Source: Limnothrix sp. BL-A-16 (GTDB taxonomy: Bacteria > Cyanobacteriota > Cyanobacteriia > CACIAM-69d). Taken from it: a stretch of 64,000 nucleotides of DNA. A program made the translations under genes and the position numbers. Each line of letters begins with the position of its first letter. Positions within the stretch are counted from its first letter, which is position 1. The notes beneath the pieces were generated by a model. It saw only the letters and a program-made list of their open reading frames with translations. It ran no database searches and was not told the DNA's origin. The stretch lies in the NCBI GenBank assembly GCA_041937175.2, contig CP166615.1:2816001-2880000 (forward strand), written 5' to 3'. This document shows, piece after piece, positions 1 to 64,000 of this stretch.

Positions 1-2
1 CG

Positions 3-191
3 GTTACGGCTCAGTTGGCGGAAACCTGGGGTAAGGCGACGCAATCCGTGGGCAAGGCCACGATCGGCCTCTTGCAAATCACCCTGTGGTTGTTGGCCTA
101 CACCCCCTATTGGTTGCTGTTTGGGCTGGGCATTTGGGCAATGCGCCGCTGGGCCCTTCGCCGTGCCCAAAATCAATCCGCCAATCATTAA
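3..191 (+). CDS. 3' end of a membrane-anchored protein, probably DUF4349 family (partial, runs off the window start)
   Basis: Frame 3 is open from the window start to TAA 189-191: VTAQLAETWGKATQSVGKATIGLLQITLWLLAYTPYWLLFGLGIWAMRRWALRR. Hydrophobic C-terminal helix plus basic tail resembles cyanobacterial DUF4349 C-termini. Not in the ORF track. Confidence 0.55.
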   Translation, partial: VTAQLAETWGKATQSVGKATIGLLQITLWLLAYTPYWLLFGLGIWAMRRWALRRAQNQSANH

Positions 192-279
192 TTCGCGACT
201 CGTTCACAACTCGTTCACAGTCATTAATTCATCGATTATTCACTCACCCATTCATCGATGTATTTGCCAATCACTTTCC

Positions 280-1452
280 CTAAACCCCAACACAGTTCGT
301 CGGCAAAAGTGCAGCGGCCAACACCTCTCGAATGCCACTGATGACACGATCCTGTTGCTCCGGGGTCAGCTCTGGGAACATCGGCAAGGACAAGACACAG
401 TGGCCCAATTGCTCGGAAACGGGCAGAGATCCCGGCTGATAGCCTAAGTTGGCATAGACCGCCTGTAGGTGCAGTGGCAGGGGATAGTAAACCGCCGTAC
501 CCACGCCGCGATCTTGCAAGGATTGCCGCAGTTGATCGCGCGGTTCTGGGCCGGCACTGCCCTCGCCCACTTGGATCGTGTATTGATTCCAAACGCTGGT
601 TCCGCCAGCGATCGCCTGGGGCAAACGCAGGCCCGGCAAACCGGCTAGACCCTGTTGATAGCGATGGGCGATCGCGGTGCGCTGTTGGTTCCACCGATCG
701 AGCGATCGCAACTTAATTTGCAGAATCACCGCCTGAATGGCATCGAGGCGACTATTCACCCCGATCGCCTCGTGGTAGTAGCGTTGGCGCTGGCCATGTT
801 CCCGCAACATCCGCAAATCCGCCGCCAGTTGGGCATCGTTCACCGTCATGGCCCCGCCATCCCCGCAAGCGCCCAAGTTTTTGGTGGGATAGAAACTAAA
901 GCAACCCACGTGGCCCATGCTGCCCACCCGTCGATCGCCCCATTTGGCCCCCGTGGCCTGGGCACAATCTTCAATCACCCACAGATTGCTGGCCCGGGCG
1001 ATCGTCATTAGCCGATCCATATTCACCGGCTGGCCAAACAGGTGTACGGGAATAATCGCTTTGGTGCGCGGCCCGATCGCCCGTTCCACCGCATCCAGAT
1101 CGAGGTTAAAGGTTTCCGCATCCACATCCACAAACACCGGAACCGCGCCCACTGCGCTCACGGTTTCCGTGGTGGCAATGAAGGTGAAAGGCGGCACAAT
1201 CACCTCATCCCCCGGGCCAACACCCAAGGCCCGCAACGCCAAATACAGAGCATCGGTTCCGGAATTACAGGCCACGCAGAATTCCGTACCCACATAGCGG
1301 GCAAAATCCTGCTCAAAGGACTCGATCGCCGCACCGCCAATGTATTTACCAGAAGCCAAAACTTCCAAGACCGCCGCATTCACTTCGTCGCGAATTTGCG
1401 GGAATTGCTCCGTTAGATTAAACGCAGGAACGTTACTCACCACGCACACCAC
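280..1452 (-). CDS. DegT/DnrJ/EryC1/StrS family PLP-dependent aminotransferase
   Basis: Motifs NSGTDAL, PVHLFGQP, IEDCAQA, SFYPTKNLGACGDGG (PLP lysine), NSRLDAIQA. Start may be GTG 1440. Confidence 0.95.
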   Translation of the reverse strand: MVCVVSNVPAFNLTEQFPQIRDEVNAAVLEVLASGKYIGGAAIESFEQDFARYVGTEFCVACNSGTDALYLALRALGVGPGDEVIVPPFTFIATTETVSAVGAVPVFVDVDAETFNLDLDAVERAIGPRTKAIIPVHLFGQPVNMDRLMTIARASNLWVIEDCAQATGAKWGDRRVGSMGHVGCFSFYPTKNLGACGDGGAMTVNDAQLAADLRMLREHGQRQRYYHEAIGVNSRLDAIQAVILQIKLRSLDRWNQQRTAIAHRYQQGLAGLPGLRLPQAIAGGTSVWNQYTIQVGEGSAGPEPRDQLRQSLQDRGVGTAVYYPLPLHLQAVYANLGYQPGSLPVSEQLGHCVLSLPMFPELTPEQQDRVISGIREVLAAALLPTNCVGV

Positions 1453-1840
1453 ACCATCACATTGATTTTAGGGTGACATCCTTCCTGTCTTGAAGCAACG
1501 GGGCGAGGGCCAATCAATGCAATGACTGAAGAGATGGTTAAGCGTTGAACCCTTACTTGATCCTTACTCAATCCTTGATGAATCGTTGGGTCATCTCGGG
1601 AGCACCCTAACGATCAACTCAATAACCCATTCAGGATTGATTCAGGACTGATCCCACAGCCCCTTGGGGAACTGGTCAAGACCCGATCGAGCTGGAATTG
1701 GCCAAGGGGTTTCTGGGTGGGCTAAGCAACGGTTGTCGATCGGGCATTCGCATCCTTCAATACCCTTGCTGAATTCATCGCTGAATCCATTGCTGGGATG
1801 GCGATGGCATCCCGATTATGTTATTTTATTCATAGTCGGT

Positions 1841-3250
1841 ATGAGTTTAGATAAAGCATCCATGACCAGCGCCGCTTCTGCACCCAACACCGTTGAAAAT
1901 GTCGTGATCATCGGTTCCGGCCCCGCCGGTTACACGGCTGCCATCTATGCCGCTCGTGCCAACTTGAAACCTTTTATGTTTGCGGGCTTCCAAGCGGGCG
2001 GCCTGCCCGGTGGTCAACTGATGACCACCACGGAAGTGGAAAATTTCCCCGGTTTTCCGGAAGGCATCACGGGCCCGCAATTGATGGATCGGATGCGCGC
2101 CCAGGCGGAACGGTGGGGCACGGAGGTAGTAACGGAAGATGTCACCTTTGTGGACTTGAGCCAGCGGCCCTTTGTGGTGCGATCGACCGATCGGGAATTG
2201 CGGGCCCACAGCGTCATCATCGCCACCGGAGCCACGGCCAAGCGGTTGGGGCTGCCCAGCGAAACGGAATTTTGGAACCGGGGCATTTCCGCCTGCGCCA
2301 TTTGTGATGGAGCCATGCCCATGTTCCAAAACGCCGAGCTGGTGGTGATTGGTGGGGGCGACTCGGCCGCCGAAGAGGCGATGTACCTGACGAAATATGG
2401 CTCGCGGGTGCATTTGTTGGTGCGATCGGACAAAATGCGGGCCAGCAAAGCCATGCAAGACCGGGTGTTGGCCAATGCCAAGATCACAGTTCATTGGCAC
2501 ACCACCGCGATCGATGTGGTGGGGGACGAAACGGGCATGACTGGCCTACGGGTCCAGCACCAGCAAACCGGCGAAGAATCGACGATCGCCGCCCGTGGTT
2601 TGTTCTACGCGATCGGGCACAAACCCAACACCGATCTGTTTGTGGGGCAGCTTGACCTAGACGAGGTGGGCTATATCAAAACCCGTCCCCACAGTGTGGA
2701 AACCAGCGTGGAAGGGGTGTTTGCGGCCGGCGATGTGCAGGATCATGAATATCGACAAGCGATCACGGCGGCCGGAACCGGTTGCGCGGCGGCCCTGTTG
2801 GCGGAACGGTGGCTTTCGGCTCAGGGCTTGGCCCAGGAAGTGAAGCGCGACAGCACCGAGCCAACGGCGGCCTCCGTGACCGAAGACAAGCCGATCGTGG
2901 CGGATACGGAAGAAACCTTCAATCCACAAGCCACACGCCACTTTGGCGGCTACGCGGTTCGCAAGCTTTACCACGAGACCGATCGCCCGTTGGTGGTGAA
3001 GTTCGTTGCCCCCGATTGCGGCCCCTGCCACATCCTGAAACCCATGCTGGATAAGGTGGTGGATGAATTTGAGGGGCAAATCCACTTTGTGGAGGTGGAT
3101 GTGAAGGATGAGCCGCAAATTGCCGAAGGGGCGGGGGTAACCGGAACGCCAACGGTGATGATTTTCCACAACAAGGCCAAGGCAGTGGAGTTTCGCGGCG
3201 TGAAGCAAAAGAGTGAGTATCGCCAGGCGATCGCCCAACTCCTGAGCTAA
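1841..3250 (+). CDS. ntrC: NADPH-dependent thioredoxin reductase C (TrxB fused to a C-terminal thioredoxin domain)
   Basis: [31 protein letters not shown], then a Trx domain with CGPC. Start ATG 1841 or 1862. Confidence 0.93.
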
Positions 3251-3323
3251 GTTGCCATCCAGACTGATCGGGGGTTGGGGCGTGCTGCCAAATGGATCGT
3301 TCGCCAATCTCCTGGGGGACAAG

Positions 3324-3466
3324 GGGCCTGTCGTCGTTGAGCACAAAACCCTGATCCCACAGTCGGCGGATCGTGGGGGACAAGGGGCTTAAGCCCCTTG
3401 TCTGGGGTAGTTCGGGGATGGCAGATCTACTGTTTTCCCTTGATCTCAGGAAATGACGATCGGCCC
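3324..3466. mobile_element. MITE-like element, family B (about 143 bp), inverted relative to the 40263 and 45442 copies
   Basis: Ends GGGCCTGTCGTC ... GACGATCGGCCC; central palindrome CAAGGGGCTTAAGCCCCTTG at 3381-3400; lies between convergent genes. Confidence 0.7.
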
Positions 3467-3482
3467 CAAGGCGATCGAGCGG

Positions 3483-5183
3483 TCAAACCCAAGGGGGACT
3501 GGTGCGATCGCCCAAACCCGATTGGGAAATCCAGCGCTTGTTCCCCTGCAACAGCGTGTGACAAGCCCAAGCGGGATCTGTGTTGGGGTGATCCACTCGA
3601 TAGTGGCCGCCGCGACTTTCTGTTCGGAACAGGGCACTCTCCAGCAACGAGGTGGCCACATCCAGCAAGTTGCGTGTTTCCACCCACTGGTGTACCGCCG
3701 AGATTGCGCGATCGTCCAACATTTGGCAGGTTTCGCCCGGTCGCAATTGGGTTAACAGTTGTTGAATCGGCAAGTTGCGCAGGGTGGATTGGGCCGCTTG
3801 CAATTGGGCGATCGCGTCGATCAGGGTGGATGATTTGCGGCAAATGCCCGCCGCACTCCAAACCAGCTTGGGCAAATAATTTCGCCAGTGCGCCAAGTCC
3901 GGTGATGGCTCAAAGGCAATGGTCGGCAGCGACAAGCACCGCTCGATCGGCAGCACCGATCCTTGGGCCACGGTCAAGTTTCGGAACTGGGCCCCAAACA
4001 CAATGCATTCCAGCAAGGAATTACTGGCTAAGCGATTGGCCCCATGCACCCCGGTGCTGGCGGTTTCGCCCACGGCGTATAACCCCCCTAAGGAGGTGCA
4101 ATTGGCTCGATCGGTCGCAATGCCCCCCATCCAATAGTGGGCCGCGGGCGAAACAGGAATCGGTTCCCGCAGCGGATCGATGCCCCAATCACGACAGGCC
4201 TTCAAGATATTGGGAAACCGGTGCAAAATTTGCGCTTCGGGAATGGGTTGTAAGTCCAACCAAACCCGATCGCCCCCATGTCGTTGCAGGTGGGAATAGA
4301 CGGCCCGACTGACCGCATCACGCGGGGCCAGCTCACCTGCTTCATGGAAATCAAAGGCAAACCGTCGCCCTTGGGCATCCACCAAATGGGCCCCCTCGCC
4401 CCGCACCGCCTCGCTGATTAGAAAGTGCGGTGCGCCGGGAATATCCAAGGCCGTGGGGTGAAATTGCACAAATTCCAAATCGCGCAGCACGGCCCCAGCC
4501 CGATAGGCCATGGCCACACCGTCGCCCGTGCTAACGCTGGGATTGGTGGTGTGGGCAAAAACCTGGCCGCCGCCGCCCGTGGCCAGAATTGTGGCTCCGG
4601 CAGCCAACCACCGCAGTTGCCCTTCCTGCAAACAGGCAATTCCTTGGCAACTTTGCCGATCGGGGGTCAGCCACAGGTCAATCACCAGGGTTTCCGACAG
4701 TACCGTAATGTTCGATCGCTCCAGCACCCGCGCCACCAAGGCACTCACCACCGCTCGCCCCGTTGCATCCGCCGCATGGAGCACCCGCCGTCGGGAGTGA
4801 GCCGCCTCCAGGGTGACGGCCAACTGTCCCTGATCGCGATCGAACGCCACCCCCAGTTCCACCAACTGCGTCACGCAGGCCGGCGCTTCCGCCACTAAAA
4901 ATTCCACCGCCGCCCGATCGCACAGACCCGCCCCCGCCGCCAGCGTGTCGGCCACATGCAACGCCACCGAATCATCGGGAGCCGTCACCGCCGCCAGCCC
5001 CCCTTGGGCCCAATCACTCGCCGATCGCGACACCGTGGCCTTGGTCACCACCGCCACCGACAGCTCAGCCGGTAAACAAAGGGCTGAATATAACCCCGCC
5101 GCCCCACAACCCACCACGATCACATCAAAGCGATCGACCGTTGGGCGCTCAATTTCCACAGCCGGCAAAGGGTCACTCATCAT
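3483..5183 (-). CDS. nadB: L-aspartate oxidase
   Basis: VGCGAAGL, SDWAQGG, EAAHSRRRVLHAADATG, QFHPT, SEAVRGEG, HYWMGG, GVHGANRLASNSLLE, ESRGGHYR. Start ATG 5183 or 5180. Confidence 0.95.
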   Translation of the reverse strand: MMSDPLPAVEIERPTVDRFDVIVVGCGAAGLYSALCLPAELSVAVVTKATVSRSASDWAQGGLAAVTAPDDSVALHVADTLAAGAGLCDRAAVEFLVAEAPACVTQLVELGVAFDRDQGQLAVTLEAAHSRRRVLHAADATGRAVVSALVARVLERSNITVLSETLVIDLWLTPDRQSCQGIACLQEGQLRWLAAGATILATGGGGQVFAHTTNPSVSTGDGVAMAYRAGAVLRDLEFVQFHPTALDIPGAPHFLISEAVRGEGAHLVDAQGRRFAFDFHEAGELAPRDAVSRAVYSHLQRHGGDRVWLDLQPIPEAQILHRFPNILKACRDWGIDPLREPIPVSPAAHYWMGGIATDRANCTSLGGLYAVGETASTGVHGANRLASNSLLECIVFGAQFRNLTVAQGSVLPIERCLSLPTIAFEPSPDLAHWRNYLPKLVWSAAGICRKSSTLIDAIAQLQAAQSTLRNLPIQQLLTQLRPGETCQMLDDRAISAVHQWVETRNLLDVATSLLESALFRTESRGGHYRVDHPNTDPAWACHTLLQGNKRWISQSGLGDRTSPPWV

Positions 5184-5321
5184 TGCGTACAGAAAGCTAA
5201 AAATCGTGGGGTTGCCAAGCAAAAGCGCCACAGCCAGCGATCACCGCCGCCAAACCGCAACAGACGCTGCATTTCTCGGATCACTGCCCGAGACCTAACG
5301 AGATTCAACTAGATTTAAGCA

Positions 5322-5368
5322 AAAGGCGATCGCGCTGGGAGCTAAACTGCCGCTGCGCAATCGCCTTT
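5322..5368 (-). terminator. hairpin, probable terminator downstream of psbU
   Basis: Inverted repeat AAAGGCGATCGCGC ... GCGCAATCGCCTTT, followed by a T run on the minus strand. Confidence 0.45.
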
Positions 5369-5553
5369 AATAATCTAGTTCACGGATTCCGGATACGGGA
5401 ATTCCGGATGTGGGGCCCCAGACCCGATGGAGCAATCAAATCGGCAAAGCCGATCATCGGGCAGGGTAAATCACGATCCTCGGTTCCAGTGGCAATCTTG
5501 TGATTACCGGAACCCTCGATTAGCCCTTGAAACCAATCAAGCGCAACCTAACG

Positions 5554-5943
5554 TTATTTGTAAACGCCATCGTTAATGCGGTGATCCCCTTCATTGAAGA
5601 TCGGATCCTGTTCCGTCACCGTGAAGGTGCCCGCATTCAAGTAATCCTGTAAAAGGCTCTGTTGCCGATCGCTCAGGCCGCCAATTTTCAGCACATCTTC
5701 CGGCGCATTGTAGGGCGCATTCGCAATGATCTTTTGCGCCAACGTCGGGTATAGACCCCGGTAAGCCCTGAAGTTGCTGATATTGGTATTGTTCAAATCA
5801 ATTTTTTTGCCAAATTCCGTCGCCAACTTGGCATCGGCATTGTTTAAAGATGCTTCAGCCCATGCAGCCTGAGGATAGCCCGCGCCAATCCACGTGAGCG
5901 CGACCAGGGCGATCGCAAATACCAGGCGAACAAACCGTTTCAT
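5554..5943 (-). CDS. psbU: photosystem II extrinsic 12 kDa protein PsbU
   Basis: Signal peptide, then KIDLNNTNI, GLYPTLAQKII, APY and C-terminal DHRINDGVYK. Confidence 0.95.
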   Translation of the reverse strand: MKRFVRLVFAIALVALTWIGAGYPQAAWAEASLNNADAKLATEFGKKIDLNNTNISNFRAYRGLYPTLAQKIIANAPYNAPEDVLKIGGLSDRQQSLLQDYLNAGTFTVTEQDPIFNEGDHRINDGVYK

Positions 5944-6260
5944 GAGAACCGGTACCTCCTTACAAGACACAGCAAATCATGGCGGAACCACCAACGCGAT
6001 CGCGCTTCGCCCTCAATTACCCATGGGTAACAAGGCTGAGCAACGGCCTTCGCTGGTGAAAAAGTCGAATAATATCACCAGTATCTCAAGTTTCGAGCCA
6101 CCTGCAACCGGGCTGATGGAAGCTCCACCAACCGTTTTCGCCATTGCTCGCAAACAGACAAACGGGCGAGAGCCAGTCGAGAGCTAATTGTTGCATAGAT
6201 TTTGGGCGCACGATCGCCCATTCTCCGCTGCCACCCTTAGGCCCGACAGGCTCTTGATCC

Positions 6261-7850
6261 TCAGACCATTGCTTCCGCCCGTTGGCTATTCTTCAGGCGC
6301 AATTCTTCCGCCAAGAACTGCTGCACCTGCTCTTCAATTTCCGATCGCACAATTTCGCGATATTCCATGAAATGTTCAATTTGAGCGCAAACCGATAGAT
6401 AGCTGCTGATGCCACCGGGGTTATGCCGCCACATATTCCAAAGATTGCGCCAGAACTGCCAGCGCGTTTTGCGCAGCACCCCCTGCCGCCAACAAATGGT
6501 CAGCAACGCCCGAACCGTGACCCAGTTAATCGGCTTGCGCGATCCCTTGCCCTTCTTGGGATAGGTCGCTTCCCCGAGCAAGCGGAAGTGGCGATAAACC
6601 CGATCCAAAAATCGCTCCGGATCGTAGAGTTCATAGAAAGCCGCCACATATTCCCGCGCAATGTCTTCAAGGGGGCGCGTGGGTACAAAGTTCATCAACG
6701 TGGTTTGGTTGATGTTGGCCGACTTGCTACGCAGCCGCCCCTCCCGCTCCAATCGATGCCAAAGGGCCGTATCTGGCAAGGCTTGCAACATACTGAACAG
6801 GGCGGTGGGAATTGCGGTTTTTTCCACAAATTGCACAATTCTTGCGCCCGCACCGGCTTTTTCACCATCAAAACCGATGATAAAACCGGCCATCACCCGC
6901 AGACCCGATCGGGCAATGGCCAGCACCGCCTCACTCAAGGAATCTCGGGTGTTTTGATGTTTTTGGGTCAGCGTTAGGCTCTCTTCATCGGGCGTTTCAA
7001 TGCCCAAAAACACGGCCCCAAAATTACACTGCACCATCATATCCATTAGTTCTTGATCCTGAGCCAAGTCCACCGAAGCTTCCGTGGCAAAGGAGAAAGG
7101 ATATTGATGCTCCACCATCCAGGGCAACAACTCTTTTAGAAACAGCTTCACATTGCGTTTATTGCCAATGAAGTTGTCATCCACCATGAAAATGCTGCGT
7201 CTCCATCCCAACTCATACAGGTAGTCCAATTCCTGTAGGAGTTGCTGAGGTGTTTTGGTGCGGGGCTTGCGACCATAGAGCACAATAATGTCGCAGAATT
7301 CGCACTGGAACGGACAGCCCCGCGAAAATTGCACCGACATTTCCGCGTAAGCATCAAATTCCAGCAGGTCGAAGCGCGGAATCGGGGTTTCGGTTACGTC
7401 GGGCTTCACCCCATTGGCGCGGAAAGTGCCCGCTGACTCGCCTCGTTCGATCGCCTCCACAAACAGGGGCAGGGTAATTTCCCCTTCGTCCAAAATCAGA
7501 TAATCGGCCCCCACATCGCTCACTTCTTGCGGCAGGGCGGTGGCATAGGGGCCACCCACGGCAACCCGTTTTCCCCGTTGTTTTGCGGCTCTGATTCGAT
7601 CGAGCAAATCATCTTTTTGCACAATCATGGCCGACAAAATCACCAAATCGGCCCAATCCCACTCCGCTTCGGTGATGTCACGGACATTACAATCCACCAA
7701 CTTGAAATTCCAACTTTGGGGCAAAAGCGCCGCCACCGTCACCAATCCCAAGGGCGGGAGCATGGCCTTGCGATCGAGCAAGGCTAGGGTTTTCTCAAAA
7801 GACCAAAAGCTTTTCGGAAAAAGAGGATATAGCAGCAGGACATTCATCAA
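6261..7850 (-). CDS. B12-binding radical SAM protein (DUF4070-type C-terminus)
   Basis: N-terminal B12-binding region (PPLGLVTVAALLP, VGGPYAT) and SRGCPFQCEFCD (CxxxCxxC). Confidence 0.9.
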   Translation of the reverse strand: MMNVLLLYPLFPKSFWSFEKTLALLDRKAMLPPLGLVTVAALLPQSWNFKLVDCNVRDITEAEWDWADLVILSAMIVQKDDLLDRIRAAKQRGKRVAVGGPYATALPQEVSDVGADYLILDEGEITLPLFVEAIERGESAGTFRANGVKPDVTETPIPRFDLLEFDAYAEMSVQFSRGCPFQCEFCDIIVLYGRKPRTKTPQQLLQELDYLYELGWRRSIFMVDDNFIGNKRNVKLFLKELLPWMVEHQYPFSFATEASVDLAQDQELMDMMVQCNFGAVFLGIETPDEESLTLTQKHQNTRDSLSEAVLAIARSGLRVMAGFIIGFDGEKAGAGARIVQFVEKTAIPTALFSMLQALPDTALWHRLEREGRLRSKSANINQTTLMNFVPTRPLEDIAREYVAAFYELYDPERFLDRVYRHFRLLGEATYPKKGKGSRKPINWVTVRALLTICWRQGVLRKTRWQFWRNLWNMWRHNPGGISSYLSVCAQIEHFMEYREIVRSEIEEQVQQFLAEELRLKNSQRAEAMV

Positions 7851-8192
7851 AAACTCCAGGAATGATCATTCCTTATGGTTGTTTTTTTGGATCGCTGTTT
7901 GAAAGAAGTCAGTGACTCAAGCCAGTAAAAGTTGCCAATAGTCGATTCTTTGTCCCATTGCTTGGATGCAAAACCCAACAAAATTTCATTCCACTATAGC
8001 AACAGAAGCCCAAAATCATGGTTAGGGTCGTGTTGAGTAATACCGTTTACGCCCATAGGATTGCACCGACATTCCATCCCTAGGCGTTGGTGGGGATTGG
8101 TCAAAGTTTTAAATCTCGATCGAGCACAATTGACCGACGATCGGCCCCAGGATTTTCCACGAACCCTGGTCTTCATCTCAATTCGCCAGTTA

Positions 8193-8319
8193 GAGGATGT
8201 CTGAAAAGCCAAAATTGCTACTCTGTACGCCCCAGAGATCGATGTAGACAAGATGCTCAAGCCCCTTCTACGACTATTAATCTTTAGCCCGTACTGAAAG
8301 ATACTTCTCAGACATCCTC
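8193..8319. mobile_element. MITE-like element, family A (127 bp)
   Basis: TIR GAGGATGTCTGAAAAG / CTTCTCAGACATCCTC (15/16), flanked by TTA on both sides; degenerate core CAAGATGCTCAAGCCCCTTC at 8249-8268. Confidence 0.8.
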
Positions 8320-8387
8320 TTAGACCAAACTTGGGTCAAGGGAGGCAATTGATTGGATTTTAATTTGGACTTTAATCAATTTGGATT

Positions 8388-9386
8388 TTAAAAATCCAGT
8401 TCCAAGGATCGATGATGGTTGGTCAAAAACCGATCGAGATTGTCGTAGGTGGCGGCGTAGGTGACGCTTTCGGTGTCATAGCCCTTGAGGTTCACGCGAT
8501 ATTCCTGGAAAACCTCACAGGCAGAACTATTCAAGGCACAGAGATACTGGTAGGTGGTTTTCCCGATCGCCACATCCAGTTGCAATTCCTTGGTGCAAGA
8601 CTCTAACCGAAAGGCGGCGTTCACCGTGTCGCCCAGGGCGGTGTAATCGGGGCGATCGTTGCTGCCGGTGTTGCCGACCATGGCATAGCCCGTGTTGGCT
8701 CCGGTGCCAATTCGCAACGGGAAGGGGAGGGGATAGTGTAGATGCAAATCCCGGGTCATTTTTTGCAGCGCGTTGACCGCTTCAAAAATTTGCAACACTT
8801 CCCGGGGACTCACTTCCTGTTCCCCATGAATCCATACGGCCATCACAGCATCGCCGATATATTTGTCCACCCAACTGCCGGATTCACGGATGATGTTGCC
8901 CGCTTGGCGAAACCAAGTCCCGATCGCCTCCGAGAGGACTTTTTCATCGGTTTGTCGGGTTAGCCCCGTGAAATTCCGAATATCAGCCACCAAAATGGTG
9001 ATCAGCCGTCGCACATGGAGCGTTGCGGTCACGGAAAATTCAAAGCTATCGCTGGTGCTGTAGTCCCGATCGTGGGCGGGCGCATAAAAATCCAGTTCCG
9101 TTTGGCCAAAGGTCAGGCGATCGCCACTTTGCAAGGTGACGGGAATGCTCACCCGGCGGCCATTCACGAAGGAACCATTGCGACTTCCTAGATCAATCAG
9201 ATAGAACGCGCCATCCTCCATGCACTGGAGCATGGCATGGTTGCGCGAGATCCAAGGATCACCCAGCACAAAGTCATTGTCTGGGCTACGACCGATCGTC
9301 CAGCAAGCGCTACCGACAAGGGGTAAGTACCGGCTGCCGGATTCGGTTCTCAGAATTAAATGCGGACAAGGCTGGAGCGTAACCAC
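8388..9386 (-). CDS. FHA-domain class III adenylate/guanylate cyclase
   Basis: FHA motifs IGRSPDN, SRNHA, DLGSRNGSFVNG; cyclase motifs ADIRNFT, KYIGDAVM, DYTALGDTVNAAFRLE. Confidence 0.92.
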   Translation of the reverse strand: MVTLQPCPHLILRTESGSRYLPLVGSACWTIGRSPDNDFVLGDPWISRNHAMLQCMEDGAFYLIDLGSRNGSFVNGRRVSIPVTLQSGDRLTFGQTELDFYAPAHDRDYSTSDSFEFSVTATLHVRRLITILVADIRNFTGLTRQTDEKVLSEAIGTWFRQAGNIIRESGSWVDKYIGDAVMAVWIHGEQEVSPREVLQIFEAVNALQKMTRDLHLHYPLPFPLRIGTGANTGYAMVGNTGSNDRPDYTALGDTVNAAFRLESCTKELQLDVAIGKTTYQYLCALNSSACEVFQEYRVNLKGYDTESVTYAATYDNLDRFLTNHHRSLELDF

Positions 9387-9518
9387 GCGCGCACAAGTGA
9401 AAGTCCTGGAGGACTCGGTGTTGTTTTAGTCCGGCACAATATACACCGCCATTGACAGCTCCTCCGTACAGCCTGTGCAAATTTTGGGCTACACCACGGT
9501 TGGGGCCGACGGGGCCGA

Positions 9519-10337
9519 TTAGGCAAACAGGGCACTCAGCCAGAATAGACCATCCACAAAGAGAGTGCCCAACAGGGCCGCGCTAAACACCATCCAGCCA
9601 GCATCTTGAGATCGCTTGGCCCACCAGCCTGCGCCAATTCCGGCAAATAGCAACGTACCTGCCAACAGCGCAGCCAGGCCCAGGCCAAAGGGGGTGTGCA
9701 TTTTGGCTAAGGCTCCATGCAGGATGGGCGCAACGGTGTGAAGATCAGCGCTTTCGGCGGCGATCGCCTCGCGCCAGGCGGGCATCAAGTCCACGCAATA
9801 GAAGTAGCTATCGGTAATAGCGGTTCCCAGCAAGGAGCCGAGATAGAACAGGCTGCCAATTCGTCCCCAGCTCGATCGCACGGCGATTAGCGCCAAAGGC
9901 AGGGCGATCGCCTCCATGGGCAGGTGAACCGTGGGTTCCCAACGCAACCAGCCCCAATAGAGCGAACCCGCCAGCCAACTCCAGCTAAACCCGACTAACA
10001 AATCGCCCCAAACCCGCCACTTGGGCAATTCCAGCCACCGGGCCCCCAACAGGCTCCAGACCAGGGTGAGGGCGGTGCAGAGGATCGGAAACGATCGCAC
10101 CAAGGGGGCTTCCACAAACACGGGCCCCGACACCAGGAACAACCCCGCCACAAACATCCAACCCAAGGCCACGGGCGATCGGGCCGCTAGCGGCGGGGCA
10201 GGGGAAATTACGGTTGTCTCATCAGGGTGATCGCCAGCCGAGGCATCCGCCGCCAGATTCGCGGACATCAAACGACCGGGGCCAGCCGATCGACGAAACG
10301 GCGTGATGGCGCTGGCTGAGGAAGGATAGGCAACCAA
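9519..10337 (-). CDS. DUF3120 family membrane protein
   Basis: LVSGPVFVEAPLVR, WGDLLVGFSWSWLAGSLYWGWLRWEP, HLPMEAI, GTAITD; multiple TM helices. Start uncertain. Confidence 0.8.
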   Translation of the reverse strand: MVAYPSSASAITPFRRSAGPGRLMSANLAADASAGDHPDETTVISPAPPLAARSPVALGWMFVAGLFLVSGPVFVEAPLVRSFPILCTALTLVWSLLGARWLELPKWRVWGDLLVGFSWSWLAGSLYWGWLRWEPTVHLPMEAIALPLALIAVRSSWGRIGSLFYLGSLLGTAITDSYFYCVDLMPAWREAIAAESADLHTVAPILHGALAKMHTPFGLGLAALLAGTLLFAGIGAGWWAKRSQDAGWMVFSAALLGTLFVDGLFWLSALFA

Positions 10338-10638
10338 AATGAGAAAACCTGCGACCTTGGTTAGGTTTATTAATTTTTATCTTTAGTTTTCTTAACATAC
10401 CATAGCCCCCATAGTGGATCACCAATAGCGATTGGTTTTCGGGATGCGGCAAAATCAGCCACAATATCAGCCGCGATCGGGATGATGGCGGAGGAAGTCC
10501 GTTGGGTAGCATGGCAAGGAAGGCGGATTGCGAATCAAGGACAGCGTATTCAGTCCTTAGAAATTCAGAAGAAATTCAGAACAGTGGTTGAAGGTGCTGA
10601 GCATTTTCAGGCATGGTTGGGGTCAATCAGGTTTAACG

Positions 10639-11631
10639 ATGGGTAATTCACAGCAAGGGCGATCGAGCAGCAAAGGGCAGAGTCAAACCAAGCGGGTTTA
10701 CCGCTGGTGGGCCGGGATGGGGCTGGGGGTTTGGCTGGTGGGCTTGGGGGCTGCGGCCCAAGCGGCTGACCCAACGGTTCCGGTGAGTGATGGGGTGAGC
10801 TGGCTGGAGGCGATCGGCCTGGGGCTGGTGCAAGGGCTGACGGAATTTTTACCCATCAGTAGCACGGCCCACCTGAAGGTTGTACCCGTGGCGCTCGGTT
10901 GGGGCGATCCAGGCGTGGCCTACACGGCGGTGATCCAACTGGGGAGCATCGCGGCGGTGCTGACTTATTTTTGGGCCGATTTAACGGCCTTGGCGATCGG
11001 GTCAGCCCAAGCCATTTCCCGCAAGGATTGGGGCGATCGGCAGTTTCGGATTGCCCTTGGCATTGGCCTGGGAACGTTGCCCATTGTGGTGGGCGGCTTA
11101 GCGATTAAGAAATTCATCCCCGATTTTGATCATTCCCCGCTGCGGAGCTTGGGGGCGATCGCGATCGCCTCGATTGTCATGGCCCTGCTGCTGGGTTTGG
11201 CGGAAGTGACCGGCAGCCGCCACCGCCACTACAACGCCCTGGGCCTGAACGATGGGTTAATTTTAGGGGCGGCCCAAGCCCTGGCCCTGATTCCCGGGGT
11301 CTCGCGATCGGGATCAACCCTGACGGCGGGCCTGTTGTCTGGCATCGATCGGGCAGCGGCGGCGCGTTTCTCCTTTCTGCTGGGCATCCCCGCCATTACC
11401 CTGGCGGGATTGGTGGAACTGGTGGGTGTTTTGAAAGAAGGGTTGCCGGCCGGCGCGGGGTTGTCGCTAACGGTGGGCGTTGTGGTGTCGGCGGTGTCGT
11501 CCTATGCGGCGATCGCTTGGTTGCTGAAGTTTTTGCAAACCCAAAACACTTGGATTTTTGTGATCTATCGATTGATCTTTGGGGTGGCGATTTTGGGGTC
11601 GATCGGGTTGGGGTGGTTGCCCAATCAATAG
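10639..11631 (+). CDS. uppP: undecaprenyl-diphosphate phosphatase
   Basis: QGLTEFLPISSTAH, IQLGS, PGVSRSGST, ARFSFLL. Start uncertain. Confidence 0.93.
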   Translation: MGNSQQGRSSSKGQSQTKRVYRWWAGMGLGVWLVGLGAAAQAADPTVPVSDGVSWLEAIGLGLVQGLTEFLPISSTAHLKVVPVALGWGDPGVAYTAVIQLGSIAAVLTYFWADLTALAIGSAQAISRKDWGDRQFRIALGIGLGTLPIVVGGLAIKKFIPDFDHSPLRSLGAIAIASIVMALLLGLAEVTGSRHRHYNALGLNDGLILGAAQALALIPGVSRSGSTLTAGLLSGIDRAAAARFSFLLGIPAITLAGLVELVGVLKEGLPAGAGLSLTVGVVVSAVSSYAAIAWLLKFLQTQNTWIFVIYRLIFGVAILGSIGLGWLPNQ

Positions 11632-12458
11632 TTGATTTCTAGGGTGGCCTTGGCCTGTTTTAGGCGATCGAGCAAGGCCAGGGGCAATTGAAATTGATTT
11701 AAGCTGTCGCGGCGTTCAGCCTTGGTGCTGGGGGCGGGGCCATGGTAATCACTGCCGCCCGTGGCCAACAATCCATAGCGATCACACAGTTCCAAAAGGC
11801 GCTTTTGCTCCGTCAGGCTGTGGTTGGGATGATAAACCTCCAAGCCCAACAGCCCCGCCGCCACCAGTTCCGGCAAGGTGTCTTCCACATTGCCCCCACG
11901 AAACAGGTAAGGATGGGCCCAAACGGGCACGGCCCCGGCCGATCGGAGCAGGTTCATGCCTTCCACGATCGAAAATTTGTCGTATTGCACATGGGCCGGG
12001 CGATCGTCCCCCAAAAATCGGGTAAACGCCTCCTGGGCCGACGTGACATGGCCCGCCGCCACCAGCGCTTGGGCGATGTGCGGTCGGCCAGGAGCCATGT
12101 TTCCAGGCAATTCCGGCAGCTCGATCGGGTAGCCCAACTCCGCCAACTTTTCCGCCATCCGTTGGGCCCGCTGGCGACGGCCGGCCAAGCGCACCGCCAG
12201 CGGTTCATGAATTCGATCGCGATCGGGATAAAACCCCAAAATATGGAGCGATCGCCCGTTGTGAACCACACTCAGTTCCAACCCCGGCACAATTTCGAGC
12301 CGATCGCCCGCCGCCTCGATCGCCTCATCCCAACCAGCGCAGGTGTCGTGATCCGTAATGGCCAAGGCCCGCACCCCCGCCTCGATCGCCGCCGCCACCA
12401 ACTGTGTCGGAGTCAGCGTGCCATCGGAAAATGTCGTATGACAATGCAATTCCAGCAA
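11625..12458 (-). CDS. PHP-domain metal-dependent phosphoesterase
   Basis: LHCHTTFSDG, AITDHD, HILG, AHP, GGSDYHG. TTG start at 12458 is preceded by AGGAGG. Confidence 0.9.
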   Translation of the reverse strand: MLELHCHTTFSDGTLTPTQLVAAAIEAGVRALAITDHDTCAGWDEAIEAAGDRLEIVPGLELSVVHNGRSLHILGFYPDRDRIHEPLAVRLAGRRQRAQRMAEKLAELGYPIELPELPGNMAPGRPHIAQALVAAGHVTSAQEAFTRFLGDDRPAHVQYDKFSIVEGMNLLRSAGAVPVWAHPYLFRGGNVEDTLPELVAAGLLGLEVYHPNHSLTEQKRLLELCDRYGLLATGGSDYHGPAPSTKAERRDSLNQFQLPLALLDRLKQAKATLEINY

Positions 12459-12872
12459 AATTTCCTCCTGCCCCTTTTGCTCATTCCTGTCTGGTCTAAT
12501 CTGAATCTTTCTGATCCTGGCTACTCCTGGCCAAGTCCCTGGCGGTTGTCGCCAAACCTGAGACAAGTCTCGGGGTATCTGTTACAAATCTTCACCAAAA
12601 CCGCCACCGATTGATCCCCCGGCCAAGGCCTTTTGCGGAGGATCTGGGATCAGCAACCGCCCTCTGAATCGATCGCCCCTAAGTAAACCCAAGCCAACGA
12701 TTTCCCGATCGACGAAAACCGACTGGGCCATGGTTTGACCCCATTTTTGCTCAGGGGTCTCGGCCCATCCCAGCCCCGGGCGATCGCCCCAATCAGGAGT
12801 CAATTAGCCCGAAGGTTTTGCCGCGAAAAAACTTTGGTAGAGTGGAAACGATATTCCGATACTCTCGATATT

Positions 12873-13361
12873 ATGAGCGTAGTTAGCCAAGTCATTCTGA
12901 AAGCCGACGACGAGCTTCGCTACCCTAGCAGTGGCGAGCTTAAGAGCATCTCGGAATTTTTAAAAACCGGCGAGCAGCGTATTCGGATTGCCCAAACGCT
13001 GGCCGACAGTGAGAAAAAGATTGTGCAAGAAGCCAGCCGCAAGCTGTGGCAACGTCGCCCGGACTTTATTGCTCCTGGCGGCAATGCCTATGGCCAACGG
13101 GAGCGGAACCAGTGCCTTCGGGACTATGGCTGGTATCTGCGACTGGTGACCTACGGCGTGTTGGCGGGCGACAAGGAACCGATCGAAACCATTGGTCTGG
13201 TGGGCGCACGCGAAATGTACAACTCCTTGGGTGTCCCGCTGCCGGGGATGGTGGAAGCCGTGCGTTGTCTCAAGGAAGCCACTTTGGGCCTTCTGAGCAC
13301 CGAAGATGCTGCGGCTGCCGAGCCTTACTTCGACTACATCATTCAGGGCATGGCGGCCTAG
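12873..13361 (+). CDS. apcD: allophycocyanin subunit alpha-B
   Basis: [50 protein letters not shown]; 162 aa. Confidence 0.95.
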
Positions 13362-13454
13362 GGCCGTTCCTTCAGAGACCAAAAACCCATGAAATTTGGT
13401 TTGCGTTCAAGGTCGTTTTCGGGCGATCGCGGTGGGCGCAGGCTGCAATCACAG

Positions 13455-13488
13455 GGGGTGGAGATGTGGGCTGCATCTCTACCCCTTT
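13455..13488 (+). terminator. hairpin terminator after apcD
   Basis: GGGGTGGAGATG ... CATCTCTACCCC followed by TTT. Confidence 0.55.
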
Positions 13489-13689
13489 GCGTGTCTGAGG
13501 CTGGCTGAAACGGTTGCTCTCGGCCCACATCTGACCAAACAGAACGCTAGCAGCAATCCGGCTTGAGCAAGAATTAGAATCAAGAATTCAGACATTAGAA
13601 ATCAGGTATTTGCCCCCTGTAGTGGCGTGACAGGCTGATTTTAGTGGGCTAAATCAAATAACTTTTACCGCCACCAAATCGTTAGGCCG

Positions 13690-13709
13690 CAAGGGGCTTA
13701 AGCCCCTTG
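13690..13709. repeat. 20-bp perfect palindrome CAAGGGGCTTAAGCCCCTTG (same core as in the MITEs)
   Basis: Identical to the copies at 3381, 44811 and 44950; I see no family A or B TIRs around it. Confidence 0.8.
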
Positions 13710-13765
13710 TTACGACGATTAGCTCCGCGAATTAAAGCAGGCGCTCTAGTAGGTGCAATTAGGCG

Positions 13766-14710
13766 ATGGTTTGTGGATTTTTGAACTTGTGCAAACCGGC
13801 GGGCTTCACGTCTCACGATTGCGTGGCCAAAGTGCGGCGGCTGACGCGGTGCAAACGGACGGGCCATGGGGGCACGTTGGATCCGGCCGCGATCGGGGTG
13901 TTGCCGATCGCCCTGGGGCCCGCCACGCGCCTGTTGCAATTTTTGCCGGGGGCGAAATCCTACGCAGCCACGGTGCGCCTTGGCATCACCACCACCACCG
14001 ACGACCTGGAAGGAGAAGTGCTGACGGCACAATCACCCGAGGCATTAACCAGCCTGACCCTGGAAGCCATTTCCAGCCAAATATCGCAATTTATTGGCCA
14101 AATTCGACAAATTCCGCCCCAATACAGCGCTATTCAGGTGGATGGTCAGCGGCTCTACGATTTGGCTCGGCAAGGCAAAACTGTGGAAGTGCCGGAGCGA
14201 CAAGTGCAGGTTGATCGGATCTCGATCGAGGCTTGGCGACCAGGAACCGAGCCAGAGTTAGACTTAACGATCGACTGTGGCCCCGGAACCTATATCCGCT
14301 CGATCGCCCGAGATTTGGGCGCGGCCTTGGGCGTGGGGGGCACGTTGGCCCATTTGAAACGAACGGCCAGCGGCGGCTTCACCTTGGAAGACAGCCTGAC
14401 GCTGGAGCAATTGGAAGGGGCGATCGGGCAAGGGTGGCAACCGATCGACCCGGCCTTGGGTTTGGCCCATTTGCCCACGGTGACTTTGGCGGAAGCGGCC
14501 GTGAAGCGCTGGTTTTTTGGCCAGGCGATCGCCCTCTCGGAATGGCCGCCAACACCGCCTGGCGGCGAATCCCTCAAGCAGGAGCAAACCGACCCGATCG
14601 CCCGTGTCTTGGATCAGTCGGGTCGGTTGTTGGGAGTTGGGGCCCTAACGACGGGAGAGGCGGGGCCGTTATTGGCTCCGCGTGTCGTCTTGCCACAGGA
14701 ACACAGCTAG
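13766..14710 (+). CDS. truB: tRNA pseudouridine(55) synthase
   Basis: KPAGFTSHD, GHGGTLDP, PPQYSAI, GTYIRSIARDLG. Confidence 0.96.
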   Translation: MVCGFLNLCKPAGFTSHDCVAKVRRLTRCKRTGHGGTLDPAAIGVLPIALGPATRLLQFLPGAKSYAATVRLGITTTTDDLEGEVLTAQSPEALTSLTLEAISSQISQFIGQIRQIPPQYSAIQVDGQRLYDLARQGKTVEVPERQVQVDRISIEAWRPGTEPELDLTIDCGPGTYIRSIARDLGAALGVGGTLAHLKRTASGGFTLEDSLTLEQLEGAIGQGWQPIDPALGLAHLPTVTLAEAAVKRWFFGQAIALSEWPPTPPGGESLKQEQTDPIARVLDQSGRLLGVGALTTGEAGPLLAPRVVLPQEHS

Positions 14711-14716
14711 TTCCCT

Positions 14717-15499
14717 TCAAAACCAATCGGCTTCGGGATCGGGATCGGGATCTATGCCGGAATTAAGGCCGGAATGATGAACCGAGGGGAATTGTTTTTC
14801 CAGAGCAGCCCAGTCCATTTCGGAAGCCGGCCGATCGGCCGTGAGCTGGCCCTGAGTGAGCACCCAACAGCGGGTGGCGATCGGGGCCGCCCTCAGACCG
14901 GCCGCCGTGGTGGCGGTGCAAACAACTGCGGCGGTTTGGGAGCTGAACGCTTGATTTTGCAATAGGTTTTGCAGGCGATCGCTCTGTTCCGTGGTTAAGC
15001 CCTCAAACCCATCGCCCAACAGCAGCACCAACGGTTGCAACAAACTAGCCCGCGCGATCGCCACCCAATGTTGCTCGGCAGCGGTCAGTTGAAAGGCTTG
15101 GCGGGTTAACCAACTGGTGGGAATTCCAAAGCGATCGCAGGTTTCCTGAATGGCCGTTTCGATCGCCCGAGAGTCTTGCCGCAACAACGCCAGGGGATAG
15201 GCCAAGGTTGCCGCCACCGTCGGAGCCAGCAAGGTCGATCGAGGAGCCACCCAAGCCACCCGCCGCCGCAGGGCCACGGGATCCAGCGTTTGCACCCGCT
15301 GTCCCTGAACCAGCACATCGCCAACCGTTGGCTCCGACAGCCGCACCCACCAGCGCAAAATCTCTGGGGCCTGCGCTCCCACAATCAACAGTCGCTCTCC
15401 GGGTTCGATCGCCCCCGTAATGGGCCCCAAGGGCGATCGACCGCCTTGGGTTGCGCCTTGGCAAGCTAACAGGGGCGATCGAGGGGTGGCTGCATCCAT
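14717..15499 (-). CDS. ABC-transporter ATP-binding-like protein with degenerate catalytic motifs
   Basis: ABC-like scaffold (RLSEPTVGDVLVQG, LRRRVAWV, VAIARASLLQPLVLLL) but Walker A, LSGGQ, Walker B DE and the His switch are altered. Confidence 0.7.
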   Translation of the reverse strand: MDAATPRSPLLACQGATQGGRSPLGPITGAIEPGERLLIVGAQAPEILRWWVRLSEPTVGDVLVQGQRVQTLDPVALRRRVAWVAPRSTLLAPTVAATLAYPLALLRQDSRAIETAIQETCDRFGIPTSWLTRQAFQLTAAEQHWVAIARASLLQPLVLLLGDGFEGLTTEQSDRLQNLLQNQAFSSQTAAVVCTATTAAGLRAAPIATRCWVLTQGQLTADRPASEMDWAALEKQFPSVHHSGLNSGIDPDPDPEADWF

Positions 15500-15751
15500 A
15501 GCAATTGGGTTGGATCGTCGGTTTTGGATCGTCGGTTTTGGATGGTCTATGCCGTTGCAGCGGCATTCAGCCCAGGTCTAGCCCATGGATGAGGTCGCTG
15601 GTAGGAATATTTGCGGGAAATGCTCACGGGAAATGCCGACGAAAAATTTCCGCGAGAAATTCTGAGAAACCCAATGCGGGATTGGGCGGGTTTTCTGTCA
15701 AAATAAGTGCCAAGAAATATTACAGAACGTTATCAAAATTAGAGAGGGTCG

Positions 15752-15997
15752 GTGATGGCGTTTTTTCGGCAGTATGTGGCTCCCTTTCTGGTGGTGTTGA
15801 TCTTCGCGGTGGCATTGATCGCCGTCAGTGCGCGGATCTTCTTGCCCAATGATTTGGCCGCGCCCGCACCGATCGGGGCGATCGATTTCCCTTCCCCCAT
15901 TGCTCAACAAACCACGTCCTCTGCACCGTTGCCGCCTTCCCTGTCTGCGTTGGTGCAAGGGTCTGCGCCCGATTTGGATCTCTCTGCCAGTTTGTAG
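15752..15997 (+). CDS. small membrane protein, hypothetical
   Basis: N-terminal FFRQYVAPFLVVLIFAVALIAVSARIFLPNDLAAPAP, one TM helix; GAGG upstream. Confidence 0.7.
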   Translation: MMAFFRQYVAPFLVVLIFAVALIAVSARIFLPNDLAAPAPIGAIDFPSPIAQQTTSSAPLPPSLSALVQGSAPDLDLSASL

Positions 15998-16030
15998 CCT
16001 GCGGGTTGGAGTCTGCGGACTAATGCCGCC

Positions 16031-16609
16031 ATGAATCAGCCATCCGACCCAGGGCCGGAGCCTGGGATGGGGCAACAATCCAATCAGTTACCCACGGGCT
16101 ATCGATTACGGCGGGGTAGCCGGGCCGATCGCCCCCAATTGTTGGCGGGGTTAGCGGCCACCTACCGGGAGCTAATGCCCCTGAGTCCAGATCCAACGGC
16201 GATCGCCCTGTTGGTCGATCGACTCTGGACGGCCGATGGGCAACTGTGGTGGGTGGAAGCGGTCACGGCTCAAGCCAGTGACGGTCAATCTAACGGTCAA
16301 TCTTGGGTTGCGGGTCTGTGGTTGGGCTGGGCGATCGACCCGGAAACCGGCCAGCGACGGGCCCAACTGCTCTGGCTCTATGTGCAACCGACGGAACGGC
16401 GGCGCGGCTTGGCTCGGGCCCTGCTGCATCAAGCGGAACAGCAGGCTAAACAGGCCGGCTGCGATCGCCTGGGGCTGCAAGTGGGAGCCAGTAACCAAGC
16501 AGCGATCGCCCTTTATCAATCCTTGGGCTATCAGACCCGATCGCTGGAACTGGTGAAATCTTGGGATGGGGCGGCATTCAGCGACACCGACGCACCAGCC
16601 ACGCCGTGA
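16031..16609 (+). CDS. GNAT family N-acetyltransferase
   Basis: LYVQPTERRRGLARALL (acetyl-CoA motif A), NQAAIALYQSLGY. Confidence 0.88.
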   Translation: MNQPSDPGPEPGMGQQSNQLPTGYRLRRGSRADRPQLLAGLAATYRELMPLSPDPTAIALLVDRLWTADGQLWWVEAVTAQASDGQSNGQSWVAGLWLGWAIDPETGQRRAQLLWLYVQPTERRRGLARALLHQAEQQAKQAGCDRLGLQVGASNQAAIALYQSLGYQTRSLELVKSWDGAAFSDTDAPATP

Positions 16610-17820
16610 TAGAGCGCACCCAGGCCCCACAGTTGCCAAAACCAACGCACGCGCACCAACAAAATGAGGGCTAGCCCCAAGCTCACCCCAATCGATCGCT
16701 GCCAAACGGATCCCAAATCGCCAAGAGTGGTTGGCCCACCGGCCAAGGTCATGTGCATCCCGATCGCCACCAGGGCCGGAATCGCCGCCAGGTGTAGGGT
16801 GCGCCAGTGGGAGCCTAACCAGCGCATGGCTCGATCGAAACTGGTGAGGGCCAACAACGTTAGCAGCCCGATCGCCCCCACACCGGCCCAAATTCCCACC
16901 TGCTGGCGAGGGTGCAAAAAGCCCACCGCCGCCCAATCCCAATCCAGGGAATGATCGAACATATGGCCCATGTGCGCCAGGGCCAACAACCAAGCACCCA
17001 CCCCGATCGCCCGGCGATAGCGCAGGGGGGCCGCCCACAACCGACTGATGGGCCGGGCGATCAGGGACAAACTTAGCAGCACCAAGGAACCATAGCCCGT
17101 CAGATCCTGCATGGCGCTGGTGCGGCCCAGGGTTAACAGCCCGATCGCGATCGTCACCCAACCGGCCATCCGAAAAAGTTGGCTGCGTCGATCCTGACCA
17201 ATGGAGCCAGCCCAAGCGCCCGTTAAAACCATGGTGGGCAAGGTTCCCAGCCCAAAAATCAGCATGGTCAAGCTGCCCCCGATCGCGCTGCCGGTTTCCG
17301 CCGCCTTAATTTGGGCCGCATACAAAAATCCACAGGGAATTAGCCCCCAAACCAGCCCCACGGCCAACGGCATCCACCAACGGGTTTGGCCAGCAATGGT
17401 GAGCATGGTTTTTTCGAGGCGATCGCGCTGGGGCCCCCGGGCCAGGGGATGCCAAAGAGGCAAGCGGGGCAACCATTGGGGTCGCACTTGGGCAAGGCCA
17501 AACCAAATCAACATCAACCCCGTCAGGACACTCAGGCTTTGGCGCAGGGGGCTATCAATCCCCGTCAGTTGTCCGCCCGCCACCAACAGAGATCCCAAAC
17601 TCCCGATCGCCCCGCCCGCGATCGCGTAGCTGAGAATTCGCCCCAAGTTCAGCAACAAATGGAACCGGCCCAACTGCCACCAAGTTTTTGCGCCCGCTGG
17701 TGGCAAAGACCGAGACTCTCCCGACAGGGCAAAGGCCACCGCCAAGGGGCCACACATACCCGCACAGTGGCCAAAGCTACCCAAAAAACCCAGCGCCCAA
17801 ATCAAGCCCCAGTCGAGCAT
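16531..17820 (-). CDS. TauE/SafE (DsbD_2-like) membrane protein fused to a ferric-reductase-like TM domain
   Basis: GSFGHCAGMCGP, GLIPCG, FGLGTLP; C-terminal RRAIG, LAH, LTSFD, WRTLH as in heme-binding ferric reductase/MsrQ-type domains. Confidence 0.8.
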   Translation of the reverse strand: MLDWGLIWALGFLGSFGHCAGMCGPLAVAFALSGESRSLPPAGAKTWWQLGRFHLLLNLGRILSYAIAGGAIGSLGSLLVAGGQLTGIDSPLRQSLSVLTGLMLIWFGLAQVRPQWLPRLPLWHPLARGPQRDRLEKTMLTIAGQTRWWMPLAVGLVWGLIPCGFLYAAQIKAAETGSAIGGSLTMLIFGLGTLPTMVLTGAWAGSIGQDRRSQLFRMAGWVTIAIGLLTLGRTSAMQDLTGYGSLVLLSLSLIARPISRLWAAPLRYRRAIGVGAWLLALAHMGHMFDHSLDWDWAAVGFLHPRQQVGIWAGVGAIGLLTLLALTSFDRAMRWLGSHWRTLHLAAIPALVAIGMHMTLAGGPTTLGDLGSVWQRSIGVSLGLALILLVRVRWFWQLWGLGALYHGVAGASVSLNAAPSQDFTSSSDRV

Positions 17821-17951
17821 CTTCCCAGATCCCGTTTTCCTGTGATTCCCCAATTCCCTCCGGTCGATCGCTCCCGGCAACCGAAAACCTGAGGAAGTTC
17901 TCCGCAATGGCGCTGTTTTGGTTGAGTCCTGAACTCGATCGCCATCATGCT

Positions 17952-17993
17952 GATTAGCCCAACCGGATTAGCTCAACTGGATTAGCTCAACCC
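17952..17993. repeat. short tandem repeat, 14-bp unit GATTAGC(C/T)CAAC(C/T)G, about 3 copies
   Basis: gattagcccaaccg gattagctcaactg gattagctcaaccc. Confidence 0.6.
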
Positions 17994-18096
17994 TGATTGG
18001 CACTCAACTCGATCGGTGCAAACGGTTGGTTAACCCAATCAAGGTTCCAGCAAGAAGACAAAATTCAGCACAGCGATTACGTTAAAAAAGCGGGGA

Positions 18097-18945
18097 ATGA
18101 TCCCGTCAGTATTTTTGAGCTTACCCGTAATTGGTTTCATGCCTGCCCAGTGGTATCACGGTCAACCCCTCGATCAGCGCACCATTACCCTGGATGTCAC
18201 GGATCCGGGGTTGATGTTTGGGGCCACAACTTTCACAACCTTGCGCATTTACGATCGCAATCTCCATGGGCCCATGACCCAATGGCTGGCTCACCGCGAT
18301 CGGCTCTCCAACACCCGCAGCCAATTGGGACTGCCCCAACCGGATTGGGAACAGGTGGAACAGGGCGCAACCCTGCTGGCGGCTGAATATCCGGTGGTGC
18401 GGGTCACTCTTTTTCCCGATGGGCGGGAGTGGATTTTAGGGCGAGAATTGCCACCCCATTTGACCCAAAAACAAACGCAAGGAATTGTGGCTTGGGTAGC
18501 CCAAGCAGCCCACTACCGCCGTTCGATCGCGATTCACAAAACGGGTAATTATTTTCCCTGTTGGCTGGCGTTGCAGACGGCCCAGCAGCAGTTTCTGGGC
18601 CCCGAAGCGGCGGCCGAAGCGATTTTGATTGATGAAGATGAACGCTGGCTGGAAACCAGCACGGGCAATCTCTGGGGATTTCGCGATGGGCGTTGGTGGA
18701 CTCCGCCCCTGGGGGATTGCTTACCGGGCATTGCTCGATCGCACCTGATTCGCCAGCTTCAACGCCATGGGCAACCGGTCGGCGTTGACCAGCCTTGGAC
18801 CGCCGATTGGGTGGAAGGATGCGAGGCGATCGCCTATTCCAACAGCGTAGTGGAGGTGATTCCCTTCCATGCGGTGCTGGATGGCCACCGGGTACATCGC
18901 TTGGCGATCGAACCCGTGGCCGAACTCCAGTCCCTCTACCACTAG
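18097..18945 (+). CDS. class IV aminotransferase / 4-amino-4-deoxychorismate lyase-like
   Basis: GLMFGATTFTTLR, HKTGNY, LETSTGNLW, LPGIAR, NSV. Start may be ATG 18139. Confidence 0.85.
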   Translation: MIPSVFLSLPVIGFMPAQWYHGQPLDQRTITLDVTDPGLMFGATTFTTLRIYDRNLHGPMTQWLAHRDRLSNTRSQLGLPQPDWEQVEQGATLLAAEYPVVRVTLFPDGREWILGRELPPHLTQKQTQGIVAWVAQAAHYRRSIAIHKTGNYFPCWLALQTAQQQFLGPEAAAEAILIDEDERWLETSTGNLWGFRDGRWWTPPLGDCLPGIARSHLIRQLQRHGQPVGVDQPWTADWVEGCEAIAYSNSVVEVIPFHAVLDGHRVHRLAIEPVAELQSLYH

Positions 18946-21900
18946 CTAGGCACTGGTCGTAATCAGCACTTCACCCCGCAGCATTCGTCGCGCCGCATCC
19001 AGGAGGGCTTCCTCCAAGTAGGGCTTGGTAAAGTAACCCTTTGCACCCAGGTCAACGGCCATTTTCCGGTGCTTGTCGGCTCCCCGAGAGGTGAGCATCG
19101 CCACGGGCAACTCACAGAGGGTTTCTTCCGTTTGCAATCGCTGTAAGAGCTGCAAACCGTCCATGCGCGGCATTTCGATATCGCAGAACACCAGATCGCA
19201 GGGCAAACCGGATCGCAGTTTTTCCCAGGCTTCTTGACCGTCGCGGGCCTGCTCCACCTGATAACCCGCTTTTTGGAAGGTCATCTTCAGCAGCTCGCGC
19301 ACCGTGATCGAGTCGTCCACAATCAACACCATCGGATCCTTCTGTTCCGTCGGTGGCTCCACGATGTGGATGTTGTCCGATTCCCAACGGCCACTGACCG
19401 TATCGCGCCGGATGCGACCCTTCGCCAGGTCAATTAGCTCCAGCACGTCGGCGATCGGCATGACACGCCCATCGCCCAACACGGTCATCCCAGCAATGCC
19501 CAAGGGCTTGGGCACGGGGCCTTCCGGTTGCTTAATTACGATTTCTTGCTCGCCCAGAACCCGATCGACCTCAATCGCGATGAACTCACCAGCACTGCGC
19601 AACACCACGATCGCCAGGGAATCATCCTCCTGGTTGCCGCCGTAGATGTTGCCGCGACTCAGGTGGCGGTTGTATTTCAGCAACTCCGTGAGGGGATGCA
19701 GCGTCAAAATTCGATCGCGCCAGGCAATGCAGCGGCGGCCTTCCTTATCGGTCTGCACATCCTCCGGGTGAATATCGGGCGGCGTGTCTTCCACCCCATC
19801 CATCGGAAACGCGATCGTGGCGTGATCACTCAAACACCGCAACGCCTTACAAATACTCAGGTTCAGGGGCAACCGAATGGTGAAGGTCGTTCCCCGTCCC
19901 AATTCTGAATCAATGCTGATGCTGCCGCGCAATTCCTGAATCTTGCGCATCACCACATCCATGCCCACGCCACGACCGCCAAACTCATCGGCCTGGTCTT
20001 TGGTGCTGAAGCCGGGCAGGAACAGCATTTCGTAGATTTCCTGACGCACCATATTGCGAGCCTGGTTGGGGTCAATCAAGCCCTTCTCGATCGCCTTTTG
20101 TTTCACCCGCTCCGTATTAATCCCCGCCCCATCATCGGACAGGGAAATCACCGTTTGGTTACCTTGATAAAAGGCCCGAATGGTCAGCTTGCCAGTGGGG
20201 GGTTTACCTGCCGCCACCCGTGCTTCAGGCGTTTCAATGCCATGCACCAGGGCGTTATTGATCATGTGGGTAATTGGACTCGATAGCTCCTGGGAGAGGA
20301 ACTCATCGATCGCCGTTTCTTTGCCCTCAATGATCAAATCCACATCCTTGCCGCAGCGCTCCGACACCGATCGCACTGCCCGGGGCAACCGTTCCACCGT
20401 GCGCGCAAAGGTCACCATGCGCGACTTATTCAAGTTCTCTTGAATCTGGGTGGTGATTTGCCGCAGGTTCCGCACCAGTTGATCGGTTTGTTCCACCACG
20501 AAGTCAATGTCTGAGGCAGACTCCCGCACCCGCACAATCAACTCAATGATTTCCTGAGATTGGGTGTGGAAAGGGGTGAAGCGATCCAGCTCCAGTTCTC
20601 CCAGGCCCATCCGGCCGCCATGGGTGTCAGACTCACCGCTGTGATGGGTGTCGGAATGCCCGCCGCCACTGCCGCCGCGCCGCCCGGACAACAGGGACAT
20701 TTCCAGGAGCGATCGCTCGTAAAAGTCCTGCATCCGTTGCCCCACATCGCCCAACTGCTGCACCCGTTGGGTCAAGTTTTCCAAGGACTGGCGCAGGCGC
20801 TCTTGGCCCTGTTCCATGCTGTTGCGGTTCACCACCATTTCCCCAACCAGGTTGTTGAGGTTGTCCAAGTTCCGCACCGGCACTTTGATGATTTGTTCGG
20901 CCCGTAAATTGCGGCTGGCGGCCGCTTCCATTTCGCGCTGACCGTTCGCCACGGGGGTTGGGACCGATCGAGCGGGCGACACCGCAGGGCTGGGGCTAGT
21001 TGCTGGGGCAGCCTTGGCTGGGGCTTCCAGTATCTCCACCAAAGCGTCAAAGTCTAGATCCAGGCCGCCGGTACTGCCCGCGGGTGCGGGGGTTGTGGCT
21101 GGGGCCGCAGCATCGCCAAATAGATCCTCAAAGCGATCGGGGCTGTTGGTGGCGGCCGTCGTTGACCGATTCAGAGTCTTCAGCAGATTATCCAGCTCAT
21201 CTGCATCGCTGGCCGCTTGGCTCGCCGGGGCCGGCGCAGCGGAACCCTCTAGGGCATTGAGCAGGTCATCGAGGGTGCTGTCACCGGCCGGCACAGATCC
21301 CAGCTCCTGATTCAGCAGTTGATCCAGATCGCCCAAATCACCCAAACCGCTGAGACCGTCCATCATCGGCTCACTGGTGGGGGGCGCACCCAAGAGCGCA
21401 TCCAAATCTTCTAAATCCGAACCGGCCAGCGGATCAACCGCATCAACGGGTAATCCTAAGTCACCCAAATTACCAAAATCACCCAAAGTCCCCAAGTCTC
21501 CTAAGCCACTCAAGTCGTTTAGATCACCCAGGCTCCCGAAGTCAAAGTCATCCGCGCGATCGGCACTGGCCATCTCCTGCGGCTCACCAAGATCCAAGGG
21601 ACTGCTCCAGTCGGCCGTTCCCATCAAGAAGTCAGGGGCTTCGCCATCAGCGATGGTTTCCAGGCTTATCGCTTCCCCAAAGTCCAAATCGTCCAAGGCT
21701 GCCCAATCGTCATCCAGCACAGGAGCAGGGGCCGACGCGCCAGCGGGGGCCAGCAGGGCATCTAAATCCGAGAGAATTGGTGGCTCGGTGAAGTTTTCCG
21801 GAGTCCAGAGGGCGGCAGCATCGTCGTTGGCCCCTGCCAGGTCTGCTTCGGCCTCGGCCAGGTCTAGATCTTCTTCCAGGCCGCTCAGATCCGTTGTGCG

Positions 21901-24414
21901 CCGATCGGAGAATAGATCTTCCAAGCCTTCGGAGCTGAGGGTGGATCGATCGATCCGAATGGCTTTGGCTCCATTCACGTCGTAGCTGAGGTCAGCCGCC
22001 TCATACACCGGCTCGGCCGGCTCCGCAGAAAGCGGCTCGTCCAGCAGGGTATCAATGTCTTGGATAAAGTTCTCGGCGGTTGAGGTTTCCGCATCCGGCA
22101 ACATCACATCCGGCGACTCCGCCAACAGATCCGCAAAGGGATCCACCTCCTCCAAGGGATTGGCATTCAAGATGCCATCCAAATCGAAGGGATCGAGGGC
22201 GGGCAAGTCGTCCAGAGACGGATCCACCAGGGCCGGCATGGCGGTGGTCGGCGCGAGATCCTCATCGGTCAGATCAACGGCGCTGAAGTCGCTCAGATTA
22301 TTGAAATCATCGGTCAGATCAACGGCGCTGAAGTCGCTCAGATTATTGAAATCGTTGAAGTCCAAATCAGGGGCGGAGTCCGACCAATGATCGTCCAGGT
22401 CGATCGCGGCCAAGTCGGGCAACTCCCCTGGCGACATATCCCCGAGATCCAACCCATCCCCCCAACGATCTGTGGTTGCTTCCGGGGCCGCTGCGGCTGC
22501 CACATCGAGATCGGCCAGGCCTGCATTGCCAAGGTCTAGGTCTGGATGGGCCAGGTCTACGTTGGCCAAGTCTGCTGCCCAAGCGTCCAGATCAGCCATG
22601 TCATCGATCGCCCCGATCTCCGGTAACGAATCGAGGGTCAGTTCTGGAGGCGCAATCTCACCCGTCAGACCATCGATCAGATCTAACCCCAGGTCTGAGC
22701 CGAAATTGCCACCGAGATCATCCAGATTCCCCAGCGCCGAATCAATCACCGTCGTCAAATCCGGGTCATCATCTCCCAATTTTTGGAGTTCATGGGGAAT
22801 CGGTTCGATCGCCGTGGGATTGCTGATCAGCTCCGTGGAGAAGGTCAGGTCACTGCTGGGCACCACCCGCAGGTCAGTGGGTTCCTCTTCCGCATCCAAG
22901 CCCAGATCAAACAGGTCATCCGAGGCGATCGGGTTGACTTCCGTGGCCGTTTCCACCGCATCCAGCAGCGCATCCAGATCATCATCACCAATGAGATCGA
23001 TCGCCCCCTCGCCTTGACCCGCATTCACCATCAGTCCATTGCCGGTCGATGGCTCGTCCCCAAAGGACAACAGGTCATCGATGGACTCTAACCCCATCTC
23101 CGCCATCGAATCGGTGGTGTCAATTTCATCCAGCAGATCGTAGCCCAGTGCATCCAGGGAACTGGTCAAGGCATCAGCATCCGCTGACGATTCCTCATGG
23201 GTAAATATCAAGTCCGACAGGTCATAGTCTGCGGCCGGGTTCAGGGGCAAGCCAACCGCCGACTCCGCACTTTGTCCCGGTAGATCAGCTTCCAAATCCT
23301 GGGAGCTTTGGCGAAACAAGTCCGCCAACACGTCCAATTCGGCCACGCCCACTTCCGGCCCCGTGCCCGGTTCTGCCCTGGGCCGTTCCACCCGACTGGT
23401 TTGGGTGGGTGATGGGGTGGGGCTTAAATCCAGCTCATCCATCCGGGTTACGACGGTGTTGCTGGTTTCCGTAAACCAATCTTGCTCAAAATCATCGCCC
23501 TGGCTGTGGGTGATGTCGGTAATTTCGGGCGCTAATTCGTCGTTGAGTAAGTCGTCGAAGTCAAACAGATCTGCATCTAGGCTGCTGGGGCTGGGGGCAA
23601 CCGGCTGGGGAACCAAAGCCCGTAACTCACTGCCCAAGCAGATTTCCTGGCTGCGATCGTCCAGAACCAGATCTTGAGCCTGCTTCAGGTCGCGAATGAT
23701 CGTGGGCGCTAGGGTTTTGTAGGAGTTGGTGGGGCAACCGATCGCCTGGCTGGCCGCATCCAGTAGCTCCACCCAACCGGTAATGCGGCTGCTTTTGCCT
23801 AAGTCAGACAAGCGCTGACACATCCATTGGAGCTGCGCGCGCTGCTGAGGACTATCCCCTTGGCGAAACAGATCCAACATTTCCCGTAACAGTTGGGGCA
23901 CCTGTTGCTGAAAAACCTGATGGGTGCGATCGGCCGCCCAGGCATCCTCACTTTGGGATGAGAGGGTACGATGCAGCACGCTGGGCATGTCCACTTCATG
24001 GACGGCAAGGCCCAAACGTTCCGCCAGGGCGTTAAACGCCGGCTCCGAATCCTGAAGCACGCGGTTGCCCACTTCGGTGGTCAGGCCAAAGGGGCCCTGG
24101 AGATGGTCGAGCAGTTCCACCAGGGTGTCAAAGGCCCGCAGGAAAAGGCTTTCCAACTCCCGATCGATATGGATCGGATGCTCTTTCAGGACTTTAAAAA
24201 AGTCTTCAATGCGGTGGGCGGCCTGTTGGATGCTCTCGAACTCCAACATGCCCGCGCCCCCCTTGATCGAGTGGGCCGCCCGAAAGACCTCATCCATTAG
24301 CTCCGGGTCTTCGATCGTCCCCTGCAAGTTCATGAGGCCTTGCTCGATGGTTGTGAGGTAGTCCTTGGCTTCCTCAATGAAATAACCGACGATGCGTTGC
24401 TGTTGATCTTGCAT
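18946..24414 (-). CDS. pilL: CheA-like hybrid histidine kinase (Hpt, long acidic linker, dimerisation, HATPase, CheW, REC); PilL/HmpE-type
   Basis: FRAAHSIKGGAGM (Hpt), NALVHGIE, DDGAGI, PGFST, GRGVGMDVV, CheW domain, C-terminal VDDSITVR/CDIEMPRMDG. Confidence 0.9.
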   Translation of the reverse strand: MQDQQQRIVGYFIEEAKDYLTTIEQGLMNLQGTIEDPELMDEVFRAAHSIKGGAGMLEFESIQQAAHRIEDFFKVLKEHPIHIDRELESLFLRAFDTLVELLDHLQGPFGLTTEVGNRVLQDSEPAFNALAERLGLAVHEVDMPSVLHRTLSSQSEDAWAADRTHQVFQQQVPQLLREMLDLFRQGDSPQQRAQLQWMCQRLSDLGKSSRITGWVELLDAASQAIGCPTNSYKTLAPTIIRDLKQAQDLVLDDRSQEICLGSELRALVPQPVAPSPSSLDADLFDFDDLLNDELAPEITDITHSQGDDFEQDWFTETSNTVVTRMDELDLSPTPSPTQTSRVERPRAEPGTGPEVGVAELDVLADLFRQSSQDLEADLPGQSAESAVGLPLNPAADYDLSDLIFTHEESSADADALTSSLDALGYDLLDEIDTTDSMAEMGLESIDDLLSFGDEPSTGNGLMVNAGQGEGAIDLIGDDDLDALLDAVETATEVNPIASDDLFDLGLDAEEEPTDLRVVPSSDLTFSTELISNPTAIEPIPHELQKLGDDDPDLTTVIDSALGNLDDLGGNFGSDLGLDLIDGLTGEIAPPELTLDSLPEIGAIDDMADLDAWAADLANVDLAHPDLDLGNAGLADLDVAAAAAPEATTDRWGDGLDLGDMSPGELPDLAAIDLDDHWSDSAPDLDFNDFNNLSDFSAVDLTDDFNNLSDFSAVDLTDEDLAPTTAMPALVDPSLDDLPALDPFDLDGILNANPLEEVDPFADLLAESPDVMLPDAETSTAENFIQDIDTLLDEPLSAEPAEPVYEAADLSYDVNGAKAIRIDRSTLSSEGLEDLFSDRRTTDLSGLEEDLDLAEAEADLAGANDDAAALWTPENFTEPPILSDLDALLAPAGASAPAPVLDDDWAALDDLDFGEAISLETIADGEAPDFLMGTADWSSPLDLGEPQEMASADRADDFDFGSLGDLNDLSGLGDLGTLGDFGNLGDLGLPVDAVDPLAGSDLEDLDALLGAPPTSEPMMDGLSGLGDLGDLDQLLNQELGSVPAGDSTLDDLLNALEGSAAPAPASQAASDADELDNLLKTLNRSTTAATNSPDRFEDLFGDAAAPATTPAPAGSTGGLDLDFDALVEILEAPAKAAPATSPSPAVSPARSVPTPVANGQREMEAAASRNLRAEQIIKVPVRNLDNLNNLVGEMVVNRNSMEQGQERLRQSLENLTQRVQQLGDVGQRMQDFYERSLLEMSLLSGRRGGSGGGHSDTHHSGESDTHGGRMGLGELELDRFTPFHTQSQEIIELIVRVRESASDIDFVVEQTDQLVRNLRQITTQIQENLNKSRMVTFARTVERLPRAVRSVSERCGKDVDLIIEGKETAIDEFLSQELSSPITHMINNALVHGIETPEARVAAGKPPTGKLTIRAFYQGNQTVISLSDDGAGINTERVKQKAIEKGLIDPNQARNMVRQEIYEMLFLPGFSTKDQADEFGGRGVGMDVVMRKIQELRGSISIDSELGRGTTFTIRLPLNLSICKALRCLSDHATIAFPMDGVEDTPPDIHPEDVQTDKEGRRCIAWRDRILTLHPLTELLKYNRHLSRGNIYGGNQEDDSLAIVVLRSAGEFIAIEVDRVLGEQEIVIKQPEGPVPKPLGIAGMTVLGDGRVMPIADVLELIDLAKGRIRRDTVSGRWESDNIHIVEPPTEQKDPMVLIVDDSITVRELLKMTFQKAGYQVEQARDGQEAWEKLRSGLPCDLVFCDIEMPRMDGLQLLQRLQTEETLCELPVAMLTSRGADKHRKMAVDLGAKGYFTKPYLEEALLDAARRMLRGEVLITTSA
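22262..22353. repeat. perfect in-frame 45-bp tandem duplication inside the CheA-like gene
   Basis: TCATCGGTCAGATCAACGGCGCTGAAGTCGCTCAGATTATTGAAA twice; encodes DFNNLSDFSAVDLTD twice. Confidence 0.9.
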
Positions 24415-24661
24415 GGAACATAGCCTCCGAAGCGTTTGCCCGCATGATCAAGGGCACTGCCAGCCAACTCGATGCGGATTTGGGGCGAATCAAAAGATGG
24501 ATCGACAAAGGGTTGCTTGCGATTCAACCTCGCCCGTGGGACGAGCCGCTGAATCTGTCAAGCCGTAACAATGACTTCAGAATTCAGCATGGAATCTCCA
24601 GCTTGGAATCTACTGTACTCGATCCATTTCAGATCAGCTTCTGCTGGGTTAACCCTGCTGG

Positions 24662-27600
24662 CTACTGATTGCTGCTGTCAACCCGGAAACGCTCCACGGA
24701 GGAGAGCAGATCGCCCGCCACTCGCACCAGAATTTGCAGGGACTCGGACACCCGCTGCGATTCCTGGGAGGTGTCTTGGGCGGTCTTTTCAACCGATCGA
24801 ACCACTTGGGCCACGGAGCGGGAGGTGTCCGTTTGCTCCACGGTGTCCGCCGTAATCGATCGCACCAGCACATCAATCCGGTTCGACACTTGAATGATGT
24901 CATCGAGTGCGCGCTTGGCCTGTTCCGCCAGCTTCGTTCCTTCCAACACCTGTTGTGTGCCGTCTTCCATCGCTCGCATCACCAAGTTGGTTTCACTTTG
25001 GATTTGCATCACGATCTTTTCAATTTCCTTGGAGGCTTTGGCGGCGCGATCGGCCAACTGTCGCACTTCATCCGCCACGATGGCAAAGCCCTTGCCCGCT
25101 TCGCCAGCCCTGGCCGCTTCGATACTGGCGTTGAGGGCGAGCAGGTTGGTACGGGAGGCGATCGTGGCAATCAAGGCCACAATCTTGGAAATTTCCTGGG
25201 TAGATTCCGCCAGTCGTTTCACCTTGCGAGCGGTTTCGGCCACCGTTTCTCGAATTTGCAAAATCCCGGCCACGGTGCGTTCCACCGCTTCGCCCCCCTT
25301 CAAAGCGGTTGCGGAGGCGGAACGGGCCACTTCCTCGGCTTCGCGAGCACTTTCGGCCACCCGCTGAATCGAGTCGGTCATCACCTGCACAGAGTTGAGG
25401 GTCACGGCCAACTCTTCCGCCTGCCGCAGCGCATCGGAAGAAAGTGATCGGGCAAAGGACTCGTTTTCCGAGGAGCGCTTGTTCACCTGCAAAGCGGCCG
25501 TTTTCACCTGCTGCACAATTTCTCGCAGGTTTTGAATGGTCAGGTTGAACGAGTCGGCCACGGCACCCAACACGTCGGCGGTCACTTCCGCCTGAACCGT
25601 CAGGTCGCCTCGGGCAGCCCCTTCCACGTCGTCCAGCAGCCGAATCACTTGCCGCTGGAGATCTTCGCGAGCCTGCTCCTGCTCTTGGGCTTTGCGCTGG
25701 GCCTCGCCCATGGTGCTCAAAATCACCCGGGTCATTTGGTTAAAGGAGTTGGCCAGTTCCCCAAATTCATCGTCCCCAAAAACCCGAGCCGTGGCATGGA
25801 GACTGCCTTGGCAAACGGAATCCAACTGGGCTTGCAAATCGCCCGTGGCTCGCTCCACATGCTGGGCCGTGCGACGGCCCAGGAACAGGGCCACCCCGCC
25901 TCCGGTGGCTCCCGCCAACAGGGAGGAAACCAGGCCGATGGTGCGAATGTCGCCCATCAGTTGCGGACTGATGCCCCGATCGCGCACATGGGTCATGGTC
26001 AAGTGCGTGGTGCCCGCCACGGCCAGGAATGACACAATCCCAGCCATCACCGCCGTAACGGTTTGTTTGGTTGTCAGGCGGGCATTGTCGAAGGAAGCCA
26101 GCCAACCATCTTCGGATGGGGTGACCGGTTCGGCGGCGCGGCTTTCGGGCTGGTCAAAGCTCAGCAGTTCTTCGTTGTTGGAACTGGTGGCGATGTTGAA
26201 GACTTCGTTATCCCCCCCGACAAAGTTGGAGAGGGGTTCTCCCATCACGCCCAAGGAGGGTTCCCCAAGGGAAAACTCGTCGCCACCGTCCGATCGCGGC
26301 ACGAATTCTGAGGAGGTGTTGGTCAAGCTGAAGTCCGGTAGGCTGCCGAGGTCGTCGAATTCATCGAAGTCATCCATGAAGTCGCTGGCGGCGGCGGCTC
26401 CGTCATCCGCGATCGCGGACAGGGCCCCGGAGGCCGGATCATCCACCGATCGAGCAGGGCTGGTGAAAGCCATGCCCGGGGCCCCGTTGATCATGTCGAG
26501 GGGGAACGCATCATCATCGGACTCCGGCTCCATGACCGGCGGTTCATTGAAGATGCCAAAATCGCCTGCCTCGTTGTCTTCCGGCTCGATCGCCCCCAAG
26601 GCTGGCTCTGACGGTGCATCCCAGGAGCCGCCCCCAAAGGCTGTGGCACTCAAGTCTCCAGGGTTGAACTCATTGAACTCATCCGGGTTGAACTCTGCCC
26701 CGTTGAAGTTCCCACTACCAAATTCAGCCAAGTCTTGGGCTGTGGCTCCCTGAAGGGTACTGGGCCCCGCCATCATAAACAGGGTCTCTTCCACCTCATC
26801 ATCGATCGAGAAGGATCCCTCGATCGGGGCCGCAAAAGGCAACTCAATTCTGGCCGCTGGTTCCTTAACCGCTGCTGGTTCCTGCGTTCCGGCCGGCGGG
26901 GGCATGAAGAGTGTGCGATCGTCGTCGGCACTGTCCCCCACAAACACGCCAAAGGGTTCATCAAAAGCATTCGCGCCCGCCAGCGGCCCAGCAACGGCCG
27001 GAGCCGCTGGCTCTGAGAAATCGCCAAAGCCGTCCCCAAACGCCTCGGAGCCAAAGGGATTTTCGGCCCCTGCGGCAACCTCAGCGCCACCAAAATCAGT
27101 GCCACCAAAATCAAAGTCAGCCCCAGCGGCCATGGGTTGACTCGCTAGCCCATCCGCATCAAACACGCCAAATCCAAAATCTTCAGGGGCGGATGATTCA
27201 GAGGCTGCCGGTGCTGCCCAGTCTTCTGCAAAGGCCGCCGCAGCCGGAGCGGCCGGGGTTTCGAGGTCAAAGCCCTCAAAGTCACCGAAGCCATCGACCG
27301 CCAAGTCATTGGTCTCCGTCGAATCGGCAAAATTAGGCGGCTCAAAGCTGGCCTCAAAGGGCGCTGCGGGAGATGCTGCCCCAAAATCACCAAAATCTTC
27401 AATGGGATCAGCATCCAAGTCCCCAAAAACCGGAGCTTCAGAGGGGGATGCGGCAAAGTCTTCTGAGCCAGCCTCTCCAAAGCCCGCCGACTCATCAAAG
27501 CCGGCCGACTCGCCGAAGTCGAGGTCAGCCAACGCGGCTCCAAATTGATCTGCTCCAAACTGATCACCATCGGCCGTGTCACCGGGCAAATCGCTCGCGA

Positions 27601-28675
27601 AGTCATCGGCCCCAAAGGCTGATGCGGCCAGGGGATCCGCCCCACTGGTTGCCCCAAAGTCAGCCTGAGCTAAGTCAAAGGACTGATCACCAAAATCCAT
27701 GCTGGCCCCAAAAGCATCATCGCTATTGGGCGATACCGATGCTGCAAAGGGATCCGCCTCGAAGCGATCGGGCAGCCCCAAATCTGGTGTTGGCGAGGGT
27801 GTGGATCCTTCGCTCCCCCCAAAGGGATCGATCAGGAAGGGATCCGCTGCCGGATCTGAGGGGGTGGCTGGTTCCGGAGAACCCAACGCAGCAAAGGGAT
27901 CATCGCTCCCTCCTAGGTCAGCGCCTAGGGCGATCGCCCCGGGGTCTGCGCTCAAGTCCATTCCTGAGTCCGTGCCAAAGTCAAAGTTATCAAAGCTGTT
28001 GAGGTCATTGGAATCGCTGCCCGTGGATCCATCCCCGAGATCCAGCGCGCCCAAGTTGCCTAAATCGGCGCTCCCAAAATCCGCATCTTCAAAGTTGACA
28101 CTCCCGAAGTCTGCACTACCAAACTCCGCGTTGCCAAAATCACCGCTCTCTAGATCAGCATTGGCAAAGTCCGCGTCACTTTCCAGGTCACCCAGGGCTT
28201 CGGCCATGGTGCTGTTGCCGGCCAGCAGACCCGTTTCCGTGCCCTGGGGGTCACTCATCAATTCATCAAAATTGAAGTCCCCATCATCAATCAACGGTTG
28301 ATCGGCTAGATGGGTGTTGCCGCTATTGGTGGTGGTTTCCTGATCGCCGAAGTCGAATTGGTCAAAGTTAGGAGTTTCGTCATAACCATGACCGGCGCTC
28401 AGGGCCTGGTTGGTGGCGGCTAACCCTGAATGGGCGTATTCCACAAAGGTGGGGTCGCTGGTCAGGCTGAGCACGGACTGGTATTCCACCTGGGCCGTGT
28501 CGTATTGGTTTAGGCCATAGCAGTAGATGTGGCCTCGGAGTAAGCGAACGCTGGGATCATCGGGATAGGCCTGGGCAAGCCGATCGATCGCGGCGGCAGC
28601 TTCGGGGTAATTACCGCTGGTGTAGGCATCATTGGCCCGCTGGTAATCCTGGTTGTAATCCGTGCTGGATGCCAT
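24662..28675 (-). CDS. pilJ: methyl-accepting chemotaxis protein with N-terminal TPR and long acidic region; PilJ/HmpD-type
   Basis: N-terminal TPR-like helices, 2 TM, HAMP ([13 protein letters not shown]), MCP core [34 protein letters not shown]. Confidence 0.9.
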
Positions 28676-28803
28676 TGACCTTCTCCGGGACGATCGAACT
28701 CTGGCGCGTTTAGAAAATTGCGGCTTGGGGCGCGTGGGGCCGCTTGTAACAATTGGGCAAGTCAGGTACGAGCATAGCCGCCCATCGTACTTCGATGCTA
28801 CTC

Positions 28804-29340
28804 CTATCCTGCGGATTGACCCAGGCGGTTAGACCGCAAAATGGCCACATGATCCAGTAGTTGCAGAATTCGATTGTTACTCAATCGCCACTCTCCGCGC
28901 AAAAATTCCCCGATCGGATCATTCACGCTACTCAAGGCTTCCACATTGTCCGGCTTGAGCCAATACATACCCGCCACTCGGGCCACTGCCAAGCCAAGCA
29001 TCATATCCCCTTCCTCGATCGCAATCACCGGCACCTCCGCCCGATCGGTATTCAGCGGGATGGTTTCCCCCAAAAACTGCCCCAGATCCACCACCCAAAT
29101 CACCTGCCCCCGAATATTCAAGGTTCCTAACAGCAGGGGAGACACGTTCGGCACAGGCGTGATTCGATCGGGAGAAGGTTCACTCACCTCGCGAATAATG
29201 ACCGCTGGCAATGCCAATTCCCGGCCCGAGGGTAGGTAAAACCGCAGGTGCATCTCACCTTCAGGATTTTCTAGCTCCTGAAGTTCCGGCGACTGATCAT
29301 CCACACCTCCGCCGGCCAAAAAATCTGGACTTCCGACCAC
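28804..29340 (-). CDS. pilI: CheW-like protein; PilI/HmpC-type
   Basis: [32 protein letters not shown]; position in cluster. Confidence 0.9.
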
Positions 29341-29595
29341 AGCGCTTTCCTCTGGCTCCGTAACAGACTGAAGGGCAACTGCTACCCCACAATTACGTTA
29401 CGCCATGCATTCACGATCGCACCCGATCTTTCAGGCAGTCATCACCCCGCTGGGGGCAAAGAGCCAGATTTGGATCTAGCCCAACTGCGCAATTGCCGTC
29501 AAATCACCGTTCAATTGTCGCTAATTTCGCGAAACCACGCCTATCCTGCCAGATCGGCGCAAATTTCCTCAATTAGAAGCCAATTTTCTCAATTC

Positions 29596-29651
29596 CAGAT
29601 CATCAAATTCAGATCACCAAATTCAGATCACTGAACCCAGATCACCAAATC
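29596..29651. repeat. short tandem repeat, 14-bp unit CAGATCACCAAATT, 4 imperfect copies
   Basis: cagatcatcaaatt cagatcaccaaatt cagatcactgaacc cagatcaccaaatc. Confidence 0.7.
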
Positions 29652-29676
29652 CCAACCTTTGCTAAACCTTTGCTAA

Positions 29677-30042
29677 TCAGCCGCGTAATAATTGCTTCAC
29701 TGTTCCCACCAACTCTTGAGGCTGAAAGGGCTTAGCAATGTAGGCATCTGCGCCTTGTCTCAGGCCCCAGTAGCGATCGAACTCTTCCCCTTTCGAGGAA
29801 CACATCACCACTGGCACGTCCTGCGTTGTGGGATCCGATTTCAAGCGACGACAAACTTCGTAGCCATTCATGCGGGGCATCACAATATCCAAAACGACCA
29901 GATCTGGACGCTGCTTTTGCAAACTTTCCAGCGCCTCAACACCATCGGATGCCATGTTGACGGTCAGCCCACTGCCCTGCAAGAGCTCGCCGATCATCTC
30001 TCGCTGGGCGACGCTGTCTTCGACAACTAACACTACACTCAT
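29677..30042 (-). CDS. pilH: single-domain CheY-like response regulator; PilH/HmpB-type
   Basis: VLVVEDS, LDIVMPRMNGYEVCR, DRYWGLRQGADAYIAKPF. Confidence 0.92.
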   Translation of the reverse strand: MSVVLVVEDSVAQREMIGELLQGSGLTVNMASDGVEALESLQKQRPDLVVLDIVMPRMNGYEVCRRLKSDPTTQDVPVVMCSSKGEEFDRYWGLRQGADAYIAKPFQPQELVGTVKQLLRG

Positions 30043-30845
30043 GGCTATCTTTCTCGTTTCACTCTGCCTGCCAAGGGGGTCAATCGGGGCGCATGGGGTT
30101 CATGACGCAGCGGTGGCTCGTCACCCAAACTCTTGCATTACCGGTCATCGGAACGGGCAATGATTTATCCCAGACGCGATCGGCGCTGCTCTTACTTGAA
30201 CCATCCTGATCCTGCCAGCTTTAGGGTTCCCAAATCCCTGGCAGCCAACGGACATGGCTACCGGTGAATTGAGGCACGCGAGAATTTAACGACTAGGAGA
30301 TAGGGAGTGGGTGCGAACCAGCAATCAGGTTATTACCGGCGATCAATGGCTTGGGGGCAATTGCTCTGTTTTCGGCAGGATTGCCGTTGACAAGATCGGC
30401 TGATAGAGCTGTGGTGCTGGCGTATGGGCGGGCATAAACCTCACCCATGTCAAGCAATCACGGCTGGTGTTGACTAAGAACACTCAGACCCTGGCAAAAT
30501 GCCGCTATGCAAGTGCGATGGCTGGCAATGATTATAGCGTCGTGATGGGCGGGCCACGTCTTTTTGCGGGTGGTTGTCACCCACGGAAATCGCAGACCTG
30601 CGCCTGAATGCTAGCAGGAACTGACAGCTCGCGCACCCGATTCTCGACCCGAGTTGGGGCTAACCCGGTTGCGCAAGCGTAAACGATGGTTGGGTTGTTT
30701 TTCAACTTTTCCGGCAATCTTTGGGCAATCTTTAGGCAACGCTCTGGCCATTTGACATCCCGTTGGGGCTGGGCGATCGCCCGTTTAGGTTTCCCCGAGA
30801 AAGGCCCTAGCCCGGCGCTAATTTAAGTCGAATTGGGCGCTTTTG

Positions 30846-32072
30846 TTAGGGTACGGGGAGAGATTCCACCGTAGGCAGTGCTAGATCGCTTATTTCTTCC
30901 TCAGGGACTGGCTCCAGACGACCAGAGCCGATATATCGCTCAATTAAGGCTTTTAATTCCTGGCGTTTGAAGGGCTTGGTCAGGTAGTCAGTTGCGCCAG
31001 CCAAGCGGGCTTGGGTGCGATCGAGAAACCCCTCCCGTCCCGTGATCATGATGATGGGCACATGCCGAAACAAGCGAGTCTGTCGCAACATGGCGCATAG
31101 CTCATAGCCATCCAGATGGGGCATGGCAATATCGCAGAGGATCAAATCTGGTCGCAGCTCAAACACCTGGCTAATCGCTTCTAGGGCACTGAGAAAGCCC
31201 ACCACGTCATAGCCCAGCAACTGCAACCCCTGCTCGATCGCGCGGCAAACGGCTGGGCTATCTTCAATGCAAACAATTCTCGGTGCTCGCGGGTTGGGAT
31301 CCTGAACGGTCATGACCTGATGCCAGCGCGATCGGGCGGCCGAATGCTCCAAGGGCGGCTCAATCAGTTGCACCAACCCCTCCTGGATGTAGGGATAAAG
31401 CGCCTGGGCCACGGCCAGGAGCGGCCGCTGGCGATAGCGAGCAATTTGGCGCAGGGTGATTGACCCGGTGGCCCACTCGCTAAAGGTTTGGAGGGTTTGG
31501 GCCGGCAACACTTCTCGCAATCGCTGAACATCCGTCAACACGGGGCATAGATCTGGCGATTGCACATAGGGATAGAGTTGTTTCCAGTCCTGCAATTCCT
31601 GGGCCACTTGGGAAATCAGCGGGCTAACGGCCAAGCTGGTTAAGTGGGGCGCGATCGCCTCACCCATATTAAAAATGAACCGCCCCTCATGCACCGTCAG
31701 CAAATCAAACAGGGCCTCATGCACCATTGCCTGGAGGATATTGCGGCCCTGCACCGGTTCCAGTTGGTGGGTTTCCAGTAATGCCCAAAGATATCCATAT
31801 TCCGGCTCGCTGATGGAAGCCATTTTGGAAACCGACAGCTCATCAATGGCCGTTTCCAAGGCGTAGCGATGGAGATAATCCCGAAGGCGGGTTGTGCCCC
31901 CTTCCCCGGAGGTGCAGTAAACAATCGCCCCTTGGCGAAAGAAGACGAACCAACTGCGGCGATCGCCTGGGTGAGTGCCTTCAACTTCTAAATACAATTC
32001 GCCCGTGCGCTGGCCTAACTCAATCAGGTGCAGGAGGCTGCGGATATCAATCTCGCTGAGCTGTCCTTGCAT
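30846..32072 (-). CDS. pilG: PatA-type response regulator (PATAN plus REC); PilG-type
   Basis: MQGQLSEIDIRSLLHLIELGQRTGEL (PATAN/DUF4388 start); C-terminal CDIAMPHLDGYELC and YLTKPF. Confidence 0.88.
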   Translation of the reverse strand: MQGQLSEIDIRSLLHLIELGQRTGELYLEVEGTHPGDRRSWFVFFRQGAIVYCTSGEGGTTRLRDYLHRYALETAIDELSVSKMASISEPEYGYLWALLETHQLEPVQGRNILQAMVHEALFDLLTVHEGRFIFNMGEAIAPHLTSLAVSPLISQVAQELQDWKQLYPYVQSPDLCPVLTDVQRLREVLPAQTLQTFSEWATGSITLRQIARYRQRPLLAVAQALYPYIQEGLVQLIEPPLEHSAARSRWHQVMTVQDPNPRAPRIVCIEDSPAVCRAIEQGLQLLGYDVVGFLSALEAISQVFELRPDLILCDIAMPHLDGYELCAMLRQTRLFRHVPIIMITGREGFLDRTQARLAGATDYLTKPFKRQELKALIERYIGSGRLEPVPEEEISDLALPTVESLPVP

Positions 32073-32910
32073 AGGGCTGTCCTGGCACGGGGATAGGGGG
32101 GAGTGGGGTTGCCCAGTCCTGGCTCCATGCTATCGCGATCGATCAATCCCGAATGGCTCGATCGCAACTTTTTCAAGCTCGATTTTTAAATACATTTTGT
32201 CTAATACATTTTGTATAGTAGGGCGGTTGCCCAAGCAACCCGGCGCATCTACTCCAGCAGCGATTCAATCCAGCAGCGATTCAACCCCGGGCTAGTTTTG
32301 AATCTCAACAACGCCAGCCAACCCACCCTAAGCAACCGCAGGGAGCTGGCAGAACTTCACCCCCAGCGGGCTGCTGGCCGGAAAATAGAAGATTGTCCCT
32401 CTCAGATGGCTTCTGGCTGCGTTTGATAAAATCAGCATGGTTTAACCTCTCTGCTCATCTTGCAGCGATCTCTCAGCCCTAGCGCTGTGAAACCGAGTCT
32501 GAAGGCCAAGAGCGGGAAAAATCAGCAATCAATGGGCAGTCTGACCGAAAAACAGGCCCCTTTTGCAGCACCGGAGAGTAAAACGCCCGGCTCGCGATCG
32601 CGAATCGGTGATTTGAAATCCAATGGGTCAAGCTGACGTGCCGATCACCCCAGTTTCTTGGCCGGTCACGGTCAATGGCTGGTTACGGTCAACGCAGCAT
32701 CAACCCGTGGTCTAATCGAGCAAATAGGGTTGCTCGGCTGGGGCCAAAATCCCCTTGCCCCTGGGCAGGGAAAAGTGTCAATCTCACAGTGGCAACCAAG
32801 TCACGTCTTCATAAGTTGCGTCCTTAAAAAAGCTGCATCTTGAAAGACGGTGGCCAACGCCATCATCCGTAGCGCGAAGATCTCACTGAACGAACGAGGG
32901 GAAGGGCAGC

Positions 32911-34641
32911 GTGCTGTATCTTGCAGAAGTCGTCCAAAAACGCGGCTTGATGGGATCAAAGTCAGAATTGAAGCTGCTGGCCTGTCAAAAGGGAGAGCAG
33001 TGGAGCGCAATTACCAATGAGGATCCCATCGCTTCAGACGATGCCAGCAATTACAAAGACGGGGCATTAGTGCTGGTGGATGCGATCGGGTCAGGGGCCG
33101 ATCGCAAAGTCAAGAATATTCAAGAAGGGGCCCGGCAGATTGTCAGCCTGCTGCAAAGCTATTCCCGTCAACAGGAAAAGAACAAGAGCCAGGAAGAAGA
33201 AATTCAGCAATGGATGGAGTCCCTGACTTACCAAAGCCAGGAGCTGAACCGGCGGGAACAGGAACTCGATGAGCGGCGCGAAAAACTGGAGCAACTGGAA
33301 CAGGAGTTGCGGCAGCTCGATCGCCAGCGCCAAGAGGTGCAACAGGCCCGGGAATCGGCCGATCGGCTCAATCAGGAAGTGCAACACAAGCGCCAGGAAA
33401 TTGAGCAGGCTCAACATGCCCTGCGGGCCCAGCAGGAGCAACTGAACCAAGAGCGCCTGACGATGCAGCAGCAGTTAGCGCAGTCGGCGGGTCTCGATGC
33501 CCAACAGGCGGCGCAATTGCAACATTTGCTGCAACAGGCGGCTTCTTCGGTGGTGGCCATGGACTATTTGCAGTCGGCGGTGGAAACTTGCCTGCAAATT
33601 ACGGCGGCCCAGGAGAGCCTGCTCAGCCACGCCCCAACGACGGAACCAACCCTTTCCCCGGAGGTGCGGGATTGGATTACGTCGGAAACCCAGACCCTGG
33701 CGGCGGCTTGGCAGGATTGGTATGCCCAGCGGGATGATCTGGATCGGGCCCGGGCCGAGTGGCGGGCCCAACAAACGGCGCTCGAACTTCATCAACAGCA
33801 GCTTTCGGCCGTTGAAGGGCAACTGGCCACCCAACGCAGCTTGCAGACCCTGTTGGAGCAAGCGGCCAATGGGGATGGCCACAGCGATGCAGCCCAACGG
33901 GTCGATCGGGCAGCCTTGGAAGCCATGCCGATCGGGGAGTTGCAAGAGCTGACGGCCCAGTTGCAGCGGGACTTGGAAAAGCTATCGCGGCTGGTGAGTG
34001 ACGAGGAAGAGGAGCTGAGTGCCAAGCGCCAGGCGATCGAGGAACTGCAAGGCCAAATCAACAGCGCCAATGAGTACGATCGCATTCAGCTAGAAGCCAA
34101 CCTGGCCGATGAGCGCGACGGTTGCCAGATGCTGGAAGAAACCCTGGTGGGCCAACGGCGCAACCTGCAAGAGCGGGAAGAGGTGCTCCATGCCCACAAA
34201 ACGGTGCTGAACAAGCGCCAAGGGTTGGCAACGCCCCGCACGGATGGCAGCGTGGATCTGTCGCCGCTGCTCGATCGGGTAACGCAAGACATTCAAGCCC
34301 TGGAAGGATTGCAGTCCCAATTGCGCGATCGGGTTTCCACGTTGGAATCCACGGTGCAAGAGGCGGAAATGACGGTGAACCAGCGCCAAGGAGATGTGCA
34401 AGCTCAATTGCAAGTCCTGCAAGATCGGGAACGCGAATTGCAAAGCAAGCAAATTGAGGCCATCACCCAGGGCAGCCAAGGGGGCGATACCCTGACTCAG
34501 CCCATGTCTGAGCAGGTTTCTGGACTGCGGCAACACCTGGAAGCCCTATTGACCAACCTCACCCAGGCGACGGACACCACCCAAGCCCAACAGGCGACGA
34601 TCGGGCAGATGCAGCAAATCGTTGCTTCCCTCAGCAAGTAG
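32911..34641 (+). CDS. hmpF: pilus motility/taxis coiled-coil protein HmpF
   Basis: MLYLAEV...ELKLLACQ, EEEIQQWMESLTYQSQELNRRE, long coiled coil; divergent from the che-like cluster as in the Nostoc hmp locus. Confidence 0.88.
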   Translation: MLYLAEVVQKRGLMGSKSELKLLACQKGEQWSAITNEDPIASDDASNYKDGALVLVDAIGSGADRKVKNIQEGARQIVSLLQSYSRQQEKNKSQEEEIQQWMESLTYQSQELNRREQELDERREKLEQLEQELRQLDRQRQEVQQARESADRLNQEVQHKRQEIEQAQHALRAQQEQLNQERLTMQQQLAQSAGLDAQQAAQLQHLLQQAASSVVAMDYLQSAVETCLQITAAQESLLSHAPTTEPTLSPEVRDWITSETQTLAAAWQDWYAQRDDLDRARAEWRAQQTALELHQQQLSAVEGQLATQRSLQTLLEQAANGDGHSDAAQRVDRAALEAMPIGELQELTAQLQRDLEKLSRLVSDEEEELSAKRQAIEELQGQINSANEYDRIQLEANLADERDGCQMLEETLVGQRRNLQEREEVLHAHKTVLNKRQGLATPRTDGSVDLSPLLDRVTQDIQALEGLQSQLRDRVSTLESTVQEAEMTVNQRQGDVQAQLQVLQDRERELQSKQIEAITQGSQGGDTLTQPMSEQVSGLRQHLEALLTNLTQATDTTQAQQATIGQMQQIVASLSK

Positions 34642-34659
34642 CTGTCAGCAAACGGCGCT

Positions 34660-35982
34660 TTAGGCAAACGGCATGGTTGCTCCGTCCTGGGCCGCTTGGG
34701 CGATCGCCTGCCATTCCTGAAGACCTTGGCGGGCGGTGACGGTTGCCTGCTGAGCAGCCACCTGATCAATCCAGGCTGCGAGCCGATCGACTCCCTGTTG
34801 GGGATCGATTTGCCGCAGCGCCGCCAGCACTTGCAAGGCTAGGGTCGGGGACTGGTTCGGCCGATCGCACAGCCGAGGCAGCAAGCGATCGAACGCGGCC
34901 GCCACTCGCAAATTACCCAGGGCTTCAATTAAGGCCCCCTGAACTGCCCAGTCGGTGAAGGGAGCCAGGGGCCGATCGAGCCAATCGAGCAGCAGATTAG
35001 CCACCCGGCGTTGATAGGTTTGATCGGAACTGTGATGCTGGGCGATCGCCACAATCCCCCCCAACAACAGATCTGTTTCACCTTGGGGCAACCGCTCTCC
35101 CAAGGCCGCCAAGGCCGAGGGCAACCCCATCTGAGCCAACAGCCGCACCACCAACTCCGGTGGCAACTGTCGCCGCTCCCAGGCCGCCACCAAGGCCGCC
35201 CGCGCCGGTTCATGGCCCCAGTGGCTGAGGGCCAAGGCGGCCGCCTCCGCCACCGAGTCCACCGGATCGCTCAACAGTTGGGTGAGGGTTTGGGCGATGG
35301 TGTCTTGGGCCACCTGATTGTGGCCCCAACGCTTGGCCCCCAAAGCCGTCACCGCCACCAATCGCACGTCGGCTTCCGAGTCTTGAGTGCCTTTCAGCAG
35401 GTGGGGTAACAAGGCGGGATGGGGCAAGCTGCCCAGGGCTTCCAGGGCCGCCCGGCGCAGGGATGGTTGAGGGGCCGATATCCCAATCAGAAGACCTTTG
35501 ATCGCCTCGGGGTGGTCAATTTGGGCGATCGCCTTGATCACCAAGGGCCCCCAATTCGGATCCATGAGGTAAGGGTTCAGACAATCCAGGGCCACCGTTC
35601 GCAATGGGGGCGATCGCTCTGCCAATTTGCCCAAGGCCTCGATCGCCGCTGCCTGCACGGAGGGATCCGACGCGATCGACAGCAGATTCACCAGCGATTG
35701 CACCGCCGCTGGGTCGTCAAACTCTCCCAAGGCCCTGGCCACAAACCAGCATTGCTCTAAGTCCAGCGCTTCATCGGTCAGCAACGCCACCAGGACCGGA
35801 ATCGCAGGCTTGCCAATGGCTTTGAGCTGCCCGATCGCCTGCCAGCGTTCATAAAAATCCCCATCCGCCAAAGTCGCCAGCGCCTGATTTAACGCTGGAT
35901 CGCTCACTGGCTCCAGCACCTGATCGAGCGGTTGACCGGGCAGTTGCCCCAACTCCTGCGCTTGATGGTGATTCAATGGCAT
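34660..35982 (-). CDS. HEAT-repeat (PBS lyase-like) protein
   Basis: Repeated VQAAAIEALG, LRRAALEALG, VRLVAVTALG, VAEAAALAL. Confidence 0.85.
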   Translation of the reverse strand: MPLNHHQAQELGQLPGQPLDQVLEPVSDPALNQALATLADGDFYERWQAIGQLKAIGKPAIPVLVALLTDEALDLEQCWFVARALGEFDDPAAVQSLVNLLSIASDPSVQAAAIEALGKLAERSPPLRTVALDCLNPYLMDPNWGPLVIKAIAQIDHPEAIKGLLIGISAPQPSLRRAALEALGSLPHPALLPHLLKGTQDSEADVRLVAVTALGAKRWGHNQVAQDTIAQTLTQLLSDPVDSVAEAAALALSHWGHEPARAALVAAWERRQLPPELVVRLLAQMGLPSALAALGERLPQGETDLLLGGIVAIAQHHSSDQTYQRRVANLLLDWLDRPLAPFTDWAVQGALIEALGNLRVAAAFDRLLPRLCDRPNQSPTLALQVLAALRQIDPQQGVDRLAAWIDQVAAQQATVTARQGLQEWQAIAQAAQDGATMPFA

Positions 35983-36371
35983 AGCCAACCGTTTCTGAAT
36001 TGAAGTATCTAGATTGAAATATTTGGATTGAGTCTTGAGCAGCGAACTGACTCTCAGCTTAACTGTCTCTATCTAACTGTCTTTCAAATGGAATCGCTGG
36101 AGGCCATGATTTGAAACGGTTGGCAATCGATCGACTCTTGGATCATCGCCTGGTCAAGGTTTCAGCGATTCCGACCATGACCAGTACGGTGGAGCATTGA
36201 CGCGGGTTAGCGGCTTTGCGTTAGGGTTTGGAGCGGCGCGATCGGACACTCCAAGGCAAATCTCCCGATGCAGGCCTGGCCCAAACCAGGCACACTGAAC
36301 AGGGAATGTATCCATTGCACAAAAACCGTTGGGCAATCCTAGTTGAGCAGTAGCAAGAGCAGTTCTGAACG

Positions 36372-37451
36372 ATGGTAACCCTGCAAGACGCACAACAGCA
36401 GATGGGAGCAGTATGGGATCCCGCCGTGGCCGAGGGGCAAGTGCCCGCCCATTTCGGCAACGATTCAGCGGCGATCGCGGCGGTCACTGCGGAAGTGGCC
36501 CTGGTGGATCGATCGCACTGGGCCCTGTTGCAATTAACGGGGGACGATCGATCCTTGTTTTTGCACAACCAAAGCACCGCCAATATCAAAACTCTGCAAC
36601 CGGGTCAGGGTTGCCAAACCGTCTTGGTGACCTCCACCGCCCGCACCCTGGATTTGGCCACAGTGGCCGTGACGGCGGAAGCACTGGATTTATTAGTGTC
36701 GCCGGGGATGGGGCCGACCCTGTTTCGCTGGCTCGATCGCTACATCTTTCCCGCCGATCGGGTCGCCCTCGCGGATATCAGCGGTCAATTCGCGATTTTC
36801 AGCCTTGTGGGGCCCCAAAGCGCCCTTTGTTTGCAACAGTTGGGGGCAGTCCTTGAAGAAATTTCAGCCCTGGAACCCTTTGCCCACCAGACCATGATCC
36901 TGGCTCAGGATGTGACTGTGCGGGTGCAACGGGGCAGCGGTCTGGCCACCGATGGCTACACCCTTTGGGTAACCAACGATCGAGCCGGTGACCTGTGGCA
37001 GGCGATCGCCCAAGCGGGAGCCGTTCCCCTGGGCGAACAGGCCTGGGAACAGTTGCGGATCGCAGAAGGACGACCGGCGGTGGGCCATGAGTTGACGGAA
37101 GATTACAACCCCCTGGAAGCAGGGCTATGGACAGCCATATCCTTTAACAAAGGCTGCTACATCGGCCAGGAAACGATCGCCCGCCTGAACACCTACAACG
37201 GCGTGAAGTTGAACCTTTGGGGGTTTCGATTGCCTCGGGTGATCGAAACCCCCTGTCCGATTTTGCAAGCGGATCAAAAAGTGGGAACCCTCACCAGTTG
37301 TGTGGCCACCGAAAACGGGGCGATCGGGCTGGGCTATTTGCGCACCAAAGTGGGCGGCGCGGGCTTAAGCGTCATGATTGACCATTGCCCCACCGACGCG
37401 ATCGACCTGCCCTTCATTACGCGCGAGCTGGCCAACACCATCGACCATTAG
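36372..37451 (+). CDS. ygfZ: folate-binding protein YgfZ (GcvT family)
   Basis: DRSHW, FLHNQST, signature KGCYIGQETIARL. Confidence 0.92.
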   Translation: MVTLQDAQQQMGAVWDPAVAEGQVPAHFGNDSAAIAAVTAEVALVDRSHWALLQLTGDDRSLFLHNQSTANIKTLQPGQGCQTVLVTSTARTLDLATVAVTAEALDLLVSPGMGPTLFRWLDRYIFPADRVALADISGQFAIFSLVGPQSALCLQQLGAVLEEISALEPFAHQTMILAQDVTVRVQRGSGLATDGYTLWVTNDRAGDLWQAIAQAGAVPLGEQAWEQLRIAEGRPAVGHELTEDYNPLEAGLWTAISFNKGCYIGQETIARLNTYNGVKLNLWGFRLPRVIETPCPILQADQKVGTLTSCVATENGAIGLGYLRTKVGGAGLSVMIDHCPTDAIDLPFITRELANTIDH

Positions 37452-37477
37452 CGATCGTTAAACTGCAATCATTGCCA

Positions 37478-38134
37478 CTACTGGCGGGCGATCGGCCCCA
37501 AGTAGCGCTGGAGATAAGGGGAAAAGACCTCAAAAATCAGCGTGAGGGGCTGATTTCGATGCCAAAACAGGTAATGTCGCCCCCAAAGCGGCCCCGACTC
37601 TCCAAATGCGGCCTCTAGGGCCGCCGATCGCCCATAACAAATTCCCCGCACATCGCGGTACAGCTCCGTGCGCAACCGAGCCAGACTGGCCCAAATGGGC
37701 AGCGATCGGTTTTGCAAATACTCATCCACATGGCTGGCTTCCCACCAAGACGTGGCATAGGCCAACCGCTGGCCGGAAGCCGTCCGTAACCAAACCTGGC
37801 GACGCAACCGCGGCCCCGGAACCATTTCGATCGCCTCCGGGGCCCCATCCCCCGCCGGCCCCACCACCGACATATCAATCACATCCACCTCGGTTGGTTC
37901 TCCCGTCAGCAATTGCAGGTGGCGAGTGGGTGACCCATCTCCCAACAACAACATTTGCCAAGGGGGAGCCAAAAAATGGTGAGGTAAGCCCTGCTGCACA
38001 ACGGTTTCATCCCCTTGCCAGGTGGGTTTCAGCCGATGCCAATCCCCATGGGATCCCAGCTCGATCGAGGGGCGATCGACGGGGGGTTGAGGTGCAGATA
38101 AATCCGCTTGTCGATCAGTAACGCTAGCAGTCAA
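37478..38134 (-). CDS. ubiC: chorismate pyruvate-lyase-like protein (DUF98/Ycf21 family)
   Basis: LLLGDGSPTRHL, RRQVWL, LAYATSWW, PIW, GRHYLFW, IFEVFSP. Confidence 0.8.
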   Translation of the reverse strand: MTASVTDRQADLSAPQPPVDRPSIELGSHGDWHRLKPTWQGDETVVQQGLPHHFLAPPWQMLLLGDGSPTRHLQLLTGEPTEVDVIDMSVVGPAGDGAPEAIEMVPGPRLRRQVWLRTASGQRLAYATSWWEASHVDEYLQNRSLPIWASLARLRTELYRDVRGICYGRSAALEAAFGESGPLWGRHYLFWHRNQPLTLIFEVFSPYLQRYLGPIARQ

Positions 38135-38179
38135 GGTCTTTGCATTTCTTAACTTTTCTCGATCCTAACACTCACCCCA

Positions 38180-38280
38180 AGAAAAGGGACTGGAGCATCA
38201 CCCTCGTGATGCGGCTTTCAGCATTCCCCCTGGAATTTAAGAACGCGGCGGATCTCGATCAATTTGAGAGTCCCGTTCAT
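38180..38280 (-). ncRNA. candidate structured RNA or 20-aa leader ORF upstream of the ubiC-like gene
   Basis: GGGACT/AGTCCC closing stem, internal hairpins GCATCAC-N4-GTGATGC and ATTCC-N4-GGAAT, U-rich 3' end on the minus strand; ORF 38280-38218 MNGTLKLIEIRRVLKFQGEC. Confidence 0.4.
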
Positions 38281-38349
38281 TCTGTCGAGAGCCTGAGTCG
38301 TAATCCTTGAGTCGCAATCTTGAGTCACCACTCTGACCCTAGGACTATG

Positions 38350-38382
38350 AAAAACCGGATCACTGAAAATCAATGATCCGGT
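38350..38382 (-). terminator. intrinsic terminator downstream of tRNA-Leu
   Basis: Minus strand ACCGGATCA-loop-TGATCCGGT followed by TTTT. Confidence 0.65.
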
Positions 38383-38454
38383 CACAGGTTATGAGCTGAG
38401 GACGCTCAAGCCAGGTTTCAAAATGCTCTGGATGAAGTCCAATCTGGAATTCAA

Positions 38455-38535
38455 TGCGGATGGCGGGACTCGAACCCGCAAGGCAAAGCCACACGCCCCT
38501 CAAACGTGCGCGTATACCAATTCCGCCACATCCGC
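38455..38535 (-). tRNA. trnL: tRNA-Leu (anticodon GAG)
   Basis: Minus strand GCGGATGTGGCGGAATTGGTATACGCGCACGTTTGAGGGGCGTGTGGCTTTGCCTTGCGGGTTCGAGTCCCGCCATCCGCA: acceptor stem, D loop, GAG anticodon, long variable arm, TTCGA; CCA not encoded. Confidence 0.96.
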
Positions 38536-38893
38536 AGGTGATTCACTGATGATGCTGGTGTGAGTTTTTGGGGGTATTGCTGAACCCAACCGAGGATGTT
38601 GGGGGCAAATAATCGTTACCCGTCAAACCAGCCGTAGCAGTATAGCATTCTTCGATCGTTTTGTTGAGCCTTGTTTCAGGATTAATGCACATCGGAAATG
38701 CACGTTGGGATGCGACTTGAGAGGGTGCGCTAGCCAGGATCGAAGATTCAGCCAAGGCCTGAGCAGGTATTAAACGAGATTTAAGAGGATCACCGCGATC
38801 GGCCCGATTTCCCCAGACTCCGCCGCCCGATCGCCCGCAGGCCACCCACGATGATAGGATTGGCTACCGCGCCCCACCTGCGATCGTACGACA

Positions 38894-40252
38894 ATGCGCT
38901 TTTCAAAAGTCCTGATTGCCAACCGTGGAGAAATCGCCGTTCGGGTAATCCGAGCCTGCGAAGAACTGGGAATTTCCACCGTGGCTGTTCACTCCACTGC
39001 CGATCGACAAGCCCTGCACGTGCAGCTTGCCGATGAAGCCGTTTGCATCGGCGACGCAGCCAGCAGCAAAAGCTATCTGAACATTCCCAACATCATCGCC
39101 GCCGCTCTGACCCACAACGCCACGGCCATTCACCCGGGCTACGGTTTTTTGGCAGAAAACGCAAAATTTGTCGAGATTTGTAACGATCACCAAATTGCCT
39201 TCATTGGCCCCTCGCCGGCCGCCATCCGGGCCATGGGCGACAAGTCCACCGCCAAGGAAACCATGCAACGGGCCGGCGTGCCCACGGTTCCCGGCAGCGA
39301 AGGACTGGTGCAAAACGAAGAAGCGGCCCTGGAGTTGGCCAATGAGATTGGCTATCCCGTAATGATTAAGGCCACGGCGGGCGGTGGCGGTCGCGGAATG
39401 CGTTTGGTGCGCAGCGCCGAAGAGTTGCCCAAGCTGTTCCAAGCGGCCCAAGGGGAAGCGGAAGCGGCCTTTGGCAATCCGGGCCTCTACATTGAGAAAT
39501 TCATTGAACGGCCGCGGCATATTGAGTTCCAAATTTTGGCCGACAGCCATGGCAACGTGATCCACCTGGGTGAGCGGGATTGTTCAATTCAGCGCCGCCA
39601 CCAAAAGCTCCTGGAAGAAGCGCCTAGCCCTGTGTTGAATCCGGAATTACGGGAAAAAATGGGCAGCGCGGCCGTGGCGGCGGCCAAGTCGATCGACTAT
39701 GTGGGCGCAGGAACGGTGGAGTTTCTGGTGGATCGATCGGGCAATTTCTATTTTATGGAAATGAACACCCGCATTCAGGTTGAACATCCAGTCACAGAAA
39801 TGGTTTGCGGCCTGGATTTGATCGCTGAACAATTGCGGATTGCCCAAGGGGAAAAGCTACGCCTCACCCAAGATCAAGTGCAGTTGCGCGGCCATGCGAT
39901 CGAATGTCGAATTAATGCGGAAGATCCCGATCAAAATTTCCGCCCTTGTCCCGGTCGCATTGGAGCCTATTTACCACCGGGTGGCCCGGGGGTGCGGATC
40001 GATTCCCACGTTTATCCCGATTATGAAATTCCGGCCTACTACGATTCTTTGATTGGCAAATTGATTGTTTGGGGCCCCGATCGCTCCAGTGCGATCGCCC
40101 GAATGAAGCGGGCCCTGCGCGAATGTGCCATCACCGGGGTGAACACCACGATCGGTTTTCACCAAAAAATTATGGAATCGCCAGAATTTATTGGCGGCGA
40201 AGTTTATACCAATTTTGTTGAAGAGTGGATGAGCAAAAATAAAAAGCGCTAA
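38894..40252 (+). CDS. accC: acetyl-CoA carboxylase, biotin carboxylase subunit
   Basis: [65 protein letters not shown]. Confidence 0.97.
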
Positions 40253-40262
40253 TCAAGCGCTA

Positions 40263-40404
40263 GGGCCTGTCGTCATTTCCTGAGATCAGACAACAACGGT
40301 TGATTTTCCATGCCCCAATCGTCGTAACAAGGGGCTTGAGCATCTTGTCCCCCACGATCTGCCAACATTGGAATTAGGGTTTCAGGCGATTTGACGACAC
40401 GCCC
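40263..40404. mobile_element. MITE-like element, family B (142 bp)
   Basis: TA-GGGCCTGTCGTC ... GACGACACGCCC-TA; core CAAGGGGCTTGAGCATCTTG at 40328-40347; 10 bp after the accC stop. Confidence 0.8.
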
Positions 40405-40458
40405 TAATCCTAACCACTGAATTGCTGACCACCTTCCTAACCTGTTTCGGAGTCAACC

Positions 40459-40551
40459 ATGGGCGACCATTGGATGGATTGGGCCACGGTGATTGGCTAT
40501 GTGGGATTCACGCTATTCATCATGTGGCAAATTTTTAGCCGATCGAAATAG
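40459..40551 (+). CDS. candidate 30-aa single-TM small protein
   Basis: MGDHWMDWATVIGYVGFTLFIMWQIFSRSK*; GGAG 6 nt upstream of ATG; hydrophobic core and basic tail. Below the ORF-track cutoff. Confidence 0.5.
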   Translation: MGDHWMDWATVIGYVGFTLFIMWQIFSRSK

Positions 40552-40637
40552 ACCTGCTAAATAGACCTGCTAATTGCGGGGTTGGGACAGGAAAGTGAGC
40601 ACAGGAGAGATTGCTGGCTCCGTTGGGCAAATTTTTC

Positions 40638-42290
40638 CTAGCGATCGGGCAAGGACGAACTGGCGTGCCGCAATCCCCAGCTCACCGCCAGGGCCAAGGG
40701 AATAGAAAGGGGTGTGAGCCAGTCGCCCCAACGGACGTAGGGCGTTTGCCGGGTGCGGCGATAGATTTCGGTGGTGTGCAGTTCGTAGGTGTTGGGGCGC
40801 GATCGCCAGTGGGTGACTCCGTGGGGATCGATGAAGGCGGAATAACCGGTGTTGGCGGCGCGGGCCACCCATCGATCGGTTTCGATCGCCCGCATCACAT
40901 CTTGGGCGTGGTGTTGGGCAAACATCGTGGGCCGGTAATGGGCGTTGTTGGCTGCCGAAAGGATGAATTGCCCACCGCTGGCCGCCTGCGATCGCGCCAA
41001 CTCCGCATGGGCTGAGTCATAGCAAATCAGGGCGATCGCCTGGCCAAAGGGAGTGTTGAGGCGCTGGTTGGGCTGGCCGAGGGCCAACTTGGTGTCCAAC
41101 GGCGATAGGCGATCGATGAAGCCGCCGACCACAGACTCGAAGGGAATATATTCCCCCAGGGGCACGAGGCGCACTTTGTCATAGCGACCCACGGCTTTTC
41201 CGGCGCGATCGAGGGAAATGAGGCTGTTGGTGAGGCGATCAGGTTGTTGGCGATCGGGCGCAAATAAACCCAGCCACACGGGCACAGCCCGATCGAGCAC
41301 TGCCGACAGGAATTCATTGCGCCGATCGCGGGTGGCTTCCGCCGTCCAGACCATTGGCAAGGCCGTTTCGGGAATTAGCACGCCGTCAACGCCCGCCGCC
41401 GCCAGAGTTTCATAGCCCCGTTGATAGCCCGTGAGGGCCCTGCGCCAACCTTCGGAGCCAAATTTCAGATCGTTGGGAATGTTGCCTTGGATCACCCCGA
41501 TCGTCAGGGCCGCAGCGGGGCGATCGGCCAAGGGCTGGGCAGCCAAAGCGGCCCCCAAGCCATGGCCCAACAGCAATAGTGCGATCGCTCCGGCCCACCA
41601 ACGCCGCCGATGGGTCAACCAACCTTCTGCCCAAGCTCCATTCACCCCCACAACCACCGCCGTTACCAAGGCGGGGCCCGACAGTTGGCCCAAGTGCAAA
41701 ATCGCTAAGTTGTGAGGCGCTTGGGTCAGGCCCAATCCCGTCCAAGCCAAGGGAGATTGGTTCCAGAGCCATTCCGTCACCAACCACAGGGCCAGGCCCA
41801 GCGCCCAGCGTCCGCCAGCCGATCGCCCCGCCAGTTTGCGGTGTAGCAGCCCAAACCCCACTGCCCAGCAGGCGACCTGCGATCCGGCCCAACCGGCCGC
41901 CACCAACCAGCACACCAGGGCAATGGTGAGGCTGGTGGCCCAAGACACTCCCAACCACATCATGGGATGTAGGCCCGTGAGCCAAAACACCGCCACGAGG
42001 TTGTAGCCCAAACCCCAAAGCCAGCCCAAACCAAGTCGATCGCGCCAATTGAGCGTTGGGTTAGCCAGCAACCACCACAGCGGAGCGATCGCCACCCAAG
42101 GGAGCGGCCACCAGCCCACCGGCTCCGGCCCCAGCCCCATCGCTACCCCAGCTCCCAAGGCCAGGGCCGATCGCTGCCAACGACTCCATAGCGATCGCCT
42201 TGGCCCTGGCTCGCCGGCAGTGGGTGCAACGCCGCTGACCCAACGACTCAAAAAATCCGTTCCTTGCCCCCCGGTTTTGCGACCAAACAC
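40638..42290 (-). CDS. lnt: apolipoprotein N-acyltransferase
   Basis: TM-rich N half, IQGNIP, PETA, YDKVRLVPLGEYIP, ICYDS, RAIETDRWVARAANTGYSA. Confidence 0.93.
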   Translation of the reverse strand: MFGRKTGGQGTDFLSRWVSGVAPTAGEPGPRRSLWSRWQRSALALGAGVAMGLGPEPVGWWPLPWVAIAPLWWLLANPTLNWRDRLGLGWLWGLGYNLVAVFWLTGLHPMMWLGVSWATSLTIALVCWLVAAGWAGSQVACWAVGFGLLHRKLAGRSAGGRWALGLALWLVTEWLWNQSPLAWTGLGLTQAPHNLAILHLGQLSGPALVTAVVVGVNGAWAEGWLTHRRRWWAGAIALLLLGHGLGAALAAQPLADRPAAALTIGVIQGNIPNDLKFGSEGWRRALTGYQRGYETLAAAGVDGVLIPETALPMVWTAEATRDRRNEFLSAVLDRAVPVWLGLFAPDRQQPDRLTNSLISLDRAGKAVGRYDKVRLVPLGEYIPFESVVGGFIDRLSPLDTKLALGQPNQRLNTPFGQAIALICYDSAHAELARSQAASGGQFILSAANNAHYRPTMFAQHHAQDVMRAIETDRWVARAANTGYSAFIDPHGVTHWRSRPNTYELHTTEIYRRTRQTPYVRWGDWLTPLSIPLALAVSWGLRHASSSLPDR

Positions 42291-42293
42291 GCC

Positions 42294-42479
42294 CTAACGC
42301 CCCTGCTCGATCGCCGGTTTAGGGGGTTCGGGGGCGGGTTCAGCGCTGGGGCTGAAGGCTGGGCCCACCCAAGCCAGGGCGATCGCCCCCAGCACCACCC
42401 ACTGGGTCGCTTGCAGGAGCCGATCGGGCGATCGGGGGGCCGTTGAAGGGGGGGAGTTGGGGGGCAAATCCGGTTGCAT
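42294..42479 (-). CDS. small hypothetical membrane protein (61 aa)
   Basis: ATG start, one hydrophobic segment (WVVLGAIALAWVG), stop 3 nt before the lnt ORF. Confidence 0.45.
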   Translation of the reverse strand: MQPDLPPNSPPSTAPRSPDRLLQATQWVVLGAIALAWVGPAFSPSAEPAPEPPKPAIEQGR

Positions 42480-42513
42480 AGTCCGTCTTGAGATTACTTT
42501 TGGAATTATTTTT

Positions 42514-42593
42514 CAGGTTCAATCAACCACAGGTTCAATCAACCACGGGTTTAATCAACCACGGGTTTAATCAACCAGGGGTTTAATCAACCA
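42514..42593. repeat. 16-bp tandem repeat, 5 copies, overlapping the PP2C stop codon
   Basis: caggttcaatcaacca x2, cgggtttaatcaacca x2, ggggtttaatcaacca. Confidence 0.9.
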
Positions 42594-43338
42594 AACGTTG
42601 AACCAGAATCAGTGTGACATCATCATCGGTGCGCTGGGCAATTCGATCGGACTCCAAAAACGCCCGCAGCCGATCGATCACGACGGCCAGGTCTTCGCTT
42701 TGGGCTAAAAACCGAAACAGAGGCTGAAAAAACGGCTGAAAAGGCGATTGATCGGGTTCCTGTAAGGCCAGACGCTGCAAACCATCGGAAAATAGCGCGA
42801 GAGACTGCCAATCACCAAGCCAAGTGACCAACTGGGGCGATCGGGCGGCCCCTGGTTCCTGCAAAAATCGAGTTTCGTTGGCAAATTCTCCCTGTTCCGG
42901 CTGCGTGAGCGTTTGCCAATTGCCCTGGGCATCTTGAATCACCACTGCCCCATCGCCAATTTGGGCGATCGCCAATCCCGTGGGTAGGGCCACCGCCACC
43001 ACCAACGTACAAGCTAGCTCTCGCAGGGCTAAATCCCGATCGCGCGCTGCCCGATCGACCGCCCACTGCGCCGCCCGCACCACCGCCCGCAACAAGGGCA
43101 ACCAATCCGCCACCGATCGGGGCGATCGCCGCCGCTGCCAACGGGGCAACAGCGTTAAAACCGTTTCTACCGCCACCTGGGCCCCCAAATCGGAGGCACT
43201 GGCCGATCCGGCCCCATCAGCCACCACCGCAAATCCTGCCCGATCGCCCAAGGCCCAACCGCTGGCATCTTGGCAAGGTTCCGCCGCCCGCCGATGCCGA
43301 CTACCCGCCACCGACAGGGCGATCGATGCCATCCGCAT
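42583..43338 (-). CDS. PP2C-family Ser/Thr phosphatase (YegK/PphC-like)
   Basis: GSRH...PCQD, VADGAGSA, IGDG, GEFANETRF, SDGLQ, TDDDVT. Confidence 0.88.
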   Translation of the reverse strand: MRMASIALSVAGSRHRRAAEPCQDASGWALGDRAGFAVVADGAGSASASDLGAQVAVETVLTLLPRWQRRRSPRSVADWLPLLRAVVRAAQWAVDRAARDRDLALRELACTLVVAVALPTGLAIAQIGDGAVVIQDAQGNWQTLTQPEQGEFANETRFLQEPGAARSPQLVTWLGDWQSLALFSDGLQRLALQEPDQSPFQPFFQPLFRFLAQSEDLAVVIDRLRAFLESDRIAQRTDDDVTLILVQRLVD

Positions 43339-43397
43339 CGATTCCAGTTGCACTTCCAGTTGCAGCGCTGCAACTTCCTGACCAGTGACGCTCAATC

Positions 43398-44711
43398 CTA
43401 ACTCCTGTCTACACAAACCAGCGGCAACTCAATCATAAAGGTTGTGCCCACCCCCAACTGGGACTCCAACCACAATCGACCGCCATGCTTTTCTTCAATC
43501 ACTTGTCGAGCCAGGGTTAAGCCCAAGCCGGTTCCTTTGCCCACCAATTTGGTCGTAAATAAATGCTCAAAAATCTGGCTTTGTAGCTCCTCAGCAATGC
43601 CGCGTCCATTGTCTTGAATGGCTAGACGAACCGATTTTTGATCCGCCGAGAGGGCAGTGGTGATGGTAATTTGGGGCGGATGTTCGCTGAGTTCTTGAAA
43701 GTTATGATCTTGACAAGCTTCATCTAGCTCATCGATCGCATTCGCCAGCAAATTCATAAATACCTGATTCAATTGACCGGCAAAACATTCTACTTCAGGC
43801 ACATCGCCATAATTTTTAACCACCTGAATGGCCGGCCGATGATCATGGGATTTCAAGCGATGTTTGAGCAATAAAATAGTGCTGTCCAGTCCATCTTGCA
43901 AATCAAAACCAACGGGATATTCACTATCCAATCGCGAGAAAGTTCTTAAGCTATCACTAATCGTTTTAATGCGATCGATTCCCTGATTCATCGACTCCAA
44001 AAGCTTGGGCAAGTCCTGGCGAATAAATTCTAAATCCACCTCTTCAATGAGTTGTTGCACCTGCTGATGGGGATCGGGGTGATATTCCGCATAGGCATTC
44101 AACAGGGCAAACAGATCCTCCAGATGCTCCAATGCAGGGCGAATATTGCCCTTTAAAAACCCCAAAGGATTATTAATTTCATGGGCCACCCCGGCGACCA
44201 AATTCCCCAGGGCCGACATTTTTTCACTTTGCACCAGTTGAATTTGGGCCTGCTGAAGCTGTTCTACCACCTGTTCGAGGGTCGTGGACTTTTCTAAAAG
44301 CTGAGCTTCGGATTCTTGCAAGCGTCGTTCGGCCATCACTCGATCGGTCACATCTTGGGCGATCGAATAAATGGATAGCATCCGGCCTTCATCATCAAAA
44401 ACCGGTGTGTTAATCCATTCACAGATAATGACACTGCCGTTTTTGCAAATATTTTCGTTCTGACAAACGATCGTTTTTCGTTCCTGTAAAAGGGCCTCCA
44501 TCAGCGGTTTAATTTCTATTTGTACGGCTGGCGACACGATACGGCTAACCGGTTGCAGGTAAATTTCTTCCGCAGCGTAGCCAAAAATTTCTTCAGCAGC
44601 CGGGTTCCAACTGAGCACACAGAAATCTTGGTTCCATTCAATCAGCGCTAAAGGAGTTTGCTGAATCAGGAAACTGAGTTTTTCAGTGATTCCAAGAAAC
44701 TGGTTTGACAT
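43398..44711 (-). CDS. PAS-domain sensor histidine kinase
   Basis: PAS (WNPAAEEIFGY, QDVTDR), SEKMSALGNLVAGVAHEINNP, NQVFMNLLANAID, DNGRGI, GKGTGLGL. ATG 44711 preferred because the longer ORF starts inside a MITE. Confidence 0.9.
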   Translation of the reverse strand: MSNQFLGITEKLSFLIQQTPLALIEWNQDFCVLSWNPAAEEIFGYAAEEIYLQPVSRIVSPAVQIEIKPLMEALLQERKTIVCQNENICKNGSVIICEWINTPVFDDEGRMLSIYSIAQDVTDRVMAERRLQESEAQLLEKSTTLEQVVEQLQQAQIQLVQSEKMSALGNLVAGVAHEINNPLGFLKGNIRPALEHLEDLFALLNAYAEYHPDPHQQVQQLIEEVDLEFIRQDLPKLLESMNQGIDRIKTISDSLRTFSRLDSEYPVGFDLQDGLDSTILLLKHRLKSHDHRPAIQVVKNYGDVPEVECFAGQLNQVFMNLLANAIDELDEACQDHNFQELSEHPPQITITTALSADQKSVRLAIQDNGRGIAEELQSQIFEHLFTTKLVGKGTGLGLTLARQVIEEKHGGRLWLESQLGVGTTFMIELPLVCVDRS

Positions 44712-44755
44712 GACAGTCAGTTGTTGAATGGAAAGACAATTAGCAATCTTGCTTA

Positions 44756-44878
44756 GTGGATGTCTGAAAAGCATCTTGGATTCTTTGCCAAGCACCAATC
44801 ATCACGAAGGCAAGGGGCTTAAGCCCCTTGTTTGCGATGACACCTGAAAGGAGTAGCTATGGCTTTTCAGACATCTAC
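44756..44878. mobile_element. MITE-like element, family A (123 bp)
   Basis: TTA-GTGGATGTCTGAAAAG ... CTTTTCAGACATCTAC-TTA; core palindrome at 44811-44830. Confidence 0.8.
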
Positions 44879-44894
44879 TTAGGGATAACTCTTA

Positions 44895-45025
44895 GAGGAT
44901 GTTTGAAAAGTATCTTTTGGCCTGTGCCAAACACCAATGGTTGTGGGAGCAAGGGGCTTAAGCCCCTTGTCTACGTCGATCACTGGAGCGGACAGAGTAG
45001 CAATTTTGGCTTTTCAGACATCCTC
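44895..45025. mobile_element. MITE-like element, family A (131 bp)
   Basis: TTA-GAGGATGTTTGAAAAG ... CTTTTCAGACATCCTC-TTA; core palindrome at 44950-44969. Confidence 0.85.
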
Positions 45026-45441
45026 TTAGCAAGCTACCCAAACACTAAACATCAAACAATCAGCCTAGGGCAGACCACAATTATGAATATCTGCATCGGA
45101 TTGGATATTTATGAGGAGCGCCAAAAGATTAGAAATTTAAATTTGAGCTGCAAAATGTGCAAATAGCGCCAAGTCTTCTTCAATGTTAACGGATGATCTG
45201 AATGGCCGCCGTAAATTTGTGATGTTTGTAGTTAAAGTTTCGATAATGCATCATCACAAATTAATCCCCTGCCTTAGCTGCCGATCAGTGTTGCGTTAAA
45301 GTTCTGAATTAATTTTTCTCAATTTTGCGCCAAAAATCAGCAGGGATGCGATTAGCACGCAATCTCGACTTCATTCGGGTCAAGGCGCATTCATTCGCCT
45401 TGAAGATTCATCTAAGGCGATCGCCCGTTCCAGCGGTTCTA

Positions 45442-45583
45442 GGGCCTGTCGTCATTTCCTGGAACCTAGTAAAAACGGTTGATCTTGCATACCCTAACCG
45501 CCCTAAACAAGGGGCTTAAGACCCTTGCTCCCCACGATCGGTTAACGGCAGATCGTGGGTTTCGTGCTCAACGACGACCCCCC
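45442..45583. mobile_element. MITE-like element, family B (142 bp)
   Basis: TA-GGGCCTGTCGTCATTTCCTG ... GACGACCCCCC-TA; core CAAGGGGCTTAAGACCCTTG at 45508-45527. Confidence 0.78.
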
Positions 45584-45597
45584 TAAACCGATTTTGC

Positions 45598-47520
45598 CTA
45601 GACCAATCGCGATTGGCGATAGAACTGCACCCGATCGCGCAGGGTATTGGCCGGGGTTTCTTGGCTCCAATGTTCCACCAAGGCATGGCCCAAGGCCCAG
45701 GCTTCCTGCTCCGGCGGTTGTTTGTTGTCGGTCACTAACGGCCACAGGGACAGCCAATCTAAATTGCGCGATCGCGCTTCGCCGTCCAAGCGGGCTGTTG
45801 GTTGCAGTAGGCTAAACAGGTCGTAGGCCAGTTGCAGTTTGCCAACCACCAAGGGTAATTGCTCGATCGGGATGCGCTCGGCCAGCAGATAGGCCAAGGT
45901 TGGAGAGCCGGTCATCACCCGCGAAATCAGTTGCAGAACAGGGCTTTTGAGAAACAGGGCCAGCCCTTGGGCGGTGGACATTTGGAACACATATTTATCA
46001 ATGATGCAAGCGGCGGCCGTGGCGCGGGCTTCCCGATCGCGCAGAAAGCGGGCCAGGCGCAGTTCCTGGGCTGGGCCGATCGCCTCTAGCAAAGCGAGGG
46101 AGAGGGTTTCCAGGCCCCAGGGCCCCCGTTCCCCCAACACCACGGGCAAGAATTGATCGCAATGGGCCCCCAGTAACTCAGCGCGATATTGCACAGCTTC
46201 TCGAATCGACTGCTCCTTGGGTCGATCGCCTCCCAGCCAGTCGTAGGGCGGTTGCCACTCTCGCAGGGGCCGCAAGCGATCCACCTGGGAAATGACCCCA
46301 ATCACCGGGGCTGTTACCCCAGCGGCCTGCAAATCCCGCAAACAGTCCAAATCCATCTGTAATGCCGGATCCAGCGCTGGAGTCACCAACAGGATCAAAT
46401 CTGCGGCCCGAGCGGCCGCCCGGGCTTGCTCTCCGGCCGTTGGGTTGCCCGCCTGTTCGTAGCCCGGTGAGTCCCATAGCCGCAACTGATCGCCCGTAGC
46501 GGCCACCCACTCATAGCTCACCACCCGATCCGTGTTGGGTAGCACATCCGTTTCCGCCAACTCCGCCGCAAACAGCCCATTCACCAAACTACTTTTGCCA
46601 GCTCCCGTTCGCCCCAACAGCAACACATTCACCACGGCGGTGGCGATCGCCTCTTCCGGTTCCGCTTGGGCAATCAAGGCTTGCAGAGTTTCGGTTTGGG
46701 CCTGGGGAATGGGTGAGGCGATCGGGGCGAAATTCTCCGGCGGCAACCCGGCCCCGCCGTACAGGGCGATCGCCTGGCGCGCCAAATTCCGCAAAGCCGC
46801 TTCCCGCAACACTTGCCCCAAATTCGCCAACAGGGCGCGATCGGCCCGATTGCTGGAGCCTTGGGTGATCGTTCGAGCCACCGCCGCCACCGGATTCAAA
46901 AACCACTGGGCCCACTGCCAAGCCCGAAACGCCTTGCGCATGGAAGGCTCCAGCTTTTGATACAGCGTATAGGTCTCATAGGCTTGGCCCACGGTCACCT
47001 GGCCCAAAACCGGCTCCAGTTGCTGCATCCAGCGATCCAAATCATCCACCGTCCCCCGCATTAACCGATAGGCTTGGGGCACATAGATACTGAGCAAGGG
47101 ATAGCTGGACTCCGGGTAATAGGCCCGAGCCACCGCCGTTGTTAAGCTCAAACAGCGCTGCCAAAACTGATCCCAATTTTCCCAAGGGGCCGGGTCGTTT
47201 TGGGAAGCTTGCAACAGTTCCGTCAAGGCCACTTCCGCCCGCGCCAACGCGCCTTCATTCACCGGCACAGCAGCCCCGCCCCGTTTTTCCCAATCCGCCA
47301 ACCCCGCCGAGGCGATCGCCGCTTCCACTTGTCCCACCATGGATTTTGTCCAGTGCACCAGCAACCAGCGCCAGCCCACCAGCACCAGCGTAAACAGCCC
47401 CCAAATCCAACTTAAGCCCCAAGCGTGCAACTGGGAGCCGGCCGCCCACAGCACCACTCCCACCATCACCACCAACGGCAGCGCCAACACCACCCACTGC
47501 CACCGCGCCAGTCGCACCAT
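45598..47520 (-). CDS. membrane-anchored GTPase-domain protein (Era/YeeP-like P-loop)
   Basis: Two N-terminal TM helices; GRTGAGKSS (G1), DSPG (G3), SQVD (G4-like). Confidence 0.82.
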   Translation of the reverse strand: MVRLARWQWVVLALPLVVMVGVVLWAAGSQLHAWGLSWIWGLFTLVLVGWRWLLVHWTKSMVGQVEAAIASAGLADWEKRGGAAVPVNEGALARAEVALTELLQASQNDPAPWENWDQFWQRCLSLTTAVARAYYPESSYPLLSIYVPQAYRLMRGTVDDLDRWMQQLEPVLGQVTVGQAYETYTLYQKLEPSMRKAFRAWQWAQWFLNPVAAVARTITQGSSNRADRALLANLGQVLREAALRNLARQAIALYGGAGLPPENFAPIASPIPQAQTETLQALIAQAEPEEAIATAVVNVLLLGRTGAGKSSLVNGLFAAELAETDVLPNTDRVVSYEWVAATGDQLRLWDSPGYEQAGNPTAGEQARAAARAADLILLVTPALDPALQMDLDCLRDLQAAGVTAPVIGVISQVDRLRPLREWQPPYDWLGGDRPKEQSIREAVQYRAELLGAHCDQFLPVVLGERGPWGLETLSLALLEAIGPAQELRLARFLRDREARATAAACIIDKYVFQMSTAQGLALFLKSPVLQLISRVMTGSPTLAYLLAERIPIEQLPLVVGKLQLAYDLFSLLQPTARLDGEARSRNLDWLSLWPLVTDNKQPPEQEAWALGHALVEHWSQETPANTLRDRVQFYRQSRLV

Positions 47521-47834
47521 TGCCGCCAACTCCCAAGGCTACGGCTCCCATTCTAGAAACCGAAAGTGGCGATCGACCAAGCTTTTTTATCATTAGTGAG
47601 AAAGGGCTGCGAAATTATCGCCCCACGGCAGTCGTTAATTGTTCGATCGGGAAAAGCGATCGGGGCGATCGGTTGACCAAACAGCAAGATCAGGAGATCG
47701 TCATAGCCCTAAAAATATTGAGATTGGCATCTCACAGAGAGAAATTGCTAAGCTAGATACCTTGATTGCTTGACGATTCAATCAATTAGGAACCCAAAAA
47801 CGCCTAATTACGGCTAAATAACGGATCAACTCAT

Positions 47835-50800
47835 ATGCCCGCACTGAAAACCTCTTCAACGAATTCTTCTCCTGAAATTCCTGGATATGGAATCATTGAG
47901 CAGATTCATCATGGGTCACGCACATCCGTTTATCGCGCCGTGCAGCACAGCAATCAGCAAATCGTTATCTTAAAAGTCCTACATTCAAACTATCCCACCT
48001 TTGGTGAATTAATTCAGTTTCAAAATCAATACACAATCACTCAAAATCTTGACGTTTCAGGAATTGTGAAACCCCTGGGACTAAAGCCCATTGGCAATAG
48101 CTATACCCTGGTCATGGAAGACTGTGGTAGCATCTCTCTTCAGCAATATTGTCGGCAACAACAACTCAAGCTGATTGATGTGCTAACAATTGCTCTGAAA
48201 ATGACTACCATTCTTCAAGAGCTACACCAACAACGAGTTATTCATAAAGATGTTAAACCTGCCAATATTCTTATTCATCCCCAATCGAAAGAAATCAAAT
48301 TAATTGACTTTAGCATCGCCTCTTTACTACCCAAAGAGACACAAGAAATCCAGAATCCAAACGTCCTCGAAGGAACCCTTGCTTATCTGGCACCAGAGCA
48401 AACTGGGCGGATGAATCGAGGCATCGACTACCGCGCCGACTTCTACGCCTTGGGCGTGACGTTGTATCAACTCCTCAGTGGCCAACTACCATTTGAATCC
48501 GATGATCCAATGGAGTTGGTGCATTGCCACATCGCTAAAGTACCTGTGCCCGTTGAACAAATCAATCCAGCGATTCCAAAGACCGTAGGGGCGATTGTTG
48601 CTAAGTTAATGGCCAAAAATGCGGAAGATCGCTATCAAAGTGCCCTAGGACTAAAACATGATTTGCAACAATGTTTAACCCAATGGCAGGAAACAGGTGC
48701 TGTCACTGATTTTGAATTGGGTCAGCGGGATTTGAGCGATCGCTTTCTGATTCCCGAAAAACTCTATGGCCGCGAAACCGAGGTTCAAGCATTGCTGAAT
48801 GCCTTCGATCGCGTTTCTCAGGGCACCTCAGAACTCATGCTGGTGGCTGGATTTTCTGGAATTGGTAAAACTGCTGTAGTGAACGAAGTTCACAAGCCAA
48901 TTACCCAGCAAAAGGGCTATTTCATTAAGGGAAAATTTGACCAATTCAATCGTAATATTCCCCTGCTGGCATTTGTACAAGCCTTACGCGACTTGATGGG
49001 GCAGCTTTTATCAGAATCCGATGCGCAATTAGCCCAATGGAAGATCAAGATTCTCGAAGCAGTCGGTAACAATGGTCAAGTTCTGATTGATTTAATTCCT
49101 GAGCTGGAACAGATCATTGGATTGCAACCCCCTGCCCCCGAGCTTTCTGGCGAAGCCGCCCAAAATCGCTTTAACCGTCTATTTCAAAACTTCATTCGAG
49201 TTTTTGCTAAGCCCGAGCATCCCCTTGTCATTTTTATCGATGACCTGCAATGGGCTGACTCCACTTCTTTGAGTGTGATGCAAAACTTGTTGACGGAAGC
49301 TTGCTCCCATGCTCAGTGTCTTTTGGTTTTGGGAGCCTATCGAGATAATGAAGTGCTTCCTGGTCATCCCTTTTTAATCACTGTTAAGGCCTTAGAAAGT
49401 GCCCATATTCCCCTGGAAACCCTCATTCTCGGCCCCTTGAGTGAGGAGAGCCTAAACCAGTTAATTGCTGATACTTTCCGAGCCACCAGCAGCAAAGTAC
49501 AGCCCTTAACCCATCTGGTTATGCAAAAGACCCAGGGCAATCCATTCTTTGCGACCCAATTCCTCAAAGCGCTACACCAAGATCATCTCATTACCTTCGA
49601 TCGGGAAGCGGGTCACTGGCAATGCGACTTAGTGCAGGTACAAGATGCGGCCCTAACCGATGACGTGGTGGAGTTCATGGCCTTGCAATTGCAGAAATTA
49701 CCCATAGCTACACAAGAGCAGCTTAAATTTGCAGCCTGTGTCGGGGCCAGATTTGACCTCAAAACCTTGGCAATTGTGTCAGAACAGAGCGAAATTCAAG
49801 CGGCTTCAGCCCTATGGTCAGCGCTGCAAGAGGGGTTGATTTTGCCGGAGGGCAAAATTTATAAGTTCTACGCGGATCGCGATTCATCCCAGGTCGATCA
49901 ATCTTGGGGTGAAGAGATTTCTGGGCAAATTCAGTACCGCTTTTTTCATGATCGGGTGCAACAGGCCGCCTACTCACTGATTCCTGAAGATCAAAAACAG
50001 GTCACTCACCTGAAGATGGGTCAGTTACTCCAAAGCCGTTTGTCGGCAGCCGAGCGCGAGGAAAAACTGTTTGATATTGTCGGCCATTTGAACCTAGGGC
50101 ATCGATTATTAAGTCAGCAACATGAGCGGGAGTCTTTGATTCGCCTCAATCTTGCCGCAATCGAAAAGGCTAAAAAGGCAACCGCTTACGGTGTGGCTCA
50201 GGATCTCGTAACGATCGGGCTGGAATTACTTTCAGAAGAACCGTGGCAAAACCAGTATGAGTTGAGCTTAAAGCTCCATCAAATGGCTGCTGATGTGGCC
50301 TGTTTAAAGACCGATTTTGAGGAAGCAATCACCCAAGTTCAACAGGTTTTAGATCAGGCCCAGACGGTCTTGGATAAAGTGCCCGTTTACATGGTGAAAA
50401 TCAGGGTTTTGACGGCTCAGGATCGGTTAGCAGAGACGCTCGCCGTTGCGGCCCAAGCCATCACTCAATTAGGGGTCGAGTTTCCCTCAGAGATCACATC
50501 AAACATCAGCGCCCAAGCTGTGCAAAGGGCAGAGATCGAGTTAGAAGGGAAAGTGATTGAGAATTTGATCAACTTGCCCGTCATGGATGACCCAACCATC
50601 ATTGCTGCCATGGAATTGTTGGGAATGATCATGCCAGCGGTATTTCTTGCCAACCCCACATTGCTGCCCTTTGTTTGCGCCAAAATTGTGAGTCTGTCGC
50701 TCCAGTTTGGCAATGCGCCTGTTTCAAGTGTTGGCTATGCCACCTACGGCTTGGTTTTAGCCACGGGATTGGGTCAGGTCGATCGGGGCTATCGCCTGGG

Positions 50801-53258
50801 GAAAATGGCCTTAGCTTTAATCGATCGGCTCAATACAAAAGCATATAAGTGCCTGGCCATTCTTTTCTTTTCTGCCTGTGTCCAGCATCAGAAAGAGTCA
50901 ATGACTGCCATGGCTGATCTGCTCAAGCAGGGATATTTAGCCGGAGTGGAAGCGGGTGATTTTTTGTATGTAGGCTATTGTCTAGCCCACTATTTTTACG
51001 CTCATTTCTATGCGGGGAAAGAACTAACTGCCCTCCAAACAGAAGTTAATCAATTTCGTTCTGCTATTGCTTCCCTCAAGCAAGATAGTGCCCTGGCATA
51101 CTTGCAAATGACGAATGAATTCTTTGATCGCTTGCTCGTAACACACCACCAACCCACTCTCTTGATTGGCGATAGTTACGACGAGACGAAGGTTTTTCCA
51201 CGGCATCTTCAAAATCAGCAATTGACAGATCTTGGAATTGCTTACGCCTACAAGCTGATCTTGGCCTACTTGTTTGGTGACCATAGCCTTGCTTTTGAAT
51301 ACCTCAATGAAGTTAAGAAATATTTAGATAACATCGTCGGGATGCTGCATATTCCCGCCATTCATTTCTATGGGGGATTAACGTATCTCGCGGTGGCTGC
51401 CGGTAAGCCTGAAGATGAGCAATTAGAACTACTTGCTTTGGCGGAACAGCACTACGCTAGCCTATCTGCTTGGGCAGACAATGCTCCAATGAATTACCAG
51501 CATAAGCTGGATCTCCTGGCAGCAGAAAAACATCGGTTTTTGGGCAATGTCTTGGAGGCTATTAACAGCTATGAGCAGGCCATTGCGGGTGCTAAAGCCA
51601 ATGGCTTCATGCAAGAAGAAGCTTTAGCCAACGAATTGGCAGCTAAATTCTATCTCGATTGGGGTAAGGAAAAAATCGCCGCCAGTTATATGCAGGAAGC
51701 CTACTATGGCTATGCTCGCTGGGGGGCAAAGGCCAAAGTTATTGATTTAGAGCAGCGCTACGCCCAATTACTGCAACCGATTCTGCAAGCGGCTAATCAA
51801 CCCTTCGCCCTTTTAGAAACCCTAGCGACGATCGCAAATCCTGCTGATTCACCACGCGCCACTCCGCATGGAAGTTCTAGCGGCAGCATTAACCAAATGC
51901 TTGATTTTACTGCCCTGCTACAGGTCTCTCAAAATCTGGTCAGCACGATCGCCCTGGATGAATTGCTACAAACCCTAGCTCAGACGATGTTGAAAAACTC
52001 GGGAGCCGATCGATGTGCCTTAATCCTTTGGGAGGACGATCGATGGCAAGTGAGAGTGATGGCCAATCCAGAGCAGGTGACACTTCAATCAACACCCTTA
52101 GACGATAATCCCAACATTCCGATCAGGCTCATTCAATATGTGAAGAACTTGGCGATGACGGTTGTGATCAATGACCTTGATACCGATTTGCCTGTAATTG
52201 GTGATTATCTAAACTGCTATCAGCCCAAGAGTGCCTTGTGTTTGCCGATTCTCAATCAGGGTAATCTGCGGGCTATTTTATACCTGGAAAATCGATCAAC
52301 TAGTGGTGTATTTACCAATGATCGCATCACTATTCTGAAGTTTCTTTGCAGCCAAGCCGCCATTTCCCTGGAAAATGCTCGGCTTTATCAACAAGCTCAA
52401 ACCTATGCTCAACAGTTGGAACAGTCCCAATTGCAAATGGTGCAGAGCGAGAAAATGGCTTCTCTCGGAAACCTAGTGGCGGGGGTGGCCCATGAAGTTA
52501 ACAACCCGATCGGCTTCCTCAATGGCAGCATTAACAATGGCAAGGATCACGTCAAAGACCTACTAGAACATTTGTCCCTGTATCAGCAGCATTATCCCAA
52601 TCCCGCTGTTCCAATTCAGGATCATGCTGAAGATATCGACTTGGAATATATTTGCGAAGATCTACCTCAGTTGCTCAAGTCAATGCAAGGGGCAACCGAT
52701 CGAATTAAATCGATTAGCACCAGTCTCCGCATTTTCTCTCGCGCCGATACGGAATATAAGGTGAGTGCAAATTTGCATGAGGGGATTGACAGCACGGTGC
52801 TGATTTTGAAATACCGACTCAAGGCAAATCCGTTTCGTCCGGCGATCGAGATCAAGACGCATTATGGACACATCCCGGAAGTGGAGTGTTTTCCCGGACA
52901 GATTAACCAGGTGTTTATGAATATCCTGGCCAATGCGATCGATGTGTTTGATGAAATGGTGCAAGGTCGATCGTTTAAGGAATTGGAAGCGCATCCCCAA
53001 ACTATTACGATCAGCACAACGGTTGTTGATGATCAAGTGCGGATTTCCATTCGGGATAATGGCAAGGGCATCAGCGAGGAGGTGCAAGCCAAAATTTTTG
53101 ACCATTTGTTCACCACGAAAGGTGTGGGTAAAGGTACGGGGTTAGGGCTAACGATCGCCCGCCAAATTGTCGAGAAAAAACATGGCGGCAGTTTGACAGT
53201 TCAGTCAGAATTGGGACAAGGAACTGAATTTTTGATTCAACTGCCGATTAAAGGCTAG
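47835..53258 (+). CDS. multidomain Ser/Thr kinase - AAA ATPase - helical repeats - GAF - histidine kinase
   Basis: IHKDVKPANI, DFS, YLAPEQTGRMNR; GFSGIGKT; IDDLQWAD; GNPFF; HDRVQQAAY; GAF (LYLEN, QAAISLENARLY); AHEVNNP; GKGTGLGL. Confidence 0.93.
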   Translation: MPALKTSSTNSSPEIPGYGIIEQIHHGSRTSVYRAVQHSNQQIVILKVLHSNYPTFGELIQFQNQYTITQNLDVSGIVKPLGLKPIGNSYTLVMEDCGSISLQQYCRQQQLKLIDVLTIALKMTTILQELHQQRVIHKDVKPANILIHPQSKEIKLIDFSIASLLPKETQEIQNPNVLEGTLAYLAPEQTGRMNRGIDYRADFYALGVTLYQLLSGQLPFESDDPMELVHCHIAKVPVPVEQINPAIPKTVGAIVAKLMAKNAEDRYQSALGLKHDLQQCLTQWQETGAVTDFELGQRDLSDRFLIPEKLYGRETEVQALLNAFDRVSQGTSELMLVAGFSGIGKTAVVNEVHKPITQQKGYFIKGKFDQFNRNIPLLAFVQALRDLMGQLLSESDAQLAQWKIKILEAVGNNGQVLIDLIPELEQIIGLQPPAPELSGEAAQNRFNRLFQNFIRVFAKPEHPLVIFIDDLQWADSTSLSVMQNLLTEACSHAQCLLVLGAYRDNEVLPGHPFLITVKALESAHIPLETLILGPLSEESLNQLIADTFRATSSKVQPLTHLVMQKTQGNPFFATQFLKALHQDHLITFDREAGHWQCDLVQVQDAALTDDVVEFMALQLQKLPIATQEQLKFAACVGARFDLKTLAIVSEQSEIQAASALWSALQEGLILPEGKIYKFYADRDSSQVDQSWGEEISGQIQYRFFHDRVQQAAYSLIPEDQKQVTHLKMGQLLQSRLSAAEREEKLFDIVGHLNLGHRLLSQQHERESLIRLNLAAIEKAKKATAYGVAQDLVTIGLELLSEEPWQNQYELSLKLHQMAADVACLKTDFEEAITQVQQVLDQAQTVLDKVPVYMVKIRVLTAQDRLAETLAVAAQAITQLGVEFPSEITSNISAQAVQRAEIELEGKVIENLINLPVMDDPTIIAAMELLGMIMPAVFLANPTLLPFVCAKIVSLSLQFGNAPVSSVGYATYGLVLATGLGQVDRGYRLGKMALALIDRLNTKAYKCLAILFFSACVQHQKESMTAMADLLKQGYLAGVEAGDFLYVGYCLAHYFYAHFYAGKELTALQTEVNQFRSAIASLKQDSALAYLQMTNEFFDRLLVTHHQPTLLIGDSYDETKVFPRHLQNQQLTDLGIAYAYKLILAYLFGDHSLAFEYLNEVKKYLDNIVGMLHIPAIHFYGGLTYLAVAAGKPEDEQLELLALAEQHYASLSAWADNAPMNYQHKLDLLAAEKHRFLGNVLEAINSYEQAIAGAKANGFMQEEALANELAAKFYLDWGKEKIAASYMQEAYYGYARWGAKAKVIDLEQRYAQLLQPILQAANQPFALLETLATIANPADSPRATPHGSSSGSINQMLDFTALLQVSQNLVSTIALDELLQTLAQTMLKNSGADRCALILWEDDRWQVRVMANPEQVTLQSTPLDDNPNIPIRLIQYVKNLAMTVVINDLDTDLPVIGDYLNCYQPKSALCLPILNQGNLRAILYLENRSTSGVFTNDRITILKFLCSQAAISLENARLYQQAQTYAQQLEQSQLQMVQSEKMASLGNLVAGVAHEVNNPIGFLNGSINNGKDHVKDLLEHLSLYQQHYPNPAVPIQDHAEDIDLEYICEDLPQLLKSMQGATDRIKSISTSLRIFSRADTEYKVSANLHEGIDSTVLILKYRLKANPFRPAIEIKTHYGHIPEVECFPGQINQVFMNILANAIDVFDEMVQGRSFKELEAHPQTITISTTVVDDQVRISIRDNGKGISEEVQAKIFDHLFTTKGVGKGTGLGLTIARQIVEKKHGGSLTVQSELGQGTEFLIQLPIKG

Positions 53259-53259
53259 A

Positions 53260-53502
53260 TCAGGCTGCGAAACATTGCTCAACGGCAATCATTCGATCGG
53301 GAAAGGCGATCGGGGCGATCGTTTTGCCAGGTTGCAGGATCAGCTGATCGCCATAACCGTCTGCACTAGGCGATCGATAAATTTCCAAATGACGTTGCTC
53401 CAAGTCCACTAACCAATAGTCGGCGATTGCCTCGCGGGCATAGAGTGCGCCTTTGACCTGGCGATCGTAGCGAAACGTCTTGTTTGGTACTTCGATCAAC
53501 AA
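53260..53502 (-). pseudogene. Uma2 (DUF820) family endonuclease, 5'-truncated fragment
   Basis: LIEVPNKTFRYDRQVKGALYAREAIADYWLVDL matches the C-terminal half of Uma2 proteins; the N-terminal half is absent and sequence turns AT-rich at about 53501. Confidence 0.75.
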
Positions 53503-53521
53503 ATTTTATCGTTCCCACATT
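53501..53521 (+). repeat. 21-bp direct repeat, left copy
   Basis: AAATTTTATCGTTCCCACATT, 19/21 identical to 54791-54811. Confidence 0.75.
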
Positions 53522-53588
53522 CAACATCAGAATGATGGAAAGTACTATCATTCATGATAATGTAAACAATCAATAATTATCCACGACC

Positions 53589-54716
53589 ATGTTTCAGTTC
53601 GGTATTGAGCATGAGGTCGCGTTGATTAATCCCGAAGGTCAACTGGCGGATTTCTCGCGAGCAAAATTTTCTGAACTAGCTCAAATTATTGAACGCCTGC
53701 CCTCATATGAAAATGATAGTAATCAGCTTCATATTGGAGATGCTGGAATCCGACAGAAGCGATGGTATCTTGAAGGAATGGAGAGATTTTCCAATACAGG
53801 AAAATTGATCGACTTTGTTCCAAAGGGAATCGAAATTAGAACAACAATCCATTCTGACATTCCAAGTGTAATTTCTGAATTAAAAACAAGCTTTCATTTA
53901 TTGCGTAAAGTATCCTTGGAGTTGGGTTTTTCTCCAGTTCTGGTGACATTTAATCCGAATTTGACTATTTTTGATCCCGAGCCTCCTTTTAATGAATATG
54001 AAACAAAATGGCTAGAAGCATTTCCTGAAGAACAAACAGATCATATTGCAATGCTCTCATATGGGCCAGATCTGAACCTGTCGTTAATAGGAATGTCGCC
54101 TGAGGAAATTATTGATACTGGTCAAAAACTGATTTACTACAGTCCTTATATTATCCCCTTTAGCTATAGCTCTCCTTTTTTTAGCGGTTCTCTATGGGAT
54201 GGTTTGTCAATTCGGACATTTATACGAACGGGATTAAGGTCAACGGTTAGGGTTTTTCTAGAGAAGCCTGAACAACAGATTTCTAGTCAGCCAATTTTGA
54301 CAAAGGTAGCGCGTTTGCCAGCGGAAGTGGGTCGCATTGAATTTAAGGCGTTTGATAGTTGTGATGACTTTGCGATATACGCGAGTTTATTAGCCCTGTT
54401 AAAGGGGATTGTGCTGGATAAGTCGTTACTGGGCCGATCGATCCTGCCTGATGTGGCGCTACACCAAACTTCTGCGCGATTTGGATTTGACCATGCGGTG
54501 ATTTTTGACAATGCCAATCAGGTATTGCAAGCGGCTCAATCTGCGTTGAATGACAATGCGGATCCGGATTCGGAGCTTTTGACACCACTGTTCACAAGCC
54601 TGGAGCAGCGAAAAACACGATCACACGAGCTGATTGAATCATTTCATCGGCTCGGCTCGATCGAGAAAGTCCTACAAGATACTTACCAATTGCCGGGGCT
54701 GGACTTCATGGCTTAG
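53589..54716 (+). CDS. glutamate--cysteine ligase (GCS2)-like carboxylate-amine ligase
   Basis: N-terminal FGIEHEV, GIEIRT, SSPF, GRIEFKAFD, resembling the GxExE / E / SSPF / ExR-D pattern of the GCS2/YbdK family. Confidence 0.7.
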   Translation: MFQFGIEHEVALINPEGQLADFSRAKFSELAQIIERLPSYENDSNQLHIGDAGIRQKRWYLEGMERFSNTGKLIDFVPKGIEIRTTIHSDIPSVISELKTSFHLLRKVSLELGFSPVLVTFNPNLTIFDPEPPFNEYETKWLEAFPEEQTDHIAMLSYGPDLNLSLIGMSPEEIIDTGQKLIYYSPYIIPFSYSSPFFSGSLWDGLSIRTFIRTGLRSTVRVFLEKPEQQISSQPILTKVARLPAEVGRIEFKAFDSCDDFAIYASLLALLKGIVLDKSLLGRSILPDVALHQTSARFGFDHAVIFDNANQVLQAAQSALNDNADPDSELLTPLFTSLEQRKTRSHELIESFHRLGSIEKVLQDTYQLPGLDFMA

Positions 54717-54790
54717 GAATGTGTAGCGACTGTCGCTTGCTTGGAGAACCGGAGCCTAGGGATGCCTGTGATGCAATCCTTTTTAAGGAT

Positions 54791-54811
54791 AAATTTTATT
54801 GTTCCCACGTT
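54791..54811 (+). repeat. 21-bp direct repeat, right copy
   Basis: AAATTTTATTGTTCCCACGTT. Confidence 0.75.
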
Positions 54812-54813
54812 TA

Positions 54814-54926
54814 TTGTTCCTACGTTCAATGTGGGAATGGATTCCTAGATGCTCTGCGTCGTGCCCCCGCGATTTAGAAGGACGCAGAGCTTCAAAAAAA
54901 CATTCCCATGATCTGCGTGGGAATGA
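54814..54926. repeat. REP doublet (REPIN-like long hairpin)
   Basis: TTGTTCCTACGTTCAATGTGGGAATG ... GATGCTCTGCGTC / GACGCAGAGCTTC ... CATTCCCATGATCTGCGTGGGAATGA: two inverted short palindromes around an inner inverted repeat. Confidence 0.65.
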
Positions 54927-55069
54927 TGAGATGAATTATCCAGCTTTTGATGTGATTGATTTATGGAATTTGGGTAGTGCCGTAATTCAGTAATGATGAG
55001 CTAGTGAAAGCCTTGCAGTGTAAGCGATCAGTGACTGAAAATCATCACCTCACAGGCACTACCGGCTTG

Positions 55070-56581
55070 TTAATTACTCTCAGGCAAGTTTTCACACTGA
55101 TCATCGCGCCATTTTAGCCAAAACCTTAATATATCGACGTAACTAATAACACCACGTAGTTTCAACTTGCTATCTTTTTTGTCACAAACCAAGAAAGAAG
55201 ATGCTGGAGAGTTTCCGTAAAATGGCTTCCAGAAGCTGTCTAAAATATCGGCAACTTTATCGTCTGGCTTTGGGATACAGGGCAGATGTTCAACTTTTGT
55301 CATCATTTCACTGACACTAATTTCACCCAGTTCAGGAAACTCAGGGTGAACGTATTTTTTGATTTTAATGTCTTCTAGAAAGCCAACAACATCACTTTTT
55401 TCAATATCAGTTTCACCACTTTCTAGTACTGGAAAGGAGCGACGCTTAGTCACATCTGAAGCCATCTTGGCAAGACTTAAATCCATTGCATTATTAAGAC
55501 AATCGATTTTTGCAGATCCCATGAGAGCAACTTGATGGACTTTTAAGTCATGCAAGAAATCTTCTTGTCCTTTAATAAACTTCCTTAGAATATCAGTGTA
55601 GGAGACAAAACCCTTTAGCTGTTTATTTTTATCGAGCACAAGCACACCACTAACATATGTCAATCGTCCTGCGCCAATTCTTTGTTTTTCACACAATATA
55701 CCAATAGCCTCCTCGATCATTGATTCTGGGCTGAGATAAACCAACGTACCTGTTCCAAGATGAGGGAAGACACTAGAAATTTTCTCCATGCCTTTACTCA
55801 GTAAGATACGGTTAAGCTTGGTTCGATCAAGATTGATTAGTGAATTTTGGAGCTGATCTAGATCGTCATTACTGGGAGGTAGCTGATCAGCAATGTCGCG
55901 ACGACTTGCAATTCCTAAACATTCATCACCCTCAGGTGCAAGGATTGGAATGTGACGAACGCCTTTAACCATCATTCTGTAGTAGAGATCACTGAAATTC
56001 TGATTGCTGCGGACAGTGACAAGATCCTTGGCAGAAGTCATCAGATCTTTGATTGTATCCTTGGCGCTTGTACAGACCATATCCACTGACTCCTTGAGGA
56101 AACTAGTAATTGTGATGAGACTTTCTTCACTGAAAATGGATATGTCTATCATATTAACGGACACATCTGCTCTTGCCAACTCAATTGACTGAACAAGGGC
56201 ATTTAAAACTTCATCACTATTTCGCTCGACATCATAAATCAGAAGAAGCGAGCTCATTTTTGAAAAAGATAGTGCCTTTAAAATTTCCTCATCAAAGGAC
56301 TTATCTAGAGAAAGGCAGCCATAATCATTTGGTAAGAAAGATACATATGCTTTGGGTTGAGTTAAAAATTCAGTATTTAAAAAAACAGATTTGCTGGTAA
56401 GCAAAACTTGTTGTTCTAGGTCACAGAAAGATTTTTCAATAATCTTTGCCCAAAAACTTTCATTTTCTCCATAACTGATGCATACGTCTATTGGAGAAGA
56501 TTGTATATTTAAACTCAAGTCGGAATCTAAGCTTGAAAGTTCTGATGCTGAGTTGGTCAACTTCTTGAAGATTTCAAACAT
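55070..56581 (-). CDS. N-terminal TIR-like domain fused to four CBS domains
   Basis: DVCISYGENESFWAKII ... DEEILKALSFS ... NSDEVLNAL (TIR-like); CBS motifs RHIPI..LGIASRRDI, GVLVLD..KGFVSYTDIL, RSFPVL..VGFLEDIKI, SFLVCD..RGVISYVDIL. ATG 56581 has AGGA upstream. Confidence 0.75.
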   Translation of the reverse strand: MFEIFKKLTNSASELSSLDSDLSLNIQSSPIDVCISYGENESFWAKIIEKSFCDLEQQVLLTSKSVFLNTEFLTQPKAYVSFLPNDYGCLSLDKSFDEEILKALSFSKMSSLLLIYDVERNSDEVLNALVQSIELARADVSVNMIDISIFSEESLITITSFLKESVDMVCTSAKDTIKDLMTSAKDLVTVRSNQNFSDLYYRMMVKGVRHIPILAPEGDECLGIASRRDIADQLPPSNDDLDQLQNSLINLDRTKLNRILLSKGMEKISSVFPHLGTGTLVYLSPESMIEEAIGILCEKQRIGAGRLTYVSGVLVLDKNKQLKGFVSYTDILRKFIKGQEDFLHDLKVHQVALMGSAKIDCLNNAMDLSLAKMASDVTKRRSFPVLESGETDIEKSDVVGFLEDIKIKKYVHPEFPELGEISVSEMMTKVEHLPCIPKPDDKVADILDSFWKPFYGNSPASSFLVCDKKDSKLKLRGVISYVDILRFWLKWRDDQCENLPESN

Positions 56582-56586
56582 AAATA

Positions 56587-57687
56587 TCAATCCTGTCCTT
56601 GAATTTCATAAATCTCTCGAAGGCAATCCGAAGTAAACTTGTATGTGAACTTCTCAAAATCTTGCTTGAGCTGTGTAGGGAGAGCATTTGAAAAACACTC
56701 ATTTTGCGTCTCAAGTCCCAGGAGCATTAAAACGAAATGCTCAGGGGTAAGACGATCACTGTAATCATACTCTTCTTTGCAAAAAAACTTAAGCATTCGA
56801 GCTTTCATTTCACACTTTACAAATAATTTGCGAAATTCATGCTCTTCAATGTATGGAGAGTCTGGGGAGATTTTCTTGACTTTCCGGATAATTTCCTCAG
56901 TCTTTGACTCATCAATTTTAAACTGAAGTCTGTGCTTAATCGATTTCAAAAAACTTCGCAATATTTCATAAGTTGATTGCTCGCCGTCATTCGATCTCTC
57001 TGGCTTTTTGAGAACATCTGATTGGACACTTTCGTAGAATTTGCCTAAGTCTTCTAGTGATCGTGAAGCCAGAATTGTTTTCGCAATATCCACGTTTTTT
57101 GAAATCGAATCTTTCAAAAAGCCAAAAATATACTCAGCCGGAATTCCTGATGCACCCTCTGACTGTTTACGATCATAGGTTTCATTAACGATTCCGCAAA
57201 CCTTGCCGGTCTTTGGATTCCAAAGTGGGCTACCGCTCCAGCCAGGCTTTATGGGTATATCAGTATTGAGCGATAGCCTCCTAGTACCATCGTCACGCTT
57301 GGTCTCTCCCGTAAATTTAAAGTTTGTTGGACGTTGTTCTTCTTCAAACCCTTCTGGCCATCCCCATCCTGTTAGATCATCATTCTTTGCAATAGATGTA
57401 GAAAGATATATGGAAGGATGTGAACCAATGTCAGTTATACCTAACAATGCCACGTCTAATTCATTGTCTATGTCGTAGAGAATTGCACTTTTTTTATCTT
57501 TCTCGAATGAAACCTGAATATCATTACATCCAATGAAATCACTGTCGTCCTGAGCATCCGAGTCAACTACTACGTGAGCGCAAGTCAACATAAGAGTCGG
57601 GGCAATGAAAAAAGCAACTCCGCGCTTTGGTGAGTCAACTCTTACGATGCAGCTATCGACATCTTCCTGTGTTAAATGCTTTCCCAT
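56587..57687 (-). CDS. trypsin-like serine protease (Trypsin_2) with helical C-terminal extension
   Basis: GVAFFIAP, LTCAHVV (His), LDVALL (Asp), PGWSGSPLW (Ser), VCGIV; catalytic triad intact. Confidence 0.88.
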   Translation of the reverse strand: MGKHLTQEDVDSCIVRVDSPKRGVAFFIAPTLMLTCAHVVVDSDAQDDSDFIGCNDIQVSFEKDKKSAILYDIDNELDVALLGITDIGSHPSIYLSTSIAKNDDLTGWGWPEGFEEEQRPTNFKFTGETKRDDGTRRLSLNTDIPIKPGWSGSPLWNPKTGKVCGIVNETYDRKQSEGASGIPAEYIFGFLKDSISKNVDIAKTILASRSLEDLGKFYESVQSDVLKKPERSNDGEQSTYEILRSFLKSIKHRLQFKIDESKTEEIIRKVKKISPDSPYIEEHEFRKLFVKCEMKARMLKFFCKEEYDYSDRLTPEHFVLMLLGLETQNECFSNALPTQLKQDFEKFTYKFTSDCLREIYEIQGQD

Positions 57688-57700
57688 AGTTTTGATAGGC

Positions 57701-58021
57701 TCAATCTTGCTTTGGCTTGGCTGATTCCCATTCCAAGTTTACTTTTATATTTGCTTTGGCCGCACCCTTTACTAAGACAGCAGTCAACTTGCCGGATTCA
57801 ACTGCCAGCTCAAAGCCAAACTCCAGAGAGGCTTTAGATGCTTGTGCCTTACGAACCACATCTCGCAGGGCCACTAGCGTTTGTTCAATCGTGGCAGAAG
57901 CGTCTTTGAAATCAAAAGTAGAAGATGAAACTTTTTGCCGGCCACGCTTAAAAGTTGTTTCAACTTTCAAAGTGGAGTCATCAGGAAGACGAACTGTAAT
58001 GATTTCTGTATCTTCGCTCAT
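57701..58021 (-). CDS. trypsin co-occurring domain protein (Trypco1 / CU044_2847-like)
   Basis: 106 aa; C-terminal LEFGFELAVESGKLTAVLVKGAAKANIKVNLEW pattern; lies 13 nt upstream of a trypsin gene. Confidence 0.82.
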   Translation of the reverse strand: MSEDTEIITVRLPDDSTLKVETTFKRGRQKVSSSTFDFKDASATIEQTLVALRDVVRKAQASKASLEFGFELAVESGKLTAVLVKGAAKANIKVNLEWESAKPKQD

Positions 58022-58179
58022 TGAATTGAACAGCTTACTTCAGTTCAAGCTAGCACTTGAACAAGTGAACGTCAATAAGTCTTGAACTTAACCATTTAAG
58101 GCTGGTGACTGTGATCTGAATCACAAAGAATCTGAGTTTGTGATTAAATTTGCACTGCAACGTAGCTGGATTTATTTCG

Positions 58180-58767
58180 ATGCGATCGCTCTGTTTACAA
58201 CTGCTGAATCATGACCATCTCGATCAATTGGTAGCGATCGACCAGCTCGCCCTGGGCGGCCTGTGGAGCGCCGATACCTATGCCCGCGAACTCGACAGCC
58301 CCAATAGTGATTTGCTCGGGGCGATCGATCCGCAAGGACAACTGATCGGATTTGGTTGTGCTTGGGCCATTGTTGACGAGTGCCACATCACGGCGATCGC
58401 CCTGCGACCGGAATTTCAGCGTCAGGGCTTGGGCCAAACCCTGTTGTGGGGCCTGTTGAGCCTGGCGCGGCAACGGGAAATGAAGCGGGCCACCCTGGAA
58501 GTGCGGCCGAGCAACCAAGCGGCCCTGTCGCTCTACGAAAAATTTGGCTTCCAAGAGGCCGGCCGTCGCAAACGCTACTACGCCGATGGCGAAGATGCGG
58601 CGATCCTGTGGTTAGGCAAGTTGGATTGGCCCCAGTTTGCTCAACAGCTCGATCGCACCGCTGCTGACCTGAGCGATCGACTGGCGCAACATCAATGGCA
58701 GTGGTGGGGAGAGATTGTGCCCCCAGCCGCCGGGGTCGGCAGCCCCCCAAGCCATGCGCTAGATTAA
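58180..58767 (+). CDS. rimI: ribosomal-protein-alanine N-acetyltransferase
   Basis: DECHITAIA, QRQGLG, ATLEVRPSNQAALSLYEKFGF, GRRKRYY.DGEDA; upstream of clpC. Confidence 0.9.
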   Translation: MRSLCLQLLNHDHLDQLVAIDQLALGGLWSADTYARELDSPNSDLLGAIDPQGQLIGFGCAWAIVDECHITAIALRPEFQRQGLGQTLLWGLLSLARQREMKRATLEVRPSNQAALSLYEKFGFQEAGRRKRYYADGEDAAILWLGKLDWPQFAQQLDRTAADLSDRLAQHQWQWWGEIVPPAAGVGSPPSHALD

Positions 58768-59222
58768 AAACCTATCTTTCAATCCTGCCCACCAGGTTCA
58801 CCCAATTTTTGGGATTCACCCCAGTCCGCTGGCTCAATGGGGGTCTGCCAAATTCTGGCTAGCGCTTGAGCTGACCCATGTTTCACGCCCGATCGGGCCG
58901 TTTTGCCGCTGGCCCTTGCCATCAGCAATCCCAAGACCCGATTTTCAACCCAAACGTTCTTTAAAAATCCTCAAAGCATTCATCCATCCATCCCCCAGGA
59001 TCGCCCAAAAGGCTTGATCCCCCCTTACCCCATCAGGGGACAAAATCCCCCGAAAGCTAATGGCAATTTCTCGAGTTCTTGAGCTTGCCAAGGTGAAGGC
59101 GATCGAGTTGGGGAAACCGCCCGATCGCCCCCCAATTGCCGGCCAGGTCAGCCCCAAACTGCCCAAACCGCGCGTGTTAAAATCAGATTTGCCAGCACTT
59201 CGCAGGTGATAGGGAACCGCCA

Positions 59223-61712
59223 ATGTTTGAACGCTTCACTGAGAAAGCCATTAAGGTGATCATGCTCGCCCAAGAAGAGGCCCGCCGCCTGGGTCATAAC
59301 TTCGTGGGCACCGAGCAAATCCTTCTCGGACTCATTGGCGAAGGCACTGGTGTAGCCGCCAAAGTCCTGAAATCCATGGGTGTCAACCTCAAGGACGCTC
59401 GGATTGAGGTCGAAAAAATTATCGGTCGCGGCTCCGGTTTCGTGGCTGTGGAAATTCCCTTCACGCCCCGTGCCAAGCGGGTTCTGGAACTGTCGCTCGA
59501 AGAGGCCCGCCAACTGGGCCACAACTACATCGGCACAGAGCACCTGCTGCTGGGCCTGATCCGCGAAGGAGAGGGGGTCGCGGCCCGAGTGCTGGAAAAT
59601 CTGGGCGTTGACCTGTCGAAGGTGCGCACCCAAGTGATTCGGATGTTGGGCGAAACGGCGGAAGTGACCGCTGGCGGCTCCCAAGGCCGCACCAAGACCC
59701 CGACGCTGGATGAGTTTGGGGCCAACCTGACCCAACAGGCCGCTGAAGGCAAGTTGGATCCGGTGGTGGGTCGCCAGAAGGAAATTGAGCGGGTGATTCA
59801 GATTTTGGGTCGCCGCACCAAAAACAACCCGGTGTTGATCGGGGAGCCGGGCGTGGGTAAAACCGCGATCGCCGAAGGATTGGCCCAACGGATTGCCAAT
59901 GGCGATGTGCCCGACATCCTGGAAGACAAACGGGTCGTGACGCTGGATATCGGTCTGTTGGTGGCCGGTACCAAGTATCGCGGGGAGTTTGAAGAGCGCC
60001 TGAAGAAGATCATGGATGAGATTCGCCAGGCCGGTAACGTGATCCTGGTGATCGATGAAGTCCATACCCTGATTGGGGCCGGCGCGGCCGAAGGGGCGAT
60101 CGATGCCGCCAACATACTGAAGCCAGCCCTCGCACGGGGCGAATTGCAGTGCATTGGCGCAACGACCTTGGATGAATATCGCAAGCACATCGAGCGGGAT
60201 GCAGCCCTAGAGCGGCGCTTCCAGCCGGTGATGGTGGGCGAGCCGACCGTGGACGAAACGATCGAGATCCTGCGCGGCTTGCGGGAACGCTATGAGCAAC
60301 ACCACAAGCTGAAGATCTCCGATGCGGCCCTGGATGCGGCGGCTAAGCTGTCCGATCGCTATATCAGTGATCGTTACTTGCCCGACAAGGCGATCGACTT
60401 GATCGACGAAGCCGGATCGCGAGTGCGGCTGCTGAATTCCCAACTGCCCCCGGCCGCCAAGGAATTGGATAAGGAGCTGCGGGAAGTCCTCAAGCAAAAG
60501 GACGAAGCCGTGCGATCGCAGGACTTTGACAAGGCCGGCGAGCTGCGCGACAAGGAAATGGAAATCAAGCAGCAAATCCGCAACATCGCCCAAACCAAGA
60601 AGTCGGAAGAGCGCACCGACGACCCCTTGCAGCCGATCGTTGACGAGGAAGACATCGCCCACATCGTCGCCTCTTGGACGGGTGTGCCGGTGAACAAGCT
60701 CACCGAGTCCGAATCCGAAAAGCTGCTGCACATGGAAGACGTGTTGCACCAGCGGCTGATCGGCCAAGACGAAGCGGTGAAGGCCGTGTCCCGTGCCATT
60801 CGTCGGGCCCGCGTCGGTCTGAAGAACCCCAACCGCCCGATCGCCAGCTTCATCTTCTCTGGCCCCACCGGGGTTGGGAAAACCGAGCTGACCAAGGCTT
60901 TGGCGGCCTATTTCTTCGGCTCCGAAGAAGCGATGATCCGCCTCGACATGTCGGAATACATGGAGCGGCACACGGTCTCGAAGCTGATCGGTTCGCCTCC
61001 GGGCTACGTGGGCTACAACGAAGGCGGCCAACTGACGGAAGCCGTGCGTCGTCGCCCTTACACCGTGGTGCTGTTCGATGAAATCGAAAAGGCCCACCCC
61101 GATGTGTTCAACATGCTGCTGCAAATCTTGGAAGATGGTCGCTTGACCGATGCCAAGGGCCGCACGGTGGACTTCAAGAACACCCTGATCATCCTCACCT
61201 CGAACATCGGTTCTAAGGTGATCGAAAAGGGTGGCGGCGGTCTGGGCTTCGAGTTTGGCGAAGACCAAGCCGAGTCTCAGTACAACCGGATCAAGTCCTT
61301 GGTGAATGAGGAGCTGAAGAACTACTTCCGCCCCGAGTTCCTGAACCGCCTGGACGAGATCATCGTCTTCCGCCAACTGAGCAAGGACGAGGTGAAGGAA
61401 ATCGCCGAAATCCTGCTCAAGGAAGTGTTTGCTCGCTTGACCGAGCGCGGCATCACCCTGGCGGTAACCGACAAGTTCCGCGAACGCCTAATCGAAGAGG
61501 GCTTCAACCCCAGCTACGGGGCACGGCCACTGCGTCGGGCAATTATGCGCCTCCTGGAAGATGTGCTGGCGGAGGAAATCCTCTCCGGCCGGATCAAGGA
61601 TGGCGATACGGCAACGATCGACCTGGACGAAGACCGCAACGTGAAGGTGGACGTGACGGCCGGTGCGCCGCCCGCTGAAACCCGCGAGCTGGTGGGTCAA
61701 GGGGCCGAGTAA
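59223..61712 (+). CDS. clpC: ATP-dependent Clp protease ATP-binding subunit ClpC
   Basis: [43 protein letters not shown] segment, [26 protein letters not shown]. Confidence 0.97.
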
Positions 61713-61821
61713 CTCTGAACCGAGCGGAACCAAAACACGAAACACGATCGGCTCGATCGCGATCAGGTTTAGTTCAGCTCAGTTCCAGCCCTTGATGGGG
61801 ATGCACTAGTGCTTATTTGTG

Positions 61822-61850
61822 AAAGGGTGGCCTCAACGGGTCGCCCTTTT
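61822..61850 (+). terminator. intrinsic terminator after clpC (possibly bidirectional)
   Basis: AAAGGGTGGCC-loop-GGTCGCCCTTTT. Confidence 0.7.
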
Positions 61851-61914
61851 ACGGTTTTTGCTGGCATTGGCTGGGGCCAGTTCTGGATGCTGATTGGCTG
61901 AATACACTCAGGGA

Positions 61915-63363
61915 TCACCGCTTACCAATGTGGCGGCATCGATCGCACTGACCACAGCGCCAGTTAGCCGACTTGGGCGGTAACCCCAACGCTTGCAACA
62001 AAAAGCGCCACCGACAACCCCGATCGCTCCCGTAGCGCCGCATAGGCAGGTCAACCGATCGCCCCGTGCGGGCTTGGTGGGCGATCGCCGCTGACCATTG
62101 CCCCGACCATTGGTAGTGGAACGGATCGCGCCAGTCCAGTTGACCGAGGGCATGGAGCCAACTGAGGGCGATCGCCCCTTCAGCAAATCGATCGGCAACT
62201 TCAGCAATCGCCCCTTCCTGAGGTAAATGCCGGGCCACAAGACTCAAATTTTGGATTTGTTGGCGGGTTTGCTGCTGAAAGTAGCGATCGAGCCGCCGAT
62301 CGGTGCTGTCCAGCCAGCCGGTGGGTTCACTAATCAATAGCAAAATATCGGCCGGCTGCCCGTCTCGGCCGGCGCGACCAATTTCCTGCACATATTCCGC
62401 CGGAATCAGCGGCCGATGCCAATGAACAATCCAGCGCACATCGGGGCGATCGATCCCCATCCCAAAGGCGCTGGTGCAGGCCAAAAAGGGCAACTCACCC
62501 TTGACCCACTGGGCTTCCAGGCGGCGGCGATCGGGCGGTGGCAACCCGGCATGATAGGCGGCTGTCTGGTGGCCCCGATCGCGCAACTGTCGGGCCAGGT
62601 CTTCGCAAGCTTGGCGGCTGCGGGCAAAAATCAAACCCCCTTGGCCGGGGCGATCGCGCAACCAACGCTGCAAGTGCCACTGACGCTGGGCAGGAACCCA
62701 ACAGCGCTGCACCTGTAATCGCAGGTTGGTTCGATAGGGGGATTGCTCAAACCGAGCTGGATTCCGCAACCCCAAGACTTGGGCAATGATGGCGCGATCG
62801 GTGGGGGTGGCGGTGGCCGTGAACGCGGCGATCGGGATTGGCTTTTGGGCCGCTGCTTCCAGGGTCTGGCGGGCGATCCCTAACCGGCGGTAGGCGGGCC
62901 GAAAGGTTTCGCCCCACTGGGCCAAGCAATGGGCCTCATCGATCGCCAGGCCCTGAATTTGGGGAGCCAACCGCAACAACCGTGGCCAAACTCGTTGGCT
63001 GAAAAGGGTTTCGGGCGACAGATACAGCAATCGCAACTGGCCCTGCTCTAGGCGATCGAGCACCGCTTTTTGTTCCGATCGAGGCACTTCGCTATGCAGG
63101 GTGGCGGCCGGCAATCCCTTAGCCCGCAGGTCTGCCACTTGTCGATCCATCAGCGACACCAGGGGCGACACCACCACAGTCAAACCCGATCGCAACAGGG
63201 CCGGCAATTGAAAGCACAAAGATTTACCAGTTCCCGTTGGCAACAGGGCCCACAGATCCCGCCCTTGCAAAATGGTTTGAATAATGTCGCCCTGGGGGCC
63301 GCGAAATCCGTCGTAGCCCCACAGGGTTTGAAAGAGCGATCGCGCCCGTTGCCACTCATCCAT
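61915..63363 (-). CDS. recQ: RecQ family ATP-dependent DNA helicase (short form, no HRDC seen)
   Basis: PTGTGKSLCFQLP, DEAHC, FRPAY, TATA, YHAGL, AFGMGID, QEIGRAGRDG, C-terminal CR...CGQCDRC Zn site. Confidence 0.93.
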   Translation of the reverse strand: MDEWQRARSLFQTLWGYDGFRGPQGDIIQTILQGRDLWALLPTGTGKSLCFQLPALLRSGLTVVVSPLVSLMDRQVADLRAKGLPAATLHSEVPRSEQKAVLDRLEQGQLRLLYLSPETLFSQRVWPRLLRLAPQIQGLAIDEAHCLAQWGETFRPAYRRLGIARQTLEAAAQKPIPIAAFTATATPTDRAIIAQVLGLRNPARFEQSPYRTNLRLQVQRCWVPAQRQWHLQRWLRDRPGQGGLIFARSRQACEDLARQLRDRGHQTAAYHAGLPPPDRRRLEAQWVKGELPFLACTSAFGMGIDRPDVRWIVHWHRPLIPAEYVQEIGRAGRDGQPADILLLISEPTGWLDSTDRRLDRYFQQQTRQQIQNLSLVARHLPQEGAIAEVADRFAEGAIALSWLHALGQLDWRDPFHYQWSGQWSAAIAHQARTGRSVDLPMRRYGSDRGCRWRFLLQALGLPPKSANWRCGQCDRCRHIGKR

Positions 63364-63408
63364 CCCGATCGCGCCTAGGTCTCGGATGCCGCGCCGCCCG
63401 TCAATGGC

Positions 63409-63756
63409 CTAAACCGAAGCCAAGGGGCGCTCGGCCGGTTTGGGATCAATTTTGCTGCACACCTCATAGAAATTTGTGACCGGCGGTTTCAGGAAAAGGT
63501 GAGCCATTTTGGCAAAAATTGCCTCGCAAACTTCATTGCGATTGGCATCCATATCATCAATGTTGTCCCAAAAGATCACCGCAATGCCGCGATCGCTGTT
63601 GGTCTCTTGCAGCAAATAAGCCCCTTCAAAACCCTGTTTGTAGGTGGAAACTGCCGCTTCAAACAGTTGTTGGGCTTCGGTAAATTTGCCCGGCCGAAAT
63701 TCCCCGATCGCCACGTAGGCATATTGATGCTTCAGGAAGTCTAGAAATTCGCTCAT
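63409..63756 (-). CDS. antibiotic biosynthesis monooxygenase (ABM)-like small protein
   Basis: 115 aa from ATG 63756 with GAGG upstream; GFEGAYLL, GIAVIFW, FYEV pattern of dimeric alpha/beta barrel proteins. Confidence 0.7.
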   Translation of the reverse strand: MSEFLDFLKHQYAYVAIGEFRPGKFTEAQQLFEAAVSTYKQGFEGAYLLQETNSDRGIAVIFWDNIDDMDANRNEVCEAIFAKMAHLFLKPPVTNFYEVCSKIDPKPAERPLASV

Positions 63757-64000
63757 AATGTTCGTCGAGTCCTCACGGTGCTTGCTTAAGGCCAGCCTAA
63801 CTCGATCCCCTGGCGTAACTTGAAAAAGCCGATCAAACATCACTGACTTGTAGCGAATTGCAATGCTTTGCAACCTCTCAGCTTGCTAACTTTACGAAGC
63901 AATAATCAAAGCGATACTAAAGGTCATAATCAGCCAGTTAAACCAATCAACTTTCGACCAGATTTTTTTTGTTAACTCAGTTAATTCGGCTAACTGGGTT

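Follow-up and report, generated by a model that had tools for sequence, protein, structure and literature searches.

The window, that is, the whole analysed stretch of 64,000 nt from Limnothrix sp. BL-A-16, contains three tightly packed minus-strand genes, encoding a Trypco1/Pepco protein (57701-58021, 106 aa), then a trypsin-type protease (56587-57687, 366 aa) and then a four-CBS protein (55070-56590, 506 aa if translation starts at a TTG; 55070-56581, 503 aa if it starts at the ATG of position 56581). Direct reading of the junctions gives the gaps of 13 and 5 nt that a first-pass annotation of this DNA had reported between three co-oriented genes. There are 13 nt between the Trypco1 stop codon (TGA, ending at 57701) and the start codon of the protease gene (ATG, 57687), while 5 nt separate the protease stop codon (TGA, 56587-56589) from the ATG of the CBS gene, upstream of which an AGGA lies at a distance of 9-12 nt. 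If the CBS gene begins at the alternative TTG, its start overlaps with the stop codon of the protease gene. As annotated, the trio diverges from the rimI-clpC pair, with a 128-nt intergenic region (58022-58149, read from the sequence) between the Trypco1 gene and rimI (58150), and clpC next at 59223.

The trio was also described as AT-rich and free of HIP1 sites, and this holds: its GC content is 0.394, compared with 0.558 in the remaining window, and its 2952 nt contain 0 HIP1 sites where the density of sites beyond the low-GC stretch would predict 3.5 (Poisson P about 0.03). The low-GC, HIP1-poor stretch is, though, wider than the trio; no HIP1 site occurs from 48744 to 58181, a region that also includes an 1807-aa kinase gene, a Uma2 fragment and a 375-aa orphan gene. 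The kinase (47835-53258, plus strand) bears an AAA_16 domain and lies 1.8 kb past the end of the operon. It is absent from all other loci that carry the cassette, and the annotation's statement that an NTPase is missing is correct for the operon itself.

A 7+7 palindrome (GTTCAAG-6 nt-CTTGAAC, 58043-58062) lies in the Trypco1-rimI intergenic region, overlapped by a weak promoter-like TTGACG-17-TAGCTT on the minus strand. A consensus scan returned no promoter and no T-tract terminator assignable to the operon, and because it reported no promoter in 58022-58149, we only infer that the TTGACG-17-TAGCTT may drive the cassette. A long hairpin (54831-54910; RNA fold -43.6 kcal/mol, z -5.3, 0/200 shuffles equally stable), present as a single copy in the genome, lies where the CBS gene and the 375-aa orphan gene converge, in the interval between their ends; it is likely to be the transcription stop of the cassette.

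The Trypco1-protease pair and its conservation

The Trypco1/Pepco protein matches PF19493 in Pfam with 56.7 bits (cut-off 24.6) and NF041216 in NCBIfam with 59 bits (cut-off 23), and is presumed, by analogy, to be a latent pore-forming effector. It is very similar to the Trypco1 of a STAND-linked protease in genome G041. Its C-terminus carries a conserved NLEW followed by a short charged tail, ESAKPKQD; in the alignment, the tail after LEW measures 5-8 residues.

The protease combines a serine protease domain of the trypsin-like type (aa 20-185, 57133-57630, minus strand; Trypsin_2, PF13365, 51.2 bits, cut-off 27.6) with an orphan C-terminal domain (aa 186-366, 56590-57132, minus strand). The catalytic triad that had been noted as intact consists of His38, Asp78 and Ser151 (GWSGSP), in order, and is invariant in 17/17 family members. 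Whereas the catalytic domain alone is common to STAND-, TIR-, TPR- and CHASE2-fused cyanobacterial proteases, the C-domain has no relative in Pfam, PADLOC or the Atlas. A word-based search returned its own fragment as the sole match, and its hhalign scores against a TIR profile (11.5) and against the N-terminal domain of the CBS protein (11.9) are both at null level. The full-length protease family comprises 16 clusters, beyond which scores fall sharply to domain-only matches. We presume that the C-domain serves in docking or regulation.

The PADLOC model PDLC03855 is matched by 12/17 protease family members, suggesting LmuA of Lamassu. This was rejected because the genome search matched only profile positions 6-165, i.e. 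the trypsin part, and the model also rings in 10/14 control genomes; LmuA would, moreover, call for a specific region outside the protease domain and for LmuB/LmuC partners, and no SMC-like gene lies near the cassette. Likewise, the G041 protease was dropped as a C-domain carrier, its weak second match (profile positions 195-286) belonging to a trypsin-STAND protein.

An HMM of the C-domain matches seven distinct loci: the window, metagenome contig L011, three Microcoleus loci (L006/L010, L008 and L009) and metagenome contigs L014 and L015. At 7/7 of these, the Trypco1 gene is directly upstream of the protease gene and a gene for the four-CBS (CBS4) module (344-429 bits) directly downstream. 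The metagenome loci were searched with a 7-sequence alignment; a metagenome scan with a single protein returned no relative. A single 32.2-kb contig of Trichocoleus sp. FACHB-262 carries the protease and the CBS protein under consecutive accessions. The number of independent lineages is small (that of the window, Microcoleus and Trichocoleus), and the five loci of Microcoleus type are kin. Between lineages, gene order and tight spacing (2-28 nt) are kept at 25-35% protein identity, with 33% for Trypco1, 25% for the protease and 34% for the CBS protein between the window and Microcoleus. The 22 other protease loci have the catalytic domain only, in one example fused to a STAND P-loop; Trypco1 is directly upstream in 20/22, and no C-domain or CBS4 match occurs within their flanks of about 1.5 kb, a span that a CBS gene farther away would escape.

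The cassette is patchily distributed and changes its surroundings. In two samples, each of 400 further cyanobacterial genomes, the full-length protease occurred in G055 only, so that the cassette is found in 2/401 genomes per sample; a plasmid search gave one domain-level protease match and 0 matches for the CBS protein. All named hosts are cyanobacteria. In L011, the cassette lies between DUF362 and valyl-tRNA synthetase genes, away from rimI, and in genomes of the same genus as the window, homology is lost exactly at rimI, one of them having a NucS-like gene there. In every host, the GC content of the cassette is 9-17 points below that of its flanks and HIP1 is absent. The Microcoleus copies neighbour HicAB, PemK, PIN, Uma2 and HEPN genes; the neighbours vary by locus and include no conserved NTPase, and none of the three proteins contains a P-loop family. 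The trio is a conserved, mobile and compositionally foreign cassette, and a chance neighbourhood is very improbable. Since the trio recurs as a cassette at other loci, the objection raised by the first-pass annotation, that the CBS gene is never found with the pair elsewhere, fails.

The CBS4 module and its relatives

The annotation had called the third protein a TIR-like protein with four CBS units. The CBS part of this description stands, whereas the TIR part is unsettled and is treated below. The protein matches PF00571 in Pfam with 62.8 bits (cut-off 24) in two stretches; the count of four CBS domains in tandem, arranged as two Bateman modules (aa 172-497, 55091-56068, minus strand), comes from a structure model (pLDDT 83.6) and its fold matches (Foldseek E 4e-16). 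The closest of these is MJ1225 (3lfz_A, Z 24.1, residues 172-489), followed by AMP-bound SSO3205 (Z 22.9) and by AMPK gamma and Snf4 (4zhx_E and 3t4n_C, Z 20); the archaeal ribosome-bound Sri and Dri proteins are also among the matches. Like AMPK gamma/Snf4, MJ1225 and SSO3205, the modelled protein thus carries four tandem CBS domains in one chain (Z 20-24), and the entry titles of the solved AMPK gamma, Snf4 and archaeal four-CBS relatives name AMP, ADP or ATP. Unlike these proteins, to which its identity is only 13-20%, it has a protease as its presumed partner instead of a kinase and no beta-subunit-like adaptor. S/T-x-x-D motifs are kept at D229 (invariant), D330 and D483, and basic pairs occur at R209-H210 and R380-R381; we take these to correspond to the ligand residues of AMPK. 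CBS domains elsewhere also act as plain dimerisation or regulatory modules. Given the AMPK-gamma-like four-CBS part, a nucleotide-sensor role is the natural reading, and the module is presumed from its model to be an AMPK-gamma-like disc that senses adenine nucleotides.

A word-based search with the whole CBS protein found only itself and one relative at 70% identity. The CBS4 module, however, occurs in other contexts. With E-values of 1e-30 to 1e-54, it is found fused to STAND and TPR (P0007), to CHAT and TRADD-like_N (P0015 and P0021) and to a LexA/S24 repressor (P0020), and more distant relatives (P0030 and P0031) are fused to TIR_2. At a further locus (L012), a gene for a true TIR_2 protein is followed by a gene with the N-domain and CBS4, and at no fewer than seven loci, at least, CBS4 is the last gene of adenylate kinase-KAP NTPase operons. 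Tentatively, and with rather more doubt than confidence, we suggest that the four-CBS module represents an unrecognised, AMPK-gamma-like family of bacterial immune or death sensors. Such sensors would read adenylate status or an adenylate-derived alarm produced by adenylate kinase or TIR enzymes linked to them, and would be plugged in cis or trans into at least five effector types; the cassette in the window would be the simplest, three-gene example. The effector types in this family reading are the Pepco pore via trypsin, a CHAT caspase-like protein with TRADD-N, TIR, STAND and LexA-type autoproteases.

A candidate sensor in trans for a putative protease-activated pore

Searches of PADLOC, NCBIfam and the literature found no system composed of Trypco1, trypsin and four CBS domains, in agreement with the annotation, which knew of none. 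The effector half of the cassette is nevertheless a known module. As in Pepco modules, a small Trypco1-family gene lies just 5′ of a triad-intact, trypsin-like protease gene, and according to the available text of a 2025 preprint, the protease of the homologous Streptomyces subrutilus Pepco-Avs4 system cleaves Trypco1/Pepco, thereby activating the pore (bioRxiv 10.1101/2025.11.14.688446). This homologous pair supports the earlier suggestion that the protease cleaves or activates Trypco1. By analogy with the system in which it was shown, the Pepco pore of the cassette would be activated by cleavage, with C-terminal trimming leading to a beta-barrel oligomer and a toxic pore. The tail removed from Streptomyces Pepco is roughly 2 kDa in that text, and the tail in the cassette is much shorter. 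Furthermore, the Pepco modules described there have the protease fused to a sensor (STAND ATPase, FGE, transmembrane STAND or peptidoglycan-binding domains), unlike the cassette with its orphan 180-aa C-domain on the protease and its separate four-CBS partner. The term 'CBS' does not occur in the text of the preprint, whose supplements might list further architectures.

Other known systems resemble the cassette in part. As far as their description in Kaur et al. (2020, PMC7159879) extends, NTP-dependent conflict systems (vWA-MoxR/VMAP and iSTAND ternary systems) share with it the effector pair, the cyanobacterial habitat and the logic of regulated death, but the cassette is without MoxR, vWA, STAND or another NTPase. 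The main text of that paper has 0 occurrences of 'CBS', and two supplement files contain neither 'CBS' nor 'Trypco1', although architectures may be tabulated elsewhere. DS-11, a single CBS-HEPN defence protein for which phage assays and a point mutant in CBS provide validation in the available text of the DefensePredictor study (Science 2026, PMC13092281), likewise has a CBS module, a proposed binder of adenine derivatives, in control of a death effector. It is a validated precedent for CBS-regulated defence. DS-11 is, however, one protein with a HEPN RNase, whereas the cassette has a separate four-CBS protein and a protease-pore pair; the DS-11 model NF053863 in NCBIfam scores 20.8 bits (cut-off 260), and no HEPN domain is present.

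Beyond the observed gene content, conservation, foreign composition and folds, we infer nucleotide binding, a physical contact of the CBS protein with the protease, the direction of gating and an antiviral role. In the account that we favour, and hold to be somewhat more than an even bet, the CBS protein takes the place of the NTPase sensor that is usually fused to the protease. It would respond in trans to an adenine nucleotide and control the protease, and the protease in turn would trim Trypco1, making it a membrane pore. The cassette would be a horizontally acquired, three-gene abortive-infection or programmed-death unit. Its Trypco1/Pepco protein would be a latent effector that assembles as a beta-barrel, and the trypsin-type protease would cut a short C-terminal tail off it to yield a membrane-permeabilising pore. 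Where most such modules have the protease fused to a sensor (STAND NTPase, TPR, FGE and others), the third gene would provide it in trans. The CBS protein would bind an adenine nucleotide, reading the ATP/ADP/AMP balance or a related signaling nucleotide, and would hold or free the protease via the private C-terminal domain of the latter. Phage infection or energy collapse would then shift the nucleotide signal and switch on the protease, leading to cell death before the phage matures. This account gives the N-terminal domain of the CBS protein no role.

The same proteins could serve a non-antiviral purpose: in cyanobacterial populations they might form a module for suicide under starvation or energy stress, or for regulated proteolysis, in which the CBS protein reads the energy charge in the way of AMPK gamma and commits exhausted cells to lysis. 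The fold of the CBS protein is nearest to energy-state sensors (AMPK gamma, MJ1225, Sri and Dri), related CBS4 operons are linked to adenylate kinase, and the hosts that could be named are all cyanobacterial, which fits this idea. We still regard it as unlikely: a patchy, foreign cassette amid toxin-antitoxin, Uma2 and HEPN genes follows the pattern of mobile defence, unlike that of core physiology, and its sister modules are demonstrated antiviral effectors in the available text of bioRxiv 10.1101/2025.11.14.688446.

A further alternative turns on the N-terminal domain of the CBS protein (aa 30-168, 56078-56494, minus strand), which has a flavodoxin fold. Its AF2 model has five beta-alpha units with a pLDDT of about 80-90; an earlier model from four sequences (pLDDT 46) was excluded from the fold search. 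The modelled fold matches CheY receivers (Z 11.2) and the TIR domain 4c6t_A (Z 11.1, 130 residues aligned) equally well, and the best Atlas feature match is a TIR_2 cluster (0.89). Against a TIR profile, hhalign gives a score of 23.8 at a probability of 7%, with a shuffled maximum of 15.9 and 0/60 shuffles reaching 23.8. The alignment is in register across the hallmark strands, and in this weak alignment (probability 7%) an acidic residue occupies the position of the TIR catalytic Glu in 10/11 sequences (Glu in 9). TIR family models in Pfam gave no match at E <= 0.1, a PDB profile search nothing below E 0.4, and hhalign of the full family alignment against one TIR protein nothing. Taken from its model, the domain is possibly a divergent TIR.

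If so, the CBS protein could be a second protease-controlled effector, whose TIR-like domain is an NAD-consuming enzyme silenced by the CBS disc and freed by proteolysis or nucleotide binding, while the protease senses the trigger via its own C-domain. Apart from the TIR-compatible fold and alignment, it is in keeping with this that a true TIR_2 takes the place of the N-domain in the distant relatives and that linked proteases unleash several effector classes, according to the preprint's available text (bioRxiv 10.1101/2025.11.14.688446). What makes it improbable is that the Microcoleus cassettes keep Trypco1, the protease and CBS4 in a version without the N-domain, which is therefore dispensable for the conserved core. 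The Pfam result, the low hhalign probability and the equal CheY match also speak against it, as does the fact that in STAND and CHAT proteins elsewhere, CBS4 occupies the sensor end. A likeness to Thoeris, with an ADP-ribose-derived signal, produced by TIR, acting on a nucleotide-binding module to release an effector, would likewise apply only if the N-domain were a working TIR; unlike Thoeris, the cassette has no ThsA-type SLOG or Macro sensor, and its putative TIR is missing in Microcoleus.

Finally, that the CBS gene is a passenger, functionally unconnected to the protease-Trypco1 pair and next to it by descent or chance, draws on the small number of lineages available and is very improbable, since order and spacing persist at this level of divergence and at different chromosomal sites, and the C-domain occurs only where CBS4 follows, with CBS4 next to 0/20 Trypco1-linked proteases that lack it (flanks of about 1.5 kb).

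Protease-activated death effectors are among the commonest outputs of bacterial immunity, and to our knowledge the trigger in all studied cases is a fused, protein-recognising sensor. The cassette suggests a different input, namely an adenine-nucleotide sensor with the architecture of AMPK gamma that acts on the protease in trans. The combination of a pore protein, its activating protease and a protein resembling AMP/ATP sensors is likely to be undescribed so far and to represent a new trigger of self-destruction in infection or stress. With only about 3 kb and three genes, the cassette can be tested directly in a laboratory host. If confirmed, this would mean that the Pepco pathway can also be triggered by metabolism or by a second messenger, give the orphan protease domain its first partner and function, and delineate a family of CBS4 sensors found repeatedly with STAND, caspase-like, TIR and KAP NTPase partners. 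Should the tentative reading of that family as immune or death sensors be true, the cassette would be a bacterial counterpart of energy-sensor-controlled cell death.

The cassette and the predicted role of its CBS protein

The cassette consists of genes for Trypco1 (57701-58021; 106 aa; Pfam, 56.7 bits), a trypsin-type protease (56587-57687; 366 aa; Pfam Trypsin_2, 51.2 bits) and a CBS protein (55070-56581; Pfam CBS, 62.8 bits). All three are found as minus-strand ORFs where the first-pass annotation had placed three co-oriented genes, and the gaps of 13 and 5 nt that it described are correct, the shorter one if the ATG at 56581 is taken as the start of the CBS gene (an alternative TTG start at 56590 overlaps the protease stop). 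NCBIfam adds a match of Trypco1 to family CU044_2847 and gives only sub-threshold matches for the CBS protein. The catalytic triad, described earlier as intact, is formed by His38, Asp78 and Ser151, which are invariant in 17/17 aligned family members.

A recent preprint, in which Trypco1/2 proteins are named Pepco, reports that these proteins form stable 9-10-mer beta-barrels, that the trypsin domain of an Avs4 cuts a ~2-kDa C-terminal tail of Pepco after a conserved Ile, and that exactly truncated Pepco kills E. coli (bioRxiv 10.1101/2025.11.14.688446). By analogy, the output half of the cassette would be the cleavage of Pepco by the protease into a toxic form.

The CBS protein was modelled with AlphaFold2 from a 17-sequence alignment (mean pLDDT 83.6, pTM 0.68). 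In this model, residues 172-497 fold into four CBS units (the CBS4 module). The structures that fit this module best all belong to adenylate-binding proteins with four CBS domains. The top one is MJ1225, whose entry calls it an archaeal homologue of gamma-AMPK (Foldseek E 4e-16; VIA Z 24.1, rmsd 3.6 over 260 aligned residues); the others are SSO3205 with bound AMP (Z 22.9), AMPK gamma and its yeast counterpart Snf4 (Z 20), and Sri and Dri, which are ribosome-bound proteins of archaea (Z 19-22). The Asp of the S/T-x-x-D motif in CBS domains binds ribose, and such motifs are conserved in CBS1, CBS2 and CBS4 (D229, which is invariant, D330 and D483). On balance, we predict that the four-CBS protein senses an adenine nucleotide in trans and would gate the protease through the latter's private C-terminal domain (C-domain, aa 186-366). 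The cassette might instead be an energy-stress suicide module that is not antiviral, which we consider unlikely; a module with adenylate-binder folds could serve such a role too. PADLOC assigns no system name to the trio: its matches to the protease are domain-level ones to protease-bearing defence proteins, and neither Trypco1 nor the CBS protein has a match.

Residues 30-168 of the same model form five beta-alpha units (the N-domain), which the first-pass annotation had called TIR-like. Here, CheY-type receivers and a plant TIR domain fit the fold equally well (Z 11.2 and Z 11.1, the latter over 130 aligned residues), and the best Atlas feature match is a TIR_2 cluster, whose score of 0.89 is too low to be more than a lead. 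A profile of 11 N-domains scores 23.8 against a profile of 24 TIR domains (P 0.005, probability 7%), with an alignment in register over CISY / FxSY, the third strand and a conserved Glu; 60 column shuffles all score <= 15.9, the reversed profile 9.4 and, as a negative comparison, the protease C-domain 11.5. From the tie, the Atlas lead and the profile scores, the N-domain is best called a predicted flavodoxin fold and possibly a divergent TIR. It would also be dispensable for the conserved core, because Microcoleus cassettes occur without it. That the CBS protein is a second, TIR-type effector has the TIR fold match and the profile score on its side and the CheY tie and the 7% probability against it, and seems to us quite improbable.

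Conserved linkage and rarity of the trio

The order of the three genes recurs outside the window. On a contig of the Microcoleus genome G055, a 368-aa protease, which aligns with that of the window over its whole length (25% identity, E 1e-18), lies ahead of the CBS gene, and a 111-aa Trypco1 (33% identity) lies ahead of the protease; the window's gene order is thus kept, with gaps of 28 nt. A genome-collection scan found the three genes in two further Microcoleus species, and a metagenome scan found them on a 657-kb contig (L011; CBS protein 69% identical) and on two Microcoleus-type contigs (L014 and L015). A single 32.2-kb contig of Trichocoleus sp. FACHB-262 encodes a protease and a CBS protein with an N-domain, and the two accessions follow one another (MBD2124569.1 and MBD2124570.1).

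All collected loci were searched with locally built HMMs, one each for Trypco1, the C-domain of the protease, the N-domain and CBS4. The C-domain occurs in 7 distinct loci, with Trypco1 directly upstream and CBS4 directly downstream in 7/7; this gene context covers those loci and the one accession pair, compared with 16 protease clusters carrying the C-domain (P0068-P0083) and the CBS4 clusters P0004-P0021. Another 22 cyanobacterial protease loci match in the catalytic domain only: 20 have Trypco1 upstream, and none shows a C-domain or CBS4 match within the ~1.5 kb of flank scanned. Hence, the protease C-domain and the four-CBS gene travel together, and it is very improbable that the CBS gene is a mere passenger. 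The two appear, in effect, to replace the fused sensors of sister proteases, as in G041, where a Trypco1 very like that of the window adjoins a trypsin-STAND protein. The only other Trypco1 match of the window's own genome (47 bits; locus L002, G000:C1:228693-231977, ORF 1471-1926, minus strand) is divergent to a large ORF (1935-3284, plus strand) that, by eye, holds a caspase-type peptidase and then a P-loop NTPase, and thus looks like the usual NTPase-linked context.

Copies of the CBS protein are rare: among 5.8 billion proteins, a word-based search returned only the query and one 70% relative, and an exhaustive HMMER search of 1.84 billion representatives gave 65 matches at E <= 1e-3, 18 of them at E <= 1e-30. 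Among 60 related cyanobacterial genomes, a relative was found only in G055, which belongs to another family (34% identity, from residue 172). A profile search of a large protein database with the protease found 16 full-length clusters (657-315 bits, >= 92% coverage), below which scores drop abruptly to 164 bits at 49% coverage; the weaker matches are fused instead to TIR_2, STAND, TPR or CHASE2 domains. Two sets of other cyanobacterial genomes, 400 in each, yielded the full-length protease in G055 only. The trypsin part of one PADLOC protease model has 11 separate matches in this 8.4-Mb genome, which indicates a large set of putatively paralogous conflict-type proteases.

Composition, surroundings and mobility

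The trio is indeed AT-rich and free of the host octamer HIP1, with a GC content of 0.394 versus 0.558 in the rest of the window and no octamers, while the whole window has 66 (1.9 expected by chance). The low-GC, HIP1-poor stretch extends beyond the trio, with no HIP1 site between 48744 and 58181, and also holds a 1807-aa Ser/Thr kinase-AAA_16-GAF-histidine kinase gene, a Uma2 fragment and a 375-aa orphan. The 1807-aa gene is flanked by a 72-nt direct repeat (47637-47708 and 53287-53358, 79% identical), the right copy lying within the 80-aa Uma2 fragment (53260-53502), which suggests that the gene may have been inserted into, or recombined between, Uma2-type genes. The orphan (53589-54716, plus strand) is convergent with the cassette, resembles YbdK / glutamate-cysteine ligase family 2 only below threshold (E 0.01-0.04), and was not seen beside the cassette in other loci. 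Between the convergent orphan and CBS genes lies a single-copy hairpin of ~80 nt (54831-54910; -43.6 kcal/mol, z -5.3) without a T-tract, possibly a bidirectional terminator.

In every host, the cassette lacks HIP1 and its GC content is 9-17 points under that of the flanks; on L011, there are no HIP1 sites in the 2.9-kb cassette versus 39 in 12.6 kb of flanks. The L011 cassette sits between a DUF362 gene and valyl-tRNA synthetase, not beside the core gene rimI (58150), from which the window's cassette diverges. Two genomes of the same genus align with the window (89% and 95% identity) from ~58177-58179 onwards, at most 30 nt from where rimI starts. One of them (G001; L097, 11618-12601) carries, at the cassette's position upstream of rimI, a divergent gene for a 327-aa protein with a NucS_C endonuclease-like domain, so this site appears to behave as a variable hotspot for accessory genes; the contig of the other begins 413 nt before the homology. 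The Microcoleus copies neighbour HicAB, PemK, PIN, Uma2 and HEPN genes, and no cassette was found in plasmid records.

A gene of 164-206 aa is divergent from Microcoleus cassettes (L006 7635-8255, L008 4723-5292, L009 4732-5352 and L015 1352-1972, all minus strand) and is also present at L025 (3284-3778, minus strand). It has no family above threshold, its best match being a weak one to Sigma70_r4, and has no counterpart in the window. A similar N-terminal sequence is found upstream of the adenylate kinase operons described below, and the gene may encode a shared regulator.

The CBS4 module in other settings

Full-length CBS4 modules are fused to AAA_16/nSTAND1 and TPR domains in protein cluster P0007; other fusions are to CHAT and TRADD-like_N (P0015 and P0021), to a LexA DNA-binding and S24 peptidase (autoprotease) unit (P0020) and, more distantly, to TIR_2 (P0030 and P0031). 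With the trans-acting trypsin included, the module would thus be linked to three protease classes. An operon on L012 (580-3668) encodes a 165-aa protein without a family, a TIR_2 protein (266 aa) and an N-domain plus four-CBS protein (508 aa); protease and Trypco1 are absent from it.

A recurrent four-gene operon encodes an adenylate kinase (PF00406), a KAP-family P-loop NTPase resembling PADLOC PDC-S20, QatA and PifA, a CBS protein of 310-360 aa and, last, a 340-aa CBS4 protein that is related to, and shorter than, that of the window. It is present in at least seven metagenome loci (L016, 3809-7951; L017, L021, L025, L026, L027 and L031) and partial in L018, L019, L024 and L062; in most cases, it has upstream of it a small gene of divergent orientation that weakly matches Sigma70_r4. 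We found no publication on this operon in the literature. The presence of an adenylate kinase suggests adenylate chemistry. The partners of the CBS4 module are those from which bacterial conflict systems are typically built.

Defence that depends on CBS domains has been validated for one system, DS-11 (CBS-HEPN), whose authors state that CBS domains had been in no characterised defence system before it (PMC13092281); a HEPN survey from 2013 predicted ligand-regulated CBS-HEPN fusions. These two were the only relevant results of literature searches combining CBS with anti-phage, TIR, TRADD-N, Pepco, KAP, adenylate kinase, trypsin-like and conflict system. In the main texts, as distinct from the supplementary architecture tables, of Kaur 2020, Kaur 2021, the 2025 Pepco preprint and the nuclease-protease paper, the term 'CBS' does not occur; the name Trypco1 itself appears in 5 papers. 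Already known, then, are the Trypco1-protease effector pair and, by one precedent, CBS-regulated defence. What is new is that the pair has a four-CBS protein as a trans partner, that an orphan domain of the protease goes with this partner, and that the CBS4 module recurs with several types of effector.
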